Shown: positions 1 through 64,000 of the stretch, one piece after another
How positions within the stretch are numbered: position 1 is the stretch's first letter
Layout: each line of letters opens with the position of its first letter
Source of the DNA: Trichodelitschia bisporula
Lineage: Eukaryota
Assembly (NCBI GenBank): GCA_010356995.1
Contig: ML996687.1
Coordinates: 1,675,803-1,739,802, forward strand
Direction: 5' to 3'
Length of the DNA stretch: 64,000 nt
Notes under the pieces: generated by a model
What the model saw: the letters and a program-made list of their open reading frames with translations, nothing else
What the model was told of the DNA's origin: nothing
Database searches by the model: none
Program-made: the position numbers and the translations under genes

Positions 1-3000
1 GTGCAGGAGCTCGCCCTTTTGGACGAGGGAATGGGATGAAGAATAGTGTTCGCGACTCGCGTCCGTTCCGATGCTTCGAGGAGTCGCAGGTGGAGGAAAG
101 CTGCAGTTTGACAAGTCAGGCCCTCAGATCAGGTACTAGTAGCCTCAAAGGTTGCAGCACGTATTGCAGGCTTTTCCGACAGCAAGAAGCAAAATTTGAA
201 GGCGGCGGAACGCGTGTTCTGCGAGAGGGTTTTTGGCGACCTTTTCGCAGCTTTTGTGACGTTGTTCTTTGATCAGCCTTCTTCAACCTTCAGTTTCCAA
301 TGCTTTCTGATTTCTGATTTCTGATTTCGATTTCGATTAGGTGGAAGCCGAAAACCCGAGCATGTAGCACCAATGGCAAGTTGAGGCATTGACTGGACAG
401 AGACCGGCAATGAGGGCTCGAAGGGGGTCGTAGAATATGGGGAGAGGCGTGGAGGGGAGGAAAGTGGGGGGTTGGAGGGGCACAAAATCGCCACGACTAA
501 AGTATACGGCCCGTATTCAAAGCTGCATGGGCGAGACCGACATATGGATGATATCAGGGACTCGCGAGGTTTTCGAATGAAGACGGCCCGACGAAGGACG
601 AAGCGGCTCGTAATGAGGGGGGGGGCATGCATGTGTAGCAGGCAATTCTGACGCAACGAAATGGCGCCGGAAGCAGACGAATGGTTCCAAAGGAGCTTGT
701 TTCTCCCCAGTTGACAAAGACAGACAAATGCTTAAGCTTGAGAACACCCCGCCAGAAGTTAGAGAGGTGCGCGGATGAAGTTGACCAAGCTGCCCTCGAG
801 GCAGTGGGCGTCCAAGGTATCCGAGGTGTGTGGGATGGGGGTTTTGGATACGTTAAGCCGGGACTGCTGGCCGGGACCGCTGGCTCGTGCATTGGGCCTC
901 GTTGCCCTCTTCCGGGAGATTGGGCAGTTACTTCACAGGAATGTGTTTGGATAGGATTGTCATGATGGCAATCCCAAAACACCACGGGACCCGAGAGAAG
1001 GAGATGGGGAGCAAGGCAGCAACTGCCGGGGAGGCGGAACCGAGGGCGAAGTCACAACTTCGGAATTTTGCCTGTCCCGTCCGCTCAGTGTTCCCACTTC
1101 AACCTCTTTCCCCCTCGTTATCCCGCACAAAGTTTACCAATACGCAAAGAAAAAGACGCCTTATTTCTAGATCAGGAAGGCGGCTCGTTGCACAGATCTG
1201 GTGAGAACCTGTGGATCGAACTTCAGTCTGGCCCTCACCCCGGATTCCTTCATGGACCTCCTCCACCACCATCTGTCTGTCTGCCAATAACGGAGCCTCC
1301 TCCTAAAGAGCCTGCCCAACCGTGCCAACCTACCAGGATGTCCCGCGATTTCGTGGGGCCAAAGAGGGCATCACCATGTGGTATACCTCCGGATGGTTTA
1401 ATAACTCCAGAACCTCCCTACCTAGGAAAGGCCTTTTGATGAGATTCGGAGAGGTGTGGTAGGAAAACGGCCCAACGTGCTACCCTTGTCACCCCGCTCT
1501 CTCTACAAGGAAACGACCTCACACTAACCGAGCCCGGCCCTTCTTCGTCATCCTATCGCCTAACCTACCTACATGTTGAACGCTCGCCATCTACCGTACC
1601 TACTGTTGGTTCCTTGCCACATCCTCTCACATGCATTCAACATGCTTCGCATCGCCACACACAAAATGCAACTGGCACGTCGAGCTACCGGTACATAAGA
1701 CTGGTCCCTCGCTCGTGGCAAGTGCGGATCACAGGACCCTGGGATGGTGATCGCTCTCCACGAGTACCATCCCATAATCCGGCGGTTTACCATGGGAAAT
1801 TGATGCGGCATGCAATTTCCCGTGCAAGATTCCGCAGAGTGCCGTCCCAGACCCTCATGCACCGACTGGCGCGAGCACAAGGCAGTCCATCAAAATCCAG
1901 TTCCGAGCTTTGAGATTTCGTATCCTGGATCTTGCCAAGGCGAGCCTGTTTCTGCCAGGAGCGTCCTCCATTGGCGACATGAGTCTCCTTAGAAGGAAAT
2001 CAAAAAGGTGACTGGGGTCCAAAAGCACTAGGTTAGCCGAGAAAGCCATGCAAAGGCCAGAAAAATATTTGCCTATAAGGCGTTGAGTGTCTGCAGTCGA
2101 CTCTTGGTTAAAGCTATGGGCGGACTCAAAAGCCCTCGGGAGCATGCTAAGGCTGGTGAAGAACGGCATCCCCAACCGCCAATGAAAGACCAAGTTAGCC
2201 CCTGCTCTTACGCCGTGAATACGTCCGGCGATCGAACATGCAGACGCCAGGCGACACTGGGCGTTGCCAGGGGGTGGATGCGGATCCCGTGTGGCGTGGT
2301 AGTGATCTGGAGAAATCCCACCTCACCGCGATTGCATTGCGATACCACCCCCTGCACAAGCCGTCCCAGCCGCTGCCTTGCAGCGATTGCGCACTGGAGT
2401 GGCCTGATTCTGAAGATCGTCGAATTTTGCGTCTTCCGCACACGGCTTTGTTCTCGTTCATCGGCTTCTTCTAGGTACTTACAACACCCCACTTACGGTA
2501 CAGTCGTGCGTGACGGCGTAGAAGTGTCAGCATATTACCTTACCGCACAAGGATTCCCCATCCTTTCTCGCACGGGGCAGCTCTTCGGAATAGTCACGAA
2601 AGTGGGATTGGATTCCTTACTTCCTGTGGAATTGTCGCCTTTTTGATCCTCCCCATCACTTTAATCGCTGCCATTCAGGACAACTCCGTGCATGTTGGGC
2701 AATACGACCGCCGACTCGGAGCAAGACGCAATCACGGCCATGTCGCACAGAGCTGATACATGGATGAAATTGAACAAGCGAACGCCTCGCTGGAAGCCAA
2801 TGCCTCCTCAAGGCAATACCACAGCCAACCAGCTAAAACGGTGCTTCTTCGTCCACTGGCCCACATCAGACAGTCTTGCGAAACCCCTCCCACTTCGGCG
2901 AGCAGCGATCGCAACACTAAACATCTTGCTCCCGTCTCTCAAGCTGGACCAAATCTTTGGCCACTGCCTTTAGCCACTGCTGTGACGGTGAACAATTACT

Positions 3001-3983
3001 GTGGTGAATATCGGTTTACAGATGACGCCGAATAAAGCCGCCACAAGTAGGTCCAGGAATACCTGCATCAAATGTCCCAGAGTAAGGCGCCTACCGGGGC
3101 CTCTAAGATACCACCACCGGCCCTTCCCCTCCAGGCACAAGCTATAAGCACTGGTGTCAATAGTGGTAATGACGGAGGGAATATAGCGCGACTCACCATA
3201 CAGATGTTGTTCCCGTTTAGTAAGATTTTTGGCAGCTTCGTCGACGTGCCCGAAAAGTCGCTGCCCCCATCATTAGAGATCATCTCTTCGATGGCAGGAA
3301 CTCCTGACGAGTGGTGCTTACAATTCAGTTACGTCTTCTAGCACCATATCTGGCTATGTTAGTTGAGAGCACGTACTGTGGAAAGGACATTTACGTACTC
3401 ACGTAGTCGTCAAATCCGAGCAATGTTCCGCTGAATTCTAATGGTCAGTAATCGAATGCTCTGTAGACAGGAGCTCATACACTCTTACCCTTGTCGCCCT
3501 TCATGATAACCCAGATCTTGGAGCCCACGCACTTCTCAATCAGTTCTGGTTCCATGGGTTAGTTGGTATTCTGAAAGGGACACGCTCACCTACCAAGCGG
3601 GAGGAGTTGAGATGCCATGCTAGGCAACGGCTGTTGGCCACCTAGAGCGAGTTATGGGAAAGGAACACGGTCAAATATGGTTGGGTACTTGTGGACGGTT
3701 GTTCGTTGCAGTGTTGGATGCGGTGGGGTGGCTTGTAACGTCCTCGCCATGTGCAAATATCACGTGATCGATCTGGGACCAAATTCTGCCTAGCGCCACC
3801 GCTCCTCCACTCCACCAGGGCCAGACACAAAGTCCAGGGTCGAGGGACCTATCATGGCGTAAAAACGTCAAAAGTCAATCACCGCGGCTGCCTGGATATC
3901 ATCTCTCCTGCTGCACCTGACTCACCGTCAAGTCCCCCGCGCCGCATACAATTATTGCACTCCTGCTGAAGAAATGGGGCGCC

Positions 3984-6900
3984 ATGCTCCTCGAGCGCTG
4001 GTCAGGAATCGCTCCGCGCAGTGTCTCCTCCGTTGTGAGATTCTCGACTCCCCGAGAAGGGTATCCAGACATGGCCCAATCTGCCTTCACCGGTGACCAT
4101 GCCAGCCTCATGCCGATGGTGTAAGTTCCCCAGTGCGTAGTTCAGTCCATGCCATACTAAGCCTTGTGCAGGTTAGATCTGCCAGTATCAGATGTCTCCA
4201 CCCCTCAACACCGTCTCTGGGATCCATCGAAGCCCATTGCATTTACATCGCCCGCCCACGACGGCCTTAAAGACAGGACTTGGCACCCGTCACAGCCTAT
4301 AGTCTTTGCGGGCCCTTCACCCAGCCATAATCGGACATGTCGGCGAAGTTTCCAAACATCAGCCGACCGACGGGCGCTCCCTCTCAAGCAGTTCAAAGCA
4401 GTGTCTGCTAGCGCCAGGACCCCGTCACTTCAGGGTCAGATGCAAAATATTCAAAAAGTTAAGGACATCAGACAGAGAATCCAAGAAGCCGAGGCTGCTA
4501 CAGCGTTGAAAGCTAAATTGAAAGCCGAGGCCGAATGGGAGGCAAAGGAAAGAAAAAGAAGGCTGGCAGTAGCGGCGAAGCTGAGGGAGAGAACAGACCA
4601 CGAGAAGATCGTGGACAGAATACAGGAAGAGATACAGACGCTCTTGGACAGGGCCCATGAGAGGCGGAATTGGACTTCACGCGAAATTGCCCATCTTGAC
4701 AACCTGGTTTCCGAGGTTGTTCAGGAATTTAAAGCGATCAAAGACGCTCGTTGGCTTGTATTGTCGCACACCTTTGACGACATCCGCCTCTCCCTCGCCC
4801 ATACTTCTAAGAGCATACAGCAAATAGAGTTGAGGCGACAGCAAGCAGAGTTGAGGCGTGAAAAAGAGGCGTGGGAAAAGCGTCAAAAAGCTGAGTGGGA
4901 AACGCGCCAGGAAGCTGCGTGGGAAAAGCTTCAGGAAGCTGCGTGGGAAACGCCCCAACTGATTGTCCTTCGGGAGCAGTATCAGTTGCAGCTCAACTAC
5001 CACCTCGCTTCGGAACGGCGAGAAGTGCCCGTCGATAGCGAACTGGACTATACTTGGGTAACCTCCAGCAGCGAACTTGTCAATACATCTGGATATGAAC
5101 AATTCCGAGACGCGACGAGATTGAGGAAAGACCCCGGGATCGAGAAGCATCTTGCATCCATTGCAAAGGGTCGCGCTACGCTTGGAACCAAATGGAGGCG
5201 TCACAAAGAACTAATTGACAAACATGCTACGCTTGCGAGGAACGTTTCGTACTTGCCGGACCCCTTGCCTCGCGACGCGCTCACTGCGATCTGCGATGGA
5301 CTAGCAGACATTTCGAACTCACTGGCCGCCTTGCAACAGCATGATGAGTACGAAGGCCGGTTTTGGATCTGGCATCGGGACAAATTCTTGAATGACATAG
5401 ATGACACCGAAGAGGAGCTACATCACTACCGCGAACTGGTAGTGTTAACCACATTTGCCGGTCCTGGCGTCAGAGCCTCAAAACTGTGGATGCGGGAAAA
5501 TACTGTGCCCTGGTTACTGGTTGCAACGCAATGGAAATCCTTGAAGCGAACCGCACAGGATCTGATTCAATGGACTCCGCCCGCCCCCAACCAACTCAGC
5601 GTCGGAACGAGGCCTCCGGCTTTCGAACAGCCAGACCTGTCTAAGTTGCGGACTTTAGGAGGCACGAAGTTCCTCCGAATTCTGAGGCGAATTGAGGACC
5701 TGTTACATCAATCGCTGCGAGATATGTCAGTTGTTGGGAAGCCCGACGGGATTCTCGAGAGGACCTTCTTGACCAAGATGCTAAGCGCCCCGTTGTGGAA
5801 GCAACAGCTCATAGCACTGCTATATCCCATGCGCAGGTTCGCCCGCCGCACAGGGAAAAACCTCAGAGTCATGTTTGATCTGGCCTCTGAGTTGACGAAC
5901 TCGCCCCGTCTCAATGACCGGCGTAAAACGGAATTTCAACGTATTGCGGACCAGGTTTCTGACCTGAACCGTTTGGTCCGAGATTTCCACGGGCATGACA
6001 CTGTAGGAATTCGGTCTCCAGATCGTATGTATGAAGAAATCATGTTCGCTGAACGGAGAGGAGCATTGGCTCATCGGTCTGCCGAATTGCGGGCGTTCTT
6101 CCTTGACTGGCTCCATTTATCTCCGGACAGTCACTTGGCGGAAACCGACGAAGGCAATACTTTGTCAGACGGCGGACAAAGCATAGCTTCAACAGATCGA
6201 CTTCCAAATATGGCGTCAACAGACATTAAAGAAACACCCATCCGATCAGGCAGCAACGTGAAGCAGGTAATACCTATTGTTGCTCAAGAGGCTGCTTCAA
6301 CAGAAAATGTCCAACTTGGCGCTTCAACGGGTGGTAATCAAGGCGTTGCCTCATTGGATATTGACCAACCGCTCACTTTTCACATTCCTGCGGATGAGTT
6401 AATGAAGACGATGTCTGCCTCTCCAGGGTCTACAGCCGCGTATTGGTCCCATGAGCTCTATCGCGGGCCGCGGGGCGAGAAAATATCCGTTTACTACGGT
6501 CGATCCTTGAAGACTTCGGAAAACGTCGCTCAGTTCTTCCTCGGCAAGCCTCTCCTTGGATTCGACATGGAGTGGAGGCCAAATGCCACCAAGTCGAGCG
6601 GGACCAAGGCGAACGTGTCCTTGATACAACTAGCCTGCGAAGATCGTATTGGCTTGTTCCATCTTGCGCTCCACAGAGGTGACAGCGTGGAAGACATTAT
6701 GCCGCCTACACTTCGGAAAATTCTTGAGTCACAAGATGTCGCCAAAGTTGGAGTGGCAATTCTAGCTGACTACACCCGCCTTCAAAAGCACCTCGGCATC
6801 CAACCATCGGGCCTCATCGAGCTCAGCCATCTTCACAATCTAGTGATGTATTCGGGTTCGCGCCCAGAAATGGTCACTCGGAAAATGGTCAGTCTGGCCA

Positions 6901-7250
6901 ATCAGGTGCAAAGCCATCTCCAGCTTCCCTTATACAAAGGAACCGTAAGGACGAGTGACTGGGGCAAGGAGCTTAACCACCAGCAAGTCGTTTATGCTGC
7001 CAATGACGTGTATGCTGGCTTCCGGCTTTACCACGTGCTTGAGAGCAAGCGTTTAGCCATGAATCCCGTCCCACCGCAGCCCGACTTTGCTGAACGCGGA
7101 CGCAAGGTCCGGGTTGCGGTGGCTGAGCCGACTAGCTCTAAAGCCGTCGACCAGGCCGTTGAAGGGATTGTTGAAGAGTCGGTCGACAGTGCGCTGGCGC
7201 AGCTCGAACTTGGAGTGGTTTCGACTCTAAATGATCAGCCATCAATTTGA
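3984..7250 (+). CDS. WRN/EXD2-like DEDDy 3'-5' exonuclease with a long coiled-coil N-terminal region
   Basis: 1028-aa ORF with C-terminal ExoI (LGFDMEW), ExoII (KVGVAILADYTRL) and ExoIII (YAANDVY) motifs. ATG 3984 joins in frame through intron 4121-4171 (GTAAGT..ACTAA..CAG). Confidence 0.85.
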
Positions 7251-7875
7251 ACGTAATTTGACCCCATCATCTGACGCGGTTGGTGATATCGCACATTCAA
7301 GAGCGATCATGGCCTCAGTTTCTCCGCTACGTACGTCATGGCCTCTTTATGTTAGAAGGGTTGAGATTGTTCCCTTGGCCTCTTAAGGCATGAGTCTCGC
7401 GCCTTGTGAACTTCAGAACAAACCATCTGGTGGAGCTTGCAAGTTGGCTTGCAGTCCGATACCAATGCATCTCTGATTGGCTACGAACTTCATGTTGCAG
7501 GTTCATTGTCCCGCTGTGCTAACCCCCCCTTCTTTCCAGATGACAATCGCGCTGAATATAGCGATCGCTACACCATCACGCAGAAAGGCACATCGAAGCC
7601 ACCTGTCGCTTGACAATATCTAAGCATTACTCTCTGTAAGGCGGTTGGTGGCAACAGTACTTTTTTCTCCCTAACTGTGTTCGTGTACAAGGCCATTATG
7701 CTGATATTCATTGTTTCCTATGCAATGAAGAAAGAAGCATCATTCGGGTAAACAATGCCCTTGTTCGAGAATCCTTCTATTCTCACTAACCACAGCCATC
7801 GTGAGCACATAAACTACCAGGGCTGTCGCTTTTCCCTGGGTTCTGCCATCCGCATGGAACTATCCGCCTTTCACA

Positions 7876-8700
7876 ATGGCTCCGCTCTCTACTTTTCTCC
7901 TCAATGACACGCTCTCGAAAATCGAGTACGACTGCTATCAATGTGATTCTCGGCAGCGTCTGGTATCGGAGAAGAACGCCTTTTACCGATGTACCAAATG
8001 CCGCGAGCCGCCTTCGTCCAAAGCAACATTCATCTCATTCAATGCCAAGGAGGTACATGAGCTGATACACAGACTGCCTGCTGATGTTCAACTCTGGCAC
8101 CACCACCTCTGGGTTTGCTGCAACTGCGGCAAGGCTGGGTATGTGTCCCCGGAGCCTGAATCCTCGATGCGCTGGTGGATGACAGCCAAGGCTTCGACTC
8201 CGTCACTTTGGTACGTCAATCTTACCAAGGAAGGGTGCATCGCTTGTGGCCACGCCTGTTGTAAAATGTGCCCCTGCTTCGAGGGGCCGAGACGGTACGC
8301 GCGGCACCGACCGAATCGCCTGGACCTCGCCGGGCTCAAATTTCCACAGTTGGCAGTTTCGATTCCGCAAGCCGAGTCCAGTCTCGAGGAGTCTCATGAA
8401 GTAGGCTTAGATACCCGTAGCCGCTTTAAAGCCGTCATGGCTCGCCTGGAACAAGCAAGGTCGGCTGGGAAACGTCATGTCCGGCCTGGTTTGAACTGGG
8501 CCGTTCCGACATTCGGGAAAGGACGTCAGAGCATGGACCCCGCATCCATGGCTTCCGAAAGTCTTTCCACTCCAGCATCAACGAAGGCTACATCAAGCGA
8601 AGACTCGTGTGGTAGCTCTGAGAAGTCTGTGGTTGTCTTCATGGATACCAACTACGAGGTCGTGAAATTGCCTGCAGTGCGCGCAGATGGTTTCTTTTAA
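7876..8700 (+). CDS. Cys-rich putative double zinc-ribbon protein, paralogue 1
   Basis: Intronless 274-aa ORF with CYQC..CTKC..WVCCNCG..CIACGHACCKMC followed by a low-complexity tail. Same motif order as 10768 and 14034. Confidence 0.75.
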   Translation: MAPLSTFLLNDTLSKIEYDCYQCDSRQRLVSEKNAFYRCTKCREPPSSKATFISFNAKEVHELIHRLPADVQLWHHHLWVCCNCGKAGYVSPEPESSMRWWMTAKASTPSLWYVNLTKEGCIACGHACCKMCPCFEGPRRYARHRPNRLDLAGLKFPQLAVSIPQAESSLEESHEVGLDTRSRFKAVMARLEQARSAGKRHVRPGLNWAVPTFGKGRQSMDPASMASESLSTPASTKATSSEDSCGSSEKSVVVFMDTNYEVVKLPAVRADGFF

Positions 8701-8992
8701 GCTGTACTTTCGGGATCAAAGAAGTCCAAATGGCGAGCAAAAGAAGTCAATTTTTATCAAGAAGAGTAAGTATCTACGTCTTTGCACTTTGCTGATGAAC
8801 TTGTGCTCTATGTTGCATCAATATCGGAAGCCTAACATAGTCGACTCCCCTGATACAAATATACTCCTTCCATGTGCACTCCGTCTGACTGATGGTCTGG
8901 CATCCAGCCATTCGTTGCACCTGAGCCGGCGTCGTCCTGCATCCTGAGTTAAGGTTATTCGGATCTGACTTTCGAAGACCGTATGCCTCCAC

Positions 8993-9241
8993 TTACTCCA
9001 CTTCCCGACTTTCTCTATCCATAGAGCTAGCGCATGAAGCTTGATCGGAGACCCTTCTCCATTCGGCCTCTCTCATCCCTACTGGCGCGGGGACAGCGAG
9101 CCCGTTCTCCGCGAGAATTTGCTTGAGTTCGGTGAATGGAACCTTGATGTCCTGGATTTGAGATTTCATTTCCTGCAAAGTGGCTTCTGCGCTGAGGATC
9201 TGTTGTTCTAGAGCTTCCATGAAGGCTTGAAAATTGGCCAT
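8993..9241 (-). CDS. Small hypothetical coiled-coil protein
   Basis: MANFQAFMEALEQQILSAEATLQEMKSQIQDIK... shows heptad-like amphipathic periodicity. No recognisable family. Confidence 0.3.
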   Translation of the reverse strand: MANFQAFMEALEQQILSAEATLQEMKSQIQDIKVPFTELKQILAENGLAVPAPVGMREAEWRRVSDQASCASSMDRESREVE

Positions 9242-10767
9242 GGAGAAATGTGCGCGAGAAAAGGCTCCTCCGGGCACCTGCACAGCTGCTCTGGGGACCG
9301 CTTGTACTACGGTTGGGATAATAAAGCGGCCACAATACTGGCGCCCGGTATGTCCACCGTCCATCACGGATAACTTGAGAGCGTTGCTTGCAAATTAGGC
9401 CAAGGTACAGGATCCGCCACTAGATCGAGAGGATGGCGGCAAAGAATATATGTATGACAGGTACGCGAATTCCGGAATGCCGTAGATTCGTGCAGCGGTC
9501 CTGACACAAAGAAAAATATCAGTCTTTAGCAGTCCAAGGAAGTCATCGGTTTACGTACTGATTGCACCACCCAAGGCACCTTGTCCGTGATGCGTCTGGC
9601 AACATCTGGCATGTCGAGCATTGCGGACAACAAAGAGTCCCCTTTCATTTTTCATTGATAAGACAGTTGTACTAGATCATGTGCTGAGATATTGAAATAG
9701 GCCTAATACCTCATTGTATAGTCCAGCGGGGTGCGCTGTGAATGTTGACAATGTCCCCGGAACTGTAGCCTCGGCTAGAGCCTCGCTTCAAGCCGACATC
9801 ATCTCCAAGGTGTAGACGGTTGTAGGAAGAATTTTTGCAAGTTTGAGGTAAATATAACGTCAAATCATTCCACCTGAAGTGTTTCTTGCTAATGCCCAAG
9901 TGGTAATGTGCCTACTTGCCATGTCTTAAGTTTTCGGTCAGAGGTTGCTTGATCCGGCAGTACGTATCACTATTTACGAATCACTCTCCAGCCTCTCCGT
10001 CCCCCAGCAGTAATAACGATCTGGTTATTGAGTTTTGCAGCTTTTTACTTCCAATGTTGCCCTGCGCCTCCGTATATCACATTTCGGGGTCCACAATTAG
10101 AAAGCCATTGGAGGCTGCAAGCTTGACAGCTGCAGCAAGCCTCCGTGCTCGTGGTGAGCCTGTTGATCAGGCAGGTTGGAACCCCTCGACAAGCCATCAG
10201 TCGCATCAATCCTTGACCAACCATACCACATCACAGTGTGCTCCGTCTGTGGAAGTGTTAAGTCGCCGGAGTTGAGGATGAGAGGGAGGGGCTTGGTGAT
10301 GATGGGCTCAGTGTCGCTTACCCCATGATGCGATGGCTTCAAGAACCGGCTTGCGGCACTTCGACACTTGTCTTCCATGGTATAATACTGCTGCTGCTGT
10401 GATTTAAGTATCTCTCAAAATCATACTCACAGATCATTGCAGAGTCTAGCGAGTTTCGGGGGCCAACGTTCACTGTTGTTTGTTGGCACATGTCCACATC
10501 ACATCTCTGGTGTTGTCTGCAGTGAATCACGTAGCTACACCGTAAGTTGATAACCAGTGCACTCTAATCACAACATTACTGACATCCAGCATATAAGTAC
10601 CGTCCCCCATCGCCTCAATAGTCCCCAAGCACATACCGCCGGATACGCACATCAGCAGCTGCATATCTAGGCACTGATACCAGCACAGCATTGAGTTCCC
10701 ACCAAAGCATTTTCACTCTTACCCCAAACTCACCACTTATCTGCTCACGGTACCCATTACCTTCAAG

Positions 10768-12261
10768 ATGGGATCTCGCGGAACTGTGCGAGAAATCTCC
10801 GACCAGCTTTGGTATCGATGCGACGGCTGTAAGTACGGCCAAACGGCGCAAACGGGAGGTAGCCTCGAGGCTTGTTTCCGGTGCAGGATGTGCCACACGA
10901 TCGCTTGCTCTGCCAGCGAGTGGGTCGCTGAGGGCCAGGCGCTTCGAGTCGACCCCAACTTCAAATGCACGATGCCGTCCAACCCAAAGAACTGGGACGA
11001 ATACATCCGCGTTTGCTGCGGATGTGGCGAGGCAAATGAGGCCATCCCAAAACACCATGCACCGCGGCACAATGAGCGCGGTCCCGGAGAGTTCAAGCTT
11101 GACCTGACAAAGATGACCTGCAGTGCCTGCAAGCATAAGAGCTGTGCCAAGTGCACCATTTTCATGCAACCCGCAGTCGAACCCTTGGAGTCCTCGGCAT
11201 TTGGAACTGCTAAGGCTGGCATGAAGCGCACCCTTCTCGAGCCGTCCCCCACGTGGGCTAGTGGCCGGAAGAAGCCTGAGCTATGCGTTTGGACAAAGGT
11301 TACGCGCGCACTTTCGGCCATTAAGTCAGCAGTGACGCCGGATTCCGCACGCTCGGCCAGCGCAAGCTTCAAGGGCATTTTCAGTGCGGGCTCCCGGGGC
11401 GAGCGCAGTGCGGGCCACCGAGTCGGGCGCAGTGCAGGCCACCGGGAGATGCACAGTGCGGGCTACCAAGGCAAGAGCAGTGCGGGCACCAGAAGCGGTC
11501 CGACGAGGCCGAAGACGGCCCCCAAGCGACCCGAAACCGCAGAGGTCCCCCGGGCTGTAAGATTCCGTCCAGAAACGGATATCATCCCCCCACATAACTG
11601 GGTGCCAGAGCCTTCAGTCCGCCCCGAATCCGCGCCGGAAGATATCCAGAGTAGGTATGACTCGGTCAATAGGAGGAAGCCTACTACCCACGCCTACCCT
11701 CGGGATCACGATGCAGAGATCGAGCGCGAGCGCGGCACTGGTGAGTGGGGAATACCTGAGGTACCAAATCGGGATGAACCTGTACCCGAGGTTCCGCTCC
11801 TTATGCCCAAACCTCGCCGAGACCATCAACGGGAGTTGATGAATCTGGAAGGTCTTTCGCGGGGTGGTGCAATCACACCTACCCCACCGAAGGGTGATAA
11901 CCCGCTTCCGCCCCAGCCATCGGCTCTCACCCCGGGAGGGACTTCGGTTGGATATCGCGACTCTTGTCCAGTACGTCCACGAGGTGAGTCTCCAGCTGCA
12001 GGCCCATCTAGCTCTAGAGACCAGATATCCGCAGGACCCGATTCGGAATGGAGTAGTGATTGGAGTACGACAGCTATTGATCGCTACCTCAACACATCGC
12101 CACCCAGAGTTCCTGATACTGCTCCGGTTCTGGATCCCATCAGAGTTTCTAGCCCAGTGATGGGAAGCACCTTACCGCCTTGGCTGGAGCGGACGGTTCC
12201 GCCCGGTGAGAAGACCCCTGAGACTGACTCGAGCGCGACTGGCTATCCCAGCTGGATCTAG
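10768..12261 (+). CDS. Cys-rich putative double zinc-ribbon protein, paralogue 2
   Basis: 497-aa ORF with CDGC..CRMC..RVCCGCG..CSACKHKSCAKC and a long Pro/Ser/Arg-rich disordered tail. Confidence 0.8.
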   Translation: MGSRGTVREISDQLWYRCDGCKYGQTAQTGGSLEACFRCRMCHTIACSASEWVAEGQALRVDPNFKCTMPSNPKNWDEYIRVCCGCGEANEAIPKHHAPRHNERGPGEFKLDLTKMTCSACKHKSCAKCTIFMQPAVEPLESSAFGTAKAGMKRTLLEPSPTWASGRKKPELCVWTKVTRALSAIKSAVTPDSARSASASFKGIFSAGSRGERSAGHRVGRSAGHREMHSAGYQGKSSAGTRSGPTRPKTAPKRPETAEVPRAVRFRPETDIIPPHNWVPEPSVRPESAPEDIQSRYDSVNRRKPTTHAYPRDHDAEIERERGTGEWGIPEVPNRDEPVPEVPLLMPKPRRDHQRELMNLEGLSRGGAITPTPPKGDNPLPPQPSALTPGGTSVGYRDSCPVRPRGESPAAGPSSSRDQISAGPDSEWSSDWSTTAIDRYLNTSPPRVPDTAPVLDPIRVSSPVMGSTLPPWLERTVPPGEKTPETDSSATGYPSWI

Positions 12262-14033
12262 ATAAAGCCTGCAAAGTGCAGAGCTGAATGGATTTAATCT
12301 GGGGCAGGTGCTTGACCGAAAGGCTCCGGCGGAGCAGACGGAGTCCCGCAATTTGATCTAGCTACGAGATTGCAGTATACAAAAAAAAGTTGTCCCGACA
12401 GAAAACATGCCGATCAGAGCCGTAAATGCTTACAAATGCTTCTCTTTTTAAACACTTGCCAATGACTGCCTCAAGATTCTAGCTCTAGTTTCCTTAACCG
12501 AGCCACATATGTAACGATGTTGAAGATCTGGGAAGAGTTGAACCACCCTTCGGGAAGAAAAGTCAAGCTCACAGAACCTGGCCAATGAATATGACAATCT
12601 TGTACAGACGCTCCCATTCTCACTGCTCTAGGTCGAAAGAGTCGTTGATAAATGGGAGGAAAGACCAATGTTCATAGTCCCGGCTAAAGGGACGAGATTT
12701 GCTAGCAATAGTGAAGGCCACAAGGCTGAGTCACGTGATTGGACAGAACACGATGCGCAGCTTCACAGCTTCACAGCCAACTTGTATTCATATTGCCCTA
12801 ATGTACCACCATGTGTCGTAATAGTTTGGTTATACTTGTAGATTTTGAAGACTAATGCATCAGTATTTCCGCATTTCAAATGGACACGACTCCTTTACAT
12901 GGGGTCAGTCAGGCCTTCGCCGTCTTCCACTCGGACTGGACAGTCACCAGAGAGCGTTGGCATGAAGAATTAAGAGTGACAAATGTTGAGTTTGGCTACG
13001 TGCATATGAAACATGCTAGTTATAACGAAAGCGAAAAGTGTCCTACATCCCACTGTCGAAGATCAAAACGTAAGGCCGCAAGAACTTGGTGGTGATGAGC
13101 GGCAAAGGCGGCAAGGAGTGCTAACACTACCGCGGGTACAATCCAGAAAGGTTTCAATTGGGTGGCCCTTGAAGTGTTCCAAGGCTGGTCTTCGGTCGGG
13201 TCTACGATATCTGATAGGAACCAGACTTCCTCCAGATGGGACTCGAGAGTTGAGGTTTGCTTCAAATCCCGAGCAAAACCCGAATTGAGTTAGAGAACCA
13301 ACTGTCATATTTGCACTCCAATACGTGATGATTGCCCCAAGATAGCCTTTCTTCCTACACAGGACGTTAACAGTGAATTCACACTTAGATTTGCAGTTCA
13401 CCTCACGTGACATAAATGATGTTGGATTGCCCATTTTGGCTTAGCCTTAGTGCAAAACTAGGCTTGTGAACTCGCGCTAAACAGTCAAAGCACTCGAATA
13501 TTGGCCTCATATTTCGAATGAGACTGTGCTGAGCGCAAAATGAAAGGAAGTGCACAAAATGAGACGTTTTCGTGGCTTAGTGGGGCCGTGACGGCGAGGG
13601 GACTCCGATGACGCGAGGAACCACAATACAACGTCTTCGCAGTACACACGACCAGAATCATCAAAAATGTTCCGACGTGCATTCATTTGCTCAATATCAA
13701 AGCTCAGAGCGCGCACGCATTGCGGCAGGTCATGTATGAGTGCGCCGGACATGTTCGCATGCATTGGGCTGACCCACTCCACGTCAGCAGCACATCGGCC
13801 TATGGACAGCCAAGCAACGTCGACCGCACTTTAGCTATTTCGACGAGGTCAGCTGTCTCAATCATACCTACAGCGTCAAGGGCCATGTTGACTGTGCCTG
13901 TGAGTAGGCAATCGGCAGTGAAACTGCATCTGCGTAGATGAAAGAGACTGTCCGGGAACGCTGAACTTGACTGGAAAACCAATCGATCCGGACCGGTACC
14001 ATTTTGCGCATCACACCTGAAGCTCTACGCAAA

Positions 14034-15116
14034 ATGGCAGTCACTGGCGAAGGCGGCGATGATAGTCTTACCCCTCTCCTCTCGCAAACCAAGTTCATCT
14101 GCTGCCACTGCGAGGAAATGCAGTATCTGCGCTCTGGGGCTGAAACGCCGGCTCTCCTACCAATCTGGTGTCGCAAGTGCCTCGAAGCGCCATGCAGCTT
14201 GTGCATTTATATGTCGACCGTGGTAAAGCAGGTCCCAAGCTCTTCCGTCATCCGCCTCCCCTCACCGCCCGAGGTATGGCATGTCTACTTTCGCGTCTGC
14301 TGCGACTGCGGCACGCCGGCACGCATTCATCCCCGCCAACTGCAGCCCATCGAAAAGACACTGCGGATCGGTAACCACCGCAAGTACTCGGTCATCATCC
14401 AGCGCGGCTCGGTCACGGAACCCGAGTTCTATCTCAACTTCCAGCGTGATGTGGTGTGCAGCAAATGCGCGCATAAGTCGTGCATGACGTGCGCCTGCTT
14501 CGAGGGCATGGTTGGGCCGAACCGCTTCTTGACACCGATCCTGAGACTCATTCCCGAGAAGGACGACGTCCCCAAAACAAGCCTGCTGAAGCGACTGACG
14601 CTCATCGCTTCAAAGCGCTTGTCCCGGACCCGGAGTCTGGGAGCCGAGAAGTGTTTAACGAAAACAACGCCTGACCCTATCGTTAAGCCGACTGAAATTG
14701 AGAAGATGGAGAGAGTGAAGAGTGCGCCACCGCCGATTCCTCCCCGCCGCATTCCGAAACGGGCTTCGACGGTGGTGAGCGTACGGCATACGGCAAGAGA
14801 CTCGGGATCTCAAAAGCCACAACTGTTACGTTTGCGGAGAACAAGCAGTTTGAGTGTACACTGTCGGGGTCGAGGACCAGAAGATAATCCGCAGTGGGAG
14901 CTGAGTCTAACGTCCATGGAACGAGCCGAGAGGGAGAAGAGTTGGCAAGCCATCGAGATTGCGCGGGGAGAACTGAACTTAAAGCTTCCAGAGCGCCCTG
15001 CTGTTCGAGCCGCTCCACCGATTCCACCGCGACTGGACAGGAATCGATCAGAGCATTGGAGAGAAAAGCTGTTCTTCTCCGGGGAGAACATTGCGGATAA
15101 GAGAATGTGGATTTGA
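14034..15116 (+). CDS. Cys-rich putative double zinc-ribbon protein, paralogue 3
   Basis: ATG 14034 (AAAATGG context). CCHC..CRKCLEAPCSLC..RVCCDCG..CSKCAHKSCMTC, then a basic tail with two PPIPPR motifs. Confidence 0.8.
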   Translation: MAVTGEGGDDSLTPLLSQTKFICCHCEEMQYLRSGAETPALLPIWCRKCLEAPCSLCIYMSTVVKQVPSSSVIRLPSPPEVWHVYFRVCCDCGTPARIHPRQLQPIEKTLRIGNHRKYSVIIQRGSVTEPEFYLNFQRDVVCSKCAHKSCMTCACFEGMVGPNRFLTPILRLIPEKDDVPKTSLLKRLTLIASKRLSRTRSLGAEKCLTKTTPDPIVKPTEIEKMERVKSAPPPIPPRRIPKRASTVVSVRHTARDSGSQKPQLLRLRRTSSLSVHCRGRGPEDNPQWELSLTSMERAEREKSWQAIEIARGELNLKLPERPAVRAAPPIPPRLDRNRSEHWREKLFFSGENIADKRMWI

Positions 15117-15601
15117 GGCGAGGCAGGGATGCTACTTCTTCCACAGAGAGATCATTCACATTCAGCGGCGAAAGTTCTGTCTTGGGGTCCGTTGCGGAAC
15201 CGGCAAGCGCAGTCCAACCATGGAACGGATTAGATGCGAATTGGAGACGGCAAGTGAAGTAATATGAAAGCTCAGGGCGCAATTAAGGTTGGCGCGTCGC
15301 AAGCCTGGTGTTTCTCCCCGCAGCCAAGGCGATGAGATAAGATGTCGCTAACCCTTTCCGGCAAGCCGCCATGCGTGATGCGTGTTGCCTCGACCAACCG
15401 TCTTTGGTCCGTCTCGACTTCAGCCCAAATCGCCCTCCGAATCCTCCTTTGTATACTACCATCACCTTACATTGACGCCAACAGAATTGGACAACTGTCT
15501 GCGTGTGTACTTCGCATAGTCTCGCCTCTCATGAACGCTTAACCCTTGCCCGCCCCCTGCGTCCAACATCACAGTCGTGACTTGAGAGGCCATCCCTTAT
15601 C

Positions 15602-17486
15602 ATGGGACTTGGTATCCTTGAGGACCACAAGCTCGAGCACGTCCCAGGTACTTGGAGCCATACTCCATGGCTCTCAGTGCATTATTGACACATCCTGACC
15701 AGGTACGGCCTATGTGCTGAATGACGAGAGCCGGCGCGTCGAAGAGGGCCTCACTGCCGACCACAACTTGAAATGCGACAACAGCGGTCCAGTTCCCATA
15801 ATACTTGTCCCGCAGCCGTCGGACGACCCCAATGATCCTCTCGTACGCACCTTTCATCCCGCTTGTATGGGTCCAAAACATACTAACGAGCCAGAACTGG
15901 CCTCTCTGGCGGCGTGATCTCATCCTCTTTGTCCTCTCTCTACAAGCCGTCATCGCTGCGTCCCTCTCGCCTATCCTCGCTGCCGATACACTCAAGCTCG
16001 CCCTTTTCTATAGGCGCACCTTCACCGACGTTGCACTGCTGACAGGATGGCATCTTCTCGGAGTCGGTGTCGCGGGGTTCATATTTGTGCCGTCGTCGCG
16101 TGTATGGGGAAAGCGTCACGCCTTCTTGATTGGCAACATCTTCCTTATCTTCAGCTCTGCGTGGGCCGGTGCCTCAGGACACAACTACAAGAGCATGCTG
16201 GCGGCACGGACGTTCCAAGGCATCGGTCTCGCGCCGTTTGAGTCTCTGGTCAACCCGGTCGTCGGCGACATGTACTTCGTGCACGAGCGCGGCAAACGCA
16301 TGGCGCTGACCAATTTTGCCGTATTTGGGGGCGCGTTCTTGACGCCTGTTGTCGTGGGTAAGATGTCGCATACAATTGGCTGGCCGTGGACTTTCTACCT
16401 GGTTGCCATCTTGTCGGCCGCCATGCTGCCGGCGCTCGTCTTCTTTGTACCTGAGACAGCCTTTCGGCGGGATGAGCGCCTCAATACGGATGTATCGACC
16501 AAAATGGAAGGTCATCGACTGAGTGTACTGAAGGAGACGGCTCAAGAACGTTCTTTCCATGCAGACGACAGGACACCGCGAACGAGCGATGCTCGCACGA
16601 CCGAGAGCGCCCATTTGCCCCGGAAAGCCACATACCGGGAATCACTCAAACCCTTCAATGGTCGCAAGACGGATGAAAACTATTGGAAGCTTCTTTTGAG
16701 GCCGCTTCCACTCTTCTTCCATCCAGGCATCCTCTGGGCCTGCCTCACGCAGGGCACGCTCATTGGCTGGACCGTATTTCTGGGCATCATCCTCTCTGCG
16801 ATCATGCTGGCGCCGCCACTATTCTTTGACGAGGTCTCCACTGGCTATATGTACACGGGCGCGTTTATTGGAGCCGTGGTAGGACTAATCGTCGCCGGCC
16901 TGTCTGCCGACTTCTCGGCGCGCTGGTTGTCGAAGCGGAATCGCGGAGTTTTCGAACCCGAATTCCGCCTGATCTTGATTATCCCGCAGTTAATTCTGGG
17001 ATGCGCCGGCCTCTACGGCTTCGGTATTACAGCGAATAACACCTATAAGTACCACTGGTTCTGGCCAGACTTTTTCTTTGCGCTGGAAGTGGCTGCCATG
17101 GTTATTGGAGCTGTCGCGAGCTCGCTATACGTCGTTGACGCCCACCGTAGGTGTCACCTCCTAGAGCATGTGCATAGTTGACTGGTCGTCAGGGAACATC
17201 GCCATTGAAGGGTTCACTTGCATGATGGTGTTCAAGAACATATTCAGCTTCGGATTGACGTTCCACGGCTACAATTGGCTCGTCCAAGGTGGTATCAACG
17301 GCATTCGTAACGTGTTCACTGCCGTTGGCAGCGTACAAGTTGTTATTTGCCTGCTGACCATTCCGATGTGTAAGCTTGTTGGTGTTCGACAACGACAGTA
17401 GCTGACTTTTCACAGACATATTCGGGAAGCGGAACCGCTCCTTTTTCGCGCGCCATGATATCCTCAAGATCTCGGGGCTGTGGTAG
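15602..17486 (+). CDS. MFS transporter, Hol1-like (DHA1-related)
   Basis: Spliced model with introns 15648-15702, 15843-15894, 17147-17192 and 17370-17415. LVPQPSDDPNDPLNWP motif, SRVWGKR motif A, FVHERGKRM, EPEFRL and ~12 TM segments. Confidence 0.9.
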
Positions 17487-20400
17487 CATTGCGTTTTGCC
17501 CCTTTATGCGATTTAATAGCGGGCGTATGTTGGGGGCATTGATGTTTTCCGCCTTGTATTCCATGAACATACCTAATCAAAGCACCTCGGGAGCCTTCCC
17601 GTTGTTATATGCTTGGACCTCATTATTTTGGCGTACCTATCTTGATCCCGGAGAATTATGTCATCTAACATGGACAGGGAGTCTTGCGCGTCGGTAGCAC
17701 CTACTCCCGCCACCGCCTCGAAAAGCAGGTACCCGAAACCCTGGCACCCGCGCCTCTGCAGTAGATGTCTTGTTTACGGCGGGAGGCACAGCACCTGTGT
17801 AGCTCTCATCAGTATAACCGGGCTCGCAGGCATAACACAGCCTTTATTCCGCACAACGGCAACGCGTGTCAGGCGCCTGGCCGTCTGGCTCGTCCTACCG
17901 CCGCACGCGTTCCCGCTCGTACAACGCGAGGCCGAGATCGAGTGGGGACGCCCCAGATTCCACTGGCAGTGGCGCTATGGACTTCACCTTGACAAGAGGG
18001 ATGCGGATTATCAATCTTCGCTCCCCGTAGATCTCGTCTGCCAGCCAGCGCCTAAGCCCCCCTTCGCCCGCCCCGACGACCGGACTGCCCTCCGCCCCGG
18101 GTTCAGCCAACCCCACACGCTCGGCGCGACTCGCGGATCCTCCCGCCGTCGACCTGTTATTTCTGCAGCGTGCCGGGATACGCTGCCTTCCATTCACGTC
18201 TCTGCGCAGGCGTGGTGATGGGTGTGTACGCACCCTTACCAGCTGGATCTCAGCGGACCGGTGCATATGCACCTCTTTTTGGACCGGCACAGCGCAAATG
18301 TAGCGCGATACTGCAGACCAGCCGATCACCTAGCAGTCGCTGCATAACCTCGTAGAGGCCCAATCCGGCCAGGCCTGTCGTCAGGACCCTAGCCTTCCCA
18401 CATTCTCGCACCCTCGTCGGCCGTCGTGGCCGGAGCCGAAACGCGCCTTCTCCCTCCACCTGAGACACATGTCGGCCACCGCCTGCCGTTGTGACTCGCG
18501 GATCGGACGCCGGTCTTGGCATCGCGTCAAATAGACGCGCGGGTATTGCAAGCGCGGACAGTGGGTTAGTGCGCTATTTTGACGAGTCTGGACTCTGGCG
18601 AAACCTAAGGTCGAATGATATGGGTTTGTGGGTCGAGCTGCTGGCAATGGTCCGGCTTGGGTTACACCTCGTATTTTGCGGAGACAGCGGACCTGGTAGC
18701 GAGCCGGGCCAATATCTGGCCGAGACCATATCAAGAAGCAAGCTACCGTACGAAGCATAATGCTGGCTCCATCGGCGGCTTCCGGACAGATGCTGGGGTC
18801 AACAGCAGTGCTGCCCGGCAAGGCTAGCATGGCGGCGGTGGGGAGTGCATTGCAGGCTTCTTCGCTGGGAGGCCAAGTCGAGCTAAGCATCGCGAGCATT
18901 GGCAGCTTATGGTACCGGTACAGCACGGCGGTCCACAGGCCTCGTGTCTGCAGTGATGATGTACGGCGTTGGGTGCTCTGGGAATGGACGAAGATCGGCT
19001 CAAACCCGGTTCCACACCGTTTCTACGAGCGGAGAGAGGATCGAGGGGGTATCGGCCGCCGGGCTTATCGCTTGCTTCTCGGATCAGCGTGCAAGGTGAC
19101 CAGGCAAACGACTCTTATCGGTCTTGTCTCCGCTTGTTGTTGCGGGCCCAAGGGACCCCTCGAGGCCCGCCCGTCTGCATGACGCGCCGAACGGGTGGTA
19201 AGGCGAGGTTGACACTCGGGACGCGGCATGGTGTCATCGGGCGCCATGCTCTTCAAAAGCAGGTCGACCCGAGATGCACATCTAGTGTCGTGATCGACAA
19301 CGAGATCCAAGACTGGACGAAGCATTGTTAGGGCTCGCGAGGAGATTTTACAGCAGGCGGAGAAAGCACGGGGGCAAATTGTGACTGTGCGGTGGCTATG
19401 CGGACCCGCTTCCGCTGCCCCAAATTGCGGGTTCACGCTCCGGATGCTGCTTTGCGGGGCTCAACGCGAGCTTGTTGCTCTCCCGGTGCCGAAATCGGCT
19501 TTCTAATGGGCGGGCGAGCGGTTGTGAAGGCTCAGGGTCCGGAAGCCCGTCCGTGACCAATACAACATACCAAGCTTCTATCATCGCTCCGGGTAACAAA
19601 CCACGAACGTCCAAAGCACTTATCGGAATATCTCGTCCTCGGATGCACACATGTCAAACCCCCCTCACTCATCCCGCTCTTACCCCTCCCCACACCTACC
19701 CCATCAAGTAGCAGCCCCGCGTTAACGCCTCTTGGCGCACGATCATCCCATCGGCGAATATCATTCGCAAGCTCGGAAAGATGGGATGCGGGGAGCGGGA
19801 AGTACGGTACGAGCAGAGGATTGGCGATCCATCGGCGCTGCCGATGCCCTGGGGATTATCATGACATTCATTTTCTTCTCACTACCTGCTGGTGCACGAG
19901 GTGAAGGTGTGGGGGCGGCCCATTCCACTCGTCCCCATCCCCGATTCCCTGCAGCTTTCGGCCCGACCATTCACGATGGGGAGGGGTGCGCCGATCGCGA
20001 TGCGTGAGCTGCAGCCCCGTACGTCATTTGCTCCGACACACGCGAGCACCAGCGATCTTATGTCATAGATCCCACGCTGAACCCCAGCGCTGGAGCTCGC
20101 GCGAGACAGGTCGCTTTCCTCACGCGATGCAGTACGCGCGCACAGCGCAACTCGTGTTGGTCCTCCGCGGGCGGCACAGCGGGCACACAGGGCCGCGGCG
20201 CGATGTAACCAGCGCACGGGGAACCACGCGCGCTGCTAAAGTGGTAGATTTCTGCGCTGGCTCTCGTCCGACTGTCTTCGCTGCGGTGTAGTCGGGCTAG
20301 AGGCGCAGTGTTTACTATACTAGAACCTCGGTGCGCTGGTGGCGAGGCGGTGGACGGGCGGGGAGGAGGGTTCGCGGTCTTGGCTCGTCGGCCGGTTCCG

Positions 20401-22117
20401 CGTTTACGAAATGCAACTCCTGGTCTGGGGAAAGTGGAGGCGGGCGCGCGGGATGGAAGATAAGATATCAGCAAAGTGATCGGCACGGTGACAAGGCCGA
20501 GGTACCCGAAGCCGGTTGACAGGTTTGAGATCCTATGCGATCCTGGGTCGACGAATTTGCACGCCGCGAGGCCGATAAAGAGATTCGAAGGCACACGAGC
20601 AAATGGCCCGACGGGCCAAGCCTTTCGCACAACGGGCAACGGGCCACGGGAAGGTCCGCGCGTTCCTCGAAGGCGGCCGGGAAGTTGAGCCCCTAGCTCG
20701 AAGTGGCGTACGCCACAATTGGGCCTGGGACTTGGCTCTTGGGTTGGCTTTGGTGGTTGCTGGGCTTGTTGTTTCTTTGCCTTGCTACGGATGTACTGTA
20801 CTGGTCCTGTTTGAATGCAACGACAAGTGTACGGCGGGATTGTTAGTGCGGTTGTCGTGCAGAGAGGGTGCTGCAGCTGGGAGTCAGTGATGCATTGAAG
20901 CGATGCATGTCACGGATGGTTGAGAGGCTGTGTGCAGAGTGCAGACGAGGACCGAGACAGACGACTTCGACAGCTTTCACCGGACAAAGGGAGTGCGTCT
21001 TCGGGCCTCGAAGAACTCCAGAGATGAAGGGTGAAGACTGATAAGGACCCTTTTGTTAGGTCCGCTGACTGGCGCGAAACCCCAGGCGATGCGGCGTCAA
21101 AAATCAAGCATCTCGCGCCGCTCTCGCTTGTAACGGGCCAAACGTCCTCCCCTACGCCCTTGGCTCTCCTTGATCAGGATCAACAAGGTTTCGCATCCGT
21201 CCGAGCTCTCATACATCCGTATACCGTACAGTAAACGCGCAGCTTCGTTCAGCAATCGCTACGGAGTTCGAAAGGCTGAATGGGATTCCACCAGTTGCTG
21301 CCATGGCATTGCCAATGCCGAGTGTACGGATGTATCCTGCGATGTCCAAGCCTTGCCAGCGCTATTACCGTACAGTACGTACCCAGCCACCCTGCAAAGC
21401 AATGAGACCCATGCCAACTGGAGATGCGGAGATTGGCGAAACGAAGACTCGACTCAGTGCTGCAAAGAGGGGTCTCTCCCCATATCCATCCTTTCCTTCC
21501 CCCCTTCCCATTCAGCCATCGTTGGGTGGAAAACTTGACCAACGGAGGGAGGCTTGGAATAGTTTTAGAGCCTCGTGGACGCCTGCAGCAGAAAGAACGT
21601 GAATCTGTACTTATGTTAACGGTCCCCTCGTTGCGCGACACACTCCCTGTTCATATCTCCAAAGTATCATAATTTCTCGCCAACTTCTCGGCTGAGCGGG
21701 CTTCAATCCCACTACCTCCCGCTAGACAACGTCTAATTTACTAAAGCTTTTATTCTATTTGTCTATCCTTATTCCCCCGCCTCGGCCTAGACTACTGTAA
21801 AGGCCAAGCGAAGAGACGAGTCCGCTAGGAGCAGGGTCTCCAGCTTGCGATCTGCGCCAACCGCGCCGACAGTCTTGTCACGACTCCTTCAGCCTTGGGG
21901 GGGGTCGACACCCGGGGGACCCTCGCGTTTTGACTCCTACATTTGAGCACCGCACCCACGCTTCATCAGTGCCGCGTGGCCTACATTACCTCCTCCTCCC
22001 CGCAGACCCGTTTGACCCTCGCCGTCAAACAGACTTCCACACCCTTACTTGTATTCACACGTTTTCTCGCCCACCACGCTCTCGCCCAAACAACCCCCTT
22101 CCACCCGCAATCGACAA

Positions 22118-22147
22118 TTATCCCGCGCAAAGGAGGCGTGCCGATAA
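22118..22147. promoter_or_regulatory. Paired GATA sites upstream of the amino acid permease (AreA/Gln3-type nitrogen control)
   Basis: TTATC (~22118) and GATAA (~22143) lie ~350 bp upstream of the ATG. Short motifs, so weak evidence. Confidence 0.3.
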
Positions 22148-22481
22148 ATCAGCCGCCACCCGCCAACCACGCAAGCCCGCGAGCCGTCTTAAGATTCGGC
22201 AGGCCAACAAACGCGCGGGGTAACGATCGCCCATACGTCACACCGAGTGTGGCACCCTCCCCGGCCCGCGCCCGCGCTTTTTCAACCCATCTTCCCTGCC
22301 GCTGCGCACGCGTGGGTTAATAACCCATCGGCTACACCAAACCAAAGGCGCCTCCCCGCCCGCCCGCTCGTCCCCCCCCCCCCGAGCCCGCACCTCGCCC
22401 ACACCGTCTCCGTCAAACGCGCAACCACCACCACCTACCTTCTAACCCGCGTTTCCTTTCTTTCAGCTTCCGCGCCCCATT

Positions 22482-24352
22482 ATGGCGAGCGAAGAAAAAC
22501 CGGCCGCTGAGACCACGGGCTCCAGCTCCCCGCCGCAGTACGATGTCTTCCAGGAGTCCGGCCCCAAGGCGCCCATGCGTCAACGCTTCATGGACAGCTT
22601 CCGCCGCGATCCCAACATCCATGCGACGCCCAAGGGCGTCATCGGCGCTGATGGAAAAGTCTTCGACGTGGAGAGCGCTGCTGCTGCGACGGCTGAGTCG
22701 CCGCTTGCGCGCAAACTGAAGGGTCGCCATCTGCAGATGATTGCCATTGGCGGTAGTATAGGTAAAGTCGCCTGTGTGCTGCTCGTGCGTGACAATTAGC
22801 TTACCACTCCTTGCAGGAACGGGTCTTTTTGTCGGTTCTGGTAGCGCATTAGCAAATGGTGGTCCGGCGTCTCTGCTCATCGCATTCATGCTCATCGGCA
22901 TTATGCTTTACTGCACCGTCCACGCGCTGGGCGAAATGGCCGTTCTGTTCCCCGTCGCCGGTTCCTTCTCCGCTTACTCAACGCGCTTTTTGGATCCCGC
23001 TTGGGGTTTTGCCATGGGCTGGAAGTACGTTATCCCCCAGCATGTAGCGGGAAGGATTCGCTAATTGATTGCGTAGCTATGCCATGCAGTGGCTCGTGGT
23101 GCTTCCCCTGGAAATTGTGGCTGCTACTTTGACCATTGATTTCTGGAACAAGGGTAGAATCAACAACGACGCTTGGGTGGCCATTTTCCTCGTCCTGATT
23201 GTTGCCATCAATCTTTTCGGCGTCAAGGGCTACGGCGAAGCCGAGTTTGTCTTCTCCATCATCAAGGTTGTTGCCGTCATTGGATTCATCATCCTCGGCA
23301 TCATTCTCAACTGCGGCGGTGGGCCCGAAGGCGGGTACATTGGTGGCCGCTACTGGAAAGATCCCGGCGCCTTCAACCATGGCTTCAAGGGCTTGTGCAG
23401 CGTGTTCGTGACTGCCGCCTTTGCCTTTGCCGGAACGGAGCTGGTCGGCCTCGCAGCGGCAGAGACTGCGAATCCGCGCAAGTCGCTTCCTACTGCCATC
23501 AAGCAGGTCTTCTGGCGCATCACGCTTTTTTACATCGTTTCCCTTACACTGGTCGGTCTCCTGGTGCCGTACACAGAGCCTCGGCTGCTCAATGGCTCGT
23601 CCAGCGCCGACGCGACAGCTTCTCCCTTCGTCATCGCCATTCAAAACGCCGGAATCGGCGGCCTGCCCTCCGTCATGAACGTGGTCATTATGATTGCCGT
23701 GCTCTCGGTCGGTAACTCGTCTGTTTACGGCTCGTCGCGTACGCTCGCCGCGCTCGCCGAGCAGCGCCAGGCGCCACGCATGTTCGCCTACATTGACCGC
23801 AAGGGCCGCCCGCTGGTTGGCATCGCCGTCGCGTCCGTGCTCGGCTTACTCGCTTTCCTCGCTGGCAGCAGCAAGGAGAAGGAGGCGTTCAACTGGATGT
23901 TGGCCATCTCCGGCTTGAGCAGCATCTTCACCTGGGCCAGTATCTGCCTCGCGCACATTCGCTTCCGCAAGGGCTGGCGTGTGCAGGGACACAGTCTCGA
24001 CGAGTTGGCGTTCCGCTCGCAGCCCGGCGTGATCGGGTCATGGGTCGGCTTCATCTTGAACATGCTTGTGCTGGTCGCGCAGTTCTGGACTGGGTTCGCG
24101 CCCATCGGGTACAAGCAGATGACGAGCCAGGAGATTGCGACCAACTTTTTCCAGGTTTACCTCGCGGCCCCCATTGTCATCGTCTCCTACCTGGTGTACA
24201 AGATCATCTATCGCACGCCGTTCGTCCGCAGTCACAACATGGACCTGCACTCTGGCATCCGTGAGCTCAACATCCAGGAGCTGTTGGCGGAGGAGCGGGC
24301 TGAAAAGGCCGCGTGGCCTAAGTGGAAGAGGGCGTACAAGTTTTTCTGTTGA
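22482..24352 (+). CDS. GAP1: General amino acid permease (YAT/APC family)
   Basis: KGRHLQMIAIGGSIGTGLFVGSG, GTELVGLAAAET, SPFVIA, YIDRKGRP and C-terminal FFC. Introns 22762-22816 and 23025-23076. Confidence 0.9.
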
Positions 24353-25128
24353 ATTTTTCGCGATACCAAGTGTGTTTTGTTCCTTTGTCCGTCGATTTGA
24401 CGAAGAAGTAATATAGTTTCTCTCTCTCTCTCTGCGTTTCTTCGCGAAGCATGCGCCATGCGGTGATGTGAAAAGGGAAAAGCGGCGGCTAGATGACTGC
24501 ATTTGTCGGAATTCTGTGTATACTTCGGTGGGTGCATCGGGCCGGCATGTCTCTACGACTGGCAGGAGGGTTAGTGCTGATGAATATCTACGTCTCTCAA
24601 CGGACTTAACTCGTGAAGCTCGCTTGCGTGATGGTATGATGTGTTCGACGTCTCAGATGAAGCAGATGAAGAGGTGAGTGAAGGTACTTGCAAGCTCCGG
24701 AGAACGACGGGAAGGTACACATAAAAGGCCTCATCGACCCTTTTCCTCCTCAAACGGTGGGTGGGTCTCACTTTCATCTTACTCCTCCGTGACGTACTCC
24801 CGCGTGCCCGTCGCAGGGGTCAATCGCCATATCCGCATTTAGCCCGTAAGGCTGAGAGGCTGATATTCACTCTCAATCGGGAACCTCAATCGGGATATCC
24901 AGCGAGCTCATGAGCTTGGCTTCCGCTGAAGCGATATCGGATGGCCCCATTTCGAATCTGCAGCGCCTCACCGCTGAAATGCTTGTCTCAGACCCTCTGG
25001 AGGAATTTATACGGTAGAACTGGAGTGCGGGGAACGCGAAGCTCGGAGCACCCGCCCACCGACGACCCTCACCCTGAGCATAATTCAACCTCTTCCATCC
25101 CCGCTCCAACAACACCTCCCCTCGCAAC

Positions 25129-26097
25129 ATGGTGACAGCTACAGAGAACGAATACCTCACCTCCCTCCTCGCAGCTCACGACAACCTCGTCGCGCAAGGG
25201 CACATCCACCACGGCCCCTCAACCAGCGTCCTCATCCCCGACAATGGGTTCACCGTCCGTCCCTCCCCCTCACCTCCCTCCCCACCCCAACCCACCACCT
25301 AACAAACCCAGTACGAACTCCGCATCTGCACCGCCTGGTCCCAAAAACCCAACGACATCGCCGCCGCCCTCCCCCCCACCCCCGCGCCCCTCTTCGGACC
25401 CGGCAGCGACATCGCCCTCTCCCACCCGACACAGCACCTCGGCCCCGTCGGCCCCGCCCACATCGCCGCCCTGAACGCCTACCCCGTCTTCCGCCCACAA
25501 CTCCTCCTCCTCACTTCCGACTCCTACGCCCGACAAACCGCCCCGCTGGGAAAGGCTGATATCGCCGCCGCGGTCTCCCTGCTCAACCGCCTCCCAACGG
25601 GCGAGTGGTACGCGCTATACAACTGCGGCCCCACAGCTGGGTGCTCCCGGCTACATAAGCACATGCAAGTCGCGCGAAATCCAGAGTACGCGGAGCCCGG
25701 GTGCAAGTTTCGCTTCTGGCCCGACGTCGAGGCGCGGGATAGCATCCCGTTCGTTGCGTTTGAGCACCGCTTCGACATGCCCCCGGACGAGACAGACGTC
25801 TACGATATGTATATAGAGTTTCTGTGGAAGTGCCGGAAGGTGCTTAGGCTGGATGGCGCGGCACATGTCCCGCATAATGTGATCCTGTGCGACGGGTGGA
25901 TGGTGGTTGTGCCGCGGAGACGAGGGACGTGGGAGGGGCTTGGAGCAAATGCGGTGGGGATGGTGGGCAGTATGACGGTTTCGAGTAAGGAGGCGGTGGA
26001 GCGGTGGAGGGAGCTCGGGCCGACGAGGGTGCTGAGCAAACTGGGCGTGCCGAAGGAGGAATTAGAGTTGCTGGAGGGTGCCCGGGTTGAACATTGA
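25129..26097 (+). CDS. Ap4A phosphorylase / ATP adenylyltransferase (Apa1/Apa2 family)
   Basis: YNCGPTAGCSRLHKHMQ (HxHxQ), HNVIL, VVPRR and GANAVGMVG. Intron 25255-25311. Confidence 0.85.
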
Positions 26098-26504
26098 GCA
26101 TGTGAGACTGCTTTGAGACGATTGGCCATTGTGCCTGACCATTTGGCTCTCAAATCGCAATGGACCATTCAGCTCCGTTGCGGACGAGACACTGATACAG
26201 TCACAAGCACGAGACACATTTCAACCAGGACCTTCAGCCTTCCCAAAATAAGGCTGCAAGTCAACCTGACCTCTACGCAAAGCTGAAGCATCAAGCCCAC
26301 AAGAACCCAGCAGCGCGCCCATTAAAAAGTGTATACACAAAGCGAGCGTAGCTACAGATATCACCGGCCATGCCCGCCGGGGACCCAACCGAACCCTTTT
26401 CCCAACCCGCAATAGACACGCGCCATGAAAGATGCCTCCCGACCAGACCACCCGATATCAAGCAAAGAAGCCAAATCCAAAGCCTTAAAAGACACATCAG
26501 ACCG

Positions 26505-27726
26505 CTACCGATATTGCTTGACCAGCAACCGTCCAATGCTACCAAAGCACACACAGCTGCAAAACAATACGCTCGCAATCCACGTAGCAACACCCACCCC
26601 CTCGTAGTTGGCGCCCACGGCTCCAGAGTATCCGTGCAGCGGCCTCGTAGAGAAGCGTGACCACCACGGACCAGCCGCAGGAGCAGAAATGGATGCCGAG
26701 TCCGTAGCATTGACCGTCACACCCGGCACACCTGATGTGAAATGCCAAGCAGCCGGTGCGGGAATGATAGCAGGATCAGTGCCCAGAACCACGAGAGTCG
26801 CGACCGTGCTCATCAGGCTAGACAGCGCAAAGCCGGCAAATGTGCCATCAAGGAGGTACCAAAGGAAGGGATTCGCAAGCGCCAATGTGAGAGAGAGCTG
26901 AAGGGTCGATGACCAGGGGAGTTTACGCTGGGAGGTTAGCTTCTTGATCATTCTTTGTGCGCTGGCGACTTACAATAGCGAACGCGATCCCAATGAACGC
27001 GCCGACGCTACGCACAACGTCGTGCCACTCTACACCCGGGGTTTCCTGGTGGCGCTTCTCCGTGCTCCCACCATCGCATAGCTTGTCTATCCACGGTAGT
27101 ACCGAGCCGATTGCCACGCCTGCCGCGCCCCAAAATAGGAGATACGTGGCCTCCGCGCCGCCCAAGCCCTCGTCCAACAGTCCGCGCAGCGTGCGGTCGT
27201 CGCGCAGATGTGCAATCAACGCGCCGTAGCACACACCGGACACAAATAGCGCGAAGGCTTTCCAGATCCTATATAGAACCACAGTTGTACGCGATCTGGG
27301 CGCCGTGTGCGGTTGCGACGGTATGTCAGCCTTGCTACGCGGCTCGGGGAGTATTTCGTCGCCATCGGTTTGCAGGAGACGCGCTTCAAGCTCAGCCGCT
27401 GCTGAACCGCGAGGGGAGAAGGAGAAGTCCCCGACGCTGGCATTGCGGCTGGGAGTCTCGGCGCCGGCGCCCCAGGGGGTGGTTGGACCGGAGGTGCCAT
27501 CGAAGGCCGTGGGTGAGTAGATTCCGTAGAGTGTAGAGGCGGTGAGGTTCAGGATGGAGCGCGAGCGAGAGACATCACTCTTGTCGAGGTCGGAGGTCGA
27601 GAGATAAGGAGTCGGCGGTGATGAAGCGTCGGGCGTGGATGAGGGGATTGGCGAAGCTGTCGGGAGCTCGAAAGGCCGTCGGGGCCGGGGGCGGAGAAGG
27701 GGGGGCGATGTGGCATCCGACTCCAT
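26505..27726 (-). CDS. INSIG-domain protein (Nsg1/Nsg2-like)
   Basis: RSRSILNLTASTLYGIY, VRSVGAFIGIAFAI|RKLPWSSTLQLSLTLALANP and ASVLFCSCVCFGSIGR. Intron 26928-26973. Confidence 0.8.
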
Positions 27727-28875
27727 TTTGGTGTTATGGTTTCGGAGGAATGAAGAGAGGAGCAAAAGAACGAGGAGCTCGGAGCTTGTATATGGAAGTT
27801 CGCAGCTTCGTCACGCTTCCAAACTGCAGTGAGAGGGTTCGAGCGGCGCGTGATCGGCTCGGGCGTCAGGCGTGCTTGGATCGTCCAGTCCGGGGTGGGA
27901 TTTGCAGGTCCGCGAGTCGACGAGCGAAAATGAATACGAAGGGGAAAATGCGAAAGATGATTATTTACAACAGCAACTACGGATGTACATATCACGAAGA
28001 AGAGCTGAAGTGGAGAAGTGGTGCGGGGAAAGGGTTTGGTTGAGGAACTACTGCTACTACCGTAGGAAGGTGCGAGAGATGCCCAATGGTTGAGGTTGCA
28101 TTTTGTGGATCTCGTCAGCATATCTGATCCGACATGTGAAGCTGATGCCTGGCCAATATGGCTCATCACATGGCATTAGGACAAGGCATCCATTCAGCTT
28201 TCACATCTTTTGATAGTGAGTTGTGCGCGGCAACCCGGCAAGGACGCCGACATCAATCCAACTGATGATGCAGCGCTTGACATGACTTGTTGGCATTTTG
28301 GTTCGGCACTCGTGCGGTTTCGTCCGTCCCGTCCGGGTTTCTTTTTCGGGATTCGTCTTGAAGATAGGGATGATTGATGTTGAGCTTGTCGTTCGTACAA
28401 GCAATGAAATACTTCGTAGGACAGTAGATGAATCGCACCCAGAACTCTGAGGAATGCGCTCCAGTGTCATCATTATCGCCATCCGCATCACCACTTTGCG
28501 CGCCGCCTTGCCAGGCACCGGATTCGCAGCCACGGAAGTGGCTTGCCGCAGCGCAGATGGGCTTGCCCTGTGCGCGTCAATTGGCTGTGACGCGCATTTG
28601 CGACGTCTGACGTCACGCAGGGCCGATCGCCTGGGGTAGACCACCCCAGCAGGACTGGAGGCAAGCTTTTACAGTACATCTTTCCACTCTTCTTTTAAGA
28701 TTCTTGCTACTACAACCCCTCAGACTTCTCTCCCATTCCCGATCTCGTGCTTAGCTGTCTGTGAAGCACTACTTCACCAACGTTCGACCTGTGCGCTTTC
28801 TCTATTCCGCCGCCCACGCTCACACTGCCACGAACACCATAAACACCCAGAAACATACCGTCTTTTACAGCCAGA

Positions 28876-30001
28876 ATGTGGGGAATATCCTACTGGGCTG
28901 TGCCCATCTTCTCCGCCTTGGTGTGGCTGGCTATGCTTCTTGCGATGCTGCTCTTCTGGATCACAAAGGGCAAGCCAATCTACCCATCCATGGCTGAGGG
29001 GCAGCGCATCGCGTAAGTTAGAAGGACACATACTTCTGGAGCATCACTGATTGCTGTAGATATATCTCCGATGTCGGCACCACGGAATTGAAGCCGCTTT
29101 TTATAGCCATGGGAACAGTATCCGTCGTTACACTGGACCTTGCCTTCATTGCGGAGCGTTGGCTGCGTCACCGCGGCCGGCTTGCACCAAATACATCCAT
29201 GACACAGAAAGCTCTGTCGGGTGCTTCCATCATCTGCTCTATTGGCGGTGCAGCTGGCTTGATTCTCCTCACCATTTTCGACACCCTGCATCATCACCGG
29301 CTTCATGACGTCTTCCTGTGTGTTTTCATGTAAGATTCACCTGTTCTGCAATGGCCGGTGCATACTAATAGCTCAGAATCGGCTACGTCCTCTCGGCTAT
29401 CTTTATCTGCATTGAGTACCAGCGGCTTGGTCGCGCTTTCGATCGCTCTAAGATTATCCGAATCTCTTTCTGGATAAAACTGTTCTTCATCCTTGCCGAA
29501 ATTGCATTGGCCATTGGTATGCCTAGCACACTTCCTTTTTCTTATGTATGCTAACGTACCCCAGCGTTTGGTGTCGCAAACAAGACGAAGCACTACAATA
29601 CTGGTGCTATTCTCGAATGGGTCATCGCTCTCGTATACACCTTCTACGTCCTCTCCTTCTTCGTAGACTTTATTCCTGCTGTCCGTACAAAGCATCATCA
29701 GTCGGTTGAAACCGCAGAGTCAGCTGCCGTACGGCACGCCTCAGGGCAAAGCGGGACGGAGCCGCTGGCGATGAACACCAGTATGGGGCATCACAGCCAA
29801 CCAGCTGCAGCGTACTACGGCAATGGGCACGCCGAGGCCTACGGAAACGGACACACGTCCGCTGAGTACGGTAATGGGCACCACTCCGCCAACTATGGAA
29901 ATGGGCACACCTCCGCCAACTACGGCAATGGCTACGCAAATGGCTACGGAAATGGCTACTCCAAACAGGGGAATGGCGTGGTTCCAGCACAAAACTTCTA
30001 A
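28876..30001 (+). CDS. SFK1: Frag1/DRAM/Sfk1 family membrane protein
   Basis: MWGISYW, YISDVG, ERWLRHRGRL, IFDT, AILEWVIA. Introns 29013-29059, 29330-29376 and 29517-29564. Confidence 0.85.
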
Positions 30002-31230
30002 GCACTGCCACTTGACTTTCTTCTGGTGTTTTAGTCTGGCGTTTTAGCGACATATGGAAATCAGTGGGGATGTTTTCTGGGCATCAGATCTCCATGGAAC
30101 AGGTGTTTGTGAGCAATGTATTACATGGGAATGCACGAACATGGTGAGGTATACGGTAAATCAGGGCGGTAAGCGCACAACGTTAGATTCTAATGTACAC
30201 TATCGCATAAGTCCAACAGTTTCTGCTTTGCGAAGTCAACATCCGTCCTCAATGTGGAAGGGCTTTGCCTTGGCCTTTCATGTCCCTATCGTCTGCCGTC
30301 CGGCAAGTCTAGACCCGGACGGTCAGCTGTTACCATGTGGTCAATGCTCGATAGGCATGATTTTCCGGGGTAAATATCCAGGATGTGAATCCAGTCCAGA
30401 GTGAGCCACCGCGCTTGGCCACCGGAATCGACCTCGATTGATGTTCACTCCAGTGTGCATTTGGTACCAACGCCAATGGCGTGCTAAGGATGTACAGCCT
30501 GTCAGTTGCGAAAAGGCTTTGGACGGAGGTTCAGCTCCGTTACGTCTAAGTTGGATATACTTGGCAATATATCTCCCCACAGGGCACGGCACGGTCTCCC
30601 CTCCCCCACACTTGATATTGACTCGCTGCAGGCACCTCGCTCCGAACCCAAGCCTAAACTTTAATCGGCTGGCTGGTTCACTCCGGGTCCTGAGCGAACG
30701 AGGACCATTCTGCGAGGCTGGATGCCGGTACGTCCTGCCGGGCAACATCTATTGGTCTATCAGCCACCATAGCCATCCACATTAATCTAGCCAACACACA
30801 TCGTGAATGTCGCGAATACGAGCATTCGGTGCAGTGTTTCTTTAACAGATTGGCCTGAATGCTAATCGAGCTGGTTCGCAGGAAAAGAACTCAAAGAAGC
30901 AGTTCTAGTTCGCTGCTTGTCCTACCGTTGCGTTTACCTAGTTGTTCCCCGGAATATCAGATTTCCGTTTCTGGTGGCCCAACAGCTACCATCTAGTTTA
31001 GGGAAGACGCCATGGTGCTATACAAGCGTTCATGATGTGCATCTGATGACCACTATTGACAAGCCCATTCCCCGGAAGTCTGGACCAAGCTTCGACATAA
31101 TCCTCCGAGCGCATAGCCCTCCATCCACTATGTGAACTGCACCTGCTAACGCAGATATAACCCTCCCAGCTGGCCCACCTCTGTTGCAATCGCAGTATTC
31201 GCTCAGCAACCAATGCCCCAATCGCCCATC

Positions 31231-32673
31231 ATGAAGCATCTTACTCTCCTCACTCTCCCTCTCCTCGTTGCTGCCGCTCCGGCCCCTCTCGATAAGCGTC
31301 AAATGACCGGTATGACGGGTAAAATGGGCGGCGCCGGTGCAGCCTTCAGTATCCTGACAGGCCTTTGGCAAGTCCCTGCCGGCAACCCTCAAGTCCCCCT
31401 AAGCACCAAGGCTCTGGTCGCCGACATCGACACCAAGGCAAAACGCGAGCTCCTGCTATGGGGCCCGTTCATCCTGCCAGCAAAGAATGTACGTTCCTCC
31501 CTCTCTCTGTGGACCTCTCATCGGGCGGCTGCTGAAAAGCTAGGCAACGCATGGCCGTGGCGTGGGCATCAAGCTCGATCCGAACAGCGACGCATTTGGC
31601 GCAAAGTTGTCGGGACTCTGCAAAGACTGCACGGTACTCTTTGCCGAGGCGGATATTGCTAACAAAGATGGATCGCGGGCGGATGTGGGGACGGGAATCT
31701 ACACGCATCATATCATCATGGTGGATTATGGGCGGAAGATGATCGATAACCCTGTCTTGCCGCATTGCGGGACGACTGGTGCTACGGGCATATCGCCGAC
31801 AACAGCCCAGTGGTTGCAGAATAACCTAATGCCTAAGGCGTCGGTCTTCATTGGAGGTGGAGGCTCGGGGGGCTCGGGGGGCCAGTTTGCGGTGAAGGGG
31901 AGCGATGTGAAAAGTGGGTTCCATATTGCGGAGAAGGATTCAATGTTGTTTACAACTGAGCTGGTCAACTACGACAACTGGGACAAGGAGATTTATCTCA
32001 GGCTCGACTACGAATACCTGACCGGGAAGCCACAGGGATATTTGGACGTCGGGATTGGTGCCATTGATGTGGACGGCTGCACGGCTAGCCTGGAATTCCG
32101 TAAGGCTGTTGGGATGGACACCAGGATTGAGATCTTATTGACGGCCGAACAGATCCTCCCAGCGACAGGGCCATCACTATCAAATCCCCAGTGTGGGAAG
32201 TGATTGCGGACGGATATCTGGTTAGAATAAGTGAGTTGCGCGTCTCCCCGTTGTGGTCAAGACTGACAAAGTGATAGCTCCGCATTTGTTCGTCTTGTCT
32301 CCCAAGTCATACACTGAGCCCGGCTAACACCCATAGGCATGATGGCGGTGTTGATGCCAAGATCTTCCTCAATGGCGAGCATGTCTGCACGTCCAATGCC
32401 ATCTACGGGACCAGCGAAGGAACCAGAGAAATCGACGGGAAGAAGTGGGAAACCATTAGCGGATACACTCCCTGCTCCAACGCCATTAAGATCAAGAAGG
32501 GCGACAGGTTGACCATGACTTCGGATTATGATTTGACAAAGTACACACTGTAAGGCTGAATTCCTTCGCACGAACGGATAGGATACTGATGAGTGCACAG
32601 GAGACCCGATTCCGTTGATCATTCCATGGGTGCAGAGGCTATGGCGATGGCAACCTTCATATTTGCACATTAG
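31231..32673 (+). CDS. Secreted protein of unknown function, candidate PHM/DBH-like copper monooxygenase fold
   Basis: Signal peptide and KR site. Six exons (introns 31489-31543, 32100-32152, 32231-32277, 32288-32336, 32550-32600) give one continuous frame with YTHHI, TPHLHDGG and EAMAM. Confidence 0.8.
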
Positions 32674-32939
32674 AAGAAGCAGTGTACTTAATTAGGATGG
32701 TTTCTATCATCACCTGAGCGATGGTGTCTCTCAAGCACGTAAAAATGTCATGATGATGTTAAGGCGCGGCGGTTTACAAATGCACGGACCTGGGAGGTTG
32801 CGGCAGGTGATGGACCGGAACAACCGTCCTGCCGAGGTTCAGATTCTTCCCAAAAAGGAGCTTTCGCTTTTCAGCTCTACTTCTTCCTCCCATCCCCCTC
32901 CATCATCATGTAACTATCCTCCACCCCGCCTCCATCATA

Positions 32940-34049
32940 ATGGCTCAAACCGATGATGGCCGCAACTTCCCCTTTGCTGCATCGCCCGACATCATCCGCT
33001 CCAACCAAAAGGACGCGTACTTCCAGGGCATCCTCCTTGAGCAGCTCTCCGAGATCGTGCGCAAGGTCAAGGGTGCTCGCTTTGCCCACAACTACACCTC
33101 GGAGACGCGGACGCTGGCCGATCTGCTGTACCTGGGTTTGACGACGTTTATTGGCAACCGTACTCTCGGCGAAGAGTACTGCGACATCGTCCAGGTTGAG
33201 GATGACACTCGCCGCCTACCCAACATCTACCGCCGGTCGGGATACATCGTCACCAGTATCCTGCTTCCATACTCGCTGAACAAGATCCTTCCTACCTTCA
33301 GGCGACGCGTGCGCGCGAAGTTGGAGGCAGTGCTCAAGCGAAAGGCGGCCAAGGACCCCAAGTCGGCGTCTTCCAACATTTCAAGGTTCCAGTCTTACAT
33401 CCTCCATAATCTGGATACCATCACATCCCCGTCGCCTGTCTATGCGGTTTCGTTGGCTGTGTTCTACTTTTCCGGTGCCTACTACCACCTTGGAAAAAGA
33501 ATATGGGGCCTTCGGTACATGTTTACGCGGCGTGTGAACCCCAGCGACCAACGCGTGGGGTATGAAGTGCTCGGTGTGCTACTTGTTTGCCAGATGGCTG
33601 TCCAGTCGTGGCTGCACATGCACAACATCTACACCCGAGGCTCGTCGATCGCCAACATCGGCACTGTTGCGGGCAGCAGTGCGGTGCTCGACCACGGCGT
33701 TGAGGTGTCTTTGAACCCGCACGACTACAGCAGCAACAACGCGTTGCTCTTCGACTCGGACATTCCGCATCCTGAGAAGGATAAGGATGCTCTGCAGAAG
33801 ATGACGCACACACCCATATTGTCTGAGCCCAGGTACAATCTGGAAGACAAGGAAGTCATGCAGTGGATCAATGGCCGACAGCAGCGGAAGTGCACGCTGT
33901 GCCTGGAACCGATGAAGGATCCGAGTGTTACGACGTGTGGCCACACCTTCTGCTGGACCTGCGTCGGCGACTGGTGCCGAGAGAAGCCTGAGTGCCCACT
34001 GTGCCGCCAGACGTGCCATGTGCAGCACATTCTACCACTGCGTGGATGA
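32940..34049 (+). CDS. PEX10: Peroxisomal RING E3 ligase peroxin 10
   Basis: PDIIRSNQKD, RTLGEEYCDI and C-terminal RING CTLC..CGHTFCWTC..CPLCR. Confidence 0.97.
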   Translation: MAQTDDGRNFPFAASPDIIRSNQKDAYFQGILLEQLSEIVRKVKGARFAHNYTSETRTLADLLYLGLTTFIGNRTLGEEYCDIVQVEDDTRRLPNIYRRSGYIVTSILLPYSLNKILPTFRRRVRAKLEAVLKRKAAKDPKSASSNISRFQSYILHNLDTITSPSPVYAVSLAVFYFSGAYYHLGKRIWGLRYMFTRRVNPSDQRVGYEVLGVLLVCQMAVQSWLHMHNIYTRGSSIANIGTVAGSSAVLDHGVEVSLNPHDYSSNNALLFDSDIPHPEKDKDALQKMTHTPILSEPRYNLEDKEVMQWINGRQQRKCTLCLEPMKDPSVTTCGHTFCWTCVGDWCREKPECPLCRQTCHVQHILPLRG

Positions 34050-35040
34050 AGGCTTTGAGAGTTCGATGATACTTTCGCGAACCTTTACACATGCACTTAT
34101 ACCCCCAGCAATATGGTATGCAACCCTCATTTTCTTTTCCTCCGCTTCTATGATGATTCAAAATTTTCAATGCATAGTTCATCCGAGACTATGTCAATGT
34201 TGAGACAAAAATCGCTCTTTCGCTCCTATCTGATCTGCCTTCATTTATTCTTAGTCTTATTGTGTTTCCGAAGCACTGCTGACGATCAAAGTCTAGTTTA
34301 ATGTCTTGTGGCGATTTAGCAAGATGGCGGTGGACTCTCGCCGCTTCCGAGGGCAGTAATGCTGAAGGCTATTGCCAGTGAGTTGGATCATGCAGTGATC
34401 TTGCCAGCCGTCGTTGGGCGCATTTCTAGACGTCATCAATGCTTAGAGATGGACGTGAGGGCTTGCTTGTTCAGATTTGGACGTCCATGTCATTACTGCA
34501 TAGAGACAGGCATATTGCCTGCGTGTAGAGTGCTATTAGGCTGAGAAATCCGGTGGAGCTGTTCGGTGCTTGGGGGACGTTATATGAAGTTGGAAGATAG
34601 CAAGCTGAATGAACTGCCCTATCAGCTAACGAAATTCAAGTCGTACCTCTTGAATTCTCCATATTGTGAAAGCATGTTCCCTGCCTTATTCCGGGTCGTG
34701 TAACGCCTCGAGAAGTGCAAAGCAGAAAATAATAGAGCCCCAAGCCATTCGGCGGCCAGGGGTTTGGCACGTCGCAGAGTCGCAGCGTGCGGCAGGACCA
34801 CGAAACCATCACGCCTCGCCACCTCACCACCAAAAACAAATCTCAATGTTCGCATAGCAGCTGTTGTCCCAACCACTCACCTCCCATTCTTATCCTTGCA
34901 TCTCGTCCCGAGTCTCTCCCTCGCGCCCGTCTCTTTCTAGCACTGTTCCCCCTTCCGTCCCTCCGCTCGCCGCAGCCCTCCCCTATGCTCCGCCGCCCCT
35001 CCTGCTAACACTCAAGGGAGCATATGCATCTGGAACCCAC

Positions 35041-37632
35041 ATGCAGGCGACTTCGCAGGCGCAGGCGCGGAACACTCAGCGGACGAAGCTCGCCAACTCG
35101 TACCAGGAACTCCTAGAGTCCGTCCAGTCCCTCCTGCCCTTTCGTCTCTAGTCTAACATCGGCCAGCGAGTTCTCTGCGCATGAACTCCGCAATGTCGGC
35201 AACTACACCCTCGGGCGAATGATCGGGAAGGGATCGTTTGGAAAGGTCTATCTGGCGACACATAAGCTCACAAATGGCTCAAAAGTGCGTACTTGCGCTG
35301 CTATGATGCGCTGCCGTGATGTTCTGACGCGGGTCAGGTGGTGCTCAAGTCGGCCAAAAAAGAGGATTCCAATCTCGCGCGCGAGATCCACCACCATCGC
35401 CAGTTTATACATCCACACATTGCACGCCTCTACGAGGTCATAGTAACGGAGACACTGGTGTGGTTGGTGCTGGAATACTGTTCTGGTGGGTTAGCTGTCG
35501 GTCGCAGAGAGCGCGTCGTCTGACCGAACATAGGAGATGAGCTCTACAACCACCTTCTCAATACCGGGCCCATGGAACCCGCCAAAGTCCAGAAGATCTT
35601 CACACAACTCGTCGGGGCCGTATCATATGTGCACCAAAAGTCGTGCGTCCACCGCGACTTGAAGCTCGAGAACATACTCTTAGACAAGCACGAAAACGTC
35701 AAGTTGGTTGATTTTGGCTTCACACGCGAATATGAGGGCCGGGCAAGCTACCTGCAGACTTGGTGTGGGACGGTATGCTACAGCGCGCCGGAGATGCTCA
35801 AAGGTGAAAAGTACGCTGGAGAAAAGGTGGACGTGTGGAGTTTGGGCATCATCCTGTACGCACTTCTCTGCGGCGAACTGCCATTTGACGACGATGACGA
35901 GTCAACGACGAAGACGCGCATATTGAAGGAGGAGCCGAAGTACCCCGAGCACATCCCAGCCCCTGCGAAGGAGCTGATAGTCAAACTGCTCTCCAAGCGT
36001 CCGCTTCTTCGACCGTCCCTTGCGGATATTCTACAACATCCCTGGCTCGCAGAGCACGCACCACAACAGCAGGCGATACTGAAGCTCCAACAGCCAGCGC
36101 CTTTCAGTACAGATCTGGAAAAAGAAACGCTTCAGCGCATGCGGGGAGCGGGCGTGGACATTGACATGGTGATAGAGCATGTTCTTGCGCAACGCTGCGA
36201 CTCTTTGGCAGGGTGGTGGGCTCTCCTTTTGGAAAAGGAAGAGCGCAAGGCGAAGAGAAGAGAGCGGAAGCGCAAGGAGCGCGAGGCTGAGGCTAAGAGC
36301 ATCCGGAGATTGAGCGCTGCGAGCAGCCGTCTCGAGCGCATGGCGCCAACAATCCGCGAGGAACACGAGGAGCATCTCAGCGTCCCCCTTGTTGGCGACC
36401 CGCCCCGGAGCCGCGGCCGGAATATGAAGCGGAACAGCACTTCAGGTGAAGACATCTCGACGCGATCGGCCTCTTGTTTTGGTTTCTGGCTAACCCCATC
36501 GATAGCCGCTGCTGCTCCCGACCTGCCACGTCTGCTTGAGAAGACTTCTCCCAAGGACGCGCCATATCCGCCGCCAGAGTCTGTCCGCTCAGCTAGTTCG
36601 TCGAGGCCGCCGCCGCCGCCCAAGGAGAAGCGCAACAGTACGCTCCAGGTGATGCATACGAACCCAGATCTCATTGCCTCCACGAATGGGGTTGTACACA
36701 ACCAAAGGCGACGGTACCAGTACCCGCTACTGAACCAGTTGGCATCGTTGAAGCACTGGTTTAAGGAATCAGCAAAACGTGCGAGATCGCCGAATACGTC
36801 GAAGGCCGGCTCTCCCTCGGCTCCTAAGGTGGCCCAACGACCTCCGCTGGATACCCGTCGCATGTCACAGATTAGTTCCAGTTCTTACCGCTACTCCAAC
36901 ACCTACAACCGCGCCGACATCTACACGCGAGCAAACCTACCTCAACGTCCTTTTGTCTCAACCAGCGGCCTCACCACCACGCCGAAACGCTCCTCGCTCT
37001 CTCCCTCGCCGATAGCGTCACATGCTTCGTACCGCCGCAGCTCTCACGGTCTTCGAGGCCGCAAATCCACATCATCATCTGTCTCGTCTATCCGCTCCAT
37101 CCACCACCATCACCACACGCACTCCAAAGCATCCTCAACCTCTTCGACCACCACCTCTCTTGCCTCACCCACGACTTCGACCAGTATGAAGCTCGGCAAC
37201 CGCAGTCCTCACAACTCGACCGTCAAAGTGCTTCCCGCAACACCGACATCCTCTACTTTCCCTTCCGGCATCCGTCTCGCTCGTGTGCCTGCTTCAAACC
37301 CTGCTCCGCTGTCCGAGTCTGCAGCCGCTTTCTCCGCACTCCCGCCTCCGAGTCCGGGGCTTATCTTCGCGAAGCGGAAACGTAGCCCCTTCAAAGGGCC
37401 GATGCTCGCAGTCGGGGGCGGATCGAGCTCGCGCGGGCGCGGCGAGAGTGGCAGCCGGACGGCGAGTGTGCAGGGTCGGCGGAGCGGGGAAGTTACGATT
37501 GCGGAGGAGGAAGAGGAAGAGGACGAGGACGTTGAAGAGGTGGAGGAGTTTTCACCTCTAAAAACAGGGGAGATCATTGTCGAAGGAGAGCCGCCGCCTG
37601 GAGATTTGGCGTTCCTGAAGGACAAAGCTTAG
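35041..37632 (+). CDS. Ser/Thr protein kinase, CAMK/CAMKL group (S. pombe Ppk16-like)
   Basis: GKGSFGKV, VVLK, HRDLKLEN, DFG, CGTVCYSAPE and DVWSLG. Introns 35118-35166, 35285-35337, 35486-35533 and probably 36446-36505. Confidence 0.9.
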
Positions 37633-39008
37633 GAATCCGTTGTGGTGAATGAGACGCTGATGCGTATGCTGGGATGAGTTTCTTTGGCTTCGAAAGGTAT
37701 GAAGTGGGTGTGGTCTACGCCGCATGCCAGATTTGAATAGCTCCTTTTTTTTATGACGAGAGCGAAGGATTGAAAGTTTGACACGGCTTCCTCTTCTTCT
37801 GGGGGGTTTGTTGTATTAGTATGACCTCTTTTCATCACTGTTTCACGTTGGCGCCCTGTCTTCACTTTCACATTGGCGCCCGTCTTCACTTCCCATACCC
37901 TCTGTTTTTCTCCTTCGACCGTTTCCCCATTTCTAGCGCATCTTGGGAGCATTGGGGCCCTTTCTCTCACCCATCAGCTGCATATTTGTGCTTCAGTCCT
38001 CTGCACCGGCATTAGCAGTACAATCTCCTTCCCTACTTCACCTTTTACTAGCTATCTAACGACACGGCGTCGCGGGATCTATATCGAGCAAGCGGCCCAC
38101 CGGGGCACGGGAAGGTTAATGTACTAGATTGGTTGCTAGGGTTACGCCTTCTCCCTCTTGCCGTGATCCCTCTTTGCCGTGAACATATCGTCCCATTCAC
38201 CTCTTTCTTTCCCTAATCGTTTCCTGATTCGGAAGCATTCACGGGCCCAAGGGCCACCCTCGCCGCCCGCAGAATGGCTGATATCGAAACGCGGAGCCAA
38301 GGCCTGCAGGTGACGGCGCTCGGGCCGCTAGGCTCGGCGGTTAGGACGGGCAGACGGTGCTCCGTCTGCGGGGGGCCCGTGAGGCTTGCGTGCTTGCGTG
38401 TGCTGCGCGCCTAGATGCGGGGGCGGGGTGAGGGGTGGTCTGATTCTGATGCCATGGCTGTCGGTGCGGCGTCGCTGGGAAGGGCAGGACTCGAGTCCCC
38501 GCTGCTGTATCCCGACCGTGGGTTAGACCGCTGGATGATGGGAGCGTGCAGATCTCACGGGTAAAAGGCTAGACTTCAACACATTTGCTATTCAACAGCA
38601 GTAAGTCTCGCTAACGATATTATCCCCCTCCTTTCTCCGTTTTCGTAGCATCCGTGTCGTGACCTCGCACTTCTTCGCACTCGAGCAACTCGCACGCTGT
38701 ACAAAGCCCTCCCCCAGTTTCAACCCCGGACTCCGCGCCCCTTCCGTCTTCCCAGCGGCGAAGATCTCCGATGAGGAGATTCCCCGCGCCCTCGTCCTCC
38801 AAAGCCAGACAAAAAAACGCCAGTAAGAACCCGGCACATGACTATATGGAAGAGCGAAAGGCCACTCAGTCAGGTATCAAGCGCCCACCCCCCCAAAAAA
38901 AAACCGAACCATCCCAGCTTCAACGAGCGTATGCAGTAGAAAATCCCCATCCAAAAGTCACCCTATACACAAAAGCCACCCATCATTCTGCCCCCCAAGC
39001 ACTCATCC

Positions 39009-40596
39009 TCATCTCCTCCCCTGAAACCCAAACTCAAACCCCTGCCCAACCGGACTCACCGGCGCCGGCGGCCCCGCATACGCCCCCGGAATCGACACCG
39101 CGGCATACTGCGCCTCGCCCGGCGCAGCGGGTACATGTTCGCGCACGAACTCCCCTTGCACTGGCGACGTCGGCGCGCTCATGTCCCCGCGGGGCGGGGT
39201 GTCGAGCCCGCCGAACCGCGCCGCGTGCGCCGTTTTCGGTGTCGCGGCGGGGGCTTTCGGGGGCGGGGGTTGCAGGGCGAAGGGCTTGGGCTCAGTCGCG
39301 GGGACAGCGAACTGCCCTTGCCCCTGGCCTTGCTCGGCTTCGGAGAGCGGGTCCATGGGCGCTCTGTTTGAGAACATGGGATGACCCGCCGGGGCGCGCC
39401 ACCCGCCTTCGCGGGCGGAGGGCAGGCCGTTCCAGCCGGGTGTGTTGGGGACGGATTGGGAGCGGAGCTGCGCGAGGTACATATCGCTGCGAGCACGGTC
39501 GCGCATGGCCATGGACTTGCGGAGGCGGCGCTTGGAGTAGAAGCGGAAGAAGACGATGCCGTAGATGGCGATGGTGAGGACTTCGACTACCACCTCGATG
39601 ATGCAGCACACGAGGCTCCAGTTTTGGAGACGGCAAATGAGGGCGTAAGAGACGTCTTCTTGGAACAGGGCGCGGCGCTTGTTGTCCTTGCAGGCCCAAC
39701 CCCACATATCCTGTCCGTTGCCGTGGGCTTTGGATTGGTTGAGGAGGGCGGCGCCGACGCCCCACATTACGATGCTGAAGATGAAGAAGGCGACGGCGAA
39801 GGTGGTGTAGTAGACTGCGACTTTTTCCGCGCGACGATGCCCGCCTTTCCAGTAGCCGTAGAAGATTATCAGGGACATGAAGAGGGAGAGGCAGGCGATT
39901 ACCAGCAGGACGATTTGGGGCCAGGTTTTGGTGTTGTTGGCCCAGGGGGGGAGACCGTTGCGGGGGGGCAGGGCGCGGGTGGCGTTGAAGATGGTGAATG
40001 TTGCGCCGAGCATGGAGAGCACGATCAGGCTGCAGCTGAAGTTGACGCTGCGGAGGATGAGCTTGGCCATTCGCACGCGAGTTTTGGCTTTCTGGTGGTC
40101 AGTTAGTATGTAAAGTTCTCCCCATTCCCACGTAAAATCTTACCAGGTCCCTCGCCTGCTCCTTCTCGGTAAGCACCTCATGCTTCTCGAGCATCTGCTC
40201 CTCCCGAAAGGTAGGACTGAAGATGGTCGAGGGATTCTTAGGCGGGGCGCCGGGGGACTTGAGCGCGCTCTTGAGCGGGGAGCGCGGCGTAGGCGGCGGC
40301 AGGTAGTTGCGGTCCGTTTCCTCCATTTCGACGCTCAGGTGCTGGTTCTTCAGGTATCCGAAGCCGACGTCTGCGGGTTGCGGTTGGGGCAGGTAGTGGT
40401 TTGTCGGGGGGTCGGCGAAGGGGTCCCGCTTCGCGGTCGCGGGCGCGGACTGCTGGGTTGAGGGCTCGATGGGCGAGTAGACGGTTGTTGCTTCGGCGAA
40501 GCGTGCCGTGCGCGGCGTCTTTATAGAGAGGGTGAGAGAGTCTAATGAGCTGTTGCGGGGCCGGGTCGGGGGGTTTATCTTGTCTTCGGTTGGCAT
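39009..40596 (-). CDS. Four-TM MARVEL-like membrane protein, probable hyphal anastomosis protein HAM-8
   Basis: KTPRTARFAEAT, SPTFREEQMLEK, LRSVNFSCSLI, DMWGWAC, RARSDMYLAQLR. Intron 40092-40143. The HAM-8 identity is from recall, not a search. Confidence 0.65.
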
Positions 40597-40917
40597 GGTG
40601 CTGAGGAGAGAGGGGAAAGAGGAAGAGAGAGGGTGTGAGGAGGGATGAGGGGATATGAGAGGGAGGACAGCACGCCAGCTGAGTGTGGCGAAGGGGTGTG
40701 AGACCGCAGGTTAAGGCGCACAGCGGCTACGTGAGAGGTGGATGAAGAGAAGGCAAGTGGAAAGGTTGGGCCAGCCCAGGTGCAGATGTAAGAAATGGAA
40801 GAGAGGAAAGGAAATAGGATAGGCGCCGCACGATTACGATGATGAAGAGAGAGAGGAAGAGAGAGAAGAGACCAGCTGTTGTAGAAAGGGAAGAAGACGT
40901 ACGGTTAAGAGAGGTGG

Positions 40918-40920
<3 letters not shown>

Positions 40921-40968
<48 letters not shown>
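40921..40968. repeat. G48 homopolymer
   Basis: Read directly. Confidence 0.95.
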
Positions 40969-40970
<2 letters not shown>

Positions 40971-41654
40971 GAGGGGATGGTGTTGGCTTTTGTCGGCGGT
41001 TCGCGCCCGGCGCAAATTGAAAGCAGTCTAATGGGTTCGCTTCTGCTTCACTCTCTGTGAACGAATAACCTGGCGGCTCTGTGAGGGAAGAGAATGGTCA
41101 AAGCAAGCTGTATGTCTGGCGGGGAGTGGAGCATGGGGGAGGGAGGGATGGGGATGGGTGGGAGGTGTTGAAGGGCGCATGGGAGTATCAAGGCAGATGA
41201 GTCGAGAAAAAGACGGACAAGGCTTCCTCCGATTTCTCTGCTCCGCTCTGCTCACTAACTCTCTCACCTCTCTCTGTTTTCCCCACCCAGCAAGACTAAC
41301 AAGCCTGACCAAGCCCTCTTGAATCCACGGGCGCCAAATGCCGCTCGCGCACCCGCCGTGAGATGGCAAGTCGAGCGCTGATAGGAGGCTCACCCAGCTG
41401 GACTTGGACTTGGTACTATTCTCGCCCGTCAAGTCGTGCTCGGCCTGGCCCTGCGCCAACCGCCAGCCACTGAGCAGCGGTAACCCTCGGGGCAAGCGCC
41501 CCTGCCGAGCAGCGCCAAATGGGAAGAACCTTATCTGACTGGGCGATGCGGGGGTGGTGGGGGGATGGTGGTGGTTGGGTTAGGGTAGAGAAGATGGATA
41601 GCTTAGTGACTTGACTGGGAGGGGTGGTCTTACGGAGAATAGATGGAGAATATC

Positions 41655-41699
41655 AATCATCATCATCATCATCATCATCAACATCAACATCAGCATCAT
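41655..41699. repeat. (CAT)n microsatellite, imperfect
   Basis: Read directly. Confidence 0.9.
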
Positions 41700-42753
41700 A
41701 TAACGGTCCCTTTGCGGTAGTCTTTCAACAGAGGTATTCTGAGCAAAGTCAATAGTCAATGCGCCATCAGGACAAAAACTCACCACCATCACTTGCCGTA
41801 CCCATCACCCATCACATCACCACCAGCAGTGCCCTAACCTGTCGAAGCGCCGACTCAAGAAGCGCTCTCAGGTCGATTCTGCATCTCGATTGGCCGATGG
41901 TGCTGCAAGCCCCAGGTCATCACATCGCACCATCCCACCAACCACCATCGCGAGTCCGGGTCTTCCCTTGCCAGCCGGCGCATAACCAGCCGTGCGCCCA
42001 GGAGTCGTCGTGCAGCGAAGGCCTGCCAGTAGATATCCGCATCTTCATTCGTCGAACGGGGAGCAAGCAGTACGGGAGTTGGGCATACACCCGGAAGAGT
42101 GAATTAGCGAAATGCAGAAGAAGAGCGCGAAGGGAACCGCTGTCGAGAACCGAGAGAACCACCGCTTGCATCGAGTTCACCCTAACCCTCTGAAGCATTT
42201 CTCCCCCACTTTCTCATCACACTCTCGTCGCTTGTCCATCCCACTAGAAAAAGCCCAGAGCGACACCGCACCCTCCGCCGGCCAACGATGACAGATACTT
42301 CCCTCGGACGACGTCTGCGGCGTGACCCGTAGTGGCATATCATAGCCGTAGCTCAAGCGTCCAATTCCCCGCCCCACGCCTTCTCCGCAACTCTCCAATC
42401 ACCCCCTCTCAAAGCTCAGCCTCTTTCTGAGGTGAGATCAAACAACCCGCCAGCGCAACGGAGTGGCGGGAAGACGACGCGGCCACGGGAATCCAAGGCG
42501 CGGGGAGGGGGGGAGGGGGGGAGGGGGCACGGGGTGATCGTTGCGCAGCGCACGCCCGCTTCCTTGCATCCCGCCGCATAATTAACCGGCATTCCTGGCC
42601 CCCCATCGGGGTTGTTAACCGTTGCGCGGGAATCAACTGCGGATCAAAATGCCTATAATTAGCTGACGCCACCCGCGGCCGACGATTTCGATCCGGCATT
42701 TTGAGTCGCCCAATGCGACAAATCCCGGCCACGGCCACGCTGTGGAACGACCG

Positions 42754-42799
42754 GTTCTTCTTCTCCTCCTTCTTCTTCTTCTTCTTCTTCTTCTTCTTC
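42754..42799. repeat. (CTT)n microsatellite
   Basis: Read directly. Confidence 0.9.
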
Positions 42800-43965
42800 G
42801 CCGTGGAGCCGTGCAGAGGTGGGATGGGGGGGAAGACGTGCTTGCTTTGCCTTCGTCCTGTCGGACCCGAAGGGCGCGCTGCTTGCCCCCGCGAGACATG
42901 CTCCGCGATGTGTCATGTGGCAGCCAGCGCGGGCCGGGGGGTTACTTACCCGTCCATATCCTCCGATAGACATCGGGTCTTGGCCACCCCTCCGCAAAGC
43001 ACCTCCAGATTGCCTGCAGCTCTGCTCTCTCCCAAAAAGCCAATACACAGTAATCAGGGAACCCAACTCACTCACCTGCAGTTTGTTGGGCGTAAGGCTG
43101 AACATCTCTCATCATCCCTCATAGCCCACCATCGCAACCACGGCCCCGTCCCCAACACCGCATCGTGTTGGCCGGCCGGCCGCCTTGTATGCTGATCAGA
43201 GCAACTGCACCTCGCCTCCATCCACCGTGTCGTGTCGTGTACGCAATTGTCCTGCATGTCTCTGGGGGTCCGCCTGTGTTTTAAGCCCGTTGGCCGTTTG
43301 TGCCCCCAACCCCGTGCTGTGCTGCGGAGAGCGGGGGCCTGATCTGGGGCCTTCCTGGCTTGGATGATGCGGCCGGCTTGCGGCCGGCTTGCGGCCAGCT
43401 TGCGGTTATTTTGAGCCGCTGTAGATGACCTGGCCGGGTACTTCTCTGCGATATGCTGCTGTGAGGGAGCGGGATGATGCGTGTGGGGATCCTGTGTGGG
43501 TATTTTGGGATGAGGGCTGGTCGACTACTTTAGGAACACTTTGCGCTTCGTGTTCGCGGGCGATCATCCGAAAGGGCAGGCAAGCATCGCCAACTCGGCG
43601 CAAATGTCGGCGAATATTGAGCTGAGCAGACACCGTATCCTCACCTCTTGATTCAAGGGAGAGAGTCATGAACCAAGTCGTCGTTAAGTTAGAGATCGGG
43701 CTATGACGCCGGAAACGTCAACTCCGATATCCATATCACGTGATATCACCCAGGCCGACCCACATGGCATCAAATATCAGTCTTACAACCCTCCCGTAAA
43801 TGAGCACCACTCAATCTCAATTGCGAGCCACGGTTAAGCTGCCGCAAAAGCTAAATGCACCCATTACCGTAAAAATGCCCACAAGCCGCCGTATGAACGC
43901 CTTCACATCCATCCAGACATCTCCAATCGAAAACAACCCCCAAACTCCCTACCGTTGCATGCGCA

Positions 43966-44807
<842 letters not shown>

Positions 44808-45104
44808 CGTGGCAAAAGAAGAAAGATGTACGTGGGTGTGTCTAGGGTACTCGACGAGAGAGCTGGTGTCGCTGAGCTTTGAAGCTTTGCGCGGCGCGGA
44901 TCGTTGATGCCACGCGTCGTTGCTCCCTGTCCGGCGGCGCCCTCCCCCTCCCCCGCCTTATCGATAAGCATTTTGATGCGCCCCAAAAATTCACCGACCG
45001 CCGCTACACCATCACTGTTGCCGACTTCACATCACCACCCCTCACCACCCCAATCGCACCGCAAACCACCCGCCACTTAGCCTCAACAGCACCAAACCGC
45101 AATC

Positions 45105-45972
45105 ATGTCCCGCCCCGAAGACATCCTGTCTGCCCCCCCCTCCCCTTCCACTCCCCCAACCCACTAACCCCCCGTGTAGCCCCCCGGACCTCTACTACAA
45201 CGAACCGACCTCCAAAAAATACACAACCAACAGCCGCATCCGCACCATCCAAGCCTCCATGACCCACCGCGCCCTCTCCCTCCTCTCCCTCACAACCCCA
45301 TCCCTCGTTCTCGACATTGGCGCCGGGAGCGGTCTCTCCGGCCAAATCCTCTCCTCCGTCCCCACCTCGGCGGGGGGACCGCATACCTGGATCGGCCTCG
45401 ACATATCCGCGTCCATGCTCGCCGTCGCGCTGGAGCGCGAGGTCGAGGGGGATCTCCTCCTCGCGGACGCAGGACAGGGCCTCGGGTTCAGGGCCGGCAC
45501 GTTCGATGCAGCGATTAGTATCAGCGCGGTGCAGTGGCTGTGCAACGCCGAGTCCTCTGAAGAAACCGCCCCGCAGCGCCTGAAGCGCTTCTTCGACAGT
45601 CTCTACGTGTCCCTAAAGCGCGGCGGGCGCGCCGTGTGCCAGTTCTACCCGCGGGATGAGCGGCAGAAGAAAATGGTCGCCGATGCCGCGATCCGCGCGG
45701 GCTTTGGCGCGGGGTTGCTCGAGGACGGGGCGGGGACGAAGGGGGTTAAGGTGTATCTAGTACTGACGGCGGGGGAGACGGGGGATATTACGGGGGTGGT
45801 GGAGGGGATGGAGGGGGTGGAGGTTGATGATCACAGGAAGAAGAGACAGAAGGGGGAGGTTGCGAGTCGCAAGGATGATATTTTGCGAAGGAAGGCGAGG
45901 CTGGAGAGGAAGGGGAAGGTGGTGAAGGCGACGAGCAAGTACACGGGCAGGAAGAGGAAGATTGCGTTCTGA
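45105..45972 (+). CDS. BUD23: 18S rRNA m7G methyltransferase
   Basis: MSRPEDIL|PPDLYY, LDIGAGSGLSG, AISISAVQWLCNA, AVCQFYP and SKYTGRKRK. Intron 45128-45179. Confidence 0.96.
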
Positions 45973-46335
45973 GGGCCTTGTGCCTTGGGGCTGTTTTCAT
46001 GGCGGCGTTTGGCGTTTGGGACGGAGGGGGCGGAGAGATACCGAGTAATTTTCGTACTGTTCACACGCAGGAAAATGGATGAGCTGAAGGTGGAGTGATT
46101 TACCATAGTCTAAGCTAGCATGAAGTCACGATATGTTCCCTACACCACCTTGTTGGACCTGCATACGGGCACAACCACCCCAATCCAGCAACCATAGCGA
46201 ACCGCGAACCATTACGCAAGAAAAGCGCCCAGAGACACCGTTCCATGCCAAACCAATGGCCCAATGCAACCAGCGTTCACGCGCCCGCCATGCAAACACC
46301 CACGGAACAAACACGCCAAATGCAACCCAACCCAC

Positions 46336-48381
46336 TCAAAGCCCTTCCCCATCGAGCAACCCTCCAAGAATCCCCTTCGCCCCTGTTCCCTCCAAAGAAT
46401 CCCTAACCTCCTTGACCCCCACACAGCTAGCCACGCGCTTCTCCTCTCCTACTCCGCCCACAAACCCGCTGCCCCGTCCCCTGCCCTTCCGCGAAGGCGT
46501 CCCCGCCCCGGGTCCCTGCACCAAACTGCCCTTCTTCCCTTCCACCCACGCCACCAGGCTCAGCGCCTCGAGGCTAGAAACCACATCACTGAACTCTGTG
46601 CTGGAGAGTGGGTGCAGCACATTGTCGCGCGTGCACAGCGCCGCATATGTCTCAAACAGGCGCTTGACCGTAGGAGCAGCGTTGGCGGCCGCTGACTTTG
46701 ACGGCGTGGACGGGATGTCGCTGGGCGTAGAGCCACGATGCTTCTCCTCCAGCGCAACAAGGGCGCACAGCGCAGCCTTCTGCTGCAAGTTGAGAGCCGA
46801 CAACCGCTGCGACGAGCCATTGGAGAAAGCCGCCGCCGTGACACGAGCCATGTGCGCAATAGTAGCGCGAGGCGCCGACTCGACGGTAAGGTCCTTGAGC
46901 GGATTGCTGACGAACGGCAGAGTGGCCTGTTTCTTTGGGGAGCGGGAAGTGGGCGGAGACGTCAAGTTGACATTATCCATTTCCCTCAGCGGTGTCTTCG
47001 TCGGGCTCGCGGATACGAAGGATTCAAACTCGTTGGACTGACTGTTGGCGCTTGCGAGCTTGGTGCGCGTCTCGGACTCGATCAGGTCGATGGCGCGCAG
47101 GCAGATGCTGAAGGCCTTGCGCAGGTCGCCCGTCTGAGCTGCCACCTTCTTAGAGGCGAAGAGGACGGCAGTTGGGTGGATAAAGGGGACAAAGTCAGGC
47201 TTGGCCTCCGTGCCCTCTGGGAGCAGAGCCTTGAGCTTCGAGGAGATGACATCCGCGATCTGGACAGCAGAGTACGGCATGAAGGGAAGAAGATGAGGCC
47301 GCAGACCGCGCGTCTTGAGGCGAGGCAGAAACCGGTCCGTAAAGTCGAGAGCATTGGCAATGCCGATAAGCAAAAGGCTTGACTTCTTCTTGAGAGACCA
47401 CTCGAAGAGCTTGTACATGAGATCAAGATCGACGCCGAGAAGGTGGTCAATTTCGTCCAGGATGACGAGATAGGACGCATCCTTTTGCAGGAAGAGCGCC
47501 TCCAAAGCTGCCGTCTCATGCCCTTCCATGACCTCGGTCTGTTCAAACTCATCGAGGAGCTTAGCGTAGATGTCGGCAGCCGTCTTGACGCTCATGCAGT
47601 TGACGTAAGCATGCTTGGTGTGCACCTCCTCGCGGATCAAGCCGCAAACTTCCATCACCAGCGCGCTCTTCCCCGTTCCCGGCGGGCCAGACACGTAGAG
47701 GGAGCCAGACACCTTAGACTCGAGGCGCGGCTTGACAAACTGCCATAATTCCTCGCGCTCCTTCTCACGGCCAATGAGCTGCTGGGAGTGGGTGCTGCGA
47801 GCAAACGCTTTGCGCGCGTCATTGTAGACGGACGAGCCACTCAGCCGAGGAGAGGTGGGCGTACGCGGGCTCTGCGGAGTAAGAGGACGATTGAGGACGC
47901 CTACGCGATGACGCGGTGTCACTGGAACTTTCTTCGACAGGGCATCGCGGTGCCTCGGCGTCGACGGGGTCACGGGGTTGTCATCTGAGGTGGAAGAGCT
48001 CTCAATCTCCAGCTGCTTCTTCGACGGCGAGAAGAGAAGACGCTTTGAAGGTGTTGCACGCTTCGCGAAGGCGGAGCAGCTTCGCAGCTTCTTCAGCGGG
48101 CCGGGCTTATCCAAATCGTCGAGCTCATCCTCGTTCTCGTCGAGCACCTCAATGGGGCGGGCACTACTGCGCGTCCGCGGAGTGACGAAAGGGTTCTCAG
48201 GCTTGTCACTGGAAACGACGAAGGCCTTGGACTTGGAGCGTGTGGTAGGCGTGGAAGTGGTTGCTGAGGGACCTAGGGACCAGTTAGCGCCATAAACAAA
48301 CGGGCAGGGACTTTGGGAGCTGGCCGTACTCGACTGCGCAACAGCACTGCGAGTGCGCTTCCCCAGAACAGTATTGACCAT
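46336..48381 (-). CDS. CDC6: Replication licensing AAA+ ATPase Cdc6/Cdc18
   Basis: N-terminal TP/SP CDK sites, Walker A GPPGTGKS, Walker B LVILDEID, IGIANALDFTDRFLPRL and GDLRKA. Probable intron 48273-48329. Confidence 0.95.
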   Translation of the reverse strand: MVNTVLGKRTRSAVAQSSTASSQSPCPFVYGANWSLGPSATTSTPTTRSKSKAFVVSSDKPENPFVTPRTRSSARPIEVLDENEDELDDLDKPGPLKKLRSCSAFAKRATPSKRLLFSPSKKQLEIESSSTSDDNPVTPSTPRHRDALSKKVPVTPRHRVGVLNRPLTPQSPRTPTSPRLSGSSVYNDARKAFARSTHSQQLIGREKEREELWQFVKPRLESKVSGSLYVSGPPGTGKSALVMEVCGLIREEVHTKHAYVNCMSVKTAADIYAKLLDEFEQTEVMEGHETAALEALFLQKDASYLVILDEIDHLLGVDLDLMYKLFEWSLKKKSSLLLIGIANALDFTDRFLPRLKTRGLRPHLLPFMPYSAVQIADVISSKLKALLPEGTEAKPDFVPFIHPTAVLFASKKVAAQTGDLRKAFSICLRAIDLIESETRTKLASANSQSNEFESFVSASPTKTPLREMDNVNLTSPPTSRSPKKQATLPFVSNPLKDLTVESAPRATIAHMARVTAAAFSNGSSQRLSALNLQQKAALCALVALEEKHRGSTPSDIPSTPSKSAAANAAPTVKRLFETYAALCTRDNVLHPLSSTEFSDVVSSLEALSLVAWVEGKKGSLVQGPGAGTPSRKGRGRGSGFVGGVGEEKRVASCVGVKEVRDSLEGTGAKGILGGLLDGEGL

Positions 48382-48487
48382 GGCTGCAGTAGTGGAGAGT
48401 TCGTGGAAGCAGCAATGGTGGTTATTGAGGGGAGGGGCGTGGGGAGTGTGAAGTGGAGAGAAGTCGTGCGGGAGGCCTGCCGGTTTC

Positions 48488-48603
48488 ATCGCGAAAGGCA
48501 CGGTCCACTTTGACGCGGGCGTGATTTGCTCGCGCAACGCGACGCGTCGGCCAAACCACTTCCGGCCTCGGCGCCGATGACGCGTTGCGCGTGCATGGCG
48601 CGA
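48488..48603. promoter_or_regulatory. Cluster of MCB (ACGCGT) and CGCG elements upstream of CDC6
   Basis: ACGCGT at 48542 and 48580, ACGCG at 48513 and CGCGAAA at ~48490. CDC6/cdc18 is a canonical MBF target. Confidence 0.7.
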
Positions 48604-49108
48604 CCAGAGACACCCAGCCACCAGACTTCATCTCAGCCTCGCCCACGACAGCCTCATTCAACTTCAAATACCATCCAAAGTGGGATTGGAAGAGCGCAAG
48701 TAGCTTGCAAGCTAGTTCTCTGCCTTGAAGTCACGGGGCCGTATGGCAGCTCGTCCACCCTTTGACCTGCAAAAGCTGTGTCTCACCGCCCCCTCTTAAC
48801 TGTTTGATCAGATGTACCCTCACTGAGCTCTGGGTTGCACGGTAGTGCACTAGCTGTTTGATAGGTTACACCTCGTGAAGTCCACGCTCGTGGGAACCTG
48901 TAGTCGGAGTCAGCTCTACTCCTCTGTCACTCCGCGCGGGGGCTGTGGTCTGAGGTGCGCAGCATGGTTGTTTGCTACGTGATCACCAGCCAGCACGATG
49001 CTACAAGGCATTTAAAAGCGGTACTTGGAGTATTCTCCCATCTCTTCCTACGTTTCCTTCCTCTTTACCAGCTCTATCACGGTCGATTGAAGCCTTCATG
49101 TTGTCACA

Positions 49109-49719
49109 ATGGCACTCGCGAGAACGCAGTGCCATCGATGTAACGACTCACACTTGTGTACTGGCCGGCATGGCTACAACTACTTCATGCGACCTCACCG
49201 CGGCCCGATGCTTGGTCCGGCTCTACCTCCTCAAGATGCTCTCGTCATGTACGATCCGTTTCCGCCACGCTTTCCACCGCCATTCCCACCGCCCATGATA
49301 CCCCGAGGGCGTATGATAGACAACCTGGCGCCAGAACGCTTCTGCCTCTGCCGGATTTGCGACTTTTGGCGCAATAACATCCCGGCTTTGTTTGTAAGTG
49401 AGTTAGCCTGATTTCCTTTAAATCGTGGCTGATGTACGGCAAGGAGCATACGCCCACCGGTCGCGAGGTCGAGGTCTTATTGCGCGAATGCTCCGATTAC
49501 TACCACGACATTTTGGACTACGGTGTTGCACTCGACCTCGTCGATGCACTTTTCGACAAATTAGCCGATGTAGACGATGCCCTCCATATGGTAGGGCCGT
49601 GGGTGCCACGTCCTGAGCAGGAGGTCTACAGGAATGTGGCCATGAAGCTGCCAGTCCTTCAAATGCAGCTTCAAATGCAGCTTCAAATGCAACTGGAAGA
49701 CGAATTACCGTGGCTCTGA
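49109..49719 (+). CDS. Orphan two-exon protein with Cys/His motifs and a Pro-rich linker
   Basis: ORFs 49109 and 49432 join in frame via a GTAAGT..CTGAT..AAG intron at 49394-49443. Confidence 0.45.
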
Positions 49720-49853
49720 GATACATGTGCATACCACTCTGTACTTTTCCGAAAATATCTCATTGTATTGGCATCTTACATTGATGCGGATATCTGGCAT
49801 TGTGGGCGTTCGGGAGCAGTAAGGCGAGGGCGACCTTGGGCAGGGACGAGTCT

Positions 49854-51695
49854 CTAATGGATGAATGTACAAGATAGACATTCTACTCCAACCACCAACT
49901 CCGCAAACCCCAATCCAACCAGCACACGTAACCCACCATCAGCCTCCATCCACTCCATCCCCCCCCACTCCCCCCCCCTAGGCTCCCCCGCCGCCTCCAT
50001 CGTCCCATTCGGCAACACCCGCACCGCATGCGCCGAACTCAGCCCCGGCGCAACCCACGTAACATTATGCCCCCTCGCCTTCATACTCGCCACCGTCGCA
50101 TTATCATACCCCGGCAAGCCAGGCGCAACCCCCCACTCAAACACCGCATTATCCGGGACGAGCTGGTCGTGCAACCGCGGTTGGGCCAGCGCTTCCGCAA
50201 CATCCATCCCGCCGTCTAGGATATGGATGAGGTTTTGTACTGTGGCCGTGGTGATGCGACTCCCGCCCGCCGCGCCGGTCGCCACATACATGCGCCCGTC
50301 TGGGTACTCGGCGATCACCGGGGAAATGCTGGACTGCGGGCGCTTGCGCGGCCGGATGTAGTTCGCGGGGCTAGGGATGTAGCCGAAGGCATTGCTGGTG
50401 CCGGGGATGCTGAAGTCGTTCATTTCGTTGTTGAGCACGAGCCCCGTCTCCGGGACTATGAGTTGGGAGCCGAAGAGGAGGTTTACGGTTGTGGTGAGGG
50501 TTATGGTGAGGCCCGAACTGTCGGTCGCGACGAGGTGCGACGTGCCTGGCGTCGGGAGCTCGGCGAAGCCCCCCGGGTTGTAGTAGGAGATGTTGTGGGT
50601 TTGCTCGGTAATGCGGGAGCGCACGTCGGCGCCGGTGGCGGGGGATATCATCCCGCTTTCGTAGGAGGCGAGATTCTCTACGAAGGAGGGGTCGCCGAGG
50701 TTGGTGCGCTGTGGGGACGTCAACTTCAGCCTAGCTAGAAAAGTAGAGCAACCTACCATGCCATACGCAAACCGCATAGCCTCATCCAGCCGGTGTGTAG
50801 TAAGATTAACCTCCTCCGGATCCCCAAACCCCTCATACCCACCCACAATATTCATAATCGCCATCGCCACCACACCCCCCGACGGCGCACCCACACTCGT
50901 CAGCTTCTGCCCGCGATACTCCACAGTAGCAGGCTTCCGCTCGATCACAGCATACTCCTTCAAATCCTCCATCGTCATACTCCCATTATGCGCCTGTATC
51001 GTCGCAATCGTCGCCTCCGCAATCGGCCCCTCGTAAAACGCCCTAACCCCCCTCTCCCCCACCGCCTGCAACAAATCCGCATACCGGCGGCGCGTAATCC
51101 AGTCCCCAACCCCCAGCCTTGTGCCATTCGGCGCAAAATCAATCGCCCAGCTCGGATCCTCACTTAGAAAATCCCGTCCACTCCCCACCGCACTCGCCAT
51201 ATACCTCGCCAAATCCGCCCCAACCGCAAACCCATCCCGCGCCAGCGCAACCGCCGGCCTGACAACATCCTTCCACGGCAAGCCCCCGAAGTGATCGTGT
51301 ATCCACGCCAACCCCGCCGGCTCCCCGGGCACCCCTGACGCGAGGCCAGACGTGATACTCCCCTGCACATTGCCCTGGTACATGTCCTCGAAGGCAGCGG
51401 CGGGGGCACACTCGCGGAAATCAAGCGCGGTGTAGGAGCCATTTGGCGCGCGGATGAGGCCGAAGCCTCCCCCGCCCAGGCCGCTGTGGTAGGGCGCGAC
51501 GACGCCGATGCAGAGCACTGAGGCGACGAGGGCGTCTGCTGCGGTGGCCAGGGGGGAGGATTTTAGGATGTTGAGGCCGATGTGGGTGCAGAGTTTGGAT
51601 TCGGTGGCGATGGCGGCGTGGGTTGGGGGAGCGGAGGGGGCGGGGAGGGAGAGGGCGAGTTGGCTGGTTAGGAGGGAGAGGAGGATTGGGGCCAT
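49854..51695 (-). CDS. Gamma-glutamyl transpeptidase
   Basis: SGLGGGGF, DFRECAP, GVPGE, catalytic GTSHL, NNEMNDFS, KRPQSSISP, GAAGGSRI and PRLHDQL. Signal peptide from ATG 51695. Intron 50709-50756. Confidence 0.95.
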   Translation of the reverse strand: MAPILLSLLTSQLALSLPAPSAPPTHAAIATESKLCTHIGLNILKSSPLATAADALVASVLCIGVVAPYHSGLGGGGFGLIRAPNGSYTALDFRECAPAAAFEDMYQGNVQGSITSGLASGVPGEPAGLAWIHDHFGGLPWKDVVRPAVALARDGFAVGADLARYMASAVGSGRDFLSEDPSWAIDFAPNGTRLGVGDWITRRRYADLLQAVGERGVRAFYEGPIAEATIATIQAHNGSMTMEDLKEYAVIERKPATVEYRGQKLTSVGAPSGGVVAMAIMNIVGGYEGFGDPEEVNLTTHRLDEAMRFAYGMVGCSTFLARLKLTSPQRTNLGDPSFVENLASYESGMISPATGADVRSRITEQTHNISYYNPGGFAELPTPGTSHLVATDSSGLTITLTTTVNLLFGSQLIVPETGLVLNNEMNDFSIPGTSNAFGYIPSPANYIRPRKRPQSSISPVIAEYPDGRMYVATGAAGGSRITTATVQNLIHILDGGMDVAEALAQPRLHDQLVPDNAVFEWGVAPGLPGYDNATVASMKARGHNVTWVAPGLSSAHAVRVLPNGTMEAAGEPRGGEWGGMEWMEADGGLRVLVGLGFAELVVGVECLSCTFIH

Positions 51696-52412
51696 TGTGG
51701 CGGGGAGAAATAGGCGAGAGGAGGGCCTGGAGGAGGTAGAGGAGGTGGAGGAGAGGAAAGGTACGAGGCGCATTGTGAGAGTTGGACGGCGGCGATACCG
51801 GTTGATAGAGCCGACTTGGCGGTGAGATAGCTAGAGATAGTGGGGGGAGGGGGGGGGGGGGGGGGGGGCCCTTGTGATACGTCGAGTGAGAGATGCAGAT
51901 GGTCTCCTCTCCTGCTTTCTGTTTGTTCTGCTTCGTGATCGAGTAGGTTGGGAGTGGAGGGGAAGTAATAGCAGACCAGATTAGAGGTGTGCTGGTGTTC
52001 AAAGGTATTTAGCGGTAGCGACAGCCTTGCGTGCTCGCAAGCTTGTTCGGCTCCACGACTAGTTCTAGCTGGTTGAAAAAGCTGGTAGCTCCGAAGCTTG
52101 CTTTCCACTGGCCTTCAGGACGATCGGCGTCCGGCTCGTATCCCACCCATGGATCACTACATAGCATGGCACGCAAGGAACACAGAATCATAAGTTGTGC
52201 ACCGGTTTTCTTTCCTGCCGAACTGTTGAAATCTGGTTGACAGCATCTTGAAGGGGAGGTGACACCCGCCAATGACACAGGACAGAAGCTTCCGACTGGC
52301 CTCGTCAGTTGGTACACCCGGGGGGATGAAGATTCCGTTGAACCTCACTCTGTCCCTCTCTCTCTCTCTCTCTCCATCTTCACTGTCTTCCTTACCAGCC
52401 ACTGCGTGCTTG

Positions 52413-52478
52413 CGTGTTCTGTGTGCGTTCTGTGTGCGTTCTGTGTGCGTTCTATGTCCGTTCTGTGTGCGTTCTGTG
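52413..52478. repeat. 11-bp tandem repeat (GTGCGTTCTGT) ~6 copies
   Basis: Read directly, in the divergent GGT/MFS intergenic region. Confidence 0.85.
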
Positions 52479-53378
52479 CTCCGTCTGCGGGTAATGATGC
52501 CGATTCCGCTTCCCATCCCCCCACATTGCTGGTAGATGGCCCGGGATGATCCCAAGTTTTCTTCCCTCTGCTGACTCTTGCCCTCCCGCCTACTTTTTAG
52601 CGACCCCGCCATGATAAGACGCAAAAAGATTGCGTAGCGGGACGCAATCGCCGCGACCTCAGTCTGCGCCTCCATCATCAGCGGCGTTACTCGCTCTTGG
52701 CCTGCATGCGAGCAGGAGGCTGATTAGCCCAAGCGGCGAGTGGAGTGCGGGGAACTGGAGCAGCGGGGGCAGGCTACGGTAGGCGACAAGCCTTTGCCGC
52801 AGCTTCACCAAACTCTGTTCCAACATCCTCCCAAACGGTGTTTTCTCCGTCATCATCGCTGCTTCTCTTCTCCCAATCCCATTGCAACCCCGCCCCCCCC
52901 TCCCCCCCCTCTCCCCCGATGTCTCCACAGCTCGCCGTTCCCGTCCCACACGCTATCCCGCGCTGACGCTGCCGATCGCCCCCATGCGATGTGACATGAC
53001 CTAGGCACTTATGCGGGGTCGGTGCCGAAAAGCTGTGACCGCGTGCTCGTCTGGCAATGGAGCGGAAGTTTTGTGATCAACGGCGAGGGTTGTCTGGGCG
53101 AAAGGGCGGGTTCTACATAGAGATGGACAGACGGGCGCATCCGTCTCGTAAGATTCAATCTGCAGGATCGTGGCCCTCAGCCCTCAGCCGTTGGCCTTTG
53201 TCTTTTGTCCTTACTTCGTTTCGTTGCTTCCTCTTGTGCAACGCGGGCTTGAGATATAGGTAGACTCCTTCCTTCGTAAATTAAAGACCTGGCTACAGAG
53301 TCCCTTCCTCGTCTACGAGTAATTAACTTCTTGCCTCCCGGGCCTTTTTTGGTGACGACCGACACGTCTTTCGAAAGA

Positions 53379-55057
53379 ATGGACGAAAAGGACGGAAGGC
53401 CTATTCCATTGGAAAAGGGAACGGCAGACATGGGGAATGGCATTCATTCGCAGTCGTCGGACGATGGCAACTACGACCCCGATGCCCATCTCAGTGCCGA
53501 GGAAAAGGCCGCTATCGTGCGTGTTTTCAATACGTGGTGTCGCATACCTGAGTGCTGTCACTAACTTCTCCAGGACAAGAAACTGGTCCGCAAGCTTGAC
53601 CTGAAGCTCATTCCATGGGTTCGTCACCTACGCCGACATCCTCTTCGTGTGTAGTAATGTGCCGAACGGCGTAGCTCTCCTTCCTGTACCTCATCTCCTT
53701 CCTCGACCGTACCAACATCGGCAATGCCAAAATCGACGGCCTAATCAAAGACCTCAAGATGACAAACAACCAATACAACATCTCGCTAACCGTCTTCTTC
53801 ATCTCCTACTCCCTCTTCGAGCCCCTAACCAACGTCCTCCTCAAGCGCATGCGCCCCTCCGTCTTCCTCCCCATAATCATGGTCCTCTGGGGCATCGTCA
53901 TGACCACCATGGGCCTGGTGCACAACTTCGCCGGCCTCACCACCGCGCGTTTCTTCCTCGGCGTCGCCGAAGCCGGCCTCTTCCCCGGCGTCAACTACTA
54001 CTTGTCCTGCTGGTACAAGCGTTCGGAGCTGGGCATCCGCGCCGCCATCTTCTTCTCCGCGGCCGCCTTCGCCGGCTCCTTCGGCGGGCTCCTCGCCGCC
54101 GGCATCGCGCAGATGCGCGGCGTGGGCGGCAAGCCCGGCTGGGCGTGGATTTTCATCCTCGAGGGCCTGGCGACGGTGATTGTCGGCGGCGTGAGCGTGT
54201 GGATGGTGCACGACTTCCCCGACGACGCCAAATTCCTGTCAAGGGACGACCGCGCGCGCGTCATTCGCCGGCTGAAGGCGGATGACCAATCCAGTGCCGA
54301 GCATGAGAAGTTCCGCTGGGAGTACTTTTGGGCGTCGGTTAAGGACTGGAAGACGTGGGCGTTTGCCGTGGTGTATATGGGGTGCGATGGGGCGCTGTAT
54401 GCCTTCTCACTGTTTCTGCCGACCATCATCAGTGAGCTGGGGTTTAAAAGCACGAAGGCGAATTTGCTGTCTGTGCCGCCTTATGCGCTTGCTGCGGTAC
54501 TGACGGTGCTGGTTGGGTGGTATGCGGACCGGACGAAGGCGCGCGGGTTGTGCAACATCGCTGTTTCTTTCCTGGGCATCATTGGCTTTTGCATGCTGCT
54601 GGGAAGTGAGAAGGCAGGCGTCAAGTACGCAGGGACGTTCCTGGGCGCCATGGGAATTTACCCCTGCATTGCGAACACCATCGTTTGGGCGAGCAACAAC
54701 GTCGAGGGCGTGTACAAGCGGGGTGTTACACTGGGCTTCGTCATCGGGTGAGTCTGACTCCAGCACGAGTTTATGCGATAGCAGCTAACTGGCGGCAGAT
54801 GGGGCAATCTGAACGGCGTGGTGAGCAGCAACATTTACCGCGCGAGGGACAGTCCTCGCTTCATTCCTGGGCATTCGGTAGTGCTGGCCTATCTGGTTGT
54901 CTTCCTGCTGGGTGGAAGTATATTGACGACCATTGGTCTACGGCAGGAGAATAAGAAGCGGCTCGGTGGAAAGCGCGACGGTTGGGTTACGGGCAAGTCA
55001 CCATCGCAGGTGGAGATGTTGGGCGACAGACGGCCGGACTTTTTATACACGGTTTGA
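53379..55057 (+). CDS. MFS transporter, allantoate/ACS family (Tna1-like)
   Basis: KLVRKLDLKLIPW, FLDRTNIGNAK, EAGLFPG, WYKRSE, GWAWIFILEG, LGDRRPDFLY. Introns 53517-53573, 53619-53674 and 54748-54798. Confidence 0.92.
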
Positions 55058-55454
55058 GGTGCGTGGGTGGGATTTACAATGTGTATTTCTAGTTGAATAT
55101 GAGCAATGTAATATGCCTAATGATGCATTTGGATGGGAATGATAGCTCTCAACGGTGCAACTGACGTCGCCCCTCTGACAGCACGGACCGTCAATGCCAA
55201 ACAAACACATATCCCATCGATAAACCGGCAGAGCCTCACATTACAAGCGAAACAGCACATCCACCGAACCAGCGGACAGTTGACAGCAGATGGGGGACTT
55301 TGATTTACGAGACTAAAGGTACACACCCTGTCAGGATCGGGTTCGGGGTGGGGGGAATCATGGGGACTTTCTGACAGGGGAAAGGAGCAGACTCGTAGCA
55401 TCTCAGCTGCGCAAATCAGCTGGACGCAGGCAAGCGCGCCGTGTAGTGAGTCGC

Positions 55455-55506
55455 NNNNNNNNNNNNNNNNNNNNNNNNNNNNNNNNNNNNNNNNNNNNNN
55501 NNNNNN
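55455..55506. other. Assembly gap (N run)
   Basis: 52 N bases. Confidence 1.
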
Positions 55507-55640
55507 AAGGGACTAAAGGGGGGAAGGTAATGCACAAACTAATGGGCAGTGAAAGCACCGAGCAAAGCCCATCCGATAGATCGCCGTCGGCCGCCGTGAC
55601 TCCTACCCCAACAAAATTTTGGAAAGAGCGGGAGCAAACC

Positions 55641-57953
55641 TTAAGCGGCATATCTGTAGGGGATTGACTGGCCATTAGAGCCTGTTGGTGTATCATCAAG
55701 TTCACGGAAGTACCGATCGTGAACACTCATTCCTAGTCGCAAGGCTGAGAGGCTGATTTCTGATTCCGCTTGGTTGTCGTCGTAGAGGCCCCTTGAAAGA
55801 GCGACCGATTTGTACTCGGACATCCTACCCTTCAGTCCAGATCGTACAGAGTTCGGCCTTAATATTGGTAAGTAAAGAACGGGTCAGGGGATTCAGAGAA
55901 GTCTAACCCATTGATCTCCTTGTCCACCCTCAGGCACTCTTTCGCAGCGTCCTTGGGGCCGCGCTCCATCAAATACTCCATGTAGAGATGGGCCAGGTCA
56001 CGGATGGCGGCAGCGCCGATGCGAGCGGAGCGGCAAATCTCGTCAAACACGCCCTTGATTCGTTCGTACTGAACGGATTCAGTCGCTGCGCTGGTAGGTT
56101 GGTCGAGTTCGAACTGGAGGTAGCCAACCCAGAACGGACGGGAGTCGAGGTAGTATTGGGTGTTCCTCTGGTAGACATCACGAGCTTCCTCGGCGGAACC
56201 CTTGATCTTCCAGAGCATAGTTGCCCACTGAGAGACGAGCGTACCCTTGGTGAAGTTGTCGCAGCCCGGGGACTTGATGTAGTCGTTGAACACAGCAATC
56301 GCCGCCTCCATCCCATGCTGGCGACGCTCCAAGCCGGCCAGCGCAGTGATAGTCTGGAGGTGACCAGGTAGCCGAAGGAGGATCCCCTGGTAGACGTCCC
56401 GCGCAACGTCGGGACGACCGCACTGCTCTTCGAAGAGCGCATACTGCAGGCGCAGGTTGGGGCGGAAGATGGGGAGAAACACGCAGCTAGCGCGCACGCA
56501 GATGTTGCGCACTTCCTCGGTCTTCCCAGGCTGCGCCTCCATCCACCGAGCGTATCTCATCCAGAACTCCTCGTAAAGTGCGCAGACGACCATACAACGC
56601 TCGTAGAGGAAGGTGATGCGAGCATAGTCGCCTTCGGCTTCTTCAGCGTTAAGATACACGCGCCAGTTTTCGAGTTCGGCTTCAGGAAGCTCCGTGACGT
56701 GGAAATACGGCCGCTTGATTTGATCTTCGTAGCTGGCCCGCTTTAGGGCTTCGGTCTGGGTATGGTTGTAGATTTCAACGTGCATGAGATCAATACGCGC
56801 GCGAGCTTCGCGTTCGATTTCGAACTCGGATTTTGTCGGATTCTCCAGCAGAGAGTCGTTGCGAAGTTGCACAAGAGTCTCGGCAGGAAGGAGATCAGAC
56901 ACGGGACGGTATGAAGCAGCGATGCGGAATCGATCGAAGTATTCTCGGTACTTCTGCATCGGAATCTGTACAATCCGGCTCAGAACAGCGTATATCTTCT
57001 CCGGAGCCTCGAGGCGCTCTTCGTACTCGAGATACTTGTCCCAGAACGGGTGCGAGTGGTAGTCGAGACCAACAGAGTCGGCACCCCGCTCAAAGAGCCT
57101 GTTTCGAAAAGTAAGCCTCAAATGTTTTCAAACGGGGATGGGGAAGGGGACTGGATTGCGGGAAGGGGCAAACGGTGTTAAAGCAGTCTTTAGCACACGG
57201 GTGTAAATTCGCCAAAAAACTTCAACGCGCCACGGATGTTCGCGACACCTTGGGCATGGAAAGCGAGGCCCAAGGTGATGATTGTAGGCCAGTGCCGGTG
57301 CTTGGTGTCTGTCCCCCTCCCCCCCCACCCCCTCCCCCCCGGGTTCAAGAAAAAGGGATTACGATCGTGTCCTCAAGTTGGTGCCTTCGCTGTGCGAAAA
57401 ACGAGCCTAGTGCTCAGGGTAAAGGTTAAGGGGGATGAAATGCGTAGCGCATCAACTTACTCTCGATTGACTTCAGGATCGTGACAAGTCTTCACCTTGA
57501 AGTCACAGTAACTGGTCCACAGATCGACCGAGTTCCGTATGCAAGCTACACCGCGCTCATAGACCATTTCTGCCGCTTCTGTCCCGGCGATGAAGAACTC
57601 TAGATCGGCGTACCGCTTCCAGAACACGAAGAACAGAGGGAACTTCGCGAGCATGCGATCGTAGACCTCACGCATGGCAGAGATGGCTTGCGGGCTGGAG
57701 TTGCGCGTGAGGCCGTTTTCAAGGCCTTCGATCGCGTTGATGAGCGCGTTCCATGGCTCGTACTCGTCAGGGTTCGCCGCCTAATGAGAGGAGGGGTCAA
57801 CGGTGCGTCTCGAGGCGTGATGAGCGGGAATGAACTTACCACTTCCGCATTGAGCTTCTTTAACTCCGCATACTCGGCATCGTCGAGTTGTGAAAGGTCG
57901 GGAACCTCGCGCCAGGGAATTTCGACCGGTGGAACGAAGTCGGCGGCAGCCAT
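55641..57953 (-). CDS. PRP39: U1 snRNP HAT-repeat splicing factor Prp39
   Basis: FPLFFVFWKRYAD, AEMVYERGV, LFERGADSVGLDYHSHPFWDKY, IKRPYFHV and LYEEFWMRYARW. Introns 57781-57839, 57099-57460 and 55858-55907. Confidence 0.93.
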
Positions 57954-58322
57954 GGCAGAAGTGGTCGTCAGAAACGAGGGTCCAGCGGATAGAATATGTG
58001 CAGATGCAGAACGACGGCGACGATGACGATGGGGTGACGATGGGGTGCGTGGAGTAGAGGTTGTGGAATGCGCGTACAGCTCTTAGTCGCTGGTTGAAGG
58101 GAGGAAGTTTGTTGGAGGAAGGGGAGTTGTGTTTTCGTGGGGGTATTGTTAGGCGTGTAAGGCGTTGGTTGAAGTTCCGGGACGACGGTGTTTTGAAGGA
58201 AAGTGAAAGCTCCTAGGTCTTTGCGTAGGTGAGCTTGACGCGCAGAGTGCTCTGTGCGTCAAGGGTGGGTAATCCTTGCAAGTCTTGCCGGTCGCCGCGC
58301 CTTCTTTGAGTGGGGGAGGAAC

Positions 58323-58324
<2 letters not shown>

Positions 58325-58368
<44 letters not shown>
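58325..58368. repeat. G44 homopolymer
   Basis: Read directly. Confidence 0.95.
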
Positions 58369-58371
<3 letters not shown>

Positions 58372-58800
58372 GGGGGATGAGGAAGGCCAGGCCAGAGGGC
58401 AAACTGTGAATAGGGTGCCAGAGTACTGCGTAATGTTAATCGAAGGGAGTTACGGGAGGGCAACTTCCGTCAAACCGTGAGCAGGCAAGTTGAAAAGCCA
58501 AGTCCCTTTAGAGCTCTTCAGATATCGAGGCCGCGTATTGCCGTTCACAGATCTACGCATCCTGCTGCCTTGGGGCCTGTCGACATTGTGTCACTTGCTC
58601 ATGGCAAAGTTGCATCGATATTGATGCCAGATTACTAGATACGGAGACGCATTACCAACTTAGTTTTTGTTGCGCTGTCGATCATCGTTGCGGACGAAAG
58701 CTCGAACTTTCCATTCATTTTTGTTTAGACATTGCCGCGAAGCCTGTCCCGAAGTACGATAGTCAGCGCATCGGTTCGTCGACCCTTTCATCCTCGGGTG

Positions 58801-58861
58801 GTTGCTGCTGGTGCTGCTGGTGCTGCTGGTGCTGCTGGTGCTGCTGCTGCTGGTGCTGCTG
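58801..58861. repeat. (GCTGGTGCT)n / (GCT)n microsatellite
   Basis: Read directly. Confidence 0.85.
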
Positions 58862-59201
58862 ACCGCAGCATAAAATACCGGGACTCGGGAGGCTGGGGGC
58901 CCCTTCGCCATCGGAGCATTTATCAGATCAAAGCACAGGGCTCGTTAGCTGCCGGGTAGATCGGAAAACAGGACGTCACTTGGTAGGTGAAATTGTGTGG
59001 ACCGTCTCCCATAGTACAAACGTAAAACTCCGCTTCTATGATCAGATCAATATGCGCACCCCGGAAGCCTGTAAGCGACAACGGGGCTCGGCACCGCTGC
59101 CGAAGCATACCCCAAACGCCGGCTCACCGTTCGACAGAATAAGAAGATTCCCATTAACCCGACTTACCGGCATGCGCTAAGCTAATAACACAAAATCACA
59201 T

Positions 59202-60312
59202 TCATTGCTGTTTCTTCTGCCCGGACGGGCCCATCTCTTTGCTGAACGCAAAGTATGACACCTGCAGACTCGACACGGCCGATATTCCCACGTAGAGAAT
59301 CAAGAGCAGAAGCAGCGTGACCAATAGTCCCATAAATATGGCTATGTAGAGCGTTAGCTTAGCGCCTGTGGCAAGGGACCTCGGTGATGCTCACCTGGGG
59401 ACAGGAACTGGTAAGTGTGAAAGAGGGGCAAGTTGGACCCGAGCTTGCCATCGTCAGCGTGGACCGGAACATTGCGCTTGAGATCGGTGTGCATCACGGC
59501 GGCATAGGGGTCGTCCATCTCGTAGGCCGGCTGAAGGGGGTACTGGGAGCTGGGTGCATCACTCTCAACGACAGGGGTAGTAGTGAAGAGCACGGCGTAC
59601 TTGTCTCCTCCGAGACTGGTCACCACAGCTTTCAGAAAAGAATCTCACATTTGGTTAGCTAGGCCAGGGGGAGATGCTTAGACTTGAACGTACCGTGATC
59701 GGCCAGTTTCGCCGCCCGCTCGTGGCTCTGCTGGGGAAGCAATGGAAGGTCTACTATGACGAGGCGCGGGAACGTGTTTTGGTTCGGAATGGTTCCGGCT
59801 ATATATCGCGCAATTAGACATCTTCAATCCAGCGGCAATGGCGGAGTCTCTTACTGGAGGCATCGGCCTTCAGGACTTCAGCCTTGCATTTCTCCTGCAG
59901 CTGGCGCGATATGGCCTGAACGTCCACAAGCCCAGCCACCTCCGGGACAACTACTCTAGGTGATGTCTCCGAATCCGAGTGGTTGAAGACCTGACCAAGG
60001 TATGAAAGAACGCGCCGGTTCTCAAAGTCCGCAGCGGAGACGCCAGGTTGCGACACGAGAATGTATGTATCTGATGGGCAGGTTGAAAGCGACTGAGATA
60101 CAAGGCTGTTGACGGAGGCAGATGTTGCGAGCTGAGCGTGACCCCACTCATGCTTCCCAAGCCTGAGAGATAATAAGCGTCTGCGGTGCACTCCGTACAT
60201 CTCGAAGGGTGACCTACTGTGAACTGGAGAACATGAGGAAAGGCGACGTCCCGGAGAATGCTGCAGTACCAGACGCGGCGAGAGCCAGCGCGCATAACAT
60301 TTTGCGTGCCAT
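59202..60312 (-). CDS. BIG1: ER membrane protein Big1 / V-ATPase S1 (Voa1)-like
   Basis: Signal peptide then FSGTSPFLMFS, CPSDTYILVSQPGV, PLFHTYQFLSP, a C-terminal TM and LQVSYFAFSKEMGPSGQKKQQ. About four introns. Confidence 0.8.
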
Positions 60313-61112
60313 GGTGGAGGAGAAACTGTGAAACTAGATGTGCGAGGTTCTGTTCTGGCGGTAGCTTTTGATGATGGAACCGTGAGAGCTTCCCGCAATC
60401 TGCGCCCCAGTCGCTGCTTGAGGGGAGCATTGACCGGCCCGAATTTTATCCGGCACTGCACCGCCACCACATCTGTCGCTTTCTGACCCCTCATTCACAC
60501 GCCAGACAGGGATGCATCCTATCCTTGTCATCATCAACGCCACATTCATCCATCTAACGGCAGATTTTAAGTCGAAAGTTCGGTTGGATGCACGAAAGAC
60601 TTGTGTGAATTGAGTCATCAAGGCAGACTCCGTTCGATTGACTCATTCTGTGACGGTTTTCTAACTATGCACTGCAGGTGAGCAGGGACCAGCTCTTTCC
60701 CTTTCCGTTCACCATTTCTCCGTCACTGTCACCGAGACCGTGCACGCGTTTCTGGGGTCCTACTGTACTGTACAGCAGCAGTGAGACTCATTTATAACCC
60801 TTCACCTCCGCCACCCCACTTCTCGACCACCACCAAACCTTCTGCTACGCACCTCTCTCGCTAACGCTTCCATTCCCGGTGTTATTATTGACGGGGAGCT
60901 TCAAGCGTTGAGTTTACTGCATTTGACCATCTGTTTTTACGATAGAGTCTACCGGGATACTTTTTCGAAGCCCGACCGTTTCATTGTTTCCCGCAATCAA
61001 AAATCCACCCACCTCAATTGCACCAACTTCGCCACAACTGCGACGAAGCTCAGGAATACTCCTCACTATACCTCTACCACTCGTCCCCGAGCAGCGTTCA
61101 CGCTTCCCGGAC

Positions 61113-64000
61113 ATGTCTTCTCCAGTCACCACACCTCAGCCGCATAATTCTAGGTCGCGAGGCCGTGGACGTGGCGGCCGTAATCGGCCTATGGGTGCTA
61201 GACAGCATGAACCAGCGACGGACGATCCTCCAGATGGAGCAGAGGCTTATCGACAAGCTGCTGGGTCAACCCGTGGAGATCATAGTGCGACTCGCGCTCG
61301 CCGCGGCCAACAACCCCCTCGCGGTCCGGCCGCCGCCTCTGTGCAATCCGCTGCCGAGTCGACGGGAAGCACTTCGGGTACAGCCCCGCAAGCAGACAAT
61401 ACTCCACGTGGTGGGCGTGGGAACCGCCGCGCAAGAGGCAATGCAGGACGTCAAACTGCCCATGCGCCGAGGATGACCGCCCATGGCAGGCAGTTTGGCG
61501 GTCAACTCACTGGGCCGGATCATGAGTCTCACCCATCGGCTTCGGCTGCTGGTGGGCAACTACAAGCAGAGGCACCAGTTTTCGTCCCGGGACAAAACGC
61601 TGCTGCGTCCGGCAGAGGACGCAACGCGCCAAATTCAGCACAACCCAAGAAGCCGAGGCCGCCGAAGTCCAATGCTCCCGATATTGCTACGCGGACCCAT
61701 GAGGACATCGACAACGGTCACTACGAATGTGCTGTATGCACTAACGAAATATTCCGGAACTCCAAGATCTGGTCCTGTAAACTTTGCTGGGCCGTCTTCC
61801 ATTTGACCTGCGTCAAGAAATGGTCAAGTACCTTCGCATCTGCAATGACGCAGCAACAGCTCGAGAATGGGGAGGGCCCTCCATCTCCACAGTGGCGGTG
61901 TCCCGGCTGTAACCTCCCGCAAGACACAGTGCCGTCATCGTTTACATGTTGGTGTGGGAAAGAGATGGATGTCAAATCCTCGGTTGGTCTTCCGCCCTTC
62001 TCTTGCGGACAGACTTGCTCGCGTCCCCATGCCATGCCAAAGGGATGCCCACACCCGTGCGGCCTGATGTGCCATGCTGGGCCATGTCCTCCCTGCCAGC
62101 AGATGGCGCCGAAGAAGAGCTGCTTCTGTGGACGAGAAACGACGACCAAACGATGCGTCGACACTGACTATGAACATGGCTGGAGCTGCGGCCAGGTGTG
62201 CCGTCAGCCTATGGCGTGCGGAGAGCACGTTTGCACTCGACCCTGCCATGAAGGGGCCTGCGGCGCTTGTGAGGTCCAAATCGACGCCCGGTGCTATTGC
62301 GGGCAAGTAGAAAAGCCTCTGCTTTGCTGCGATAGAGCGGATGAGAAGACGAGCCAGCGACCTCTCCAATTCGAAGACGGGGAAATGATTACTGAAACAT
62401 GGACTGGCCTTTTCGAGTGCGGCAGAACCTGCGACAGGCTCTTCGATTGCGGCAAGCACCGTTGTCAAGAGCCTTGCCACGTTCATGATTCTCCTGTTCC
62501 GCACTGTCCTCAATCTCCTGACGTCATCACAACATGCTCCTGCGGGAAGACTGCCTTATCGGACCTCCTGGCGGAGCCACGCAAGTCATGCGAGGACGAC
62601 ATTCCCGCTTGCAAGAAGCCCTGCTCAAAACCGCTCGAGTGCGGCCACTTCTGCAAGTTAGCCTGCCATACTGGGGATTGCCTGCCGTGCTCGGAAATGA
62701 CATCTATTTCCTGTCGCTGCGGGCGCATCATAGTCGACACCCTATGCCACCATGGACGCATTGAACCTCCGCACTGTATGAAAGTATGCCGAGTTGTACT
62801 GAACTGCGGTCGGCATGACTGCGGCGAGCACTGCTGTCCTGGAGAACGCAAGGCTGTCGAGCGACAAGCAGCCACGGCAGCCAAGCGCAAACAACCGCTT
62901 CTTGGTGCCGGTTTTGTATCGCTGCTGCGTGACAGGTTTGAGGCAGAGCACATATGTACTCGCATATGTGGGCGAATGCTCAAGTGCGGGAATCATACTT
63001 GTCCAGCGCTTTGTCACAAGGGACCTTGCGGCAACTGTCGGGAGGCCATCTTCGAAGAAATCTATTGTCATTGCGGAAAGACTGTGCTTCAGCCCCCCTT
63101 ACCATGTGGTACCCAACCTCCGCAGTGCCACCACCCGTGTGAGAGGCCGAAGGTCTGCGGACATCCTCAGGTGGCCCACAACTGCCATCTCGACAATGAA
63201 TCTTGTCCGAAATGTCCCTTCCTTACAACCAAGCCATGCCTTTGCGGGAAGAACCAGCTCAAGAACCAACCCTGCTGGCTTCAAGAGACGCGCTGTGGTT
63301 CCATATGCGGGCGGAAGCTCAAATGCGGTTTCCATGTTTGCCGGAAGCAATGCCACCGGCCTGGTGAATGCGAAGACACCGGCACTCATTGTACACAACT
63401 GTGTGGCAAGGAGAAATCTTGTGGGCATGCATGTGCAGACATCTGCCACTCTCCATTCGCTTGTAAAGAGGACAAGCCCTGTCAACACAAGACCTACATC
63501 ACTTGCAGCTGCCAGCGAATCAAGCAGGAGACCAAGTGCAATGCAACCAAGAACACTGAAGGCAACACCACAAAGAGCCTCAAATGCGATGACGAGTGTG
63601 CTCGTCTCGAGCGTAACCGCAAGCTCGCTCTTGCCTTCAACATCGACCCGGAAACGCACAAGGATGATCATATTCCATACCAGCCAGAAACGTTGAAGGC
63701 GTACCTCGCGAACACTGCCTGGGCGCAAGCACAGGAAAAGGAGCTTCGTGCGTTTGCTATTGACCCGGATCAGAAGCGTCTCCGTTTTAAGCCGATGAAG
63801 CCAGAACAACGCAAGTTCTTGCACTACCTGGCTGAGGATTTTGGATTTGACGCGGAGAGCATGGACCCGGAGCCCCACCGCCACATAGTGGTTTTCAAGA
63901 CCCCGCGCTTCGTCATGGCTCCAATGAAGACACTTGCGGAGTGCGCGCGGATTCGGCTAACCCAGCGCACACTGGCTGCCACGACCAGTGTGAACGCCGC
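61113..64000 (+). CDS. FAP1: NF-X1-type zinc-finger protein with R3H domain (Fap1/NFX1/shuttle craft), 3' end outside the window
   Basis: Open frame from ATG 61113 (absent from the ORF track because it has no stop in the window). RING/PHD YECAVC..WSCKLCWAVFHLTC..WRCPGC, repeated CGxHxCxxxCHxGxC units and R3H-like FKPMKPEQRKFLHYLAEDFG. Confidence 0.93.
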   Translation, partial: MSSPVTTPQPHNSRSRGRGRGGRNRPMGARQHEPATDDPPDGAEAYRQAAGSTRGDHSATRARRGQQPPRGPAAASVQSAAESTGSTSGTAPQADNTPRGGRGNRRARGNAGRQTAHAPRMTAHGRQFGGQLTGPDHESHPSASAAGGQLQAEAPVFVPGQNAAASGRGRNAPNSAQPKKPRPPKSNAPDIATRTHEDIDNGHYECAVCTNEIFRNSKIWSCKLCWAVFHLTCVKKWSSTFASAMTQQQLENGEGPPSPQWRCPGCNLPQDTVPSSFTCWCGKEMDVKSSVGLPPFSCGQTCSRPHAMPKGCPHPCGLMCHAGPCPPCQQMAPKKSCFCGRETTTKRCVDTDYEHGWSCGQVCRQPMACGEHVCTRPCHEGACGACEVQIDARCYCGQVEKPLLCCDRADEKTSQRPLQFEDGEMITETWTGLFECGRTCDRLFDCGKHRCQEPCHVHDSPVPHCPQSPDVITTCSCGKTALSDLLAEPRKSCEDDIPACKKPCSKPLECGHFCKLACHTGDCLPCSEMTSISCRCGRIIVDTLCHHGRIEPPHCMKVCRVVLNCGRHDCGEHCCPGERKAVERQAATAAKRKQPLLGAGFVSLLRDRFEAEHICTRICGRMLKCGNHTCPALCHKGPCGNCREAIFEEIYCHCGKTVLQPPLPCGTQPPQCHHPCERPKVCGHPQVAHNCHLDNESCPKCPFLTTKPCLCGKNQLKNQPCWLQETRCGSICGRKLKCGFHVCRKQCHRPGECEDTGTHCTQLCGKEKSCGHACADICHSPFACKEDKPCQHKTYITCSCQRIKQETKCNATKNTEGNTTKSLKCDDECARLERNRKLALAFNIDPETHKDDHIPYQPETLKAYLANTAWAQAQEKELRAFAIDPDQKRLRFKPMKPEQRKFLHYLAEDFGFDAESMDPEPHRHIVVFKTPRFVMAPMKTLAECARIRLTQRTLAATTSVNA

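Follow-up and report, generated by a model that had tools for sequence, protein, structure and literature searches.

Why does the PRP39 gene of Trichodelitschia bisporula keep a second intron of 362 nt when its remaining coding introns measure 59 and 50 nt? Prp39 is a U1 snRNP protein, and an earlier note on this DNA had read the intron as an autoregulatory switch in which a short exon with a stop codon can be spliced in. We examined the intron within the window, by which we mean the whole 64,000-nucleotide stretch of DNA whose numbering is used below, together with transcript-like contigs and the same intron in fungal relatives.

The gene is identified as PRP39 by its exon 3, which matches a 613-aa protein listed under Trichodelitschia bisporula with 100% identity. 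Read from the sequence, intron 2 is a GT-AG intron of 362 nt on the minus strand (57099-57460) with its true acceptor AG at 57100-57099, set between its neighbours as follows (slashes within motifs mark exon-intron junctions or predicted ones).

57461 to 57779, minus strand: PRP39 exon 2, from the sequence, protein P0001 and contigs
57455 to 57460, minus strand: 5' splice site GTAAGT, a consensus match, after the exon end ...CGAGA
57099 to 57460, minus strand: PRP39 intron 2, phase 2, splitting codon GA/G of E145
55907 to 57098, minus strand: PRP39 exon 3, from the sequence, protein P0001 and contigs

Protein P0001 reads across the intron 2 junction, and the 613-aa protein and three homologues run through it as ...RE/LFERG... 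with no insertion. Because these proteins are uninterrupted at this point, there is no coding exon within intron 2, and a hidden one, considered as a candidate, was ruled out by the colinearity of the homologues. Two sequencing runs, X1 and X2, which represent at most one sample from one study, whose run type is not on record and which are possibly the data behind the gene model, gave contigs (depth 537 in X1 and 175 in X2) that skip exactly the 362 bases of intron 2. Their junctions run from 57098/57099 to 57459/57460, and they also pass across the 59-nt and 50-nt introns. The intron coordinates of the earlier note are thus borne out, and its remark that nearly all other introns are of about 50 nt holds in this gene and in PRP39 of the relatives described below, the places where it was checked. 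Intron 2 is a genuine intron, normally removed in one piece.

One further contig of X1 comes from inside the intron.

57069 to 57414, minus strand: unspliced 346-nt X1 contig, depth 38.8, holding intron positions 47-362 and the first 30 nt of exon 3

Its depth is 7-16% of that of the spliced X1 contigs (248 and 537), and among the contigs listed no unspliced one covers introns 1 and 3, where the assembler may have merged short bubbles. The first 46 nt of intron 2 (57415-57459) are uncovered in X1 and the whole intron is uncovered in X2, so that the intron-containing contig occurs in one of the two runs only; it is too short to reveal the state of the other introns, and it could be ordinary pre-mRNA. 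A branch in the k-mer graph was considered as the source of the contig end at 57414; a junction at 57412 predicts an end at 57412, 2 nt off. No contig of X1 or X2 joins exon 2 to 57412, 57406 or 57389. The earlier note had expected a junction from 57461 to 57406, and this too is on no contig, but because contigs drop rare forms, missing inner junctions count neither way.

The intron is not peculiar to T. bisporula. We collected 80 fungal PRP39 loci from metagenomes, of which three are without exon 2, two are intron-less and cDNA-like, and 75 are informative. An intron lies at the same codon position in all 75 loci that have both flanking exons and an intron, and it is 317-518 nt long in 73 of them and 171 nt in two (median about 358 nt), which places the 362 nt of T. 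bisporula at the median. For the other PRP39 introns of these loci the median is 55 nt and the range 44-116 nt (39 introns, one misassigned value of 403 being left out). The relatives' introns comprise 60 different sequences, which group into 37 clusters at an identity of 80% and into 19 at 70%, and the best named relatives are Lecanoromycetes-, Eurotiomycetes-, Leotiomycetes- and Dothideomycetes-like proteins. Hundreds of millions of years of divergence separate these fungal classes. The intron that the earlier note had singled out as exceptional proves to be ancient and no local accident, and as one part of our best reading we are inclined, with some reserve, to see in intron 2 an old long intron kept long by selection across filamentous ascomycetes.

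The interior of the relatives' introns, compared in a MAFFT alignment of 61 introns and an anchored profile of 52, contains four conserved blocks. Block A is a pyrimidine tract with CCCATAAC and, about 45 nt from the donor, an AG; within it TTTCCTTCCCATAAC is the best-conserved internal block, its TAAC being present in 90% or more of the 52 profiled introns, whereas the AG that follows is only about 70% conserved and the first usable AG lies more than 55 nt from the donor in 14 of 57 relatives. Block B is a donor-like G/GTGAGA and block C is CTTCTCAC followed by CAG/G. In 58 of the 60 distinct introns, GGTGAGA and TCTCAC each reach an identity of 90% or more (the search did not succeed in L067 and L070). 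An AG lies 12-13 nt past the branch A in 41 of 58 introns, in the context CAGG in 38 of 58. Block D, GT(A)TTTG, stands a median of 73 nt from the 3' end, and 60-95 nt from it in 45 of 59. From GTGAGA to CAG the distance is about 45-70 nt, which is normal for an entire intron in fungi, and the inner exon conserved before it spans about 55-75 nt. The relatives' inner signals are slightly off consensus, while the outer ones are of consensus strength, the outer donor being GTAAGT or, in L038 and L058, GTGAGT. Taken as a whole, the long intron of the relatives resembles three ordinary short introns in a row with two short non-coding pieces between them. For the relatives this amounts to purifying selection on the alternative region, with blocks A-D kept across 58-60 distinct introns from several classes. 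In addition, one cDNA-like metagenome contig of a relative (L014), intron-free at the residue-542 site, includes the final 178 nt of intron 2 and starts right after the CAG of block C, an observation that concerns a single contig end.

In T. bisporula the corresponding region reads as follows.

57425 to 57442, minus strand: block A, a pyrimidine tract and the branch-like site CATTTCATCCCCCTTAAC, matching the conserved TTTCCTTCCCATAAC of the relatives
57389 to 57414, minus strand: cluster of three proximal AGs, CTGAG (57414/13), CACTAG (57408/07) and CACAG (57391/90)
57373 to 57375, minus strand: in-frame TGA, reached from acceptors 57412 or 57406
57357 to 57362, minus strand: weak donor GTAATC, present, with no conserved counterpart among the relatives
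57313 to 57340, minus strand: G-tract GGGGGGGAGGGGGTGGGGGGGGAGGGGG, a G-quadruplex-type RNA motif, at the site of the relatives' donor-like GAYGG/GTGAGA
57168 to 57173, minus strand: GTTTGC, counterpart of block D, 75 nt upstream of the true acceptor
57101 to 57168, minus strand: run-up to the true acceptor CAG, with a C/T-rich tract (57134-57168) and a distal branch-like GCTTAC (57111-57116)

The elements that the earlier note had named (CTTAAC, CTGAG, CACTAG, an exon start at 57406, TGA at 57375-57373 and GTAATC at 57362) are all found where it put them. CTTAAC (57430-57425, minus strand, branch-like A at 57426) with its pyrimidine tract is the counterpart of the relatives' best-conserved block, and an 11-nt stretch of it, TAACCTTTACC, is collinear with relative L042. 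The three proximal AGs lie 12, 18 and 35 nt past that A and may serve as acceptors. CACTAG, which would start an exon at 57406, had been taken as the acceptor; the AG that matches the relatives is instead CACAG, whose CACAG/CGAA lines up collinearly with the AG in L061 and L071, or CTGAG, which aligns with CCGAG of L042. Nor is GTAATC the conserved donor: the relatives' G/GTGAGA aligns at the G-tract (about 57313-57340), where T. bisporula has only GTGGGG (57328-57323). The conservation anticipated across relatives is thus found for the long intron, its position and its inner blocks, but the exact 44-nt mini-exon is not the conserved part. Further on, GTTTGC is a possible donor of a terminal mini-intron, and the same hexamer is also the donor of a 3'UTR intron in T. 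bisporula PRP39.

T. bisporula therefore retains the intron position, the length, block A and GTTTGC, and is without GTGAGA, which the G-tract replaces, and without the second CAG, that of block C. Purifying selection is accordingly seen only in part for this species, and we describe its intron as a reduced version of the relatives' arrangement, with the central donor replaced and the second acceptor lost. Similarity searches add little: an nhmmer profile of 59 relative introns run against the window gave no significant match (score -0.7, E=6, first 72 nt only), block A being the sole part of the intron that it aligned, and short-word BLAST of the intron against the relatives returned matches of 9-13 nt only. 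Global pairwise identity between T. bisporula and the relatives (0.62-0.64) is uninformative beside an all-pairs median of 0.63. Because the profile match is not significant and GTGAGA and CAG are absent, the homology of the intron's interior rests on position, length and short collinear matches. When the intron body was shuffled 20000 times, a pyrimidine tract, branch-like motif and AG near the donor turned up in 1447 cases (7.2%), so that the proximal arrangement of T. bisporula, taken alone, would exceed chance only weakly and draws its weight from conservation among the relatives. The G-tract may be a neutral expansion, since the window contains many comparable tracts (27 G4-type motifs, along with 25 G/C runs of at least 7).

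Any use of the proximal region would bring a premature stop. Full retention of intron 2 reads GAG TAA and stops at once, after a single codon, and acceptors 57412, 57406, 57389, 57384 and 57371 lead to stops after 13, 11, 10, 13 and 4 codons, respectively. From the split codon GA/G, acceptor 57406 gives E-L-V-F-R-T-A-K-A-P-T-TGA, with the TGA at 57375-57373, and acceptor 57412 gives DTRLVFRTAKAPT followed by the stop. Retention and all five proximal acceptors thus end within 1-13 codons, and the early stop that the earlier note had described for one acceptor holds for every one of them.

In animals and plants, the regulated unproductive splicing of splicing-factor transcripts has been studied in depth. 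On balance, and with moderate confidence, we favour a reading of this kind here, in which PRP39 intron 2 would be a long intron whose decoy or poison splice sites lead to unproductive splicing. The inner signals (CCCATAAC with its AG, G/GTGAGA, CTTCTCAC with CAG/G, and GT(A)TTTG), each just short of consensus, would be the decoy or poison sites. When they are engaged, part or all of the intron would be kept, translation would meet a stop within a few codons and yield no Prp39, and the RNA would probably be degraded by nonsense-mediated decay (NMD) or held in the nucleus. Unproductive splicing of this sort would set the amount of productive PRP39 mRNA, and Prp39 itself might act through the weak inner sites in a negative feedback. 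Such a feedback would be a natural mechanism because Prp39 belongs to the U1 snRNP and its human homologue, PRPF39, which binds GC-rich RNA, promotes the use of weak 5' splice sites (PMC9808567).

Several known systems share parts of this design. The closest by gene is PRPF39 of mouse and human, for which a stop-containing alternative exon and weak NMD targeting are reported (De Bortoli et al., 2019; PMC6582350), in line with the NMD-coupled exons that the earlier note had mentioned. The gene family is the same, a premature-stop form reduces the amount of functional protein, and conservation extends to the alternative region; however, in mammals the cassette exon is observed in RNA, where cycloheximide raises its level (PMC6582350), whereas the fungal element is known from its sequence and consists of intron-like units within one long intron. 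The closest by organism is srp2 of Neurospora crassa, the SRSF5 orthologue, whose unusually long retained intron is stabilised in a upf1 mutant (Lareau and Brenner, 2015; PMC4379411). Both are splicing factors of filamentous fungi with an overlong intron at a conserved position, its length in our case lying far above the norm of the PRP39 genes compared, and in both retention leads to in-frame stops. In contrast, the srp2 intron is described as not notably conserved in sequence among Aspergillus species (PMC4379411), while the inner blocks of PRP39 are conserved across classes, and NMD was demonstrated by experiment for srp2 (PMC4379411), whereas for PRP39 it is proposed. Decoy exons drive the retention of SF3B1 intron 4 (PMC6097662), again with cryptic exon-like units and conserved splice sites in a spliceosome gene and with retention as the outcome; that case, a mammalian one, depends on exon definition (PMC6097662), whereas the fungal units are short and intron-like, so that the resemblance is one of design only. 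Finally, the stwintrons of Pezizomycotina, the same fungal group, also hold an intron-like unit within another intron, but there the inner intron splits one of the splice signals of its host and has to leave before the host can be spliced (PMC6616335). Intron 2 was rejected as a stwintron, its outer GTAAGT, distal branch and AG being intact in T. bisporula and in the relatives.

A bolder version of the unproductive-splicing reading, which we offer tentatively and regard as rather unlikely, holds that intron 2 is an ancient sensor of U1 snRNP activity. The weak inner sites would be recognised only at high Prp39 or U1 activity and would then divert the transcript to a dead-end form, making the intron the fungal counterpart of the stop-containing exon of mammalian PRPF39, maybe even descended from the same ancestral intron. 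If the sensor were shared with mammals, feedback on this U1 protein would predate the split between fungi and animals, and T. bisporula would carry a remodelled version in which the inner donor has been replaced by a G-rich tract, of the GC-rich type of RNA bound by human PRPF39.

Among the explanations that need no regulation, the one that survives best, although we think it improbable, is that the T. bisporula intron is now simply long and slowly spliced, its inner signals decayed, its G-tract neutral, its proximal sites chance matches or relics and its unspliced contig a precursor. The missing GTGAGA and second CAG, the non-significant profile search, the 7.2% chance rate of the proximal arrangement, the frequency of G/C tracts in the window and the lack of an alternative junction among the contigs all fit such decay. 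It does not account so well for a length that still sits at the relatives' median, or for block A and GTTTGC being kept in place, when neutral decay amid introns of 50-60 nt is expected to shrink the intron. Nor does it readily explain why an unspliced contig should reach 7-16% of the spliced depth for this intron while none is listed for introns 1 and 3.

Slightly less probable still is a helping role, in which the inner signals are enhancers without regulation: where introns are recognised over short distances, efficient removal of one of 360 nt may need internal elements, either a nested mini-intron spliced out ahead of the rest or pairing that brings the ends together. In size and signals the unit from GTGAGA to CAG is like a normal intron, and the GGUGAGA-UCUCACC hairpin of blocks B and C is predicted in most single sequences, where the core GUGAGA:UCUCAC can pair. 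Moreover, in the minimum-free-energy fold of T. bisporula the G-tract pairs with the C-rich tract towards the 3' end and loops out about 145 nt, and zipper stems are described in yeast introns (PMC12311795). However, RNAalifold found 6 invariant pairs and 0 compensatory changes in blocks B and C, and an extended helix of 13 bp reached 67.2% pairing, below the 69.5% averaged by shuffles, of which 499 out of 500 did at least as well; the hairpin was rejected as a demonstrated structure because it lacks covariation. The fold of the whole T. bisporula intron is likewise weak (z = -2.17, 3 of 100 shuffles as good). Conservation of the inner blocks is one of sequence and not of a helix, as would suit splice signals. 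The length of the intron is also left unexplained by a helping role, since the neighbours measure 55 nt and removal of a 55-nt inner intron shortens it little, and no 5' splice site is regenerated after the inner AGs in any sequence; therefore stepwise (recursive) removal cannot yield correct mRNA.

Fungal introns often host snoRNAs, and the intron might be long as the host of a small RNA gene, of an internal promoter or of a mobile, introner-like element, an explanation that we consider very unlikely. The 5' ends of the X1 contig and of L014 inside the intron are what an internal start would give, but the first in-frame ATG past the intron would drop about 190 residues. A hosted small RNA was rejected: Rfam searches returned only noise in the window segment 56500-58500 at E up to 10 and no match in 10 relatives at the gathering score, and the blocks resemble splice signals and are unlike C/D or H/ACA boxes. 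A mobile element was rejected as well, there being no second copy in the 64-kb window except for the low-complexity G-tract, and since all 75 relatives carry the intron at the same codon, it is no recent insertion. Least credible of all is the literal cassette exon of 44 nt (57406-57363) between the CACTAG acceptor and the GTAATC donor, included to make an NMD target: both sites exist and the frame gives the TGA at 57375-57373, but a 44-nt cassette shifts the frame with or without a stop, so the stop is no specific sign of it, the conserved donor is found about 35 nt past GTAATC, beyond a longer inner exon, and the unspliced contig continues without a break across both 57406 and 57362.

If the unproductive-splicing reading is right, it would help to explain how an intron of about 360 nt persists in a fungal genome pressed toward 50-nt introns, and it would add a core U1 snRNP protein to srp2, the clearest published case that we found in a filamentous fungus. 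It would also provide an unusually legible cis-element, with near-consensus splice signals conserved across classes in a gene that acts on weak 5' splice sites, and a feedback loop directly testable in the tractable Neurospora and Aspergillus. In the openly accessible literature covered, no long or conserved intron and no alternative splicing is described for fungal PRP39. For annotation, PRP39 transcripts in fungal RNA-seq that keep the intron or are only partly spliced should not automatically be discounted as noise. In Neurospora, prp39 mRNA is reported to rise 2.7-fold on knock-down of the exosome (PMC4549623).

PRP39 lies on the minus strand, and the translation of its exon 3 is 100% identical, in a protein search, to a 613-aa protein named from T. 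bisporula, with the second-best match reaching only 60% identity. The coding gene is organized as follows (window positions).

57953, minus strand: start ATG
ends 57839, minus strand: exon 1
57838-57780, minus strand: intron 1, 59 nt
57779-57461, minus strand: exon 2
57460-57099, minus strand: intron 2, 362 nt
57098-55907, minus strand: exon 3
55906-55857, minus strand: intron 3, 50 nt
55643-55641, minus strand: TAA ending the last coding exon

No gap interrupts the annotated protein or three homologues across the intron 2 junction (...RE/LFERG...), which rules out a coding exon hidden in the 362 nt.

Two public runs, X1 and X2, carry PRP39; their run type is unrecorded and they derive from a single sample and study at most. 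In contigs of both, all three coding introns are skipped exactly, with GT..AG ends (depth of the intron 2-skipping contig, 537 in X1 and 175 in X2), so the runs contain cDNA and one-step removal of the 362-nt intron is the main product. An unspliced 346-nt contig of X1 (depth 38.8) runs from 57414, crosses the acceptor and covers the first 30 nt of exon 3; X1 depth is zero in the flanks beyond the PRP39 transcript, which is evidence against a genomic DNA origin of this contig. Its upstream end coincides with the first AG past the proximal branch-like site, although the end of a contig does not amount to a junction, and no junction from exon 2 to an inner acceptor occurs among the X1 and X2 contigs. 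Every non-canonical outcome is unproductive, because full retention reads GAG TAA and the five inner acceptors at 57412, 57406, 57389, 57384 and 57371 lead to a stop after 13, 11, 10, 13 and 4 codons, respectively. A pyrimidine tract, branch-like motif and AG near the donor arise in 1447 of 20000 shuffles (7.2%), so the T. bisporula intron sequence by itself proves little.

Fungal relatives were found by scanning metagenome contigs with a 14-protein alignment, using patterns within exons 2 and 3, so that the search was blind to intron 2. Exon-2 and exon-3 peptides were mapped on 80 of 288 confirmed PRP39 loci; three lacked exon 2 and two were intron-less and cDNA-like. In all 75 remaining loci of these 80, one codon (..R GA/G L F E R..) is interrupted by a GT-AG intron. 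Of these introns, 73 measure 317-518 nt, and the other two, from a pair of identical and distant loci, 171 nt. The 75 represent 60 distinct sequences (37 clusters at 80% identity, 19 at 70%). By best named protein, some are 86-92% identical to Lecanoromycetes and some 83-91% to Eurotiomycetes; one is 90% identical to a Leotiomycete protein, a pair of identical loci matches a Dothideomycete at 82%, and others are more distant. Because the intron is long at the same codon in relatives, whereas for the other PRP39 introns of these loci the median is 55 nt (range 44-116, n=39, one misassigned value dropped), sequence comparison indicates that great length is an ancient, maintained trait specific to PRP39 intron 2.

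The relatives' long intron contains four conserved blocks.

Block A, after the consensus donor GTAAGTA: TTTCCTTCCCATAAC
Block B, about 55-75 nt further on: GAYGG/GTGAGAAA
Block C, 30-45 nt past block B: CTTCTCAC
Block D, median 73 nt before the 3' end: GT(A)TTTG

An AG follows block A in about 70% of relatives, giving a first unit of 40-55 nt in 43 of 57. Blocks B and C are present in 58 of 60 distinct introns, and block C has an AG 12-13 nt past the branch A in 41/58 and a CAGG context in 38/58. After a variable stretch comes block D (60-95 nt from the 3' end in 45 of 59); beyond it the intron closes with an extended C/T tract, a branch that fits the consensus (CTAAC or CTGAC) and the AG. The consensus in these fungi is GTRAGT for donors and CTRAC for branches. 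Because the inner signals are each one step away from this consensus and the outer signals match it, the long intron looks like three short introns in series, with two short non-coding pieces between them. A cDNA-like relative, L014 (residues 142-594 matched unbroken, genomic relatives ending at 542), retains the final 178 nt of intron 2, its first base being the one that directly follows the CAG of block C. This start, one contig end among three partial contigs examined, is as expected from a branch in the assembly graph at an acceptor in use, and hints at such use.

The blocks could instead be conserved for a helix, GGUGAGA being complementary to UCUCACC and paired with it in most single-sequence folds. 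However, no compensatory change was found, RNAalifold retains just six invariant pairs, and pairing of the 13-bp helix is not above that of shuffled partners (67.2% vs 69.5%). For this reason the blocks, judged by their pattern of variation, are conserved as primary sequence, a better fit to splice signals than to a helix, and some pairing may mask them. No Rfam family credibly matched the intron 2 region of T. bisporula (E up to 10), and none reached gathering score in 10 relatives.

The two identical, distant PRP39-like loci whose intron at this codon is only 171 nt long, L067 (1482-1652, locus coordinates) and L068 (4166-4336), lack blocks B and C. Their best-segment identity to the T. bisporula protein is 38%; they may represent a paralogue or an outgroup lineage, and might be useful for dating the long intron. 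In T. bisporula, the profile built from the relatives' introns gave further hits at window positions 3650-3672 (GTTCCTTTCCCATAAC, E=6) and 37952-37976 (TGATGGGTGAGAGA, E=9), so block A/B-like motifs occur elsewhere in the window.

T. bisporula intron 2 shares the relatives' position, phase and length (362 vs median ~358 nt). Block A is kept (CATTTCATCCCCCTTAAC, 57442-57425), short collinear matches occur at the first AG (CACAG/CGAA) and after block C, and GTTTGC lies at 57173-57168, 75 nt before the acceptor, as in the relatives' block D. G/GTGAGA is absent, replaced by a 28-nt G-tract (57340-57313) containing only GTGGGG, the CAG past block C is TTGG, and the relatives' profile is not significant against this intron (E=6). 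The earlier note had proposed an autoregulatory switch by a poison exon or alternative 3' splice site, with a cassette of about 44 nt starting at 57406. Its named elements are all in place, and the frame reads ELVFRTAKAPT and then TGA. However, the GTAATC donor has no conserved counterpart in relatives, and their first AG aligns with CTGAG (57414/13) or CACAG (57391/90) instead of the CACTAG acceptor; the general idea finds partial support and the exact cassette is unsupported. In a predicted fold the G-tract is paired with the C-rich tract near the 3' end (z = -2.17). It may have expanded neutrally, since the 64-kb window has many G/C tracts and quadruplex-type motifs. Homopolymer runs of at least 7 number 25 for G/C vs 4 for A/T, a roughly sixfold difference, G-quadruplex-type motifs total 27 (one every 2.4 kb or so), and very long runs include 48 G at 40921 and 20 G at 51849.

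In the mechanism we propose, weak inner sites would compete with long-range pairing of the strong outer sites; where inner sites were engaged, the intron would be kept in part or whole, a stop would be met and the RNA would be lost or held back. In this scheme inner-site use, NMD and negative feedback are all inferred. The feedback is plausible because human PRPF39 binds GC-rich RNA and promotes weak 5' splice sites (PMC9808567), a conserved stop-containing exon in mouse and human PRPF39 is a weak NMD target (PMC6582350), and a long retained intron of fungal srp2 is an NMD target (PMC4379411). A literature search found no published account of this fungal PRP39 intron. Systems of this kind are already well known, and fungal PRP39 would be an added member.

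PRP39 has a further intron past its stop codon.

55313-55639, minus strand: 3'UTR intron, GT-AG, starting 2 nt past the stop (TAA G/GTTTGC) and ending CCTGAC...CCTTTAG/

It measures 327 nt, including a 52-N assembly gap (~55455-55506), and its donor GTTTGC is the same hexamer as that found within intron 2. The main X1 contig lacks this intron, its loose end matching 55283-55312 exactly, while the X2 contig continues into it unspliced to 55520 or beyond, showing that this intron is removed alternatively. Upstream of the gene, 44 consecutive C on the minus (sense) strand (58325-58368) likely fall within the PRP39 promoter region, some 155 nt ahead of the point where the longest transcript contig has its 5' end (58169), and a CAG/CAC trinucleotide repeat (cagcagcaccagcag...) lies at ~58800-58870 on the minus strand.
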